10,356 bases of DNA, from UHGV virus genome UHGV-0145483. One strand, 5' to 3'. Positions 1-10,356 of this stretch are shown here, one piece after another (positions within the stretch are counted from its first letter, which is position 1; each line of letters begins with the position of its first letter). The translations under genes were made by a program, and so were the position numbers. The notes beneath the pieces are model-generated. The model worked only from the letters and a program-made list of their open reading frames with translations. It made no database searches and had not been told where the DNA came from. The DNA is from a virus.

Positions 1-25
1 ATCCTGGTGGGCGGTCTGCAATCAG

Positions 26-562
26 GTGGTGGATGCACTACCTGAGGCAGTAGCGCGTCGTTCGCTGGGATTACCGGTGGAAAAAATCCGCTCCGTATAC
101 CGTGAGAGTGACATCGTACCGGGAGAACAGACAGCCATCAGCATACTGAAGCAGCGCACAAAAAATATTGCGCTTCCACTTCACGTCCACCAGCAACAGC
201 CCCCACCCCAGGAAAAGACGTTAGTAAGCATCGCCGTTGATCCGGAGTCTCCGGCTCAGTACCTCCAGCGCCAGAAACCACAACGGGAAGAGATGCCTGT
301 ATACACGCGCTGGGTAAAAACGCAGAAATGCATGACGTGTGGCAATCAGGCAGATGATCCGCATCACATCATTGGTCATGGACTGGGAGGTATGGGAACA
401 AAGGCTGACGATTTGTTTGTTATTCCGTTGTGCCGTAAATGCCATAACAAACTACATGCCGGAGTAAAAGATTTTGAAGAAAAACACGGCAGTCAGCTGT
501 TGTTGCTGATTCGTTTTTTAATGCACGCGAGAAATTCGGGTGTTCTGAAGTGGAAAGCATAA
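26..562 (+). CDS. nin-region phage protein with C-terminal Zn-ribbon/HNH-like domain (DUF1364/YbcO-like); 5' end ambiguous
   Basis: Frame is open from the left window edge; GTG at 26, internal ATG at 293 with weak SD gggaag. C-terminal ~90 aa carry CxxC...HH..GHG..G.GTK.DD...PLCRKCH, the Zn-binding pattern of small putative nucleases that precede rusA in lambdoid nin regions. Stop TAA 560-562 abuts the rusA ATG. Confidence 0.6.
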   Translation: MVDALPEAVARRSLGLPVEKIRSVYRESDIVPGEQTAISILKQRTKNIALPLHVHQQQPPPQEKTLVSIAVDPESPAQYLQRQKPQREEMPVYTRWVKTQKCMTCGNQADDPHHIIGHGLGGMGTKADDLFVIPLCRKCHNKLHAGVKDFEEKHGSQLLLLIRFLMHARNSGVLKWKA

Positions 563-928
563 ATGACCGAACGCATAGAATTTGTTTTGCCTTACCCGCC
601 GACGGTGAACACTTACTGGCGACGCCGTGGCAGCACATATTTTGTATCAAAAGCCGGGGAGCGTTATCGCCGGGCAGTGGCGCTTATTGTTCGCCAGCAG
701 CGGCTGAAATTAAGCCTGTCCGGAAGGTTGGCAATAAAAATTATTGCAGAACCACCGGATAAGCGCCGCCGTGACCTGGACAATATTCTGAAAGCACCGC
801 TGGATGCGCTTACGCATGCGGGGTTGTTAATGGACGATGAGCAGTTTGATGAAATCAATATTGTACGTGGTCAGCTTGTTCTTGGTGGTCGGCTGGGTGT
901 GAAGATTTACAAAATTGAGAGTGAGTGA
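563..928 (+). CDS. rusA: RusA Holliday-junction resolvase (crossover junction endodeoxyribonuclease)
   Basis: 121 aa; N-terminal LPYPPTVNTYWRRRG and central PDKRRRDLDNILKAPLDAL with catalytic Asp cluster match the RusA family; position immediately upstream of the antiterminator is typical. Confidence 0.85.
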   Translation: MTERIEFVLPYPPTVNTYWRRRGSTYFVSKAGERYRRAVALIVRQQRLKLSLSGRLAIKIIAEPPDKRRRDLDNILKAPLDALTHAGLLMDDEQFDEINIVRGQLVLGGRLGVKIYKIESE

Positions 929-936
929 GCGTAAAT

Positions 937-1464
937 ATGATATATCCGGAAATTACAGGCAAAAGCGGCGAACATTTACGCCTGAACACGCTGGAAGCAG
1001 TCTGGATCCAGGGGAAATTACGGATGTGGGGGCGGTGGTCGTATATCGGTGGGGGTAAATCCGGAAATATGTTTAACCGGTTACTGGTTTCGAAAAAGCT
1101 GACGAAAACAGCAGTTAATGAGGTTTTACGCAGAATGAAGAAATCCGGGCTGGAAAAACCGGAACTTGAGGCATTTTTTCGGGATATGACCAGAGGGAAG
1201 CAGAAGAGCTGGTTGTCACATTGTACAGACACAGAGGCGTTGATTATTGATCGCGTTATCAGTGAGGTGCTTGGGGAATATCCCGGACTAATCAATATTC
1301 TCCGGCAAAGGTACGAAGGACGGGGAATGAGCAAACTGAAAATGGCCGAAAGGTTAAATGCAGATCATCCTGAGTGGACGTTGGTTACGTGCAGACGCCG
1401 AATTGATCAGTGGTTGCGTATGGCTTTTGTTACAGAGAAAAAAATGTTGCAAACTGATCAATAA
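937..1464 (+). CDS. Q: Late-gene antiterminator Q (non-lambda Q family)
   Basis: 175 aa from ATG 937 (SD gagtgag 7 nt upstream; alternative GTG 925 overlaps the rusA stop). Sits between rusA and a short leader ending in an intrinsic terminator, the canonical Q/PR-prime/tR-prime arrangement. Family assignment is by position and size, not by a verified alignment. Confidence 0.7.
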   Translation: MIYPEITGKSGEHLRLNTLEAVWIQGKLRMWGRWSYIGGGKSGNMFNRLLVSKKLTKTAVNEVLRRMKKSGLEKPELEAFFRDMTRGKQKSWLSHCTDTEALIIDRVISEVLGEYPGLINILRQRYEGRGMSKLKMAERLNADHPEWTLVTCRRRIDQWLRMAFVTEKKMLQTDQ

Positions 1465-1536
1465 ACTGCTTCAATCCGTATAAGCTTCGCAAGGCTGTAT
1501 CGCGAGGCGAAATGCAAGTTTTTTTCGCACAAGGAA

Positions 1537-1558
1537 GCCACCGGAAGGTGGTTTTTTT
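1537..1558 (+). terminator. tR-prime-like intrinsic terminator ending a short late leader transcript
   Basis: Stem CCACC/GGTGG (1538-1542 with 1547-1551), GGAA tetraloop, then a 7-T run 1552-1558; lies about 75 nt after the Q stop. Confidence 0.5.
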
Positions 1559-1681
1559 GTGTCCGTAATATACAGCAGCGCAATAAATTCGCTGGTGGTT
1601 ATTAATACCGTTCTTTCAGCTTGCTGGCTTTTTCGACAAGAGTTATTGGTGTGTCACGTTAACCGGAAAAGGGAAAAAGAC

Positions 1682-1879
1682 ATGCTGAAACAGCAGGATA
1701 TGACCGAAACCGCCAGAGTGGTGTTTAATGAATTAAGCGTCACCGAACCGGCGACAGTCGGGGAGATTGCACAGAATACGTACCTTTCACGCGAACGCTG
1801 TCAGTTAATACTGACCCAGCTTGTTATGGCGGGGCTGGCAGACTATCAGTTCGGTTGTTACAGACGCCTTCCGCAGTGA
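1682..1879 (+). CDS. Small hypothetical protein (65 aa), possible winged-helix DNA-binding fold
   Basis: ATG 1682 preceded by aaaagggaaaaag; the longer ORF from 1559 would start inside the terminator T-run. Segment VGEIAQNTYLSRERCQLILTQLVMAGLADY resembles a wHTH recognition helix and wing. Stop overlaps a terminator hairpin. Confidence 0.5.
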   Translation: MLKQQDMTETARVVFNELSVTEPATVGEIAQNTYLSRERCQLILTQLVMAGLADYQFGCYRRLPQ

Positions 1880-1889
1880 AGGCTTTTTT
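1866..1889 (+). terminator. Intrinsic terminator overlapping the stop of the small ORF
   Basis: GCCTTC (1866-1871), 6-nt loop, GAAGGC (1878-1883), then TTTTTT 1884-1889. Confidence 0.5.
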
Positions 1890-1978
1890 ATTTGTGGTAA
1901 ATGGGCGGCTGGTGGGTGTTAGGGGCACTCACCAGCCATCTGCTCATGCGTCCGGATCACAAGCAAACCTCAGGCCCA

Positions 1979-1997
1979 CTGCTTTGCGCAAAAGCAG
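1979..1997. promoter_or_regulatory. Near-perfect palindrome upstream of the methyltransferase gene, candidate operator
   Basis: CTGCTTTGCGCAAAAGCAG is self-complementary apart from a 1-nt offset, centred on GCGC, about 35 bp upstream of ATG 2030. A 12-bp stem hairpin GGCTGGTGGGTG/CACTCACCAGCC lies at about 1908-1938. Confidence 0.3.
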
Positions 1998-2029
1998 AAT
2001 GAGCCTATCAGAGACAGGCTTAATGATCC

Positions 2030-3088
2030 ATGCTTAATACTGTAAAAATATCCAGTTGTGAGTTAATCAACGCCGACTGCCTGGAATTTATCCGGTCGTT
2101 ACCCGAAAATTCTGTTGACCTGATAGTCACGGACCCGCCGTACTTTAAAGTGAAGCCTGAGGGCTGGGATAACCAGTGGAAGGGCGACGATGATTACCTG
2201 AAATGGCTGGACCAGTGTCTGGCGCAGTTCTGGCGGGTGCTGAAACCTGCCGGAAGTCTTTACCTGTTCTGTGGCCATCGCCTGGCATCTGATATCGAAA
2301 TCATGATGCGTGAACGCTTCAGTGTGCTGAACCATATTATCTGGGCGAAGCCGTCCGGACGCTGGAACGGGTGCAACAAGGAAAGCCTGAGGGCGTATTT
2401 CCCCGCCACAGAGCGCATTCTGTTCGCGGAACATTATCAGGGGCCGTATCGCCCGAAAGATGCCGGGTATGAGGCGAAGGGCAGGGCACTGAAACAGCAT
2501 GTGATGGCCCCGCTGATTTCTTACTTTCGTGATGCGCGTGCTGCCCTGGGGATAACGGCAAAACAGATAGTGGATGCCACAGGAAAGAAAAACATGGTGT
2601 CGCACTGGTTCAGTGCCAGCCAGTGGCAGCTACCGGACGAAAGCGATTATCTGAAATTACAGGCGCTGTTTGCCCGGGTGGCAGAAGAGAAGCATCAGCG
2701 GGGTGAACTGGAAAAGCCCCACCACCAGCTGCTGGAGACGTATACTTCACTGAACCGGCAGTATGCGGAACTGCAGAGTGAATATAAGCATCTGCGGCGG
2801 TATTTTGGCGTAACTGCGCAGGTGCCGTACACGGATGTGTGGACGCATAAACCGGTGCAGTACTATCCCGGGAAACATCCGTGCGAAAAACCGGCAGAAA
2901 TGCTGCAGCAGATAATCAGTGCGAGCAGTCGTCCGGGTGACCTGGTTGCAGATTTCTTCATGGGGTCAGGTTCGACAGTCAAAGCAGCGATAGCGCTGGG
3001 ACGTCGTGCAACTGGCGTTGAGCTGGAGACTGAGCGTTTTGAGCAGACGGTCAGGGAAGTTCAGAATTTAGTCAGTCAGAACGGATGA
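2030..3088 (+). CDS. DNA amino-methyltransferase, beta class (N6-adenine or N4-cytosine)
   Basis: 352 aa; catalytic motif IV DPPY (IVTDPPYF) near the N-terminus and AdoMet motif I FxGxG (DFFMGSGST) near the C-terminus, the permuted order of beta-class amino-MTases. No adjacent restriction endonuclease is visible, so it looks orphan. Confidence 0.85.
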   Translation: MLNTVKISSCELINADCLEFIRSLPENSVDLIVTDPPYFKVKPEGWDNQWKGDDDYLKWLDQCLAQFWRVLKPAGSLYLFCGHRLASDIEIMMRERFSVLNHIIWAKPSGRWNGCNKESLRAYFPATERILFAEHYQGPYRPKDAGYEAKGRALKQHVMAPLISYFRDARAALGITAKQIVDATGKKNMVSHWFSASQWQLPDESDYLKLQALFARVAEEKHQRGELEKPHHQLLETYTSLNRQYAELQSEYKHLRRYFGVTAQVPYTDVWTHKPVQYYPGKHPCEKPAEMLQQIISASSRPGDLVADFFMGSGSTVKAAIALGRRATGVELETERFEQTVREVQNLVSQNG

Positions 3089-3128
3089 TATTGCAGGATT
3101 AGTTACGTACCGTTATTATCCTGCGCCC

Positions 3129-3204
3129 GGCCCTTTAGCTCAGTGGTGAGAGCGAGCGACTCATAATCGCCAGGTCGCTGGTTCAAATCCAGCAAGGGCC
3201 ACCA
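3129..3204 (+). tRNA. ileZ: tRNA with CAU anticodon, Ile2 (lysidine)-like
   Basis: Manual cloverleaf: acceptor GGCCCTT/AAGGGCC, D-arm TAGCTCAGTGG...GAGC, anticodon loop CTCATAA, T-loop GGTTCAAATCC, encoded CCA at 3202-3204. Close to E. coli ileX as recalled. Confidence 0.85.
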
Positions 3205-3211
3205 TCACATA

Positions 3212-3288
3212 CCGCCATTAGCTCATCAGGATAGAGCGCCAGCCTTCGAAGCTGGTTGCGCGGGGTTCGAGTCCTCGATGGCGGTCCA
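3212..3288 (+). tRNA. argN: tRNA-Arg, anticodon UCG (reads CGA)
   Basis: Manual fold: acceptor CCGCCAT/ATGGCGG (C1:G72), D-stem GCTC/GAGC, anticodon stem CCAGC/GCTGG with loop CTTCGAA, T-loop TTCGAGT, encoded CCA at 3286-3288. Gene name follows Stx-phage convention and is not verified. Confidence 0.75.
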
Positions 3289-3301
3289 TTATCGGTATTC
3301 T

Positions 3302-3378
3302 GCGTTGTTAGCTCAGCCGGACAGAGCAATTGCCTTCTAAGCAATCGGTCACTGGTTCGACTCCAGTACAACGCGCCA
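3302..3378 (+). tRNA. argO: tRNA-Arg, anticodon UCU (reads AGA/AGG)
   Basis: Manual fold: acceptor GCGTTGT/ACAACGC, D-stem GCTC/GAGC, anticodon stem ATTGC/GCAAT with loop CTTCTAA, T-loop TTCGACT, encoded CCA at 3376-3378. Confidence 0.8.
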
Positions 3379-3443
3379 CACTTATTTTTTTCTGGCTTGC
3401 TTCGGCGGGCCTTTTAGTTGCTGAAAAAGAAAACACCAGGTGG

Positions 3444-3476
3444 TTAGCAGGGTATCCGTTACCCTGCTAAATTTTT
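3444..3476 (+). terminator. Intrinsic terminator downstream of the tRNA cluster
   Basis: Perfect 11-bp stem TTAGCAGGGTA/TACCCTGCTAA (3444-3454 with 3460-3470), 5-nt loop, then TTTTT 3472-3476. Confidence 0.55.
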
Positions 3477-3691
3477 AAATACCTCACAATTCAGCAAGTT
3501 GATGATTGTCTGGCTGTCAGGGATTTTGTTAAAAAAATCCTGCATGGTGAATCCCCCTGAGCGGAGGGGCGACTGGTGACGGTATAATCTCTGATTATCA
3601 AAACGAGAATGACGCGGGTTTAGTGGCACCGGGCTGAACTCACCGGGAGGCACCCGGCACCATGTTCATGGTGATACAGAAATGCGGCTTC

Positions 3692-3716
3692 AGCCCCTCT
3701 CCGGAGGGGCTTTCTT
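3692..3716 (+). terminator. Intrinsic terminator, + strand
   Basis: 8-bp stem AGCCCCTC/GAGGGGCT with TCCG loop, followed by TTCTT. Confidence 0.45.
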
Positions 3717-3722
3717 ATGGAC

Positions 3723-3750
3723 AAAAAAGCCCGCGCTGGGAGACGCGGGC
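3723..3750 (-). terminator. Intrinsic terminator, - strand, back-to-back with the + strand one
   Basis: 7-bp stem GCCCGCG/CGCGGGC (3729-3735 with 3744-3750), 8-nt loop; A6 at 3723-3728 on + gives a U-run after the hairpin on the - strand. Confidence 0.4.
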
Positions 3751-3944
3751 GGCAAGGAATAAACAATAAAACGTGAAGTAATATTTCAGCTGGCGAATAA
3801 TACCCCATAGTAATCACTCTGCGCAACTGCGCGGCCTTTTTCGTATTGCGGGCTGTAGTCTCCCTTCTGCCATTGTCCTGTAACTTCCGGACTTCAGCCC
3901 GTTCCCTCATCTGACTCACAACATTATCCCGACCGGGAGGATTC

Positions 3945-5927
3945 ATGACATTTAAACACTACGATGTGGTCAGGGCGGCGTCGCCGTCAGACCTTGCGGA
4001 GCGACTGACACAAAAACTGAAGGAGGGGTGGCAGCCATTTGGCAGCCCTGTCGCCATCACGCCTTATACCCTGATGCAGGCCATTGCGGCGGAAGGTGAT
4101 GTCACCACACCGGTGGTGGTGCAACCGTCGGGTGATGGTGGCGCTGTTATCAGCACCACCAGCGAACCGGAATATTACTTTGTCATTGCGCTGGCCGGGC
4201 AGTCCAACTCGATGTCTTTTGGCGAGGGGCTGCCGCTGCCGGAGACATATGACCGTCCGGACCCGCGTATTAAACAGCTGGCGCGTCGCAGTACGGTGAC
4301 GCCGGGTGGTGCCGCCTGTAAATATAACGACATCATTCCGGCAGACCACTGTCTGCATGATGTGCAGGATATGAGTAACCTGAATCATCCTCATGCAGAC
4401 CTGAGTAAGGGACAGTACGGTTGTGTGGGGCATGCTCTGCATGTTGCCAAAAAGCTGCTGCCGTTTATGCCTGCGAATGCGGGTATCCTTCTTGTTCCAT
4501 GTGGCCGTGGCGATTCGGGATTTACTGCGGGGGCCGAGGGGGCGTTTAACGAAGCGTCGGGAGCGACCGCAGGCTCGTCCCTGTGGGGGGCGGATAAACC
4601 GCTGTATCATGACCTGGTCAGCAGAACCCGTGCGGCCCTGAAGAAAAATCCGAAGAACGTGCTGTTATCAGTGATCTGGATGCAGGGAGAAAAAGATGTC
4701 AGTTCGGGGAGACATGCAGAACACAATGCGCTTTTCCTTGCCATGGTAAATCAGTTCCGTACGGAACTGGCAGATGTGGCAGAGCAGTGTACTGGCGGGA
4801 CAACGGCCAGCGTCCCGTGGATTTGCGGTGATACCACGTACTACTGGAAGGAAAGGTATGCAGCGCCGTATGAGGCGGTTTACGGTGGGTATAAAGGCAA
4901 AGCTGCGCAGAATATTCACTTTGTGCCGTTGATGACGGATGAGCATGGTGCGAATGTGCCGACAAACGAGCCGTCAGAAGATCCGGACATTATCACGGCG
5001 GGATACTATGGTGCCGCGTCACGCAGTAATGGTAACTGGACGACAGCCGATCGTAAAACGCACTTCAGCTCCTGGGCGCGAAGAGGCATTGTTTCAGATC
5101 GGCTGGCAGGAGAGATACTGGTGCGAGCCGGGCGTTTGCTGCCGTTCCTGAGCGGGCAGTCTGCACCGCTGGCGACCACGCCAGCCTCCACGGGGGATGC
5201 ACAGTCTGGCTCTGCGGGTCAGACGCAACAGCAGGGTGCAGGTACTTCTGCAGGCGGTCATACTGAAGCCGTAACAAGAATGGTGGCCGGATATGATGCG
5301 AACAGTGGCAGTGGTGTATGGACAGAGCAGCAGTGGAATGCGTCCGGTGGTAAAGGCACTGTGACGGATGACAGTGGCAGGAAGGCGCTGCGACTGGAAA
5401 AACAGCCGGGTAAACTGACCTCCTGGAAGATGTTCCGTACTGTTGCGGTGGAGGAGGCAAAAAATCTTCTCAGCAAGGGGGGTGAAATTGCCGTACGGTT
5501 CAAAATTCCGGATGGAAGCGAACTGGTGAACGGACAGTTTGTCTTTGGTCTCTACTGGCCGGTGTCGCAGTGGGCGTCAGGCGCGGCAGCAAACAGTATG
5601 CTGGCATCATTCTTCCTTCAGACGGATGCATCAAATCTGAATCTTATGCACCACAAGGGCACGTCGAATGCACAACTGGGTACATTTGGTGCGTTTGACC
5701 ATAACTGGCATACGGTTGTTTTCCGCTTTGCGGGAAATAACAGCGAAAGAGTCGTTCCGGTGATTGATGGTACAGAGCAGACGGCGTTTGACCTTGTGAT
5801 GTGGACAAATGATGGCTTTACAGCAGATACGCTGACGCTGACAGATATCACGGGGGCAAAAGCGACGTATCCGGTACTGCTTGATACGGTCACAGTCAAA
5901 GTTAACGAAAGCCGGGCATCATCATAA
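3945..5927 (+). CDS. nanS-p: Prophage sialate O-acetylesterase NanS-p family (DUF1737 N-domain, SGNH esterase, C-terminal beta-rich domain)
   Basis: 660 aa; SD gggagg 4 nt before the ATG. N-terminal MTFKHYDVVRA...EGWQPFGSPV matches the DUF1737-type domain of phage NanS-p proteins; SGNH block I FVIALAGQSNSMSFGEG carries the catalytic Ser; a Ser/Gly/Thr/Gln-rich linker (about aa 400-440) precedes the C-terminal domain. Position matches the gene that follows stx in Stx phages. Confidence 0.85.
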   Translation: MTFKHYDVVRAASPSDLAERLTQKLKEGWQPFGSPVAITPYTLMQAIAAEGDVTTPVVVQPSGDGGAVISTTSEPEYYFVIALAGQSNSMSFGEGLPLPETYDRPDPRIKQLARRSTVTPGGAACKYNDIIPADHCLHDVQDMSNLNHPHADLSKGQYGCVGHALHVAKKLLPFMPANAGILLVPCGRGDSGFTAGAEGAFNEASGATAGSSLWGADKPLYHDLVSRTRAALKKNPKNVLLSVIWMQGEKDVSSGRHAEHNALFLAMVNQFRTELADVAEQCTGGTTASVPWICGDTTYYWKERYAAPYEAVYGGYKGKAAQNIHFVPLMTDEHGANVPTNEPSEDPDIITAGYYGAASRSNGNWTTADRKTHFSSWARRGIVSDRLAGEILVRAGRLLPFLSGQSAPLATTPASTGDAQSGSAGQTQQQGAGTSAGGHTEAVTRMVAGYDANSGSGVWTEQQWNASGGKGTVTDDSGRKALRLEKQPGKLTSWKMFRTVAVEEAKNLLSKGGEIAVRFKIPDGSELVNGQFVFGLYWPVSQWASGAAANSMLASFFLQTDASNLNLMHHKGTSNAQLGTFGAFDHNWHTVVFRFAGNNSERVVPVIDGTEQTAFDLVMWTNDGFTADTLTLTDITGAKATYPVLLDTVTVKVNESRASS

Positions 5928-5932
5928 CCGGC

Positions 5933-5969
5933 AAAAAAAGCCGCCAGCGGCAGGAACGGAAGCTGGCGG
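5933..5969 (-). terminator. Minus-strand terminator-like hairpin just after the nanS-p stop
   Basis: A7 (5933-5939) then 8-bp stem CCGCCAGC/GCTGGCGG (5941-5948 with 5962-5969) around a 13-nt loop; only on the - strand does a U-run follow the hairpin. Confidence 0.3.
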
Positions 5970-6066
5970 AGGTAATCCCAATGGAGAATGTAAAGAAAAG
6001 ATGCTTTCGTATATCGGTTTTTTAAATGAAAACAGTTCTCATTGTCAACCATAACGGTAAGAAACT

Positions 6067-6249
6067 ATGACATTTGTTCATCAGGTGATGCTGTACTTCT
6101 GTACGGCAGTCTGTGTTATGTATCTTCTTTCGGGTGGGTACAGGGCAGTGCGCGATTTCTGGCGCAGGCAGATTGATAAAAGGGCCGCAGAGAAAATCAG
6201 TGCCAGTCAGTCAGCCGGAAGCAAACCTGAAGATCCGCTCATTCCGTAG
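6067..6249 (+). CDS. Hypothetical small membrane protein (60 aa)
   Basis: ATG 6067 with weak SD-like ggtaag; N-terminal hydrophobic segment VMLYFCTAVCVMYLL followed by a basic C-terminus. No family recognised. Confidence 0.3.
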   Translation: MTFVHQVMLYFCTAVCVMYLLSGGYRAVRDFWRRQIDKRAAEKISASQSAGSKPEDPLIP

Positions 6250-6286
6250 TCACTTTCTTGACAACACCTTTCAACGAGAAAATCCT

Positions 6287-6577
6287 ATGTCAGAAATAAA
6301 ATCGCTGGTCACTGCTGAGGCAGTGAAGGAAGTCCTGCGCTCTGAAGAAGTCCGGAGCGCACTGAAACAGCAACTTCGGCAGAACCTTGAGGCGCGTCTT
6401 GATGCAGAAGTGGATGCCATTCTGGATGAATTGCTTGGTGCACAGCCGGAACCATCCCCGGAACTGCTTCCGGAACCACAGGCGGAAGATGTCACCACGG
6501 AAAATGGTGATATTCAGCCGGAGCCACCGGTGACGGATATGACAGACACACAACCCGAACCGGGCACAATGCTGTAA
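6287..6577 (+). CDS. Hypothetical highly acidic protein (96 aa) with Pro/Glu-rich C-terminal tail
   Basis: ATG 6287; about 22 Asp+Glu versus 7 Lys+Arg; N-terminal predicted helix, C-terminus with three QPEP repeats. Consensus -35 TTGACA at 6258-6263 upstream and a strong terminator immediately downstream. Confidence 0.55.
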   Translation: MSEIKSLVTAEAVKEVLRSEEVRSALKQQLRQNLEARLDAEVDAILDELLGAQPEPSPELLPEPQAEDVTTENGDIQPEPPVTDMTDTQPEPGTML

Positions 6578-6588
6578 CGGCGGGGCAG

Positions 6589-6623
6589 GGCCATCAGTAA
6601 AACACTGATGGCCTTTTTTATTT
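6589..6623 (+). terminator. Strong intrinsic terminator between the acidic ORF and the holin
   Basis: Perfect 10-bp stem GGCCATCAGT/ACTGATGGCC (6589-6598 with 6604-6613), 5-nt loop, then TTTTTT 6614-6619. Confidence 0.6.
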
Positions 6624-6653
6624 CCGGTAGCACAGGTCTGTCGGGGCGGGGAT

Positions 6654-6869
6654 ATGTATCAGATGGAAAAAATATCAACGGGCATAGCCTATGGTACTTC
6701 TGCGGGCAGTGCGGGTTACTGGTTTCTACAGTGGTTGGATCAGGTTACTCCGTCACAGTGGGCTGCTATCGGGGTTTTGGGGAGCCTGTGTCTGGGGTTC
6801 CTGACATACCTGACGAATCTGTATTTCAAGATTAAAGAAGACCGGCGCAAACCTGCGCGGGGAGAGTAA
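6654..6869 (+). CDS. S: Class II holin, phage 21 S (pinholin) family, dual-start
   Basis: 71 aa [31 protein letters not shown]...[17 protein letters not shown] closely matches the S21 pinholin as recalled; two in-frame starts at Met1 (6654) and Met4 (6663); two TM segments; stop 5 nt before the endolysin start. Confidence 0.85.
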
Positions 6870-6873
6870 GCTG

Positions 6874-7407
6874 ATGAGCAGGAAACTCCACTATGGTTTA
6901 TCGGTAGCCGTTCTGGCGCTGATTGCCACAGGTGCTTCTGCGCCTGAAATCCTCGACCAGTTTCTTGACGAAAAAGAAGGTAACCACACCACGGCATACC
7001 GTGATGGTGCGGGGATCTGGACCATCTGCCGTGGTGCCATCATGGTGGATGGCAAACCTGTCGTTCCGGGCATGAAGTTGTCGAAGGAAAAATGCGACCA
7101 GGTTAACGCCATTGAGCGTGATAAAGCGCTGGCGTGGGTGGAGAAAAACATCAGAGTGCTGCTGACCGAACCCCAGAAAGCGGGGATCGCGTCATTCTGT
7201 CCGTACAACATTGGTCCCGGTAAGTGTTTCCCGTCGACGTTTTATAAACGAATTAATGCAGGCGATCGCAGGGGGGCGTGTGAGGCGATTCGCTGGTGGA
7301 TTAAGGACGGTGGCAGAGACTGCCGTATTCGCTCAAACAACTGTTACGGTCAGGTATCCCGTCGCGACCAGGAGAGTGCGCTGGCGTGCTGGGGAATTGA
7401 CAGATAA
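6874..7407 (+). CDS. R: SAR endolysin (phage lysozyme / muramidase, GH24, R21-like)
   Basis: 177 aa; SD ggagag; N-terminal weakly hydrophobic Gly/Ala-rich signal-arrest-release segment LSVAVLALIATGASAPEIL; T4-lysozyme-like catalytic E...D...T spacing in EGNHTTAYRDGAGIWT; directly follows the pinholin. Confidence 0.85.
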   Translation: MSRKLHYGLSVAVLALIATGASAPEILDQFLDEKEGNHTTAYRDGAGIWTICRGAIMVDGKPVVPGMKLSKEKCDQVNAIERDKALAWVEKNIRVLLTEPQKAGIASFCPYNIGPGKCFPSTFYKRINAGDRRGACEAIRWWIKDGGRDCRIRSNNCYGQVSRRDQESALACWGIDR

Positions 7408-7501
7408 GCAGAATATTTTGCTGAAAAATGCGGTTTGCTCACACGGACGGATAACACGAAATCCTGCGAACTGACAAAAACTAAGTGAATAAAAGTAAAA
7501 A

Positions 7502-7530
7502 CCCCGTTTGTTGGCTGCAAGCGGGGTTTT
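7502..7530 (+). terminator. Intrinsic terminator after the S-R pair
   Basis: 9-bp stem CCCCGTTTG/CAAGCGGGG (one G-U pair), 7-nt loop, then TTTT; flanked by an A-run upstream, so possibly bidirectional. Confidence 0.55.
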
Positions 7531-7563
7531 GTGTTTCTGACCTTGGATAAGGCAAGGGAGAAC

Positions 7564-7746
7564 ATGGAAAAGTATAAACGAATTCTGTTGAGGTTGACTA
7601 TGAAAAACGGCCTTGAACTGAAAGCGCCTGTAACTGATGACATCAGCAGAGCACTGGCTTTTGCCATTAAGTGGGTGGCGGTCGGTGTTGCTGTGTCCCC
7701 GATGCTGTATGGGCTGGCAAAACTGGTCATTGCGTTGAAATCGTGA
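7564..7746 (+). CDS. Hypothetical small tail-anchored membrane protein (60 aa)
   Basis: ATG 7564 with SD aagggag (alternative ATG 7600 after gagg); basic soluble N-terminus, single C-terminal [28 protein letters not shown]. No family recognised. Confidence 0.45.
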
Positions 7747-7760
7747 AGGGAGGATTAAGC

Positions 7761-7892
7761 ATGTCAGACAAACTCATAACGCTGGCGAAGATCCTCTGTG
7801 TAATTGTCGGCATTTCATTTTCACTAATGCTGGTTGCTCTTTTTCTTTCCATGGCCTGGATGATGTTGTCTTCGTCGGGGCTGCTGGGGTGA
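7761..7892 (+). CDS. Hypothetical small hydrophobic peptide (43 aa), single TM
   Basis: Strong SD aagggagga 5 nt before ATG 7761; sequence [43 protein letters not shown] is almost entirely hydrophobic; its TGA stop overlaps the GTG start of Rz (GTGA). Confidence 0.45.
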
Positions 7893-8389
7893 ACATAAAC
7901 CGAATGCTTTCCGCGTTTATCGTTATTCTGCTGGTGGCCTGTGGAGCGCTGTGGATGGCAACAGACCATTACCGTGATAACGCGATTACCTACAAAGCGC
8001 AGCGCGATAACAAAGCCAGTGAACTGAAGCTGGCGAACGCAACCATTACTGATATGCAGGTGCGCCAGCGCGATGTTGCTGCGCTCGATGCAAAATACTC
8101 GAGGGAATTAGCCGATGCGAGAGCTGAAAATGAAACTCTTCGCGCTGACGTTGCCGCTGGTCGTAAGCGCCTGCGTATCAACGCCACCTGTCCAGGTCCC
8201 GTGCGTGAAGCCACCGGCACCGCCCGCGTGGATAATGCAACCGGCCCCAGACTGGCAGACGCCGCTGAACGGGATTATTTCATCCTCAGAGAACGGTTGA
8301 TGACAATGCAGAAGCAGCTGGAAGGGGCGCAGGAATATATCCGCACTCAGTGCACTAAGCTGGCTTTTTATTATCCGGAGAATGCATGA
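7889..8389 (+). CDS. Rz: Rz inner-membrane spanin (i-spanin)
   Basis: 166 aa from GTG 7889 (alternative ATG 7904); N-terminal TM then [44 protein letters not shown], near-identical to lambda Rz as recalled. Confidence 0.85.
8115..8300 (+). CDS. Rz1: Rz1 outer-membrane lipoprotein spanin (o-spanin), embedded in Rz in the +1 frame
   Basis: 61 aa; SD gaggga; signal peptide with lipobox LVVSAC; Pro-rich mature part [27 protein letters not shown] matches lambda Rz1. Confidence 0.8.
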
Positions 8390-8610
8390 AGAAATTACTG
8401 GTAACCGTAAAGCCTTTTCAGGGAACAATTCTGTTCCGTATTTTGCAGCGTGGTCGTGTTCTTGTTGAAGGTTCGTTCAGTGGTAAATGTACGCAATTAC
8501 ATTCCCGGACCTTTCAGGTGAATGCCACGAATGAAGAGCTAACCGTTGAGTGTACGATGAATGCCGCTAAATGCCGCATGGTATCCGCTGCATTACAGCC
8601 AGTGTGTTGA
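8386..8610 (+). CDS. Hypothetical small protein (74 aa, four Cys), translationally coupled to Rz
   Basis: ATG 8386 overlaps the Rz stop (ATGA); no TM segment; no family recognised. Confidence 0.45.
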
Positions 8611-8808
8611 GCGACCTTATTATCCATGCGCGGTATTGTCGCCGTATTCCTGCATTAACAGAGACCGCAGCCCGACCGGGAGACTCCTCTGCGCGAGTGT
8701 GCGGGGATAATCAAAAACGATACACACCGGGGTTTACCGCGTTAACGGAGCGCGGCGTTGTCCCCTCATAGTCGCCTGTCCGGTGCGATGGTGGAAGAAA
8801 CCGAACGT

Positions 8809-9009
8809 TCATTTCTCGTTATTTTTCATGCTGGCCGGGCGCAGATGCGTTGCATCTGTTGCCAGCCTTCTCCTGCAGGCTTCAATAACCCACGCTGAAA
8901 AGTTACCGGACCCTTTATGCTCAAGGGCGATGTTGATTTGTTCAATTATGTGATTGGGGAAACGGATATTGCGGGTTGTGGTTCTGCGGGTCCGGTTTTT
9001 CGATGACAT
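8809..9009 (-). CDS. YlcI/YnfO-like small protein (DUF3950-type), possible ribbon-helix-helix DNA binder
   Basis: Minus-strand ATG at 9007-9009 with SD aagga 7 nt upstream; 66 aa MSSKNRTRRTTTRNIRFPNHIIEQINIALEHKGSGNFSAWVIEACRRRL has a basic N-tail, a beta-strand and two helices typical of RHH-like proteins. A small minus-strand gene of this family sits between Rz and the terminase in DLP12-type prophages (from memory). Confidence 0.5.
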   Translation of the reverse strand: MSSKNRTRRTTTRNIRFPNHIIEQINIALEHKGSGNFSAWVIEACRRRLATDATHLRPASMKNNEK

Positions 9010-9050
9010 ATTTATTTCCTTTACTGATTGCCATATGACGGGGATTTTAC

Positions 9051-9416
9051 ATGGCTCAGCTTCGTACACTCCAGAGCAGAATCAAAACACTGAATACCCG
9101 ACGGGTGAATATTCTGAAGGGGGAGCAGCGTCGTGTCAGTGGCAGTGCACGTGTTTCCCTCAAGCGTCATATCTGGCTGAGGGACGCCGGGCAGTGCTGT
9201 ATCTGTGGTCGTGTGGTTGACCTCTGTGACAGTGAACTCGATCACCGAATTGCACTTCAGTTCGGTGGTGGTAATGAGGAGACGAATCTCTGGACGCTCT
9301 GTACCGAATGCCATCGACAAAAGTCTGCTCGTGAAGCGGCGGGTGGTATGCCGGACCCGACGCTGCCGGAGGTGTCCGGAGGTAGTGGCAGAGCGGACGA
9401 CATCATCGGACTGTAA
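9051..9416 (+). CDS. HNH endonuclease (phage packaging-associated)
   Basis: 121 aa; motifs CCICGR...DLCDSELDHRIALQFGG...NLWTLCTECHRQK give two Cys pairs plus HN...H; sits directly upstream of the terminase genes as in HK97-like packaging modules. Confidence 0.8.
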   Translation: MAQLRTLQSRIKTLNTRRVNILKGEQRRVSGSARVSLKRHIWLRDAGQCCICGRVVDLCDSELDHRIALQFGGGNEETNLWTLCTECHRQKSAREAAGGMPDPTLPEVSGGSGRADDIIGL

Positions 9417-9424
9417 CCCGACCC

Positions 9425-9433
9425 GGGGGGGGG
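9425..9433. repeat. G9 homopolymer tract
   Basis: Nine consecutive G at 9425-9433, 9 nt after the HNH stop. Confidence 0.9.
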
Positions 9434-9504
9434 ATCATCCGGCGTAAAAAACGATCGCTTTGGACACCGCGCCCCCTCTCACGCAGAGAAAAAATTCCCG
9501 TTTC

Positions 9505-9640
9505 AGGGCAGTTAACATGTTAACTGGCTGCCCGGGCATTTTTGCGGTTTTTATCTTTATTATTCAGTTTGTTGTGCGGAAAAAATGTTAACTGGCTTTT
9601 TCAGCAAATGTTAACCAGGCAGCAGTTAACATTTGCGGCA
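9505..9640. repeat. Cluster of GTTAAC-centred palindromes, putative cos / terminase recognition region
   Basis: Perfect 18-bp palindrome CAGTTAACATGTTAACTG (9509-9526); ATGTTAACTGGC again at 9585-9596; perfect 11-bp inverted repeat CAAATGTTAAC / GTTAACATTTG (9605-9615 and 9625-9635) with a 9-nt spacer; TTTGCGG recurs at 9541-9547 and 9633-9639. Confidence 0.5.
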
Positions 9641-9706
9641 TGAGACGCCGGGAAAAATGGGCTGAACCATACCCGGCTGAGTGCGTTCTGGACCCGGGAG
9701 GAGGCT

Positions 9707-10270
9707 GTGCTGACAACACAAAAACGAAAATTTGCGCTGGCGCTCATGTCCGGGAAAAACAAAACAGCGTCAGCCATTGCCGCCGGTTATTCGGCGAAGA
9801 CCGCCAGGGTTAAAGGCTCACAGCTGGCAAAAGATCCGGAGGTGCTCGCGTTTATAGCCCGTAAACAGTGCGAAACGGTGGAGGTGGATGAGGTTCCTGT
9901 TTACCGGCAGAAAAAATCAGAGCAGGAGGATAAACCCCGTCGCCGTGAGGCGGCTGCAATACCACAGCCGGACGAAAACAATCCGGAGATGCCACCGTCC
10001 GCGGTGATGTCTCCTGGTATTGAATATATGGAGGATGGTCTTCCCGATCCGGTGAAAGCCATGGGGCGGATCCTGGTGGAAAACCTCTGCATTGATCCGA
10101 AACTGGCACTGGATGCGGCCTGGCGTCTGGCGCAGTTCACGCACCATAAAAAAGGGGATACCGGGAAAAAATCGGCAAAAGGTGATGCCGCGAAAAAAGC
10201 GGCTAACCGTTTTGCGGTGCCACCGCCACCCCGACTGGTGGTGAATAACGATAATGAGGGCAACGGATGA
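9707..10270 (+). CDS. Terminase small subunit
   Basis: 187 aa from GTG 9707 (SD gggaggagg; alternative ATG 9746); N-terminal KRKFALALMSGKNKTASAIAAGYSAKTARVKGSQLAKDPEV is the HTH signature of small terminase subunits; stop overlaps the next start (ATGA). Confidence 0.7.
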   Translation: MLTTQKRKFALALMSGKNKTASAIAAGYSAKTARVKGSQLAKDPEVLAFIARKQCETVEVDEVPVYRQKKSEQEDKPRRREAAAIPQPDENNPEMPPSAVMSPGIEYMEDGLPDPVKAMGRILVENLCIDPKLALDAAWRLAQFTHHKKGDTGKKSAKGDAAKKAANRFAVPPPPRLVVNNDNEGNG

Positions 10271-10356
10271 TACCTGTATGGAGCACAGCCTGCCCGGACT
10301 GGGCAGAGCGCCTGAAAAAGGGGCTGTCGATTATTCCGGATCCGATTTATCCGGAC
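10267..10356 (+). CDS. Likely terminase large subunit, N-terminal 30 codons (truncated by window end)
   Basis: ATG 10267 overlaps the small-subunit stop; frame open to the window end (MIPVWSTACPDWAERLKKGLSIIPDPIYPD). Assignment is by position only. Confidence 0.45.
   Translation, partial: MIPVWSTACPDWAERLKKGLSIIPDPIYPD

Follow-up and report, generated by a model that had tools for sequence, protein, structure and literature searches.

The segment at positions 1438-1558 of the window (the whole stretch of DNA analysed here, 10,356 nucleotides of the UHGV virus genome UHGV-0145483) is very probably the late-control cassette of a lambdoid prophage, of the type governed by the Q protein of phage 21 (Q21) and comprising a late promoter (PR'), a Q-utilisation (qut) site and an intrinsic terminator (tR'). 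The analysis itself found the homology of the window Q to Q21, a conserved cassette, a fixed geometry, a match between the recognition helix of Q and a motif in the promoter spacer, and the terminator; the ability to drive transcription, the position of the start, the pause, the binding of Q and the read-through are ascribed to the segment by analogy with phage 21 and lambda. So read, the cassette is an ordinary late-gene switch, of the kind to be expected in a lambdoid prophage, and the view of such phages is unchanged by it. The initial annotation had let the feature begin at 1465, just past the Q stop; since the conserved promoter begins inside the Q ORF, we place the start of the functional unit at about 1438.

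The Q gene and its neighbourhood

The window covers the Q-to-lysis region of an E. coli lambdoid prophage, with the synteny DUF968-RusA-Q ... holin-lysozyme, and carries the following features.

26-562, plus strand: DUF968/HNH gene
563-928, plus strand: rusA
937-1464, plus strand: Q-like antiterminator gene, DUF1133 branch of the Q21 superfamily (stop codon TAA at 1462-1464)
1682-1879, plus strand: small TrmB-like ORF
2030-3088, plus strand: DNA methyltransferase gene
3129-3378, plus strand: three tRNA genes
3513-3722, plus strand: STnc100 sRNA family
3945-5927, plus strand: nanS-p-type esterase gene
6654-6869, plus strand: P21-type holin gene
6874-7407, plus strand: lysozyme gene

This gene order is common to the window, prophage Sp9 of E. 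coli Sakai and a prophage of EDL933, and the closest genome, that of E. coli S19-651, is identical to the window over 1300-1700 apart from 33 bp. Stx phages have DNA in common with the window only downstream of about 1550, in line with the modularity of these genomes.

As judged by profile comparison, the gene at 937-1464 is a Q antiterminator homologous to Q21, whose DNA-binding motif is of the HT[loop]H type. Its product scores 328.7 bits as DUF1133 and 33.1 bits against PF06530 (cut-off 26) in Pfam, the latter being the Q21/Q933W family (Yin et al. 2019), and its homologues carry the annotation Q in phage records. Taken alone, the window Q is barely detectable as a relative of Q21 (E = 0.13), and a profile built from seven members of its family matches the Q21 structures 6P18/6JNX with E = 3e-6 over Q21 residues 56-154, which make up the DNA-binding half. 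In this alignment the recognition helix of Q21, LATCRREVDEIL (TCRREVD), stands opposite the family pattern L(x)TCxxRIxxWL; the recognition helix of the window Q is LVTCRRRIDQWL, containing TCRRRID. Together with the conserved cassette described below, the DUF1133/PF06530 scores and the match to the Q21 profile bear out the initial annotation, which had recognised a Q gene followed by a PR'-qut-tR' stretch.

The Q allele of the window has an in-frame 33-bp deletion at 1414/1415, removing 11 amino acids just past the recognition helix from a segment that is conserved in every member of the Q family. The deletion was found in 0 of 5426 complete E. coli genomes, 59 of which have the intact allele. 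We surmise that the deleted allele may be inactive; with 11 family-conserved residues missing from Q, the switch in this prophage may need the Q of another prophage, or may be locked off.

For comparison, the regions downstream of Q were gathered from four phages, from Sakai Sp9 and from 59 loci detected with the Q-family profile on contigs of one genome per species. Truncated or divergent cases and three loci of the IsrK type were left out, and 54 sequences were aligned, spanning Escherichia, Klebsiella, Enterobacter, Citrobacter, Serratia, Yersinia, Xenorhabdus, Providencia, Proteus and Edwardsiella; column conservation was computed over the 48 distinct leader sequences among them, and the values given below refer to these. 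The 54 loci have a plan in common that starts at or just past the Q stop with a -35 element, a conserved spacer of 16-17 nt, a -10 element and the hexamer TAnGCT; conservation then extends to about +30, after which come a linker that varies and a strong terminator (detected in 46/54). Among the complete E. coli genomes the element is found in 978 of 5426, in up to four copies per genome, and its carriers include EHEC O157, O26, O111 and O145.

Predicted promoter, Q-binding subsite and pause element

The elements that we distinguish in the cassette of the window are listed here, with the basis of each in brackets.

1438-1444, plus strand: A7 tract at the position of an UP element, adjoining the -35 element upstream (sequence reading; putative function)
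1447-1452, plus strand: -35 element of PR', TTGCAA, within the 3' end of the Q ORF (aligned with 54 relatives and phage 21)
1455-1460, plus strand: predicted subsite of the Q-binding element (QBE), TGATCA (5/6 match to the phage 21 QBE subsite TGAGCA)
1463-1469, plus strand: conserved spacer block AAACTGC (independent of the Q helix class)
1470-1475, plus strand: -10 element of PR', TTCAAT, with a 17-nt spacer to the -35 (alignment)
1481-1486, plus strand: -10-like TAAGCT, predicted sigma-dependent pause element, SDPE (conservation and phage 21 annotation)
1482-1558, plus strand: predicted terminated PR' transcript of about 77 nt (start +/-2, from the -10 spacing and phage 21 geometry; end from the U tract)
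1484-1508, plus strand: 5' stem-loop, GCUUCGC, 11-nt loop, GCGAGGC (fold, -10.6 kcal/mol)
1519-1525, plus strand: internal U7 in a single-stranded linker (no hairpin abuts)
1531-1558, plus strand: intrinsic terminator tR' (hairpin 1538-1551, A/G-rich 5' flank, U7 1552-1558)

The initial annotation had found no convincing -35/-10 pair downstream of Q; it missed the conserved pair TTGCAA and TTCAAT, which by alignment is a predicted sigma-70 promoter overlapping the Q stop. In the relatives the counterparts of the -35 (TTGACT, TTGATT, TTGAAT) lie 16-17 nt upstream of those of the -10 (TATAGT, TAGTAT, TAAATT, TTGAAT), and T-7 of the -10 as well as T-27 are conserved in 100% of the leaders. The spacer is likewise conserved at A-18 (88%), A-17 (90%), T-15 (83%) and G-14 (69%), and the TG at 1467-1468 within AAACTGC corresponds to the TGn of an extended -10. 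Several relatives, Sp9, 683R6, Yersinia and Xenorhabdus among them, have A-rich runs where the window has its A7 tract; such tracts are frequent in the 54 loci, not universal. TTCAAT itself is non-canonical, having T rather than the near-universal A at position 2, so the basal activity of PR' is uncertain and may be low. A generic promoter scan, which requires A at this position, did not have PR' at 1447-1475 among its calls.

Two other hexamers were weighed as the -10 element and rejected. TATAAG, which the initial annotation had put forward as the best candidate, can be read at 1479-1484, but relatives do not keep it (TGTAAG, GCTACG and GATAGG stand in its place), it has no -35 partner, and it overlaps the pause element, given that TAAGCT in the window equals the phage 21 SDPE. 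TAAGCT as a true -10 has no -35 at 16-18 bp, and phage 21 annotates the identical hexamer as the pause element. TAnGCT is invariant among the relatives, with T-1, A+1, C+4 and T+5 at 100% and G+3 at 96%, and in the window the hexamer shares positions with the predicted start site (about 1480-1483).

The nearest model for this arrangement is phage 21, in whose record OL657228 pR' is annotated with a -35 TTGACA 7 nt past the Q stop, a -10 AACACT and a start site, followed by the SDPE TAAGCTG at +2 and by a terminator that ends at about +50; the two Q-binding elements are QBEu ATTGAGCA and QBEd AATGAGCA. The recognition helix of Q21 contacts a pair of direct TGAGCA repeats in the promoter spacer, and Q21 needs both (Shi et al. 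2019). In both the window and phage 21, a homologous Q gene is followed at or shortly past its stop by the promoter, the spacer holds a TGAGCA-type subsite (predicted in the window) whose distance to the pause element downstream is 26 bp, TAAGCT is letter for letter the same, and an intrinsic terminator stands within tens of nucleotides. The comparison with 21-type Q sites that the initial annotation had suggested gives a 5/6 match of TGATCA to TGAGCA, placed 26 bp from the pause element in both: the distance from the start of TGATCA to TAnGCT is the same as that from QBEu to the SDPE. There remain differences between the two systems, as evidenced by: 1) Q proteins of the window type belong to the DUF1133 branch and have 175-192 amino acids vs. 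162 for Q21, with the pairwise E-value given above; 2) at the position of QBEd in phage 21, the window family has a class-independent AAA(G/C)TG; 3) phage 21 has two direct repeats 8 bp apart, the window one class-specific subsite at the QBEu position and no second class-specific repeat at the QBEd position, a point that counts against the Q21-type reading; 4) the leader is about 50 nt long in phage 21 and about 77 nt in the window; 5) the window family has a conserved block at +6 to +30 that is absent from phage 21; 6) the -10 in the window is TTCAAT.

In lambda, PR' lies next to Q, the QBE stands between the -35 and the -10, and a -10-like pause element is found at the start of the transcript; without Q, transcription ends in the terminated 6S RNA of 194 nt. 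The PR'-qut-tR' arrangement of lambda has the same switch logic as the window cassette, but its Q belongs to an unrelated family (PF03589) and its terminated RNA is of a different length. Lambda also needs a third, -35-like element (Shi et al. 2019).

We sorted the Q proteins of the 54 cassettes into classes by the tetrapeptide following the conserved T in the recognition helix. Helix CRRR pairs with TGA[GAT][CA][CA] (TGAnCM) in 18/19 loci, helix CE.R with T[AG]CG[CT][GA] (TRCGYR) in 22/22, and helix [YHC]Q[DN]R with T[GA]CCGA (TRCCGA) in 9/9, so that helix class and spacer motif agree in 49 of the 50 loci of the three main classes; each class is found in several genera, and shared ancestry partly confounds the pairing. 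The distance from the spacer motif to TAnGCT is always constant, being 26 bp in 18/18 loci of the TGA class. A telling pair is formed by the window, with TCRRRID and TGATCA, and Sakai Sp9, with TCEKRIA and TTACGCAG, the two being nearly identical from 1483 onward. This contrast has the look that would be expected of a Q-specificity module, made up of helix and operator, having been swapped by recombination.

Leader, terminator and the predicted switch

The core hairpin of tR', CCACC-GGAA-GGTGG, is followed by the U tract, with which its A/G-rich 5' flank pairs. RNA 1526-1558 folds at -14.7 kcal/mol (z = -4.3), and 0 of 200 shuffled sequences were as stable. A consensus scan had called the hairpin on the minus strand only, and the plus-strand reading comes from folding and from the homologous loci. 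A canonical terminator stands at the equivalent place in 46/54 of these, in many genera, a recurrence which argues that tR' is not a product of chance. The T7 tract at 1519-1525 was rejected as a terminator, about 10 unpaired nucleotides lying between it and the nearest stem.

The spacing reported by the initial annotation, about 75 nt from the Q stop to the first terminator, agrees with the 73 nt that we count between the stop at 1464 and the hairpin at 1538-1551. Its description of this interval as very short fits the family less well: the predicted start and the end of the U tract are a median of 68 nt apart, with 44 of the 46 detected terminators at 58-106 nt and the window at 77 nt, and the terminator of phage 21 ends nearer still to its start site. 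With such a median across relatives, the short leader is a trait of the Q family and not a peculiarity of the window copy. The short RNA that had been expected in the absence of Q is likewise retained, as a predicted terminated transcript of about 77 nt that would consist of 2 unpaired 5' nucleotides, a 7-bp stem-loop, a largely unpaired U-rich linker with an internal U7, and the terminator hairpin with its tail. The Sakai Sp9 copy of this predicted RNA corresponds to about 1772431-1772508 on the plus strand of NC_002695.2.

Were the cassette to work as its counterparts in phage 21 and lambda do, host sigma-70 RNA polymerase would use the promoter that has its -35 in the 3' end of Q, starting transcription at about 1482, and sigma region 2 would then re-bind TAAGCT at 1481-1486, holding the polymerase in a pause a few bases downstream. 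With Q present, the TCRRRID helix would bind TGATCA at 1455-1460, a spacer site located 26 bp ahead of the pause element, and Q would be loaded onto the paused polymerase, which would ignore tR' and later terminators on its way toward the lysis genes from 6654. With Q absent, as in the prophage state, transcription would stop at the U7 of 1552-1558 and the RNA of about 77 nt would be released.

We also weighed a reading in which the hairpin and U7 do no more than end the early-right operon, the promoter-like sequences being inactive and the window copy giving no short RNA. The placement of the terminator 73 nt past the Q stop, the non-canonical -10, and a Q allele that is uniquely deleted, perhaps in a decaying prophage, would all agree with it. 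However, promoter, QBE-like motif and TAnGCT are kept at fixed spacing in about 50 loci across genera, which one would not expect if the DNA were inert, and phage 21 has the very same pause element; moreover, ending upstream transcription and serving as tR' are mutually compatible. We therefore hold this reading to be quite improbable.

The part of the leader from +6 to +30 poses a question of its own. It is strongly conserved (G+8 98%, G+13 96%, T+15 92%, A+18 94%), and in the window it contains the 5' stem-loop, in which 1484-1490 pairs with 1502-1508. The block may act on the DNA, in pausing or loading, or on the RNA, in 5' protection. We considered that the block with its 5' hairpin might be a functional element in its own right, one that tunes the pause or Q loading or keeps RNase E off both the late mRNA and the short RNA. 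Its conservation and the lack of such a block in phage 21 speak for this, as do the leaders of the E. coli and Klebsiella groups, which fold with z = -2.5 to -5.5 and leave 2 unpaired 5' nucleotides. Most lineages fold +3 to +30 into an analogous hairpin, without a common register; RNAalifold found no common structure among the leaders, and the E. coli helix held in a fixed register is paired in 35% of cells, below shuffled controls. Leaders of Serratia, Yersinia, Xenorhabdus and Providencia hardly exceed shuffled sequences in stability, and the comparison of strands is inconsistent, sense being the more stable in 25 cases and antisense in 19. Having neither a common register nor an RNAalifold structure, we do not claim a conserved RNA structure, and regard such a separate function of the block as rather unlikely.

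The leader might alternatively encode a peptide of 18 codons (ATG 1513 to TAA 1569) whose translation modulates termination, the window having both the ORF and a Shine-Dalgarno-like GAGG 5 nt upstream of it. In the Sp9 and EDL933 copies, T6 in place of T7 at 1519-1525 shifts the frame, and leaders of other genera have no corresponding ATG; with a reading frame that is not conserved, the peptide was rejected as a candidate, and we give this alternative hardly any credence.

The predicted short RNA and known phage sRNAs

The initial annotation had described the short late transcript of Stx phages as a regulatory sRNA, and this is correct: Stx1/Stx2a phages have StxS (EcOnc15) as their terminated PR' transcript, an Hfq-binding RNA that serves as an activator of rpoS and a repressor of stx1B (Sy et al. 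2020, PMC7547250). Its primary transcript of 258 nt is cut by RNase E to 74 nt, and its occurrence correlates with a Q of 144 amino acids (PMC7547250). The RNA predicted here would resemble StxS in being a by-product of Q-controlled termination, encoded directly downstream of Q and made in lysogens. Its treatment as the equivalent of StxS does not hold, however, in that StxS has no sequence in common with the region, Stx phage records matching the window only from about 1550 onward, and belongs to phages with the 144-residue Q rather than a DUF1133 protein of 175 residues; in addition, a 258-nt precursor stands against a predicted primary transcript of about 77 nt.

A closer positional precedent is IsrK of Salmonella Gifsy-1, a characterised regulator located downstream of antQ (Hershko-Shalev et al. 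2016, PMC4825925), whose terminator lets some transcription read through into downstream genes (PMC4825925). The IsrK model RF01394 matches an E. coli locus (75.6 bits) and a Salmonella locus (67.1 bits) 33 nt past the stop of a DUF1133-type Q, and the Q genes ahead of IsrK are 75-76% identical to the query profile. Thus IsrK, like the predicted RNA, is a terminated RNA of 77 nt at the same position behind a related Q. Its sequence is unrelated, though; the IsrK loci are without the TAnGCT block, and they carry P1 immI-like C4 and c4-a1b1 RNA elements. An Rfam search over 1400-1700 gave nothing at the gathering threshold nor at E <= 10, IsrK RF01394 included.

We speculated that the terminated RNA of about 77 nt could in addition have a regulatory function in trans, as a stable sRNA that would, with or without Hfq, target mRNAs of the host or of prophages in lysogeny. 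StxS and IsrK are precedents for this, the latter behind a Q of the same DUF1133 type, and the anatomy of the predicted RNA would suit such a role, with a 5' stem-loop from +3, a single-stranded U-rich linker and a terminator hairpin with a U7 tail. The tail at 1552-1558 and the internal U7 in the unpaired linker are features of Hfq-binding sRNAs, being necessary, not sufficient. The wide distribution of the element, in 978/5426 complete E. coli genomes with four copies or fewer in each, is also in favour. Against it stand the lack of an Rfam match even at E <= 10 and the absence of the RNA from the orphan Hfq-CRAC peaks of Sakai (Tree et al. 2014), a list from which peaks lying 100 nt or less from a gene had been filtered out. 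No relevant entry was present in the CLASH tables of Waters 2017, and the leader and terminator sequence strings have no occurrence in the searchable full text of papers. Furthermore, the linker, which would have to provide the seed, varies by lineage, conservation lies in the parts that Q loading would be expected to need, and PR' may be weak. On balance we find it doubtful that the tR'-terminated RNA of the DUF1133-type Q cassettes, present in one to four copies in about one fifth of sequenced E. coli, is a stable trans regulatory sRNA in lysogeny, with a 5' hairpin that would serve to stabilise it or in Q loading.

Several known small RNAs were compared as possible identities of the predicted RNA and set aside. 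HnrS (EcOnc10-12; 66 nt; Sp9, Sp10 and Sp12) was suspected from its size and copy number; it is encoded between Rz and the terminase genes, on the strand that does not carry the late genes. Its Sakai coordinates have the endopeptidase gene on one side and the DNase/terminase genes on the other, a stretch that the window lacks; a possible pairing with hha was unconvincing. EcOnc33 (Sp6) as well as EcOnc13 and EcOnc32 (Sp3) have other map positions, EcOnc49 runs antisense to the small ORF downstream and is not the RNA of about 77 nt, and PasA, PasC and PasD are found near the esterase and holin genes.

Should the sRNA interpretation prove true, it would extend the principle of StxS and IsrK to a third, widespread class of late-promoter RNAs, and the predicted RNA, found in many pathogenic E. 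coli, is a defined candidate for an StxS- or IsrK-like regulator. Read as an ordinary late-gene switch, the cassette gives a concrete regulatory site to DUF1133, which Pfam still files as a family of unknown function and which is widespread in prophages: a site on the plan of phage 21, sharing with it the pause hexamer and the 26-bp spacing. The pairing of helices and spacer motifs amounts to a candidate code, in which TCRRR goes with TGAGCA-like subsites, TCE(K/S/T/N)R with TT(A/G)CGCG, and T(Y/H/C)Q(D/N)R with T(G/A)CCGA. Such a code would predict which prophage Q proteins cross-activate the late operons of other prophages in strains that harbor several of them, EHEC for example, and this cross-activation would bear on the control of the toxin and effector genes carried in late operons.

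The Q allele and the recombination boundary

Relative to its counterpart in S19-651, the E. coli genome closest to the window, the DUF1133-type antiterminator gene Q (937-1464, + strand) is missing 33 bp in frame at 1414/1415 and is identical elsewhere. The deletion costs Q 11 residues (GISEFMLHAPM), a segment kept across the family and positioned directly after the recognition helix; among 5426 complete E. coli genomes, 59 have the intact allele and not one has the deletion. Q may be inactive in the window's prophage. Stx2a and Stx2d phages and phiP27 lack the Q-PR'-tR' module of the window, but from about 1550-1585 onward they share 90-100% identity with it (compared over 1550-1700), the common DNA comprising the small TrmB-like ORF (1682-1879, + strand) and the region upstream of it. 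A recombination boundary lies directly at the terminator.

The terminator hairpin and antisense RNA

1513-1569, + strand: 18-codon ORF with GAGG 5 nt upstream, running across the terminator
1538-1551, both strands: terminator hairpin flanked by an A-rich and a U-rich run, one on either side
1695-1683, - strand: terminator-like site
About 1814-1858, - strand: counterpart of EcOnc49, from Sakai Hfq-CRAC peak mapping

Read on the minus strand, the hairpin carries a weaker tail (CUUCCUUGUG) and has a folding energy of -12.7 kcal/mol (z = -3.1); it could also terminate antisense transcription arriving from the small-ORF region. In Sakai prophage Sp9, the minus-strand Hfq-CRAC peak EcOnc49 is antisense to a small TrmB-like ORF with 95% identity to that of the window; the ORF just downstream of the late cassette may thus likewise be overlapped by an antisense RNA. 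As for the 18-codon ORF, its frame is disrupted in the Sp9 and EDL933 copies (T6 vs. T7), and hence it is probably not coding.

The tRNA cluster and STnc100

3129-3204, + strand: first tRNA gene, Met (CAT) by ARAGORN
3513-3722, + strand: STnc100 sRNA family (RF02076), full-length match, 158.8 bits

Since its Sakai homologues are annotated as tRNA-Ile (ileZ, anticodon cat), the first tRNA is probably a lysidine-modified Ile2 tRNA. The STnc100 match, which has the tRNA cluster upstream and the esterase gene (3945-5927, + strand) downstream, ends in a terminator opposed by one on the minus strand (3750-3729). This is the "moron" site from which work on EHEC has described prophage sRNAs in convergent orientation.

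IsrK behind DUF1133-type Q genes

L014 2075-2276: IsrK/C4 RNA region behind the Q gene
L018 2088-2268: IsrK/C4 RNA region behind the Q gene

Both loci were found by the Q-family profile, with L014 additionally harboring a c4-a1b1 target element. IsrK and a P1-type C4 antisense RNA occur together 3' of DUF1133-type Q at L014, from E. coli ECMA0423, and at L018, from a Salmonella strain. Given this association with C4 elements, the Gifsy-1 isrK locus appears to be an inserted c4-icd-ant (immI-type) module that occupies the position of the late promoter.

Follow-up and report, generated by a model that had tools for sequence, protein, structure and literature searches.

A conserved structured leader, a candidate cis-regulatory RNA, precedes the M.EcoGII-family methylase gene of a lambdoid prophage

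The mRNA of an adenine methylase encoded in the late region of a prophage carries a conserved, structured 5′ leader of 128 nt, which occupies the space between an intrinsic terminator and the methylase ATG. The leader was identified in a 10,356-nt stretch of viral DNA (UHGV-0145483; hereafter the window), and its existence and conservation are established by comparison across many related loci. Its function is inferred: most probably it acts in cis to control translation of the methylase or the fate of the mRNA. We consider it probable, with some reserve, that transcription of this toxic M.EcoGII-type methylase depends on the late antiterminator Q and that the leader, acting in cis, limits its translation. 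The hairpin and the palindrome that an initial annotation had placed between a small putative DNA-binding protein and the methylase change their meaning accordingly: they are helices of the leader of the methylase, not an operator of the neighbouring protein.

Locus and methyltransferase

The gene content, read from the whole window, is that of the late region of a lambdoid Escherichia coli prophage. The gene order is Q-like antiterminator, terminator, 65-aa open reading frame (ORF), second terminator, methyltransferase, three tRNAs, esterase, holin, lysozyme and terminase, with the following features around the methylase.

925–1464, + strand: Q-like late antiterminator gene (DUF1133 / Phage_antitermQ), from PF06576 and PF06530 matches
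1538–1558, + strand: first intrinsic-terminator-like hairpin after Q, tR′-like, CCACCGGAAGGTGG then TTTTTTT, read from the sequence
1682–1879, + strand: gene of a 65-aa protein of predicted winged-helix fold (phrog_331), from codon-position bias, AlphaFold2 and Foldseek
1866–1889, + strand: second intrinsic terminator, overlapping the stop codon of the small ORF, from a terminator scan
1902–2029, + strand: conserved structured 5′ leader of the methylase mRNA, candidate cis-regulatory RNA, from covariance model, conservation and pairing
2030–3088, + strand: orphan β-class N6-adenine DNA (and RNA) methyltransferase of the M.EcoGII family, by homology, from PF01555 and identity to homologues
3129–3378, + strand: three tRNA genes downstream of the methylase on the same late transcript, from ARAGORN, Rfam tRNA and RefSeq relatives

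The Q-like gene matches PF06576 (E-value of 8.5e-99) and PF06530 (32.9 bits against a cut-off of 26) in a profile search, and is annotated in RefSeq relatives as a DUF1133 family protein. The tRNAs are a CAT tRNA (tRNA-Ile by annotation of relatives), Arg-TCG and Arg-TCT. No restriction endonuclease gene was found in the window or in annotated relatives; the neighbours of the methylase are the Q-like protein, the small ORF, the three tRNAs and the esterase, in keeping with the earlier statement that it has no visible restriction partner.

The methyltransferase ORF encodes 352 residues, of which residues 29–340 match PF01555 (N6_N4_Mtase; E-value of 7.9e-44, 150.7 bits, cut-off 26.7). The DPPY motif (residues 35–38, nucleotides 2132–2143) lies N-terminal to the AdoMet-binding FxGxG motif, here FMGSG (residues 310–314, nucleotides 2957–2971), which is the order of the β class, and the closest solved structures are β-class methyltransferases. 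Profile match, motif order and gene order together uphold the initial description of a DPPY…FxGxG amino-methyltransferase, an orphan of the β class in a phage late operon. The protein shares 345 of 352 residues (98%) with its homologue from phage 1720a-02, the methylase that the M.EcoGII paper names as very similar (PMC5778455). Identity to M.EcoGII itself is 325 of 349 residues (~93%, full length); the 24 differing residues of the 349 aligned lie mostly at residues 180–250, and some are artefacts of the comparison sequence, which came from the SUPREM supplement and contains machine-reading errors.

Both M.EcoGII and M.EcoGI methylate every adenine; neither is expressed in the lysogen, and expression of either slows growth; for M.EcoGII, a lack of sequence preference is reported (PMC5778455). 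Reconstructed ancestors of the clade still methylate DNA and RNA, and for Anc291 and SUPREM the methylation of RNA was shown to be non-site-specific (PMC11551740). By homology, the enzyme of the window is predicted to methylate adenines at N6 non-specifically and to be silent in lysogens. As was noted initially, the sequence by itself strictly does not reveal the base or the target, but the ~93% identity to M.EcoGII leads us to expect m6A at adenines in any context. The suggested anti-restriction role agrees with published work on this enzyme family (PMC5778455): a methylase of this type would place N6-methyl groups on adenines in any context of the phage DNA, so that progeny DNA would resist many restriction systems at once. 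Because it harms the host, it would have to stay off in the lysogen. As an enzyme this copy brings no novelty, because the M.EcoGII type is already known and commercially available as a reagent.

A conserved leader directly before the methylase

The covariance model of the leader, R1, matches the window at 1902–2035 with 120.8 bits. Applied to 51 and then 80 loci, it gave one match per locus, on the + strand and directly before the methylase, and in all 131 loci with a strong model match the leader is directly before the methylase. Likewise, of 118 full-length cases of the motif GGGCGGCTGGTGGGTGTT, 114 have the methylase 127–130 nt further on. Mean identity is 86% for the leader, compared with 72% for the methylase coding sequence and 47% for its third codon positions, and the leader is the more conserved of leader and coding sequence in 1,010 of 1,015 divergent pairs.

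Elements of this type occur across Enterobacterales prophages. Of 5,426 complete E. coli genomes, 2,634, or about half, carry the leader, at 3,767 places and without annotation. A search of the whole window against Rfam 15 gave nothing in 1880–2030 at E-values up to 1, and a search with 1850–2060 alone (211 nt) gave no match better than 16.6 bits, where the gathering score is 36.

Coding explanations of the region were considered and rejected. A 60-aa ORF at 1855–2037 is ruled out by single-base insertions and deletions between relatives. The peptide of a short ORF from the ATG at 1901 (MGGWWV…) is not kept, even though the ORF overlaps the invariant 5′ arm: it ends after seven codons in most relatives and is frameshifted in two loci (L049 and L050). 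The leader is also distinct from the phage small RNAs HnrS and StxS, which are short terminated transcripts at other positions.

Secondary structure of the leader

The upstream part of the leader can be drawn as a three-way junction followed by the palindrome.

1902–1978, + strand: three-way junction of P0, P1 and P2, from alignment pairing and RNAalifold
1902–1906 with 1974–1978, + strand: P0, with one double change in locus L018
1907–1918 with 1926–1937, + strand: P1, the 12-bp hairpin of the initial annotation, from an inverted-repeat search
1939–1943 with 1963–1967, + strand: P2, from covariation
1979–1997, + strand: P3, the palindrome of the initial annotation, CTGCTTT GCGCA AAAGCAG, from an inverted-repeat search and alignment

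Within the leader helices, 95% of alignment cells pair, compared with 30–47% when the partners are slid, and RNAalifold independently finds P0–P3. Covariation, counted on the same sequences from which the structure was derived, scores 0.075 against 0.046 in shuffles and is exceeded in 0 of 500. The minimum free energy z-scores, −5.06 for the + strand and −2.98 for the − strand, show that the + strand folds better relative to shuffles.

P2 covaries strongly; its central pair is CG 25 times, AU 11 times, UA 8 times and UG 4 times and is never unpaired; a divergent clade (L039/L261) has a P2 stem of other sequence (UUGCCCG/CGGGCAA). Besides P2 the signal is thin: double changes of any kind occur at five pairs, and at four of these they are confined to one to three sequences; the double change in P0 is from G–C to A–U. 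The hairpin claimed before the methylase is present as P1, with 12-nt arms that are 92% complementary; its left arm is invariant and its right arm varies through G·U wobbles.

Most positions of the leader are invariant.

The fold is not unique, because an alternative helix A:B (1902–1906 with 1942–1946) is 99.6% paired and fits the alignment as well as P0; A:B is a possible second fold of the leader. A further helix, GCUCAU (1942–1947) with AUGAGC (1999–2004), was rejected, since the variants GCCCA and GCCUA give C·A mismatches and leave it with weaker support than the alternatives.

The palindrome exists as described, with 7-nt arms (1979–1985 and 1991–1997) that are 100% complementary and 5 nt apart, but it ends 32 nt before the ATG rather than 35. 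Within a 150-nt spacer, a 7-bp inverted repeat would be only mildly improbable by chance; it is conservation across genera that marks the palindrome as real. Its core, GCTTT..AAAGC, is invariant across loci, so that the alignment speaks neither for nor against pairing. The centre changes in the L039/L261 clade from GCGC to GTGCAC and is still self-complementary, which suits a site in duplex DNA as well as an RNA hairpin.

Terminators and transcription

In phage SfV, the site equivalent to the hairpin at 1538–1558 is annotated as a rho-independent terminator after Q, and homology to phages with other Q genes starts just past this hairpin. The second terminator, which the initial annotation had assigned to the small ORF, was recovered by the terminator scan as a stem at 1866–1883 followed by TTTTTT; the stem changes by compensation across relatives, and the terminator delimits the methylase module on its 5′ side. 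All loci, with or without the small ORF, have ahead of the leader a hairpin whose sequence varies but whose pairing is maintained.

No σ70-like promoter was detected anywhere in 1300–3500 by a simple scan, which a weak or activator-dependent promoter could escape. Hexamers picked by eye around the palindrome were rejected as a promoter of the methylase itself, being poor and not conserved (TATCAG alternates with TACCAG). Because two intrinsic terminators lie upstream and no promoter is detectable, the methylase would be transcribed solely by Q-modified polymerase after induction, a dependence inferred from gene order alone. The late-operon position within the prophage is directly visible, and the two terminators and the missing promoter-like site suggest silence in the lysogen.

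The small protein and the palindrome

The 65-aa ORF is, on sequence grounds, a real gene. Among 77 distinct homologous coding sequences, differences number 67,836 at third codon positions against 28,814 and 24,298 at the other two, and the ORF is preceded by the Shine–Dalgarno-like AAGGGA, with such a core in 35 of 35 homologues. The protein matches phrog_331, a family of unknown function (E-value of 1.4e-37); among curated families, Pfam gave only TrmB at 18 bits, below the cut-off of 25.6, and NCBIfam gave no match. The AlphaFold2 model (mean pLDDT of 90.3) is a winged helix with the order H1–β–H2–H3–β-hairpin, and in a Foldseek search it matches winged-helix domains of IclR and MarR best (TM-score up to 0.83; 0.83 and r.m.s.d. 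of 1.5 with the IclR-type chain 2g7u), with SelB also among the fold matches. Model and fold search support the earlier reading of a small winged-helix-like ORF with its own terminator. The protein has two cysteines (C40 and C59) and is not a zinc finger; in the window its net charge, counted from the sequence, is about −1.

Of 42 species-level loci, 29 have the ORF immediately upstream of the methylase, with a constant distance of ~150 nt between them. The leader is present without the ORF in 13 of the 42 and in phage Eeyore, where unrelated genes lie upstream, and the ORF is intact where the methylase has been replaced by something else. Two loci (L021 and L025) carry a 79-aa protein with three CxxC motifs in the usual position of the winged-helix ORF. 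Given the 13 loci and phage Eeyore, the 65-aa protein is dispensable: a frequent neighbour, at most an accessory factor and not an obligatory partner of the palindrome.

These observations bear on the model of the initial annotation, in which the 65-aa protein binds the duplex at 1979–1997 and controls a methylase promoter, as a C protein acts on its operator. A confident fold of the IclR/MarR regulator kind, the frequent adjacency at constant spacing and a palindrome with an invariant core and a self-complementary centre in the divergent clade would all suit such a pair, as would the symmetric AGCGCT, found in 14 loci with the small ORF and 1 without (a count that ignores relatedness). Against such a pair stand the loci in which leader and palindrome are unchanged and the small ORF is absent, and those in which the small ORF is intact and the methylase has been replaced. 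The palindrome core is identical whichever small-protein variant accompanies it (50 to 100% identity among loci), or none, and the promoter that it would control was not detected in 1300–3500. The model leaves the other 110 conserved nucleotides and the covariation of P2 unexplained, and the net charge of the protein speaks against it as well. We regard a controller and operator pair as improbable.

Several Type II methylases, including M.SsoII, M.EcoRII and M.MspI, repress their own genes. The palindrome could, in the same way, be a putative autoregulatory site for the dimeric methylase itself, on DNA or on its own mRNA: it always accompanies the methylase, whatever lies upstream, its centre stays self-complementary, and M.EcoGII and the reconstructed ancestors elute as dimers, the enzyme acting on both DNA and RNA (PMC11551740). 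Against this stand the reported lack of sequence preference of M.EcoGII, the lack of the separate N-terminal helix-turn-helix domain of self-repressing methylases and the lack of a detectable promoter in 1300–3500, and we hold autoregulation to be very improbable.

The methylase start and the role of the leader

The leader extends right up to the methylase ATG, where three further features are found.

2002–2029, + strand: region before the ATG, comprising P5 and TGATCC, no Shine–Dalgarno sequence, from stem scan and alignment pairing
2002–2006 (AGCCT) with 2016–2020 (AGGCT), + strand: P5 hairpin, stem 2002–2020
2024–2029 (TGATCC) with 1954–1959 (GGATCA) in the P2 loop, + strand: P6, candidate pseudoknot, from pairing potential

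In 46 of 50 homologues, the methylase has no Shine–Dalgarno core of at least 3 nt at −16 to −5. The columns of P5 and P6 pair in 93.5% of cells, and between them the two helices can pair all 12 nt that precede the ATG; the L039/L261 clade lacks both P6 partners (GGUCA and UGAUC). The mean unpaired probability of the start region is 0.35, compared with 0.47 for the shuffled leader and 0.40 for the small ORF, and because this computed effect is modest, occlusion of the start site is not counted as strong evidence. In the favoured reading of Q-dependent transcription and translational limitation in cis, the leader comprises the three-way junction and P3, and P5 together with the possible P6 pseudoknot would cover the 12 nt before a start codon that has no Shine–Dalgarno sequence.

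A circuit like com-mom of phage Mu, built from unrelated parts, would go further: the leader RNA would lock the methylase start, and the small protein, or another late protein in loci that lack it, would bind the leader and unlock translation. The layout resembles that of Mu com-mom and com-hin1523 (PMC3299994, PMC6483171); the methylase has no Shine–Dalgarno sequence and a leader that reaches the ATG, P5 and P6 can pair the nucleotides before it, and some winged-helix domains, SelB being among the fold matches, bind RNA. The CxxC protein of L021 and L025 is a further point in favour. Such a circuit is nonetheless unlikely, as about one-third of the species-level loci with the leader carry neither the winged-helix ORF nor the CxxC one, the 65-aa protein with its two cysteines is not a zinc finger, and the predicted occlusion of the start is modest.

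More speculatively, and as a possibility to which we give limited credence, the leader may represent an undescribed class of cis-regulatory RNA that gates translation of a promiscuous methylase, perhaps switching between A:B and P0/P2; the winged-helix protein may be an RNA-binding co-factor, in which case the whole would be a functional analogue of Mu com-mom made of unrelated components. The constraint on the leader exceeds that on the gene it precedes, a gene that has no ribosome-binding sequence and a host-harmful product. If the leader controls translation, it would explain how a context-free methylase is silenced and then dosed during the lytic phase in lambdoid phages, Stx2 phages included.

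Comparison with known systems

The controller (C) proteins of restriction-modification systems are Xre-type helix-turn-helix dimers; they bind operators that precede their own gene and set the timing of endonuclease expression. C proteins and their C-boxes likewise place a small protein of DNA-binding type beside a methylase gene, with an inverted repeat nearby. The 65-aa protein is a winged helix rather than of Xre type, its only Pfam match being the sub-threshold one to TrmB. Upstream of its ORF, in 1440–1681, there is no inverted repeat of at least 7 nt, and all three repeats found lie past the coding body of the ORF. C-protein systems have an endonuclease to control, whereas the window has none.

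The enzyme shares with M.EcoGII the β-class motif order, the position in a lambdoid prophage late region and the orphan status (PMC5778455). M.EcoGII has 349 residues and the allele of the window 352, with an activity and a lack of specificity that are predicted by homology. As in lambdoid Q antitermination at pR′/tR′, for example in Stx phages (PMC7547250), a terminator separates the Q-family gene from the late genes that come after it; in contrast to classic systems, Q here is of DUF1133 type, and pR′ and the Q-utilisation site were not located. In Stx2 phages the methylase and tRNAs take the position upstream of stx, whereas the window has no stx genes.

The closest parallel in layout is with com-mom of Mu and com-Hin1523/Hia5 of Mu-like prophages, in which a small gene lies directly upstream of a late, host-harmful, broad-spectrum adenine-modifying anti-restriction enzyme, com also preceding the non-specific α-class adenine methylases Hin1523 and Hia5 (PMC3299994, PMC6483171). 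In com-mom and com-hin1523 the enzyme gene begins in RNA structure, and such structure is plausible for the start of the methylase of the window. The components differ: Com is a four-cysteine zinc finger and the 65-aa protein a winged helix with two cysteines; Hin1523 and Hia5 are of the α class and the methylase of the window of the β class; com-mom has a single stem-loop and the leader a three-way junction within 128 nt; and, unlike com, the small protein is missing from about one-third of leader-bearing species-level loci. Mu com-mom, and com with non-specific adenine methylases, provide the precedent for tight control of such enzymes (PMC3299994, PMC6483171), and if the leader controls translation, it would be a second, independent example of the logic of Mu mom.

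Genomic setting of the methylase gene

The window represents late-region DNA of a lambdoid E. coli prophage, with the following features.

Features of the window (position, strand, assignment and basis)
26-562, +, DUF968/HNH protein (profile search)
563-928, +, RusA (profile search)
925-1464, +, Q-like antiterminator (DUF1133, E 8.5e-99; Phage_antitermQ above its cut-off)
1538-1558, +, hairpin, then a run of seven T (read in the sequence)
1682-1879, +, 65-aa ORF (ORF call)
1866-1889, +, second terminator (terminator scan)
2030-3088, +, methyltransferase (profile search)
3129-3378, +, three tRNAs: CAT (annotated tRNA-Ile in relatives), Arg-TCG and Arg-TCT (tRNA search)
3945-5927, +, DUF1737/SASA/DUF6645 esterase (profile search)
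right of 5927, holin, lysozyme, Rz, HNH and small terminase (ORF calls and annotated relatives)

The DNA at 1400-3450 is present at coverage of at least 80% in 1,737 of 5,426 complete E. coli genomes and in 294 phage records, mainly Stx2 phages, where the methylase and tRNAs lie immediately upstream of stx. The window has the tRNA trio of the Stx phages and lacks stx, the esterase (3945) being the next gene (3129-3945). Between the tRNAs and the esterase gene lies a full-length match to the STnc100 small RNA (Rfam RF02076; 3513-3722, +; 158.8 bits, gathering score 47). Further right, an 86-aa minus-strand ORF (8809-9069) separates the lysis genes from ORF 9051-9416 (+), in which HNH-like motifs were read by eye, and ORF 9707-10270 (+) is the apparent counterpart of a gene annotated as the small terminase subunit in a close relative. 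Two hairpins with T runs (within 1465-1560) end at approximately 1526 and 1558, within 95 nt after the Q-like gene; neither the late promoter nor the utilisation site for this DUF1133-type Q was located.

The methylase

The methylase belongs, by homology, to a known enzyme type. It matches PF01555 with 150.7 bits, DPPY (residues 35-38) precedes FMGSG (residues 310-314), and no endonuclease candidate lies nearby, in agreement with the initial annotation of a methyltransferase that has no visible restriction partner. It is identical at 345/352 positions (98%) to the methylase of phage 1720a-02, named as very similar to M.EcoGII (PMC5778455), and at 325/349 (93%) to the M.EcoGII sequence in the SUPREM supplement (PMC11551740), the latter a lower bound owing to machine-reading errors in the supplement text. 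M.EcoGII and the closely related M.EcoGI modify adenine regardless of sequence context; neither is expressed in the lysogen, and each slows growth when produced (PMC5778455). The reconstructed ancestors of this clade all methylate DNA and RNA, with non-site-specific RNA methylation demonstrated for Anc291 and SUPREM, and the M.EcoGII-type methylase is a dimer (PMC11551740). The predicted product, given this homology, is m6A without a target motif; the base and target had initially been considered unreadable from the sequence, which is strictly so, but homology supplies the prediction.

The small ORF and the palindrome

The 65-aa ORF is a genuine gene, and its product has a predicted winged-helix fold, as first suggested. 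Across 77 distinct homologous coding sequences, differences are in excess at third codon positions (67,836 versus 28,814 and 24,298), and a Shine-Dalgarno-like core precedes all 35 homologues examined. The protein is a member of phrog_331, a known family without an assigned function; no NCBIfam model matches, and the Pfam match to TrmB is below cut-off. The AlphaFold2 model (H1-b-H2-H3-b-hairpin, pLDDT 90.3) resembles IclR and MarR winged-helix domains, the dimerisation winged helix of O-methyltransferases and SelB in Foldseek. In Kosakonia sacchari and a contig labelled Vagococcus (loci L021 and L025), the usual position of the winged-helix ORF, right before the terminator and leader, is occupied by an ORF of 79 aa containing three CxxC motifs (2058-2297), recalling the zinc-finger protein Com of phage Mu.

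Scans recovered the small-ORF terminator (stem 1866-1883 and T run), the 12-bp hairpin (12-nt arms 1907-1918 and 1926-1937) and the palindrome at 1979-1997 (7-nt arms 1979-1985 and 1991-1997), which the initial annotation had tentatively combined with the small protein into a controller/operator pair regulating the methylase. This model is not supported: the palindrome is retained where the small ORF is missing, and its core is independent of the small-protein variant. The repeat scan found no inverted repeat upstream of the small ORF. The fold also differs from that of C proteins, and the methylase locus has no endonuclease.

One observation still favours a duplex-DNA site at the palindrome. 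In a divergent clade its centre remains self-complementary after a two-base change (GCGC to GTGCAC), a symmetry for which an RNA hairpin loop has no need. Any dimer that bound there would have to occur wherever the methylase does. The methylase, itself dimeric, would be one candidate, a reading that we consider improbable.

A conserved leader accompanies the methylase

The 150-nt spacer that separates the small ORF from the methylase was aligned among SfV, mEp460, Stx2c phages, phiP27, Citrobacter phiNP, a Klebsiella phage and Eeyore, and exceeds both flanking genes in conservation. A coding function is ruled out by single-base indels between relatives. Its conserved part, a 128-nt leader (1902-2029), was compared in loci collected one per species from 48 genomes (Enterobacterales and beyond) and in 80 viral contigs. 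Over 1,015 divergent pairs, mean identity is 86% for the leader, 72% for the methylase coding sequence (47% at third positions) and 77% for the methylase protein, and in 1,010 of these pairs conservation is higher in the leader.

The leader goes with the methylase rather than with the small ORF. Searched with a covariance model of the leader, every locus gave a single strong match, on the + strand in each case and ending at the methylase start; this was so in 51 loci and again in 80/80 further loci. For 114 of 118 full-length viral instances of the invariant 18-mer GGGCGGCTGGTGGGTGTT, the methylase follows at a distance of 127-130 nt; the other four are replacement variants that keep just the first ~45 nt of the leader. 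The small ORF is present in 29 of 42 leader-bearing species-level loci and absent from 13, which have unrelated upstream genes; phage Eeyore likewise lacks it. The leader always has a terminator hairpin before it, whose sequence varies, so the mobile unit comprises terminator, leader and methylase. The small ORF is intact in PhiR5_1 and phiSTEC1575-Stx2k, where other cargo has replaced the methylase and 20-45 nt from the start of the leader are left (~2830-2870 and ~2825-2870 of loci L003 and L004), placing recombination breakpoints inside the leader.

Proposed leader structure

Proposed helices of the leader RNA
P0, 1902-1906 with 1974-1978, closes a three-way junction
P1, 1907-1918 with 1926-1937, the 12-bp hairpin
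P2, 1939-1943 with 1963-1967, covaries
P3, 1979-1985 with 1991-1997, the palindrome
P5, 2002-2006 with 2016-2020, hairpin before the ATG
P6, 1954-1959 with 2024-2029, possible pseudoknot

Several observations point to the leader working as a folded RNA of the + strand. The structure was derived from the sequences used to score it, the alignment was fitted to it and most columns are invariant; so read, 95% of cells are paired (30-47% with partners slid by one to three columns) and the covariation score is 0.075, versus 0.046 in shuffles, 0/500 of which reach it. The central P2 pair is C-G in 25 sequences, A-U in 11, U-A in 8, U-G in 4 and unpaired in none, and the divergent clade (L039/L261) has a different P2 stem (UUGCCCG/CGGGCAA). 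P0 shows one double change (G-C to A-U). The left arm of P1 is invariant and G/U-rich, and right-arm variation always preserves G-C or G.U pairs. RNAalifold recovers P0-P3 unprompted, and z-scores of the minimum free energy are -5.1 and -4.5 for the + strand versus -3.0 and -3.6 for the - strand. An alternative partner for the 5' segment (1902-1906 with 1942-1946) agrees with the alignment as well as P0 does. The sole P0 break (GCCAA) is in a decaying copy next to icd in Enterobacter sp. Bisph1 (L058, 2368-2500), where the leader survives, the methylase start is AAG and only 93 residues match.

A short ORF from ATG 1901 (MGGWWV...) shares sequence with the 5' arm of P0 and P1, which is invariant; its peptide is not conserved, with a stop after seven codons in most relatives and a frameshift in Rosenbergiella (L049, L050). 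The G-rich stretch GGGCGGCUGGUGGG (1901-1924) could in principle form a two-layer G-quadruplex.

Proposed control of the methylase

Leader conservation is unbroken up to the ATG. A Shine-Dalgarno core of at least 3 nt is absent from -16 to -5 in 46 of 50 methylase homologues, and P5 and P6 jointly could pair with all 12 nt 5' of the start codon. Computed occlusion of the start region is modest (unpaired probability 0.35, versus 0.47 with the leader shuffled), and both P6 partners are absent together in the divergent clade. GATC, the Dam site, lies 2-5 nt before the methylase ATG (window 2024-2029) in 49 of 51 aligned leaders, the exceptions being divergent L039 and pseudogene L058; overlap with the 3' strand of P6 may account for this conservation. 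The promoter scan found no sigma-70-like site in 1300-3500.

The best-supported interpretation is two-layer control. The methylase would be transcribed solely by Q-modified polymerase passing two terminators, and the leader would act in cis to restrict or time translation of an enzyme harmful to the host. The locus would be an instance of a broad-spectrum phage DNA-modifying enzyme kept under tight post-transcriptional control. The leader matched no family in Rfam 15, no description was found in the literature searched, and 3,767 occurrences of it in 2,634 of the 5,426 complete E. coli genomes carry no annotation; the enzyme itself was already known. Phage Mu provides a precedent, in which the small protein Com unlocks mom translation, and, in Mu-like prophages, com-like genes lie upstream of alpha-class adenine methylases that are non-specific (PMC3299994, PMC6483171); the parts at the methylase locus are unrelated to those of Mu.

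Follow-up and report, generated by a model that had tools for sequence, protein, structure and literature searches.

The 566-bp gap between the last tRNA and nanS-p is very probably a moron site built in three layers: a cargo relic, an STnc100 small RNA (sRNA), and a convergent, leftward, Hfq-binding RNA. The architecture is a known one with known components and has already been described in these prophages; the identity, order, position, and orientation of the parts were established in this analysis. The window, i.e., the whole stretch of 10,356 nucleotides that was analysed (UHGV virus genome UHGV-0145483), covers the late genes of a lambdoid prophage, and the gap is its "moron" site. The listed gene order is as follows.

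Upstream of Q: DUF968 and RusA, the start of the listed order
925-1464: antiterminator Q
2030-3088: DNA methylase
3129-3378: three tRNAs (ileZ-type CAT, Arg-TCG, and Arg-TCT), the last of which ends at 3378
3379-3944: gap of 566 bp between the last tRNA and nanS-p
3945-5927: NanS-p-type sialate esterase with DUF1737, SASA, and DUF6645 domains
3' of nanS-p: DUF1378, then holin and lysozyme

This order (Q, methylase, ileZ-argN-argO, slot, nanS-p, holin, lysozyme) bears out the preliminary description of the region as the late-region scaffold of Stx phages without the toxin. No stx sequence was detected in the whole window by tblastn with Stx2A and Stx2B as queries (all E values > 0.4). Relative to the stxAB moron of Stx-converting phages of the 933W/Sp5 type, both flanks are identical to the window scaffold, the left one comprising the tRNAs and the hairpin and the right one the sRNA pair followed by nanS-p, whereas the slot holds stxAB in those phages and 56 bp of the end of a terB-DUF3927 cassette in the window. 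The tRNA at 3129-3204 was called tRNA-Met (CAT) by ARAGORN, while its RefSeq orthologue is annotated as tRNA-Ile (ileZ, lysidine-modified CAT). The following features were assigned within the gap.

3379-3415, + strand: trailer of tRNA-Arg(TCT) with a hairpin at 3394-3411 and a T-run, the left edge of the cargo slot
3416-3471, + strand: slot content, a 56-bp relic of the terB-DUF3927 3' end including the terminator hairpin 3444-3470
3472-3512, + strand: conserved region 5' of the sRNA, motif TTAAAT..CTCACAATTCAG
3513-3722, + strand: STnc100-family sRNA gene (Rfam RF02076)
~3615-3657, + strand: internal helices of STnc100
3692-3711, with U-tract to 3717, + strand: intrinsic terminator of STnc100
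3723-3750, − strand: intrinsic terminator of the leftward RNA (stem 3729-3750, U-run 3728-3723), back to back with the STnc100 terminator
3724-3887, − strand: body of the leftward Hfq-binding RNA, orthologous to Sakai EcOnc08 and EcOnc21/EcOnc42
3819-3841, + strand: second terminator-like hairpin of this strand (3819-3834) with T-run, ahead of nanS-p
3848-3902, + strand: conserved long stem-loop of the nanS-p leader (GGGCUGUAGUC ... GGACUUCAGCCC)

The slot had been called empty, but a full-length gene for an STnc100-family sRNA takes up 210 of the 566 bp and the next ~165 to 270 bp are assigned to an antisense RNA gene. The region is therefore densely used, although ORF-based annotation makes it look empty. 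Convergent sRNA pairs between a moron coding sequence and a conserved downstream ORF have been reported for eight Sakai prophages (Tree et al. 2014, PMC4104026; review, PMC7873438), the pair in Sp5 consisting of EcOnc27 (+) and AsxR (−) (PMC4104026). The window likewise carries two tail-to-tail sRNA genes from the slot to nanS-p, 3' of Q.

All of the hairpins and hexamers named in the preliminary description were found where it had placed them. A consensus scan of positions 3000-4300 returned 6 terminator-like sites, a count that includes 3692-3711 twice, compared with 1.3 +/- 1.1 in shuffled sequences. The sites were the following.

3394-3411, 3444-3470, 3692-3711, and 3819-3834, + strand: terminator-like sites
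3750-3729, − strand: terminator-like site

Every site folded as predicted, with z scores of −1.9 to −4.1 for the single-hairpin folds. The reported convergent terminators are present, at 3692-3711 on the + strand and 3750-3729 on the − strand, with 17 nt between them.

Alignment of the gap to relatives, including the stx-positive ones for which this step had been proposed from the sequence, defined the boundaries of the slot. On the left, homology reaches 3415 in all relatives and covers the tRNAs and the first hairpin (3394-3411; −11.6 kcal/mol, z −2.8), which is likely the terminator of the tRNA transcript. On the right, 3472-3512 is kept in all relatives whatever cargo precedes it. In a Stx2a phage (L001), BLAST and alignment placed the stx2AB cassette at the position of window 3416-3483; in E. 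coli CP55_Sichuan (L004) the slot is filled by terB and a DUF3927 gene; and in E. coli FDAARGOS_1286 (L005) window 3416-3471 is absent, leaving a truly empty 3415/3472 junction. Across the relatives, stx2AB, terB-DUF3927, or nothing occupy one junction, from 3415 to 3472-3484. In L004, the final ~10 codons of the DUF3927 gene and the hairpin behind them align with window 3418-3471, and the slot content was therefore identified as a relic of terB-DUF3927 in which the cassette terminator (3444-3470; −17.8 kcal/mol, z −4.1) has been kept.

Among the loci fetched, the relic element is most often 600 to 799 nt past the tRNA trailer, as in 18 loci, which were classed by this spacing alone, the terB-DUF3927 content being known from L004, where the spacing is the same. 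It directly adjoins the tRNA trailer in the window and in L003, L010, and L109, and also in E. coli SCU-106, where it is 100% identical. In that strain the identity to the window is 100% over 3379-3520 but only 92% elsewhere. A 46-mer spanning the slot junction had no exact match in the species-representative genomes. In E. coli JNEC-KY176 (L003, 1599-2903), the sRNA region comes after the cargo relic and is present there in one and a half copies. The DNA from ~3472 to 3944 is backbone, and the same DNA trails stx2B or stx1B in toxin phages; the window-specific feature is the 56-bp cargo relic, itself recurring in other E. coli. The cargo exchange site is thus fixed, a slot of 56 to 70 bp between the tRNA terminator and the sRNA pair. 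The sRNA pair found 3' of stx belongs to the phage backbone, outside the toxin cassette, and occurs with stx2, stx1, terB-DUF3927, or nothing in the slot.

Most of the structured DNA to the right of the slot was accounted for by a covariance-model search, another step that had been suggested beforehand. The search identified STnc100 (RF02076) with a score of 158.8 bits (gathering score of 47; E value of 3e-37) over model positions 1-206 of 206. The + strand terminator that had been noted at 3692-3716 is that of STnc100, and the GC-rich palindromes that had been pointed out at 3620-3660 are real and correspond to two internal helices of the STnc100 model. The single-sequence fold of STnc100 gave a z score of −2.5 and its terminator hairpin (3692-3711) one of −2.7, and among eight homologues compensatory changes were observed in 7 of the 38 consensus pairs, with the pairs kept. 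The STnc100 promoter presumably lies within 3472-3512; at the scan thresholds used, no sigma-70-like site was found on the + strand before STnc100.

In EHEC, STnc100 goes by the names EcOnc05/EcOnc27, used by Tree et al. (2014), and sRNA103, used by Gruber and Sperandio (2015). A 2026 preprint (Zhu, Shabalina, and Storz) relates STnc100 to the EPEC sRNAs PasD1 and PasD2 and places pasD directly 5' of a sialate esterase gene. The window copy resembles the known copies in its helices, its terminator, and its place directly 5' of nanS-p, but it departs from the Sakai Sp4 and Sp5 copies in its variable central segment (~3575-3612). In Stx2 phages STnc100 stands directly 3' of stx2B, whereas in the window it follows the cargo relic and no toxin gene is present. 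Copies in E. coli O157 have been reported to be transcribed and Hfq bound, and one of them lies just 3' of stx2B (PMC4104026, PMC5331693, PMC12370729, PMC12711010). Transcription was found for copies in EDL933, one of which was confirmed by Northern blotting (PMC5331693); for the stx2 copy, sequence variants that statistically predict HUS have been reported (PMC12711010). The Hfq peak of Sakai EcOnc05 (+) maps to window 3574-3701. By analogy with the orthologues in EDL933 and Sakai, for which expression has been shown by Northern blotting together with RNA-seq and CRAC, respectively, the window gene would be expected to produce a discrete Hfq-associated STnc100 RNA of ~200 nt. Two variant arrangements were noted among related loci. 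Two tandem STnc100 cores 230 to 480 nt apart occur in L009, L012, L021, L028, L040, L064, L067, and L076. In L006 and 20 similar loci the block of the minus-strand RNA, between STnc100 and nanS-p, has given way to an AT-rich insertion of ~600 bp, and the distance from the core to nanS-p is 781 nt.

The third layer was assigned by orthology. By alignment, the Sakai EcOnc08 (−) peak falls on window 3724-3796, with 97.3% identity to Sp4, and the EcOnc21 (−) peak falls on window 3802-3887, with 91.9% identity to Sp4; identity to a Stx2a phage over the same two segments is 100% and 98.8%, respectively. EcOnc42 of the Stx1 phage Sp15 coincides with EcOnc21 once a 135-bp shift between versions of NC_002695 is applied. 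This shift, by which Sakai sRNA coordinates in NC_002695.2 are +135 relative to NC_002695.1 at Sp5 and Sp15 but not at Sp4, was fixed from the published PR'/tR' positions and from AsxR being 282 bp 3' of stx2AB. EcOnc08/21/42 is described in O157 Sakai as a leftward, Hfq-bound RNA on the basis of Hfq-CRAC and Northern blotting (PMC4104026, Table S2), with a Northern blot size of ~271 nt (PMC4104026). The Northern probe, which has the sequence of the + strand, matches window 3795-3829 at 30 of 35 bases, so that 5 of the 35 bases under the published probe differ between the window and EcOnc08/21/42. The strand, the terminator, and the position between STnc100 and nanS-p are the same in the window as for EcOnc08/EcOnc21 (Sp4) and EcOnc42 (Sp15). 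Sp4 is, like the window, toxin free, and it has ileZ-argN-argO, a 489-bp gap, and a nanS-p homologue. Since the orthologous EcOnc08/21/42 is documented by Hfq-CRAC and Northern blotting, a leftward RNA that would be antisense to the nanS-p leader and end at the minus-strand terminator is supported for the window by this analogy. A weak OmrA-B match in Rfam on the minus strand (3722-3810; 21.8 bits, E value of 0.24) was below threshold and was rejected; it probably reflects the terminator together with a short AUUAUUCG match.

The terminator of this leftward RNA (3729-3750; −16.9 kcal/mol, z −3.6) was compared across relatives. Viral stretches containing an STnc100 core were fetched (120 in all), and the segments from the STnc100 body to the start of nanS-p, 39 of them distinct, were aligned. 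MAFFT left five stem variants out of register, and each was therefore folded separately. The five versions of the stem at the position of 3729-3750 are GCCCGCG(U), UGCCCGAA, GCCCGA, UGCCCGUA, and (A)GCCGCUC; all are preceded by an A-run on the + strand, on the minus strand all form a hairpin with a U-run, and CCCA is part of each loop. The stem has thus been replaced at least four times with the hairpin and U-run kept, and this repeated replacement under conserved structure indicates selection for a leftward terminator.

Terminators enriched on both strands would also be expected if the back-to-back hairpins were a two-way transcription barrier insulating the cargo from the lysis genes, with no stable functional RNAs produced, and an insulating role suits the logic of a late operon. 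This reading is nevertheless very improbable: the RNAs of orthologous loci are abundant, bind Hfq, and have been seen by Northern blotting; the STnc100 body shows conservation together with compensatory changes; and the minus-strand terminator at sister loci is that of AsxR or AgvB, RNAs with demonstrated functions (PMC4104026). The same terminators bear on the 108-amino-acid ORF of the minus strand (3946-3620), the sole long ORF in the gap. It is the longest there and has an ATG start, but it has no Pfam match, it crosses two intrinsic terminators and the antisense of STnc100, 13 of the 21 related variants of the sequence have a stop at codon 43 that interrupts it, and the window has a 1-nt indel relative to five aligned relatives. 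As an unconserved frame that reads through terminators and lacks a Pfam match it was rejected and is almost certainly not a real gene, in agreement with the earlier statement that the gap holds no credible ORF.

Having assigned the layers as a cargo relic, STnc100, and a convergent leftward RNA, we considered where the leftward RNA might start. The preliminary description had proposed an antisense promoter overlapping the nanS-p start and a transcript of roughly 190 nt. The candidate is as follows.

3923-3951, − strand: candidate antisense promoter with ATGTCA (3951-3946), a 17-nt spacer, and GATAAT (3928-3923)

In this proposal a sigma-70 promoter at 3951-3923 would drive an RNA from ~3916 to the terminator at 3729-3750. 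It was the sole promoter-like site found by the scan on the minus strand near nanS-p, it occurs in Sakai Sp15 too, and the end of the EcOnc21 peak (window 3887) is compatible with transcription beginning near 3916; the orthologues do, moreover, make a leftward RNA that ends at this terminator. However, matches of this quality (9 of 12 promoter positions) occur at chance frequency, with 2 sites found and 1.0 +/- 1.2 expected. The hexamers overlap the ribosome-binding site and start codon of nanS-p, so that their conservation is otherwise explained, and the −10 reads GATAGT in 9 of the 39 variants and AATCCC (+ strand) in three more. The candidate predicts an RNA of ~193 nt, in conflict with the ~271 nt published for Sakai, and extra conservation reaches to ~3998, beyond the promoter. 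We therefore consider it quite unlikely that this promoter makes the RNA. The antisense idea itself stands to the extent that a leftward RNA running to this terminator is documented in orthologues, while the proposed promoter is a chance-level match and the proposed length does not agree with the published one.

The 5' end of the leftward RNA is probably further right than 3887, at ~3916-3998, and an RNA of 271 nt would start near 3994. A scan by eye of the minus strand at 3950-4070 found no convincing promoter fitting the 271-nt RNA. The first 18 codons of nanS-p (54 nt, 3945-3998) have 94% DNA identity in four phages, compared with 54 to 76% for the next 100 nt. The conservation boundary near 3998 is ~274 nt from the 3' end of the minus-strand RNA and near the predicted 271-nt start.

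AsxR, AgvB, and EcOnc03 occupy a position homologous to that of the leftward RNA in the window, abutting STnc100 and convergent with it. The published sequences of these three RNAs equal three of the 39 aligned variants, and Rfam places AgvB or AsxR abutting and convergent with STnc100 in L042, L061, and L082. They share with the window the CCCA-loop terminator and an aligned −10-like hexamer. In contrast, the window lacks their conserved 42-nt 3' region (GUAUCUCAUGC..GCCCGAACCCA.UCGGGC), its terminator stem differs from theirs, and the documented RNA of the window class is ~271 nt rather than the 51 to 60 nt of AsxR/AgvB. The AsxR (RF02703) and AgvB (RF02702) models, which score 88 to 97 bits in L061 and L042, gave no match at an E value of ≤1 in 2900-4300. 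Since Rfam finds neither family in the window, the link to the anti-sRNAs rests on position rather than sequence.

This homologous position raises the question of a second, shorter product from an internal promoter, for which the candidate is the following.

3826-3797, − strand: candidate internal promoter with TTGCGC (3826-3821), an 18-nt spacer, and TATTAT (3802-3797)

Such a promoter might also make an RNA of ~68 nt (~3791 to 3724), a diverged relative of AsxR/AgvB whose 5' region differs from theirs and could act as a sponge for another core sRNA. In the 39-variant alignment the window-class TATTAT shares columns with the TAAAAT of AsxR/AgvB, which lies 5 nt before the RACE-mapped 5' ends, and TTGCGC is kept 18 nt upstream of the hexamer in all classes. 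The 5-nt gap between the EcOnc08 and EcOnc21 peaks coincides with the TATTAT hexamer (window 3797-3801), the EcOnc08 peak is 73 nt long and thus near the predicted ~68 nt, and the CCCA loop found in all terminator variants suggests common descent. The column match, the shared TTGCGC 18 nt upstream, and the gap between the Hfq peaks are what make a ~68-nt RNA possible. Against it, the whole block around the hexamer is ~97% identical within the window class, so that conservation of TATTAT is uninformative there; the −35 TTGCGC matches the consensus at 3 of 6 positions, with an 18-nt spacer; the Rfam AsxR and AgvB models do not match in the window; and the EcOnc08 and EcOnc21 peaks are of similar height, as expected for a single RNA. 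No short species has been published, but one would have escaped the published probe (3795-3829). We regard this additional RNA as possible but doubtful. The fuller proposal, that the window-class leftward RNA is a diverged sister of AsxR/AgvB which has kept the promoter and makes a ~68-nt RNA whose new 5' "decoy" region sponges a different core-genome sRNA, appears rather unlikely. If true, toxin-free as well as Stx1 and Stx2 prophages of the window class would carry a third kind of anti-sRNA.

The TTGCGC element is formed on the minus strand by the loop and 5' arm of the + strand hairpin 3819-3834 (−9.1 kcal/mol, z −1.9), which all classes of relatives keep. The EcOnc04-type class is without the convergent pair, and there the homologue of this hairpin is the first terminator past the sRNA body, suggesting that the convergent pair was inserted 5' of an older terminator. 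In L015 (2852-3160), of the EcOnc04 type, an STnc100-like RNA without both convergent terminators was observed. Further toward nanS-p, the long stem-loop 3848-3902 (−20.5 kcal/mol, z −3.85) contains a T-T mismatch in the window that is a perfect pair in the L042 class, giving a 12-bp perfect stem.

We next considered how the three layers of the moron site might operate together, inferring the steps from the established logic of Q-antiterminated late operons. The terB-DUF3927 relic (3416-3471) sits where Stx phages carry stxAB, with its cassette terminator kept. In the lysogen, the tRNAs and STnc100 would be transcribed from their own promoters, STnc100 (3513-3722) presumably ending at 3711-3717, and the + strand terminators at 3394, 3444, 3692, and 3819 would stop lysogen transcripts before nanS-p and the lysis genes. 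After induction, Q-modified polymerase would be expected to read through these + strand terminators. The EcOnc08/21/42-type RNA would start at or inside the 5' end of nanS-p, run antisense across the leader with a 3' end at ~3724, and be stopped before running into STnc100. It probably acts in trans via Hfq, as do AsxR and AgvB. Its expected full complementarity to the leader of nanS-p may also allow it to pair with late transcripts that leak through, or to damp them.

Three further terminators were observed in the window outside the gap. A terminator with a T-run at 1866-1883 (+) lies ~400 nt past the Q stop codon, the expected position of tR' and hence the expected place of an StxS-like, early-terminated PR' RNA. 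A strong 12-bp terminator at 6587-6615 (+), ~40 nt 5' of the holin gene (6654), falls in the esterase-holin interval where the PasA/PasC sRNAs are reported; Rfam gave no match here. Finally, a terminator-like hairpin with a U-run lies on the minus strand at 5941-5953, just past the stop codon of nanS-p (5927). The minus-strand Hfq peak EcOnc52 of Sakai Sp4 lies at the 3' end of the nanS-p homologue, and by this position the hairpin at 5941-5953 may mark a further leftward sRNA.

Follow-up and report, generated by a model that had tools for sequence, protein, structure and literature searches.

Toxin-free nanS-p among the late genes of a lambdoid prophage: an ordinary esterase allele on a backbone to which stx is optional cargo

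Why would a prophage carry a sialic acid esterase gene, nanS-p, when no toxin gene accompanies it? The locus considered here lies in the UHGV virus genome UHGV-0145483, a stretch of 10,356 nucleotides (hereafter, the window) that is an entire metagenome contig with 3.3x coverage; all features described below are on its + strand. An earlier note on this DNA had proposed that the esterase is retained beside an empty toxin slot for a nutritional benefit to the bacterial host. The locus bears on whether NanS-p serves the host through nutrition, the phage through capsid display in mucus, or both.

The gene occupies positions 3945..5927 including the stop codon, an exact reading frame of 660 aa that begins with ATG. 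A ribosome-binding site, GGGAGGA (3935..3941), was read from the sequence 3 nt 5′ of the start codon, and both site and start codon are kept in 933W, Stx2_95, and PhiR12_1. The protein contains three domains. First, residues 3 to 50 (3951..4094) form a DUF1737 domain (Pfam, E = 1.3e-15). Second, residues 74 to 395 (4164..5129) form a NanS-like SGNH/SASA catalytic domain, within which Pfam placed SASA at residues 151 to 276 (E = 4.5e-10) and a sequence search of the PDB matched residues 74 to 392 to NanS/YjhS (3pt5; E = 2.2e-114). Third, residues 448 to 654 (5286..5906) form a C-terminal lectin-like jelly-roll domain, DUF6645, which was matched over those same residues by the NanS-p C-terminal domain 6yp6 in the PDB search (E = 1.1e-48) and at residues 509 to 617 by Pfam (E = 7.5e-33). 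The proposed sugar site of this last domain keeps its four aromatics (F532, Y537, F557, and F625). All three Pfam matches exceeded curated cutoffs, the ORF and its domain matches are far beyond what chance would produce, and together these searches confirmed that the protein is of the three-domain NanS-p type, as had been claimed from the letters alone. A search of the protein against NCBIfam returned no meaningful family. The protein is 93 to 95% identical to the representatives of two 90% clusters with 928 and 1,498 members, and the catalytic domain of its subtype is approximately 69 to 74% identical to those of other NanS-p subtypes. The ORF is very probably an intact, ordinary NanS-p allele with a predicted esterase function; the NanS-p family comprises the sialate O-acetylesterases carried by lambdoid E. 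coli prophages.

The catalytic blocks are consistent with this assignment. Block I is GQSN (residues 85 to 88), in which the predicted nucleophile Ser87 (codon at 4203..4205) aligns with the serine in the GQSN block of 3pt5, and block V is RKTH, in which the predicted catalytic histidine His373 (codon at 5061..5063) aligns to the histidine of SSHFSS in 3pt5. The alignment offsets agree with Ser19/His301, which we take to be the catalytic dyad of NanS. A QGE-x-D motif is found at residues 247 to 251. Across full-length homologues, G85, Q86, S87, N88, G248, E249, R370, and H373 were invariant (114/114), D251 was present in 113, and Q247 was present in 99. The block II context differs, reading PCGRGDSG in the window versus PCCRGGSA in 933W and NanS. 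A check for catalytic Ser, His, and Asp had been suggested: the serine and histidine are present and invariant, while the aspartate of a DxxH motif is absent and is not a feature of the family. Its absence refutes nothing, because block V of NanS and NanS-p is R-x-x-H (here R370-x-x-H373), with RSSH, RASH, and RPTH as published variants (PMC10462455).

Comparison with the PhiR12_1 allele revealed 81.5 synonymous and 37.5 nonsynonymous differences, corresponding to a dN/dS of 0.13 overall; the catalytic and C-terminal domains each give 0.12. By this measure, nanS-p appears to be under purifying selection.

The domains are joined by two linkers. Linker 1 (residues 51 to 73; 4095..4163; pLDDT <50) carries the motif VTTP right after DUF1737. 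An [ST][ST]P motif was found immediately behind DUF1737 in 112 of 114 homologues, near the cleavage site proposed for phage phi24B. Linker 2 (residues 396 to 447; 5130..5285) has a pLDDT of 19 to 31. Our AlphaFold model was poor (25-sequence alignment, mean pLDDT of 67, pTM of 0.48) and was used solely for linker disorder and for confidence in the C-terminal domain. Both points made in the note about linker 2 held. It is of low complexity, with G8, A8, T7, Q6, and S5 among the 44 residues at about 404 to 447, and its length is hypervariable, ranging from 30 to 63 residues between fixed anchors across the 114 homologues. Tandem Repeats Finder detected no DNA tandem repeats in positions 3900 to 6000, which rules out repeat slippage as the source of this variation; it arises instead from allele replacement and divergence. 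The linker 2 of the window is not unique and recurs in KY176 and PhiR12_1. We also considered [ST][ST]P as a general two-site cleavage signature. This was rejected since the motif is conserved after DUF1737 but occurs in linker 2 of only 47/114 homologues (a frequency of 0.52 among distinct sequences versus a shuffle expectation of 0.34).

The surroundings of the gene are those of a lambdoid late region. The gene order is Q, methylase, three tRNAs, cargo slot, STnc100, nanS-p, DUF1378, DUF826, holin, lysozyme, and Rz. This order recurs in annotated E. coli prophages that lack stx, and Stx phages have the same order plus stx2AB; the late region of the window is collinear with those of 933W and other Stx phages. 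As in Stx phages, nanS-p is located after an ileZ-argN-argO-type tRNA trio (3129..3378), consisting of a CAU-anticodon tRNA (ileZ in the 933W annotation), Arg-UCG, and Arg-UCU, which marks the upstream edge of the cargo slot (3379-3944).

The description of this slot as an empty toxin slot proved to be half right. Searching the window by tblastn with Stx2A and Stx2B gave a best E value of 0.49, which is noise, so the window contains neither an stx gene nor a remnant of one, and recent decay of stx in place is rejected. Relative to the Stx2 phage Stx2_95, blastn identity was 96% up to position 3415 and similarity resumed at 3484, meaning that a 68-bp segment (3416..3483) occupies the position at which Stx2_95 has 1,340 bp containing stx2AB. 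The slot is not empty, as it holds an STnc100-family sRNA gene (3513..3722; Rfam RF02076) that spans model positions 1 to 206 of 206, scores 158.8 bits against a gathering threshold of 47 (E = 2e-36), and has a terminator hairpin at 3692-3711. Downstream of it is a conserved leader (3815..3944) with a terminator-like hairpin and U run (3819-3834). Although AsxR sits at the equivalent place of the slot in 933W, neither AsxR nor AgvB had an Rfam match in the slot of the window at E values up to 1. STnc100 was directly 5′ of nanS-p in all five comparison loci (933W, Stx2_95, L002, L003, and PhiR12_1), whether or not the phage carries a toxin. The cargo differs by locus: stx2, TerB with DUF3927, a TolA-like gene, or another STnc100 unit, with no additional cargo in the remaining case. 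We conclude that nanS-p and STnc100 belong to a conserved late-region backbone and that the stretch from the tRNAs to STnc100 accepts various alternative cargoes, of which stx is only one.

Toxin-free copies of the gene also turned out to be the rule. Using megablast against 5,426 complete E. coli genomes, we found nanS-p at 10,050 places in 3,119 genomes, with up to 16 to 18 copies per genome. In comparison, stx was found at no more than 1,103 places in 759 genomes, making toxin-free loci approximately tenfold more numerous than stx loci. Active nanS-p alleles have already been published from non-Stx prophages (PMC8065619, PMC10462455). Retention without a toxin, which had been presented as a special state, is therefore that of the majority. 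Because stx is optional cargo upstream of a conserved STnc100/nanS-p/lysis backbone, toxin-free nanS-p is the default rather than a relic, and it needs no special explanation. This corrects the framing of the question.

Late transcription through the slot and nanS-p probably depends on the late antiterminator Q (DUF1133/Phage_antitermQ; 925..1464), as suggested by the lambdoid arrangement and by published data on induction (PMC10462455, PMC8065619). In the stretch that separates the tRNAs from the ORF, we found three terminator-like hairpins on the + strand and no + strand sigma-70 consensus in a simple scan that a weak lysogen promoter could escape, a combination that fits dependence on Q-modified polymerase. 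For other alleles, co-induction of nanS-p with late genes has been published (PMC10462455, PMC8065619), with mitomycin C raising nanS-p by 1 to 2.4 logs (PMC10462455). Upon prophage induction, then, Q antitermination would let transcription from pR′ extend across nanS-p together with the other late genes. The N terminus (MTFKHYDVVRAASPSDLAERL) reads without a hydrophobic stretch and makes up the DUF1737 domain. Since the protein appears to have no signal peptide, it would exit at holin/endolysin lysis, with the P21-type holin (6654-6869) and lysozyme (6874-7407; together 6654..7407) as the presumed route. Outside the cell, Ser87 and His373 would strip 9-O-acetyl groups off sialic acids in mucin glycans, and the C-terminal lectin-like domain would direct the enzyme to its substrate. 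The Neu5Ac so produced could feed surviving sibling lysogens, and DUF1737 may anchor the enzyme to the capsid, as it does in phi24B gp84. For the NanS-p of the window, the expression, the lysis-dependent release, and the substrate are all inferred.

One explanation is that the esterase is kept as a food gene for the host, with de-O-acetylation of Neu5,9Ac2 making mucin sialic acid usable and selection acting independently of toxin. We regard this as quite possible, if somewhat short of an even chance. In published experiments, alleles from EDL933 and O104:H4 have esterase activity on Neu5,9Ac2 and on O-acetylated mucin glycans, and alleles from Stx and non-Stx prophages alike encode active esterases with which growth on Neu5,9Ac2 is possible (PMC8065619; see also PMC10462455). 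The purifying selection on the gene and its 16 to 18 copies in some genomes are in line with such a benefit. In addition, two chromosomal prophages have an intact nanS-p along with lysozyme, terminase, capsid, or portal genes flagged as frameshifted, but many such flags may be sequencing or assembly errors, so we do not rely on them. Other observations are less favorable. The gene is in a late operon behind several terminators and its product seems to lack a signal peptide; therefore, the producing cell would die and any benefit would be a public good shared among kin. A chromosomal nanS is already present in most E. coli, a distant search finding matches in 4,932 of 5,426 genomes, and a phage function predicts purifying selection equally well. 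The content of the window cannot tell host benefit from phage benefit. Nutritional benefit is a published hypothesis for other alleles that does not follow from this sequence. The gene sits in a late lysis operon, no signal peptide is apparent, and a capsid-decoration role of DUF1737 has been demonstrated for phi24B gp84.

A second explanation is that NanS-p is primarily a virion protein: DUF1737 would attach to capsid hexons and present the esterase and lectin domains at the surface, where they would aid the phage in binding to O-acetylated mucus, in crossing it, or in reaching hosts. The gene would then be retained as a component of the phage. We hold this possibility tentatively, and it is compatible with nutrition. 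In phi24B, cryo-EM and proteomics identified gp84 as an abundant capsid-decoration protein that is full length on fresh virions and self-processed later; a DUF1737 hexamer in the central hexon pores is the capsid-binding module, and a tyrosine "tooth" (Tyr42) on its anchor loop enters the pore (bioRxiv 10.64898/2026.04.10.717836). Among 12 phages and prophages, which are not independent, DUF1737 type tracked the head module. The DUF1737 type of the window (94 to 100% identity) occurred with 645-aa protease-capsid heads (n = 7) and lambda gpE-type heads (n = 2), while types with 63 to 67% identity occurred with a 674-aa head (n = 1) and 933W-type heads (n = 2). The intervening holin and lysozyme genes were equally similar in 12/12, and the catalytic and C-terminal domains shuffled independently of DUF1737. 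The near-universal [ST][ST]P motif after DUF1737 also favors virion function.

Nevertheless, several results argue against the same explanation. The window protein shares its first 76 residues, at 100% identity, with KY176 and PhiR12_1, and this one N terminus is paired with two capsid proteins that share no sequence similarity (BLASTP, E = 0.39). The anchor loop of the window is three residues shorter than that of 933W and phi24B, with the Tyr42 of 933W falling in an alignment gap and Y41 lying unaligned to it in the shortened loop. The second proposed cleavage motif is missing from most alleles, physical linkage may account for an association among 12 non-independent genomes, and the sole experiments come from a preprint whose subject is a podovirus with another kind of head. 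Extending the virion function to a rule on the basis of this association and the phi24B preprint, such that lambdoid phages in general would display the NanS-p enzyme on their capsids, with DUF1737 matched to head type, and NanS-p would not be an added host-benefit gene, strikes us as rather unlikely. If it were true, DUF1737 of the window type would serve 645-aa protease-capsid and lambda gpE heads, other types would serve 933W-type and 674-aa heads, and toxin-free retention would simply reflect virion function in mucus. The association between DUF1737 and head type suggests a cheap, large-scale test of host versus phage benefit.

Two further explanations both fare poorly. That nanS-p is a neutral passenger or decaying remnant of a defective prophage, intact by accident, is very improbable: many E. 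coli prophages are defective and related loci have pseudogenized lysis and head genes, but the 1,983-bp frame is intact, the invariant residues of the catalytic blocks are all present, dN/dS is low, and the other late genes in the window (Q, holin, lysozyme, Rz, HNH, and terS) are intact. We give equally little credence to the toxin-free junction being an artefact in which low-coverage assembly merged similar prophages and missed an stx operon. The 3.3x coverage would allow it, and identity to PhiR12_1 runs along the gene from 100% to 85 to 90% and back to 100%, a mosaic that could reflect natural recombination or a chimeric assembly. Yet complete genomes share the stx-free layout of methylase, tRNAs, STnc100, and nanS-p, one of them (H44) matches positions 3000 to 6100 as a single collinear piece, and stx loci are outnumbered by toxin-free ones.

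The chromosomal NanS (YjhS, 3PT5), a member of the nan regulon, consists of a single domain and has a signal peptide for export. Its catalytic domain is homologous to residues 74 to 392 of the window protein, which differs in having DUF1737 and a lectin-like domain in addition, in being prophage-borne, and in apparently having no signal peptide.

A characterized relative is the NanS-p of 933W (L0105/z1466), which is the same as phi24B vb_24B_21/gp84 and whose C-terminal domain was solved as 6YP6. Both proteins have the three domains, the catalytic blocks, and the sugar-site aromatics, and both genes are placed after STnc100 and before holin/lysozyme in a presumably Q-dependent late region. Like the 933W protein, that of the window appears to have no signal peptide. 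The two alleles share 62% identity over DUF1737, 69% over the catalytic domain, and 44% over the C-terminal domain. Unlike 933W, the window has no upstream stx, its linker 2 is approximately 20 residues longer and of different composition, and its phage has an HNH/terS-type packaging module instead of the podovirus head.

A recent preprint described the arrangement PasD/STnc100, sialic acid esterase, PasA/PasC, holin, and lysozyme, with less than 3% of chromosomal PasA loci adjoining stx (bioRxiv 10.64898/2026.05.13.724894). The window resembles this layout in having STnc100 directly 5′ of the esterase and holin and lysozyme 3′ of it. The interval from nanS-p to holin is occupied in the window by DUF1378 and DUF826 ORFs. 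The gene family, its activity, its occurrence outside Stx phages, its domain and allele diversity, the sRNA-esterase-lysis layout, and the nutritional hypothesis are already known.

Alleles of the same subtype occur in stx-free E. coli prophages and phages as the "SASA family carbohydrate esterase," for example, WP_151326941.1 (JNEC-KY176) and XSB41609.1 of PhiR12_1. Like the window allele, they are 660 aa long; DNA identity is 92 to 95%, DUF1737 and linker 1 match exactly, and linker 2 and the neighbors are shared. Some features differ from the window: the slot of KY176 has two tandem STnc100 units instead of one, and PhiR12_1 has a lambda-type head and lacks the methylase and the tRNAs.

The window is a complete metagenome contig (ENA ERZ505422 NODE_3241; 10,356 bp; coverage, 3.3), and its content is that of the late region of an Escherichia coli-type lambdoid prophage. 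Genes for a DUF968/NinG-like protein (26-562), RusA (563-928), antiterminator Q (925-1464, plus strand), and an N6/N4 DNA methylase (2030-3088) are followed by three tRNA genes (3129-3378), an interval of 566 bp (3379-3944), and nanS-p (3945-5927, plus strand; 660 codons). Downstream lie DUF1378 (6067-6249), DUF826 (6287-6577), a P21-type holin (6654-6869), a lysozyme (6874-7407), an Rz-type lysis protein (ending at 8389), an HNH endonuclease (9051-9416), and the small terminase (9707-10270). The Q protein is of the DUF1133 type with 179 aa; published Q classes of Stx2a phages have 126, 144, or 273 aa, and similarity to the Stx2a phage Stx2_95 starts only downstream of Q, at 1584. The tRNA gene at 3129-3204 (plus strand) was called tRNA-Met (anticodon CAT) by ARAGORN, while the identical gene is ileZ, a tRNA-Ile reading AUA, in the Stx phage 933W and tRNA-Ile in RefSeq. 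Between the DUF826 open reading frame and the holin gene (6578-6653, plus strand), there is a strong terminator-like hairpin (6587-6615; 12 pairs and a T run); the sRNAs PasA and PasC of related prophages have been reported from the equivalent interval (bioRxiv 10.64898/2026.05.13.724894).

The coordinates and length of the nanS-p reading frame in the earlier note were exact, and its observation is confirmed by domains, structural matches, catalytic residues, sugar-site counterparts, and linker composition. Pfam placed DUF1737 at residues 3-50, SASA at 151-276, and DUF6645 at 509-617, all above the curated cutoffs. Residues 74-392 matched the NanS/YjhS structure 3pt5 (E = 2.2e-114), and residues 448-654 matched 6yp6, the solved NanS-p C-terminal domain (E = 1.1e-48). 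The GQSN block is present at residues 85-88; by alignment to 3pt5, Ser87 is its serine and His373 is the histidine of block V. A homologue search (E up to 1e-20) returned 1,558 cluster representatives, every named one from E. coli. We aligned 114 full-length homologues (111 from the search, together with the proteins of the window, 933W, and Stx2_95), among which G85, Q86, S87, N88, G248, E249, R370, and H373 were invariant. Of the proposed Ser/His/Asp triad, the serine and histidine were found, but the DxxH aspartate is not part of this family: block V reads RKTH here and R-x-x-H in NanS and published NanS-p proteins (PMC10462455), so a missing aspartate would refute nothing. For the C-terminal domain of phi24B, four aromatics have been put forward as the sugar site (Y510, Y515, Y540, and F611; PMC10462455); their counterparts here are F532, Y537, F557, and F625. 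The AlphaFold model was poor (mean pLDDT, 67), with both linkers below 50 and the C-terminal domain at 76-95. Altogether, nanS-p is an ordinary member of a known, characterized family in its usual genomic place.

The linker ahead of the C-terminal domain (linker 2, approximately residues 396-447) is of low complexity, rich in Gly, Ala, Thr, Gln, and Ser, and, as had been predicted, is a site of length variation. Between fixed anchors it spans 30 to 63 residues among the 114 homologues, with many unrelated sequences. A repeat search found no tandem repeat in the linker DNA; its variation therefore stems from allele replacement and divergence rather than slippage. Nearly the same linker as in the window recurs in E. 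coli JNEC-KY176 and the stx-free phage PhiR12_1. Immediately after DUF1737, an [ST][ST]P motif (4095-4115; residues 51-57, EGDVTTP) was present in 112 of the 114 homologues and sits next to the point at which phi24B gp84 is proposed to be cleaved (bioRxiv 10.64898/2026.04.10.717836). The corresponding motif proposed for linker 2 was found in only 47.

Beyond the observed fold, catalytic residues, domain order, late-region position, and N-terminus without a hydrophobic stretch, we infer how the enzyme would be made and used. Expression would come from Q-modified polymerase upon induction, which fits the three plus-strand terminator-like hairpins between the tRNAs and the reading frame (3394-3411, 3692-3711, and 3819-3834) and a promoter scan that found no plus-strand sigma-70 consensus there. 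Other nanS-p alleles rise by 1 to 2.4 logs with mitomycin C (PMC10462455). Because NanS-p appears to lack a signal peptide, it would presumably leave the cell through lysis by holin and endolysin. Outside, it may de-O-acetylate sialic acids, with the lectin-like domain as its guide.

To characterize how often nanS-p occurs without toxin, we surveyed complete E. coli genomes (n = 5,426). With 3000-6100 as the query, Megablast found 10,050 places distributed over 3,119 genomes, with a maximum of 16 in one genome, and a more sensitive search with the reading frame alone, which also counts chromosomal nanS, found 14,605 in 4,932. A stx2AB query, which also catches stx1 at 60 to 80% identity, found 1,103 places in 759 genomes. 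By these counts, about nine-tenths of prophage copies cannot adjoin a toxin operon. Among the complete genomes, 36 contained the allele subtype of the window at a query coverage of 80% or more, and its protein is 93 to 95% identical to cluster representatives standing for 928 and 1,498 sequences. Moreover, nanS-p is known from non-Stx prophages, where its alleles are active and allow growth on Neu5,9Ac2 (PMC8065619, PMC10462455). The window thus represents the usual, already known toxin-free state. The interpretation in the earlier note was right in part: it holds for toxin independence and the variable linker but not for special retention, the catalytic aspartate, or an empty slot.

Comparison with the PhiR12_1 allele gave a dN/dS of 0.13 for the whole gene, and the catalytic and C-terminal domains each gave 0.12; judged from these sequence ratios, nanS-p is under purifying selection. 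Identity to PhiR12_1 is mosaic (100% over approximately 3945-4125 at the 5' end and 5025-5385 in the linker region, 85 to 90% over 4305-4845), possibly through intragenic recombination or, given 3.3x coverage, chimeric metagenome assembly. In chromosomal prophages of E. coli G1/2 and S1-KEN-03-A, nanS-p is intact while flags for frameshifts or internal stops fall on the genes for lysozyme, large terminase, capsid, and/or portal, which could reflect preferential retention or just error-prone assemblies.

Two explanations for why nanS-p is kept, neither novel, stand about equal and can coexist. It has been hypothesized that the esterase benefits the host nutritionally. Experiments with other alleles support this (PMC8065619, PMC10462455), although the window sequence cannot establish host feeding, and the benefit would go to kin because the producing cell lyses. 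Alternatively, NanS-p could be a virion protein whose DUF1737 is a docking module matched to the head. Virions of phi24B carry gp84 in abundance; the protein is full length when the virions are fresh and undergoes self-processing later, and its DUF1737 domain assembles into hexamers within the central pores of the capsid hexons (bioRxiv 10.64898/2026.04.10.717836). Comparing the region at 3945-4094 across 12 phages and prophages, we found that window-type DUF1737 (94 to 100% identity) accompanies a 645-aa protease-capsid head in seven cases and a lambda gpE-type head in two cases, and that types at 63 to 67% identity accompany a 674-aa head in one case and a 933W-type head in two. Similarity in the holin and lysozyme genes lying between was uniform across the 12, and reassortment of the catalytic and C-terminal domains is independent of DUF1737. 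DUF1737 type thus tracks the head module, as head-matched docking would yield. However, these 12 are a small, nonindependent sample, an identical 76-residue N-terminus occurs with two capsid proteins without detectable sequence similarity, and the tyrosine-bearing anchor loop is 3 residues shorter in the window than in 933W.

The interval between the tRNAs and nanS-p, described earlier as an empty toxin slot, holds a full-length STnc100 sRNA (3513-3722, plus strand; Rfam RF02076; 158.8 bits; gathering score, 47). Identity to Stx2_95 is 96% over 1584-3415, and similarity restarts at 3484; the intervening 68 bp stand where the phage has 1,340 bp carrying stx2A and stx2B. Tblastn with Stx2A/B found no stx remnant in the window (best E = 0.49), so the toxin is absent without a trace of in-place decay. 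At the site corresponding to approximately 3379-3512, between the tRNAs and STnc100, three other genomes carry TerB and DUF3927, a TolA-like gene, or stx2AB, making it a cargo hot spot. Abutting the STnc100 3' end, a strong minus-strand terminator (3750-3729; GCCCGCGTCTCCCAGCGCGGGC, then a T run) lies within 3723-3800. In 933W the equivalent position is occupied by the anti-sRNA AsxR (3485-3537 of that locus, minus strand), but the window sequence differs and has no AsxR or AgvB match there. Conserved in both Stx2_95 and PhiR12_1, this sequence may encode an uncharacterized convergent sRNA.

STnc100 is likewise the immediate upstream neighbor of nanS-p in 933W (where it separates stx2B from L0105, the NanS-p gene), Stx2_95, two stx-free E. 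coli prophages, and PhiR12_1, a phage that lacks both the tRNAs and stx. The 130 bp ahead of the nanS-p start are conserved in all of these. This leader (3815-3944, plus strand), near-invariant among 933W, Stx2_95, PhiR12_1, and the window, contains the hairpin and U run at 3819-3834 and may be regulatory. In contrast to the window, which has a single STnc100 unit in the compared region 3390-3722, the two stx-free prophages each have two tandem copies (L002, 4330-5022; L003, 4511-5126); the single copy looks like a product of recombination between two units, or else those prophages carry a duplication. STnc100, nanS-p, the small reading frames, and the lysis genes form a conserved backbone, immediately preceded by a site where the cargo varies. 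The same sRNA-esterase-holin-lysozyme layout was described in a 2026 preprint, where stx adjoins <3% of such chromosomal loci (bioRxiv 10.64898/2026.05.13.724894).

Follow-up and report, generated by a model that had tools for sequence, protein, structure and literature searches.

What are the two short open reading frames that separate the endolysin gene R from the spanin gene Rz in the virus genome UHGV-0145483? The original prediction, made from the letters of the window (the whole stretch of 10,356 nucleotides analysed here), described them as two small membrane-protein genes lying between R and Rz after a strong terminator, and saw in them either a modulator of lysis timing or a membrane-acting toxin, exclusion or abortive-infection pair. 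The sequence, which is that of a lambdoid prophage, agrees with the proposed layout, and the lysis region comprises the following features:

6654–6869, plus strand: S21-type class II (pin)holin with dual start M1/M4 (Pfam PF04971, E 1e-34)
6874–7407, plus strand: endolysin R, a lysozyme with a weakly hydrophobic N-terminal SAR-like segment (Pfam PF00959, E 3e-23; hydropathy of residues 9–27)
7408–7563, plus strand: non-coding spacer 3' of R (87–95% identity in many Stx phages, recognisable in Salmonella L169)
7498–7530, plus strand: intrinsic terminator hairpin in the predicted fold, a 14-bp stem with an A-tract 5' and a T-tract (T-run) 3'
7564–7746, plus strand: ORF1, predicted 60-aa tail-anchored inner-membrane peptide (ATG 7564, TGA 7746; PHROG 1115/4493/3246; AlphaFold2 model)
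7748–7753, plus strand: excellent Shine-Dalgarno sequence of ORF2, GGGAGG, 7 nt 5' of the ATG (from the sequence)
7761–7892, plus strand: ORF2, 43-aa single-pass peptide, predicted N-in (ATG 7761, TGA 7892; PHROG 4906; AlphaFold2 single helix)
7889–7892, plus strand: GTGA junction, in which the ORF2 stop overlaps the Rz GTG start (from the sequence)
7889–8389, plus strand: Rz i-spanin (Pfam PF03245, E 1e-50; PHROG 13)
8115–8300, plus strand: Rz1 o-spanin lipoprotein inside Rz, lipobox LVVSAC (ORF translation; homologous Rz1 annotated in VT2-Sakai)

The hairpin at 7498–7530, at about -20 kcal/mol, is kept in 20 or more sequence variants (-10 to -21 kcal/mol) and, with its flanking A-tract and T-tract, is potentially a bidirectional terminator. 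It is the only terminator near the two ORFs and lies upstream of ORF1; at one Salmonella locus (L172), a terminator is found 3' of the ORF1 relative. In relatives, the spacer travels with ORF1 and also with other small ORFs. Its diversity (0.052) at least matches that of ORF1 third codon positions (0.035), so that, apart from the hairpin, it appears to be unconstrained. No Rfam family was found in the spacer at E up to 1; a weak minus-strand match to the rimP-leader (27.5 bits, E 0.44) was dismissed as hairpin-driven. A scan limited to sigma-70 consensus sites gave no plus-strand promoter-like site in 7408–7892, and the two promoter-like sites that it did find compare with 2.2 expected from shuffled sequences.

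Open reading frames of at least 30 amino acids number 127 in the window, and such sizes are common by chance. ORF1 and ORF2 go beyond chance because of their profile matches, their substitution patterns, their prevalence in genomes and the ribosome footprints on an ORF2 homologue; they look like genuine, uncharacterised genes for single-helix inner-membrane peptides, the membrane helices being predicted. PGAP calls both at the coordinates given above, in near-identical genomes of E. coli as well as in the phage PhiR12_1. Full-length HMM matches were obtained to function-unknown, phage-only families, namely PHROG 1115 (E 1.4e-42), 4493 (E 2.6e-30) and 3246 (E 4.5e-19) for ORF1 and PHROG 4906 (E 2.1e-23) for ORF2. 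Neither peptide matched an entry in Pfam, NCBIfam, PADLOC or the PDB: PADLOC gave zero matches at E up to 1 for the two peptides and six other junction peptides, and PDB profile searches returned nothing. A profile search of 1.84 billion cluster representatives produced only 18 matches, all of them small enterobacterial peptides that offered no functional lead. Two scans of species-representative genomes contained no ORF1 relatives, the matches in Clostridia and Lutibacter being attributed to chance. Full-text literature searches with the peptide sequences and the R-Rz junction found no description; papers on prophage Pas and on anti-sRNAs concern other prophage positions. The original prediction had recognised neither sequence, and the homology searches (Pfam, PHROG, PADLOC, PDB) likewise yielded no characterised homologue: the peptides are catalogued as hypothetical proteins or unknown-function PHROGs, and the ORF2 family also as the Ribo-seq candidate XECs191. 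Derivation of ORF2 from a duplicated transmembrane segment was considered and rejected, as its similarity to the N-terminus of Sakai Rz is marginal (z 2.8, 7 residues) and that to the holin at most marginal.

For ORF1, hydropathy and AlphaFold2 agree with the predicted topology of a tail-anchored protein with a basic cytoplasmic N-terminus. The peptide opens with a basic N-terminal helix and an MKNG turn, continues through an acidic linker and closes with a long transmembrane helix at the C-terminus. Residues 1–29 include seven K/R versus four D/E, hydropathy marks residues 30–58 as a hydrophobic stretch, and the AlphaFold2 model places helices at residues 2–15 and 22–59. The start assigned to the gene is ATG 7564. 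Position 7531 is improbable as a gene start because its GTG, merely the first codon of the longest possible ORF, lies inside the terminator U-tract without a ribosome-binding site. Good ribosome-binding sites had been ascribed to both ORFs, which is true of ORF2; that of ORF1 (GGGAG, 7556–7560) is weaker and leaves just 3 nt to the start codon. Initiation could also occur in frame at ATG 7600 (M13), which has GAGG at 6 nt and would give a 48-aa form, which is the call in many databases, and a GAGG-type purine motif before M13 is kept in diverged Salmonella relatives despite differing encoded amino acids. The amino-acid sequence is strongly constrained over its full length (0.00–0.19), with an overall pN/pS of 0.12 and 3, 3 and 14 variable sites at the three codon positions; some copies in relatives are truncated or frameshifted. 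An antisense ORF of 126 aa (7350–7730) looks constrained, with a pN/pS of 0.20 (sense frame, 0.12), because it shares third codon positions with ORF1. It was nevertheless rejected, since it extends across the terminator and relatives do not keep its ends, and we treat it as a shadow of ORF1.

ORF2 had been called an almost pure transmembrane helix, and hydropathy and the AlphaFold2 model (one helix, residues 2–38) bear this out. In alignments, its N-terminal half is conserved (SDKLI...VIVGISFS) and its C-terminal half variable, with pN/pS values of 0.18 for codons 1–24 and an almost neutral 0.93 for codons 25–43; six residues within the helix (K4, V16, S19, F20, W33 and L36) are invariant. ORF2 is frameshifted at 8 of 175 loci. 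A direct homologue of ORF2 (MMGWLMISDKLITLVKSLCVLVGISF...), located in a lambdoid prophage, is XECs191, a 'novel small gene' of E. coli O157:H7 Sakai detected by Ribo-seq (Hücker et al. 2017, PMC5597208). XECs191 passed the ribosome-profiling thresholds narrowly (RCV 0.43, coverage 0.55), its transcript and footprint signal came from uninduced cultures, and the authors predicted one transmembrane helix in the inner membrane (PMC5597208). Its called start differs from that of ORF2 in lying 6 codons farther upstream, and the source paper catalogues it without function, genomic context or a link to a lysis cassette (PMC5597208).

The claim that ORF2 is translationally coupled to Rz through the GTGA overlap stands in part: the overlap is present, but PGAP places the Rz start at ATG 7904 rather than at GTG 7889. 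Comparison with Sakai Rz (MNR...) favours GTG 7889 (VN[IN]R...). Rz in the window lacks a good ribosome-binding site of its own and that of ORF2 is strong, so ORF2 probably hands ribosomes to Rz, and the overlap of the ORF2 stop with the Rz GTG suggests a ribosome relay. At other loci, the same junction, GGGGTGA, joins ORF2 to a different downstream ORF, a truncated copy of ORF1, and the sequence TGGTGGTGAnATG terminates the C-type and D-type junction peptides in at least 120 loci; both observations speak for coupling.

The view of the R-Rz junction as an insertion slot is supported. In the K-12 prophages Qin and DLP12, R overlaps Rz directly with no insert; in VT2-Sakai and PA28 the slot is occupied by ant, and the order in VT2-Sakai is ant-ORF2-Rz, with ORF1 absent. 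Across lambdoid and Stx prophages the contents vary: the slot carries one to four small one-helix ORFs, which represent at least five families and form at least 11 arrangements, counts that are biased and are not frequencies because the loci are the best 80 matches per search and near-identical loci dominate them. ORF1 is present in 1598 and ORF2 in 1750 of 5426 complete E. coli genomes (29–32%), often in many copies per genome, and the places of occurrence number 4658 for ORF2 versus 1913 for ORF1. ORF2 relatives always, and ORF1 relatives usually, lie on the late-gene strand between endolysin and Rz. Salmonella carries ORF1 relatives without ORF2, beside other holin and endolysin types; overall, ORF1 relatives accompany three holin families and two endolysin families, and some lie among tail-fibre genes, far from lysis genes and with no Rz 3' of them. 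With contexts this varied, ORF1 cannot require any single lysis protein as its partner. ORF1 is related to C-type peptides ending in ...IRWW and to the Salmonella copies (z 6–19), and the D-type and E-type junction peptides are related to each other (z 14.6). The idea that ORF1 and ORF2 are paralogues was rejected, since their Smith-Waterman score (z 1.5) was equalled by 81 of 1000 shuffles, and their lack of relationship and their independent occurrence speak against a functional pair. As judged from the loci compared, ORF1 plus ORF2 is one combination from a shuffling set of mini-genes in lambdoid prophages of both E. coli and Salmonella, Stx phages among them.

What the peptides do is a separate question, for which we tentatively prefer the answer that they are putative accessory late inner-membrane peptides that tune lysis. 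Because a strong terminator precedes the ORFs and no promoter follows it, we infer Q-dependent late expression: only Q-modified, terminator-resistant polymerase would reach ORF1 and ORF2, which would be transcribed along with S, R and Rz in the late phase of lytic growth. The ribosome-binding site of ORF2 would load ribosomes that are then passed on to Rz. The peptides, whose membrane helices are supported by hydropathy and AlphaFold2 models, would use conserved small-residue helix faces (AVGVAVS...YG in ORF1, VGISFS in ORF2), which may bind other membrane helices or perturb the membrane. The result would be a shifted moment of pinholin triggering, SAR endolysin release or spanin action. On this account the peptides would adjust lysis timing but would be dispensable and not core lysis proteins. 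Dispensability is supported by the direct R-Rz overlap in Qin and DLP12.

Several observations run against a lysis-tuning role. ORF1 relatives occur with varied lysis partners or far from lysis genes, and evolution in the C-terminal half of ORF2 is close to neutral. Copies also decay, the frameshifts in ORF2 and the truncated or frameshifted copies of ORF1 being in keeping with weak or conditional selection. Late-only expression has against it that XECs191 was detected in uninduced cultures, and the promoter scan, limited to sigma-70 consensus sites, leaves room for lysogenic expression.

A rather doubtful alternative is that the two genes are accessory cargo, morons in a loose sense, whose products act on a target in the host inner membrane, for example by blocking DNA entry of other phages or by otherwise benefiting host or phage, the R-Rz site being merely tolerant of insertions. 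The presence of an unrelated cargo gene, ant, in the same slot is consistent with this explanation, and the movement of ORF1 relatives among late-operon sites and among phages with different lysis proteins fits a portable, host-targeted function. The mosaic, duplicated and fast-turnover array resembles arms-race loci, and the XECs191 signal in uninduced cultures points the same way, as does the HK97 gp15 moron, reportedly a small inner-membrane superinfection-exclusion protein. However, lysogenic-conversion genes normally have their own promoter, and none was detected here, the terminator lying upstream rather than downstream; in addition, no PADLOC or other defence-family match was obtained, and among the loci sampled ORF2 relatives never leave the junction.

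We consider it unlikely that the peptides themselves have little function and that the ORFs are translated relays, delivering ribosomes to Rz after a terminator-bearing spacer broke an ancestral R-Rz coupling, with a hydrophobic character that is either incidental or a legacy of broken membrane-protein genes. At every sampled junction in which R and Rz are separated, a small ORF ends 0–19 nt from the Rz start, and the conserved RWW* codons (TGGTGGTGA) serve also as a Shine-Dalgarno-like sequence. The poor ribosome-binding site of Rz in the window, the near-neutral C-terminal half of ORF2 and the common occurrence of frameshifted and truncated copies would all be expected of such relays. Such a function would not explain the strong constraint on ORF1 over its full length, its conservation where no Rz comes next, its position away from Rz in the window, the invariant helix residues of ORF2 or the presence of two to four ORFs in tandem, and the similarity between ORF2 and Rz N-termini is marginal.

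No support was found for a toxin, abortive-infection or defence reading: PADLOC gave no match, the sigma-70 consensus scan revealed no promoter belonging to the genes, and nothing pointed to an antisense RNA. That one or both ORFs encode small membrane toxins (type I toxin-antitoxin or host-killing), controlled by an antisense RNA running on the minus strand from 7600–7571 to the bidirectional hairpin, is highly improbable: the peptides are small and hydrophobic, a promoter-like site with 9 of 12 matches at 7600–7571 in the 5' end of ORF1 points on the minus strand to the hairpin with its A-tract, and ORF1 relatives from three contexts share a position about 30 nt 3' of a hairpin, but promoter-like sites are at chance level, the scan for sigma-70 consensus sites found no sense-strand promoter, synonymous diversity in ORF1 codons 1–12 (0.094) is the same as in the rest of the gene and so gives no sign of an overlapping constrained RNA, Rfam gave no match, and the ORF1 helix is C-terminal after a 30-aa soluble part, unlike those of Hok, Ldr, Ibs and TisB.

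The preferred reading, accessory tuning of lysis, can be extended to a broader proposal, which we regard as speculative and rather unlikely in its full form: that lambdoid phages of E. coli and Salmonella, Stx phages among them, encode at the endolysin-spanin junction of their pinholin/SAR-endolysin cassettes an undescribed, rapidly recombining repertoire of single-helix peptides (at least five families, one to four genes per phage) acting in trans as regulators of pinholin triggering, SAR-endolysin release or spanin activation, and setting lysis time in a strain-specific manner. Lysis timing determines burst size and, in Stx phages, also when and how much toxin is released, so the peptides would, if the proposal is true, govern strain by strain how large the burst is and when Shiga toxin is released. 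Lysis tuning of this kind would add a new and highly variable layer of control in a medically important group of phages. The junction peptides are also a natural collection of one-helix membrane binders that lends itself to study. If they are relays or cargo, the explanation is an ordinary one that still documents a recombination hotspot and improves the annotation of thousands of hypothetical proteins. The plaque-forming phage PhiR12_1 (PV340549), which plaques on K-12 (MG1655), carries an identical segment and makes the question directly approachable.

How do the two genes compare with known systems? Neither is a spanin, as no periplasmic domain or lipobox was found in ORF1 or ORF2 and the true Rz/Rz1 genes lie downstream. 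As small predicted membrane proteins encoded on the late strand of a lysis cassette, with late expression inferred, they resemble holins and antiholins; in contrast to the window's own holin (6654–6869), which matches PF04971, they have no Pfam holin match, and their PHROG matches are all function-unknown. A moron is said to be extra DNA between otherwise adjacent genes, with its own promoter upstream and a terminator downstream, which let the prophage express it autonomously. ORF1 and ORF2 are such extra DNA, given the R-Rz overlap in Qin and DLP12, but the sigma-70 consensus scan detected no plus-strand promoter in 7408–7892 and the terminator is upstream, which sets them apart from the classical moron. 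The HK97 gp15 moron, likewise a small single-pass inner-membrane protein encoded by extra DNA between conserved lambdoid late genes, reportedly comes with a promoter and a terminator of its own that allow expression in the prophage; for ORF1 and ORF2, which share no sequence similarity with it, no promoter was detected.

Accessory membrane proteins of other lysis cassettes offer precedents for lysis tuning. The Mu gp25 releasin (DUF2730) is a small, membrane-tethered late protein that is accessory to SAR-endolysin release and is encoded near the SAR endolysin and spanin genes (PMC9239132). DUF2730 releasins have an N-out/C-in N-terminal transmembrane domain followed by an acidic cytoplasmic domain of roughly 70 aa (PMC9239132). 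ORF1, with its basic N-terminus and C-terminal transmembrane domain, has the opposite layout, ORF2 has only 43 aa and no soluble domain, and neither peptide has a Pfam match to DUF2730. The gene for P2 LysA, reportedly a non-essential membrane protein that affects lysis timing, also lies between endolysin and spanin genes, a likeness of position and proposed role only; LysA is larger, has several transmembrane segments and no sequence similarity to the peptides, and the P2 cassette is unrelated. P1 LydB is another accessory membrane protein of a lysis cassette. In phage 21, the holin gene itself also yields the S21 71 antiholin, a product with an N-terminal extension; ORF1 and ORF2 differ from it in being separate genes without significant similarity (z 2.0 and -0.7). 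Regulation of the phage 21 pinholin through TMD1 and TMD2 involves transmembrane helix-helix contacts with small-residue motifs; the window carries the same type of lysis cassette, and contacts of this kind are those proposed here for ORF1 and ORF2.

The window spans the late region of a prophage that is lambdoid and Stx-phage-like but has no stx genes. Its gene order begins with ninG, rusA and Q, followed by a DNA methyltransferase gene (2030-3088), three tandem tRNA genes (3129-3375, + strand; Ile, Arg and Arg in the annotation of a near-identical prophage) at the position where Stx phages have tRNAs upstream of stx, and a full-length Rfam match to the STnc100 sRNA (3513-3722, + strand, 158.8 bits, E 2e-36) just 3' of the tRNA genes and 5' of a SASA/NanS-p-type esterase gene. 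The esterase-holin intergenic region (5928-6653) contains a strong terminator-like hairpin (6587-6615) and corresponds in position to the site that a 2026 preprint gives for the Pas sRNAs (PasA/PasC) of prophages, with the sialate esterase gene on one side and the holin-lysozyme operon on the other. The lysis genes follow, and the two small ORFs that had been placed after a strong terminator between the endolysin gene R and the spanin gene Rz were found there:

6654-6869, + strand, S21-type holin gene S (PF04971)
6874-7407, + strand, R lysozyme gene, product with SAR-like N-terminus
7498-7530, + strand, terminator hairpin with 14-bp stem and A/T tracts
7564-7746, + strand, ORF1
7761-7892, + strand, ORF2
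7889-8389, + strand, Rz
8115-8300, + strand, Rz1, embedded in Rz

In this prophage R lies directly after S with no insert; in close relatives (L001, 4807-5389; L296, 6138-6855) the junction of these two genes serves as a further slot, where holin and lysozyme are separated by a YdfR/DUF1327 gene together with a DUF1823-type ORF in antisense orientation. Rz is followed by a 74-aa ORF (8386-8610, + strand), its start codon overlapping the stop of Rz (ATGA), and by an HNH endonuclease gene (9051-9416, + strand) just 5' of the small terminase subunit gene, the typical HNH-terminase arrangement. The 74-aa product is not hydrophobic, partially matches PHROG 2571 of unknown function (E 1.6e-27) and is encoded after Rz in about one-third of the sampled related loci. 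A divergent 86-aa ORF (8809-9069, - strand) occupies a YlcI/YnfO-like position between the lysis and packaging genes. PhiR12_1, a phage that forms plaques, and several E. coli chromosomes share the segment 7408-7892 with 100% identity; their annotations place the two small ORFs at these positions too, as hypothetical proteins.

Seventeen distinct DNA variants per ORF were collected from related loci. For ORF1 they give a pS of 0.096 and a pN of 0.011 (pN/pS 0.12), with 3, 3 and 14 variable sites at the three codon positions and constraint that is even along the gene; the other sense frames over ORF1 give pN/pS of 1.1-1.9. For ORF2 the ratio is 0.63 overall, 0.43 without the frameshifted variants, 0.18 for codons 1-24 and 0.93 for codons 25-43, and residues K4, V16, S19, F20, W33 and L36 are invariant in an alignment of 19 sequences. 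XECs191, an ORF2 homologue, appears in a list of 465 intergenic ORFs translated in E. coli O157:H7 Sakai (PMC5597208); its values in LB (RNA RPKM 30.0, footprint RPKM 12.6, RCV 0.43, coverage 0.55) narrowly pass the thresholds of 1, 0.25 and 0.5, with the caveat of multi-copy mapping. DNA searches of 5426 complete E. coli genomes located ORF1 in 1598 and ORF2 in 1750, the latter at 4658 places with up to 11 per genome. A 126-aa antisense ORF (7350-7730, - strand) is probably not a gene: it shares third codon positions with ORF1, so that its pN/pS of 0.20 mimics constraint, and we regard it as a shadow of ORF1 because it crosses the terminator and its ends are unstable in relatives. A second long antisense ORF (7727-7969, - strand, 80 aa) lies opposite the ORF1/ORF2/terminator region.

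Good ribosome-binding sites had been attributed to both ORFs. This holds for ORF2, which has a near-perfect site (GGGAGG, 7-nt spacer); the ORF1 site is weaker, with GGGAG only 3 nt before the ATG. A second in-frame ATG of ORF1 at 7600 (M13) is preceded by GAGG at 6 nt and opens the 48-aa form called by many databases. The Shine-Dalgarno-like motif there (GAGG or GGAGG, 5-6 nt) is conserved (window 7600; Salmonella loci L172, 3055, and L174, 2856), and is kept as GGAGG in diverged Salmonella relatives despite different amino acids at that place (LLRLT versus SVEAN). Since even the most distant relatives keep the KY(K/R)RI motif upstream of M13 in their protein sequences, both starts may be used, which suggests two products of 60 and 48 aa, an arrangement loosely reminiscent of holin dual starts. 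A GTG at 7531 falls within the terminator U-tract and is probably an artefact of choosing the longest ORF.

The overlap described for ORF2 and Rz is real, the ORF2 stop overlapping GTG 7889 (GTGA), and GTG-AAC-(ATA-AAC)-CGA at this point aligns with the ATG-AAC-CGT start of Sakai Rz, retaining the Arg before the TM segment; PGAP, however, starts Rz at ATG 7904. Rz in the window lacks its own ribosome-binding site, its GTG overlaps the ORF2 stop, and an analogous sequence, TGGTGGTGAnATG, occurs with other junction peptides; from these features we infer a ribosome relay from ORF2 to Rz. The same coupling junction recurs in E-B-A'-C arrays (types below), where ORF2 ends in GGGGTGA and a 40-codon truncated ORF1 follows in the GTG frame.

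Comparison of R-Rz junctions across lambdoid and Stx prophages, as the original prediction had proposed, revealed many arrangements. In VT2-Sakai and PA28, R is followed by the spacer, ant, an ORF2 homologue and Rz; TL-2011c has the same spacer and terminator and then a different small one-helix ORF that ends in ...GQIRWW* 1 nt before the Rz ATG, and this ...RWW* plus ATG pattern was found in at least 120 viral contigs. Salmonella relatives of ORF1 lie immediately 5' of Rz. What precedes them is ant in L168, an endolysin of GH19 type with a lambda-S-type holin in L169, where the spacer and hairpin can still be recognised, and a lysozyme with another holin type in L171. ORF1-family genes also occur among Salmonella prophage tail-fibre genes (L172 and L173, 3001-3201; L174, 2805-3168, as two tandem paralogues), each about 30 nt past a terminator hairpin and in L172 with another terminator after it; they look like self-contained cassettes.

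Peptide types at 267 R-Rz junctions (A, ORF1; B, ORF2; others, further small one-helix ORFs). The sample is biased by the queries, and counts are not frequencies.
A-B (type of the window): 139 loci
D: 54 loci
E-B-A'-C: 25 loci
C: 15 loci
A: 11 loci
A-C: 7 loci
A-B-A-C: 4 loci
F-A-G-C: 4 loci
ant-B: 3 loci
ant-A: 1 locus
E-B: 1 locus
None of types A-G recognised: 3 loci

Type C is related to A (z 6-19) and D to E (z 14.6; PHROG 6632); type F corresponds to PHROG 12997, and neither F nor G is related to any of the other junction types. Four tandem one-helix ORFs (E-B-A'-C or F-A-G-C) are present in L182 (R stop +78 to +641), in about 25 similar loci and in L207. Some copies of the junction ORFs are frameshifted or truncated. 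In E. coli, ORF1 is nearly always accompanied by ORF2 (contiguous spacer, ORF1 and ORF2 at ≥80% coverage in 990 genomes versus 1044 for ORF1 alone), but the converse fails. The idea that the two form a pair does not survive these arrangements, ant-ORF2-Rz and ORF1 relatives directly before Rz among them, or the lack of relation between A and B (z 1.5). The notion of a moron slot fares better: junction contents vary, and K-12 Qin and DLP12 have no such small ORF, their R and Rz overlapping, although a scan for sigma-70-like sites found no promoter for the two ORFs, a defining feature of classical morons, and the terminator lies upstream of them.

The predicted proteins agree with the original description. 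ORF1 has a basic N-terminus (7 K/R versus 4 D/E in residues 1-29) and a moderately hydrophobic, Ala/Gly/Val-rich stretch (30-58) with conserved G41, S45, Y49 and G50; its AlphaFold2 model (mean pLDDT 77, about 90 for the last 30 residues) comprises two helices (2-15 and 22-59) joined by a linker at the conserved MKNG motif. ORF2 is modelled as a single helix (2-38, pLDDT 89), nearly all of it transmembrane, with a conserved VGISFS face and, because of K4 and K10, a predicted N-in topology. Neither sequence had been recognised at first; Pfam, NCBIfam, PADLOC and PDB chains gave no match, the PHROG matches (1115/4493/3246 for ORF1, 4906 for ORF2) are of unknown function, and all named database homologues are hypothetical proteins of Escherichia or Salmonella. 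Among 1.84 billion proteins the ORF1 profile matched no more than 18 cluster representatives, and no ORF1 relatives were found in species-representative genomes.

The spacer after the R stop is 156 nt long and ends in the hairpin, which dominates its predicted fold; over 20 sequence variants, some with a different inner stem, preserve the hairpin at about -10 to -21 kcal/mol. A promoter scan found no sigma-70-like site on the + strand from the R stop to Rz, and the promoter-like count of the R-Rz region equals shuffle expectation. Q-modified polymerase reads through terminators in lambdoid phages, so the simplest reading of a strong upstream terminator without a + strand promoter is that ORF1 and ORF2 would be transcribed only by this polymerase, late in lytic growth. 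Spontaneous induction or an undetected promoter could explain why XECs191 gave a signal in uninduced cultures.

These data show two real genes for one-helix membrane peptides in a modular, fast-shuffling R-Rz array; they confirm the original observation and partly support its interpretation. Our tentative hypothesis is that the peptides, expressed late with the lysis genes and with ORF2 passing ribosomes to Rz, might influence when, or how efficiently, the membrane steps of lysis proceed, by helix-helix contacts or by perturbing the membrane mildly. In its favour are the position and strand of the genes, their late timing, their dispensability and known precedents; the promiscuity of ORF1 over holin and endolysin types, its presence among tail genes and the frequent decay of copies count against it. 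P2 LysA and P1 LydB are such accessory lysis membrane proteins, and Mu releasin is another (PMC9239132). A role as portable cargo directed at a membrane target of the host, for example in superinfection exclusion, is rather doubtful. That they are incidental products of translated relays is unlikely, fitting ORF1 poorly and the C-terminal half of ORF2 better. Readings as small toxins or as type I toxin-antitoxin modules are very unlikely, with a minus-strand promoter-like site at chance level and no extra synonymous constraint. Lysis tuning, if true, would bear on Stx release.

The genes are already catalogued as hypothetical proteins. Full-text literature searches for the peptide sequences and junction descriptions gave no result, and a bare listing of XECs191 is the sole prior record we found. 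We found no earlier description of the combinatorial set that one-helix peptide genes form at the endolysin-spanin junction, or of how widely this set is spread in E. coli. ORF1 and ORF2 belong to no holin family, nor to the releasin family (DUF2730), the spanins or the PADLOC defence proteins, lacking a defining feature of each, and P2 LysA resembles them in position and proposed role only. We count them among the small accessory membrane proteins encoded in the late and lysis regions of phages.

Follow-up and report, generated by a model that had tools for sequence, protein, structure and literature searches.

The 290-bp interval that separates the gene of an HNH endonuclease from that of the small terminase subunit (TerS) very probably contains a cos site, and this location is well supported by homology to the mapped ends of close relatives. 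The interval occupies positions 9417-9706 of the window, by which we mean the whole stretch of DNA that was analysed (10,356 nucleotides). For the complete account, namely the cos site of a lambdoid prophage, organized in three zones and served by an HK97-type machine made of HNH, TerS and the large terminase (TerL), we estimate a probability of about 0.7. At the centre, staggered nicks predicted at 9477|9478 on the top strand and at 9467|9468 on the bottom strand would produce the 10-nt 3′ cohesive end CGCGCCCCCT. The left arm would contribute a G run that drifts in length by slippage but keeps its right edge 44 nt from the nick. The right arm would consist of an A-tract box (+10 to +22, counted from the nick) followed by five ATGTTAAC half-sites (+34 to +155), which are split by a T-rich spacer. 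The most likely ligand of the half-sites is the small terminase oligomer, through its N-terminal helix-turn-helix domains; once bound, it would hold TerL and HNH at the cut and direct packaging to the right, into terS, in the manner of lambda cosB. This binding and anchoring step is suggested by the position of the half-sites and by their co-variation with TerS. The elements are the following, in their order along the window.

9051..9416, + strand: gene of the HNH endonuclease (121 aa), immediately preceding cos (Pfam HNH PF01844, PHROG 589)
9425..9433, + strand: G9 run, conserved left-hand cos element, ending 44 nt to the left of the nick on the top strand
9434..9467, + strand: left arm of cos, conserved (ATCATCC ... 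CGATCG ... GGACAC)
9468..9477, + strand: equivalent of cosN, predicted 10-nt 3′ cohesive end CGCGCCCCCT, by homology to the ends of Lys8385Vzw
9478..9500, + strand: right flank, conserved, CTCACGCAGAGAAAAAATTCCCG; includes an A6 tract (+12 to +17)
9509..9526: site 1, perfect 18-bp palindrome CAGTTAACATGTTAACTG, with half-sites GTTAACAT at +34 and ATGTTAAC at +40
9527..9582: T-rich spacer from site 1 to sites 2-4, with T tracts starting at 9539, 9548, 9556 and 9568
9583..9597, + strand: site 2, AAATGTTAACTGGCT, in which the right half of site 1 recurs in direct orientation, core at +108
9604..9636: sites 3 and 4, inverted repeat GCAAATGTTAAC-N9-GTTAACATTTGC, cores at +131 and +148
9696-9704: ribosome-binding sequence of terS, GGGAGGAGG, upstream of GTG 9707
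9707..10270, + strand: terS, small terminase, 187 aa, GTG start (Pfam Terminase_2 PF03592, PHROG 641)
10267..10356, + strand: start of terL, large terminase, which runs off the end of the window; ATGA overlap with terS as in phage 2851

The window derives from a stx-negative lambdoid E. coli prophage of the Stx1a/Stx2c/BP-4795/2851 group. The genes of its late region follow each other in the order DNA methylase, three tRNA genes, nanS-like esterase, lysozyme, Rz, HNH, terS and terL, and the window is matched at 94-99% by the Stx1a, Stx2a and Stx2c converting phages and by BP-4795, 2851, YYZ-2008 and 1717. Among 5426 complete E. coli genomes, 1277 contain the 290-bp interval, at a maximum of seven places per genome, and nothing is annotated at this position in those genomes. 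Pairs of a TerS with its upstream region number in the thousands in E. coli alone. An earlier note on this DNA, made from the sequence alone, had described the interval as non-coding; this is confirmed by the HNH stop codon at 9414-9416 and the GTG codon of terS at 9707. The source prophage may be defective.

The two genes bordering the interval were assigned by profile searches. The product of the upstream gene scored 30.3 bits against PF01844 (cut-off 21.4) and matched the HNH endonucleases of PHROG 589 with an E value of 1.6e-44; in the relatives, an HNH gene occupies the equivalent position, directly upstream of cos and terS. TerS matched Terminase_2 (PF03592) over residues 2-57 with 36.0 bits, above the gathering score of 26.1, and the terminase small subunits of PHROG 641 with an E value of 1.8e-68. 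Its residues 10-53 were aligned with the DNA-binding domain of the SF6 small terminase (4zc3, 2cmp), residues 30-41 corresponding to the third helix of that domain, in a match that is weak (E 0.19-0.36). The Pfam assignment backs this weak alignment. The TerL of phage 2851, which corresponds to the gene starting at 10267 in the window, had a sole match in the PDB, the HK97 large terminase 6z6d (E=3.2e-9, residues 85-534), indicating a distant kinship. A scan of species-representative genomes with the TerS of the window gave no confirmed relative. The Pseudomonas relative vB_Pae_CF53a is a partial record and is uninformative about genome ends.

The cut was placed at CGCGCCCCCT (9468-9477) because the mapped ends of phage Lys8385Vzw and an adapter junction in a virome contig fall at the homologous position. 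According to its published report, Lys8385Vzw was classified by PhageTerm as a cos phage with 3′ cohesive ends, the cos being CGCCCCCCCT at the genome end (PMC7946995); the mapping comes from this one study, and the printed coordinates contain a typo. In the GenBank record of Lys8385Vzw, the first bases are CTCACGCAGAG and the last bases are GGACACCGCCCCCCCT, the homologues of window positions 9478 and 9477, respectively. This phage is 99% identical to the window over 9478-9740, and its overhang differs by one substitution. Furthermore, at the start of an IMG/VR virome contig of 42,956 bp, an Illumina adapter is directly joined to CTCATTCG, and the adapter-joined sequence CTCATTCGTAG is the homologous left end in a Salmonella-type relative (L126/L167). 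The adapter-bearing contig constitutes evidence independent of Lys8385Vzw; it was absent among the loci listed by the scan with the left arm. The corresponding right-end junction (GGACAC plus adapter) was sought in IMG/VR and none was found, so that the PhageTerm report is the single source of evidence for the bottom-strand nick. Fixed ends with a 3′ overhang of about 10 nt are thus those of close relatives, at both ends for Lys8385Vzw and at the left end for L126/L167.

Among the relatives, CGCGCCCCCT is the commonest overhang (63), followed by CGCCCCCCGT (9) and CGCCCCCCCT (8). The earlier note had proposed that the palindromes and the G run mark the region of recognition and cleavage. Judged from the ends of the relatives, the cleavage would indeed take place inside the interval, but neither in the palindromes nor in the G run: the predicted cut is the C-rich tract 9468-9477, which had not been pointed out. 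A search of the literature with the overhang sequences gave no other phage report among the matches listed, and the papers examined on lambdoid Chi sites, SfIV and phi330 are silent on the cos studied here.

The nine-G homopolymer is present at 9425-9433 as described. By itself, the run is unremarkable, 21 of 200 shuffled sequences having a 9-mer G or C run; it was judged real because it is conserved in the relatives. We anchored 89 distinct versions, taken from IMG/VR, GenBank phages and genome assemblies, on the inferred nick. The right edge of the run lies 43-46 nt left of the nick in 87 of them, mainly at 44 or 45, and the two exceptions are artefacts caused by a second short G run. The run is maintained despite unrelated sequence between the run and the cut in L134, L157, L129 and L137. 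Its length ranges from 6 to 12 in close relatives (for example G12 in phage 2851, G7 in Lys8385Vzw, G8 in FSL SP-016 and G9 in the window) and drops to 5 where an IS has truncated the run. The idea that the run is prone to slippage is borne out by this variation among relatives, which covers 5 to 12 and part of which may reflect homopolymer sequencing error. Slippage would shift only the left boundary of a non-coding element and therefore cannot switch a gene; phase variation of a gene through the run was rejected, the run being located past the HNH stop codon and ahead of any ORF.

As judged from these alignments, the G run is a conserved element of cos. By analogy with lambda cosQ, which is similarly positioned, it may act as a contact for the motor or as a termination signal at the genome end. 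By its position, the run is the first conserved cos element reached by a motor finishing a genome. The left arm, between the run and the cut, is about 80% identical to that of Salmonella phage FSL SP-016, and GGACACCG within it is invariant in an alignment of six lineages.

On the other side of the cut, the right flank is conserved in all lineages examined. It contains the A-tract box AGAAAAAATTCCC at 9487-9499 (+10 to +22). The minimal TerS site of HK97 was mapped at +15 to +29 and consists of an A-tract plus G21 (PMC11331095). The right flank shares this relative position and is therefore a candidate for an alternative or additional terminase contact; by analogy, the box may be the primary contact or a second one. 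It would suit a contact with TerL or HNH better than one with TerS, because it is constant while TerS varies.

The repeats are located between the cut and terS, the ATGTTAAC half-sites spanning +34 to +155. Five exact copies of ATGTTAAC are present in the 10.4-kb window, all of them within 9511-9632, against an expectation of 0.27, and none of 200 shuffles reached five; the hexamer GTTAAC occurs 9 times against 2.06 expected. The perfect 18-bp palindrome reported in the earlier note is found at 9509-9526 and the extra half-site copy at 9585-9592. The latter is part of a 16-nt direct repeat, 9514-9529 and 9582-9597 being 94% identical. The inverted repeat is perfect with a 9-nt spacer, as had been stated, but measures 12 bp and not 11 (9604-9615 and 9625-9636). 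The 18-bp palindrome is not itself centred on GTTAAC: its centre is CATG, with a GTTAAC hexamer on either side. A promoter-like match on the minus strand (9614-9585) was discounted, being composed of the repeat motif itself.

The spacer between site 1 and the other sites keeps its T-rich composition and its length in L269 and L265 though its sequence has diverged. The T tracts showed periodicity peaks at 8-8.5 and 10 bp, for which the shuffle control is biased because shuffling destroys the runs. No match to the IHF consensus WATCAANNNNTTR, with up to one mismatch, was found within 9417-9706. Site 1 is found at +34/+40 from the nick in every relative. The ATGTTAAC copies are invariant across 54 distinct versions, an invariance that is non-discriminating among close relatives because the whole of 9510-9706 barely varies there.

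The origin of site 1 is apparent from relatives with a compact gap, represented by Salmonella phage FSL SP-016 and by 80 relatives that its TerS has in IMG/VR. The gap between HNH and terS measures 106 nt in FSL SP-016, and terS begins only 39 nt right of the cut in the compact-gap phages. The compact gap aligns with window 9422-9524 and shares with it the G run, ATCATCC, CGATCG, GGACACCG, the overhang, CTCA..AGAAAAAAT.CCC and (G/A)TAAAC-ATGTTAAC. When TerS of the window is compared with that of FSL SP-016, identity is about 75% over the first 60 residues, and the middle of the protein has diverged. In the compact-gap phages, the ATG of ATGTTAAC is the start codon of terS (MLTAQKRK, compared with VLTTQKRK in the window); site 1 of the window (ATG 9517) therefore marks the ancestral start of terS. 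The conservation of ATGTTAAC in these relatives is partly due to the terS start together with the second and third codons.

The wider family mostly possesses site 1 alone, overlapping the codon at which terS starts. In the Stx-phage lineage of E. coli, about 190 bp are extra (9525-9706); they supply sites 2-4 as well as a new start with its own ribosome-binding site, and terS now begins at 9707. Site 1 was kept after it ceased to be coding and became a perfect palindrome (window, 18 bp; L269, 22 bp; L265, 16 bp).

The assignment of the ATGTTAAC array to recognition by the small terminase was made mainly because the repeats change with the recognition helix of TerS, while the core around the nick is constant. 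Three pairings were observed. TerS proteins with the helix KTAR(V/I)KGS go with [GA]TTAAC sites (window, L263, L267, L269 and the Serratia relative L274). Those with KSAR(C/S)KGS go with [GA]TAAAC sites, in all five copies of L265/L266, in the visible copies of L272 and at +34 and -34 of the FSL-type phages. Those with KTARVKGW go with AAGTTACAC repeats (L270, L273). The changes in the repeats thus track the substitutions T32/S32 and S38/W38 in TerS. These pairings come from a handful of lineages and are uncorrected for phylogeny and recombination.

The same five ATGTTAAC sites as in the window are present in L263, whose TerS is 83% identical overall with the same N-terminal domain, and in L267, whose recognition helix has one conservative change, V35I. 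In L269, TerS is 65% identical and its helix is KTARVKGS as in the window; GTTAAC is kept, and sites 1 and 2 have undergone a joint change in their flanks (GGTGGTTAACATGTTAACCACC and AAATGTTAACCACC, with a CCACC flank). The TerS of L265/L266 is 78% identical and has the helix KSARCKGS. There, the four-site layout and the spacing are the same, the five half-sites have become ATGTTTAY (copies TATAAACATGTTTATA, AAATGTTTATACCC and AAATGTTTAC-N9-GTAAACATTT), and the flanks of sites 1 and 2 in L265 have again changed jointly, to TACCC. In L272 (TerS 68% identical, KSARCKGS), the ATGTTTAY motif is found in the visible part of the region. The arrangement of sites 3-4 bears the lineage's own motif in L265/L266, L272 and L269. 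Among the compact phages, the FSL type (KSARSKGS) carries (G/A)TAAACAT at +34, usually repeated at -34, and the Serratia relative L274 (KTARSKGS) carries ATTAACAT at +34. Finally, the repeats are of another kind in two E. coli elements whose TerS (KTARVKGW) is 46-47% identical: they consist of AAAAGTTACAC, in direct and inverted copies. All these lineages share a constant set of elements, namely the G run, GGACACCG, the overhang and the CTCA..AGAAAA box. Together with the cosB-like position of the repeats, the co-variation with the TerS recognition helix supports the earlier suggestion of terminase recognition elements upstream of terS, and we consider it fairly likely that the ATGTTAAC repeats are sites of the small terminase.

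The co-variation also bears on the alternative functions that can be given to the repeats. If the A-tract box AGAAAAAATTCCC were the real TerS site, as in HK97, the ATGTTAAC array would be accessory and would provide extra low-affinity sites or sites for another factor. In HK97, TerS recognizes one A-tract element of 15 bp, at +15 to +29 (PMC11331095); the box is kept in all lineages, even where the right-hand repeats differ, and the compact-gap phages get by with 39 nt from the cut to terS. However, the TerS of the window is a Terminase_2 protein with an SF6-like helix-turn-helix, a constant box facing a changing TerS helix favours a contact with TerL or HNH, and it is the repeats, not the box, that co-vary with TerS, which makes this reading unlikely. 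We give little credence to the view that the repeats are non-functional debris, left by a duplication of the terS start at the insertion of about 190 bp in a young lineage. Three diverged long-gap lineages (window, L269 and L265/L272) share the four-site architecture despite their diverged spacers, all copies bear the lineage-specific motif, sites 1 and 2 even the lineage-specific flank, and the non-coding site 1 turned into a perfect palindrome in each lineage. In favour of debris, ATGTTAAC at 9517 is the ancestral terS start, to which the present start GTGCTGACA is homologous, and close relatives vary little throughout 9510-9706.

The palindromes might also act in RNA or in transcription, either as hairpins of the late transcript that terminate, attenuate or tune the translation of terS, or as operators of a regulator. 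The 12-bp stem with its 9-nt loop (9604-9636) is the sole helix in the centroid fold, and GCCCGGGC followed by a T run is found right after site 1. Yet no terminator-like site was called in 9417-9706, the fold is no more stable than those of shuffles (z = -1.5), and the interval has no Rfam match. The half-site at 9585 is unpaired and the motif occurs in both orientations, as DNA sites would; the changes between lineages keep the identity of the motif in all copies and not merely the base pairing. A role in RNA or transcription is accordingly improbable. Still harder to credit is that the selected feature is a hydrophobic peptide of 24 aa, MLTGCPGIFAVFIFIIQFVVRKKC, still started by ATG 9517 (9517-9591). 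Its ORF begins with the ATG from which terS ancestrally started, a counterpart of 24 aa exists in L269, and 4 of 7 substitutions among close relatives are at third codon positions, an excess that is not significant (binomial estimate, p about 0.17). The ORF is shortened to 14 aa in L265, and the ribosome-binding GGAGGG of the compact relatives has decayed to CAGGGC. The length of 24 aa follows from the 68-nt spacing of the sites, the ORF being closed by the TAA within site 2, and the hydrophobicity follows from the T-rich spacer. The 24-aa ORF was rejected on the grounds of the truncation in L265 and of these two by-products.

The putative cos of the window was then compared with known systems. 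HK97 has a 10-nt 3′ overhang, its HNH protein gp74 stimulates cleavage, and its TerS site is located just right of the cut (PMC11331095). The window resembles HK97 in having the HNH gene last before cos and terS first after it, in its predicted 10-nt 3′ overhang, in a homologous TerL, and in an A-tract immediately right of the cut, where the TerS of HK97 binds. It differs in that its TerS belongs to Terminase_2 with an SF6-like helix-turn-helix, and the two cos sites have no DNA similarity; the HK97 cos has one 15-bp site, whereas that of the window has in addition a multi-site repeat array and, 44 nt to the left of the cut, a G run. In the features compared, namely the position of the HNH gene, the homology of TerL and the type of ends (the last in close relatives), the module of the window agrees with an HK97-type HNH-assisted 3′ cos.

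The layout is that of lambda, with a left element about 25-45 bp from the nick, the nick site, and then repeats in both orientations, which extend for about 120 bp before the small terminase gene is reached. Between lambda and phage 21, the core of the nick site is common, and the cosB repeats and the terminase helix-turn-helix change together, as cosB/Nu1 specificity pairs. Nevertheless, the cos of the window is not a member of the lambda type because the overhang and the terminase differ: lambda has a 12-nt 5′ overhang, and the window a 10-nt 3′ one (predicted), an HNH partner and an unrelated terminase family. Lambda cosB, composed of R3, I1, R2 and R1, has an IHF site between the R sites, while the window has a T-rich spacer with no IHF consensus. 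With G1P of SPP1/SF6, the TerS of the window shares the Pfam family Terminase_2 and the N-terminal helix-turn-helix, the alignment to SF6 being weak. In SPP1/SF6, several short repeated boxes (pacL, pacR) flank the cleavage site. Packaging there is headful (pac), with permuted ends and without HNH, whereas fixed cohesive ends are predicted for the window. Taken together, the site has a lambda-like layout, HK97-like chemistry and protein partners, and a small terminase of the SF6/SPP1 family.

The cos of the Stx1 phage Lys8385Vzw (Zhang et al. 2021) is the same element as that of the window, the two being 99% identical over 9478-9740. In the available excerpts, the report on this phage describes the 10-nt cohesive end only, with no G run, repeat array or co-variation with TerS (PMC7946995). 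The literature thus already contains the cohesive end of a near-identical phage, and we found no description of the rule governing the G run, of the repeat array or of the specificity variants. Since the element is a conventional cos site, the finding refines the known picture rather than changing it.

These data lead us to propose, tentatively, that cos is modular in this family. A constant core, in which TerL and HNH would read the G run and the 10-nt 3′ cut site, may be combined with a swappable array of TerS sites whose specificity is reset by one or two residues of the helix, T32/S32 for GTTAAC versus GTTTAC, and W38 for AAGTTACAC. The core is common to phages of Escherichia, Salmonella, Klebsiella and Serratia and to integrase-bearing satellite-like islands, for example at the yejM-narP locus (L277). 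The module is present in the Stx1a, Stx2a and Stx2c phages of EHEC, for which knowledge of the cut, the G run and the probable terminase sites helps to give correct genome ends. Such knowledge also serves to judge the packaging competence of resident prophages, such as the PPompW prophages, from which HNH and most of the G run have disappeared, and to predict cross-packaging between co-resident prophages and satellite-like islands that have the same core with other terS genes and repeats. The lineages described here offer natural specificity variants for testing how the helix-turn-helix of a small terminase reads its site. If the modular reading is true, a simple packaging-recognition code would operate in EHEC and other E. 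coli, and it would decide which terminase packages which of the co-resident copies (up to seven) and satellites.

In the relatives with a compact gap (FSL SP-016 type), a second GTAAACAT lies at -34 from the nick, for example at positions 3023-3030 of locus L002. Since the copies at -34 and +34 have the same orientation, direct repeats bracket the cut in these relatives. The left copy of the window, at 9444-9451, has decayed to GTAAAAAA. AT-rich, Fur-box-like repeats (AAATGATTATCATTT, GATTCTCATT) are located immediately left of the G run in many relatives, whose hosts or sources are Salmonella, Klebsiella and other Enterobacteriaceae; the window carries no counterpart of them left of its G run.

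Features in the window and in related loci.
L125, L128, L131, L137, L144, L275 and other relatives, in the interval from the HNH stop to the G run: Fur-box-like repeats
Window, 3129-3945 region, after the methylase gene: three tRNA genes (Met, Arg, Arg)
Locus L003, at the homologue of window ~9429: junction between ISEc20 and G5
Island holding P0064, an E. coli TerS: terS together with genes for an integrase and a replication-type protein (AAA_25), and a gene with a faint capsid likeness

Downstream of the cut, a hydrophobic ORF of 24 aa (MLTGCPGIFAVFIFIIQFVVRKKC) spans 9517-9591 of the window, starting at the ancestral terS ATG and ending at a TAA within site 2, the repeat copy. Its counterpart is also of 24 aa in the related locus L269 and of only 14 aa in L265. 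The ORF probably arises incidentally from the site spacing and the T-rich spacer.

Within window 3129-3945, the tRNA genes are followed by about 570 bp without a long ORF, which reach up to a nanS-like esterase gene; in related converting phages, this is the place of stx. Because the window holds no stx-sized ORF between the tRNA genes and the esterase gene, its prophage looks like an stx-negative relative of these phages. In the PPompW prophage (LC567822.1, L003 1546-3010), ISEc20, of the IS110 family, adjoins a G run shortened to G5. This prophage lacks all sequence from the tRNA genes up to the G run, lysis genes and HNH included, and probably cannot package its own DNA.

Positions 1-32 of IMGVR_UViG_3300015186_000014 (L126/L167) are an untrimmed Illumina adapter at the contig start. 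The adapter is a contamination of the public IMG/VR entry, and it serves here as a genome-end marker for cos mapping.

Two E. coli TerS relatives, P0064 and P0055 (46-47% identical), were found outside prophages. The loci considered were L277 (GCA_012987925.1 contig, locus 2446-10944) and L273/L276, with a cos-like core at L270 770-870. The island of P0064, of about 8.5 kb, is flanked by yejM and narP/ccm and is devoid of TerL. P0055 also resides at the narP/ccm locus, with an adjoining AlpA gene; neither TerL nor an integrase was present around it within the part of the contig viewed. Both elements share with the phage family the cos core, consisting of the G run and GGACACCGC...|CTCAT, whereas the AAAAGTTACAC repeats are their own. 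The two elements look like phage satellites that borrow TerL and HNH from the phage family of the window.
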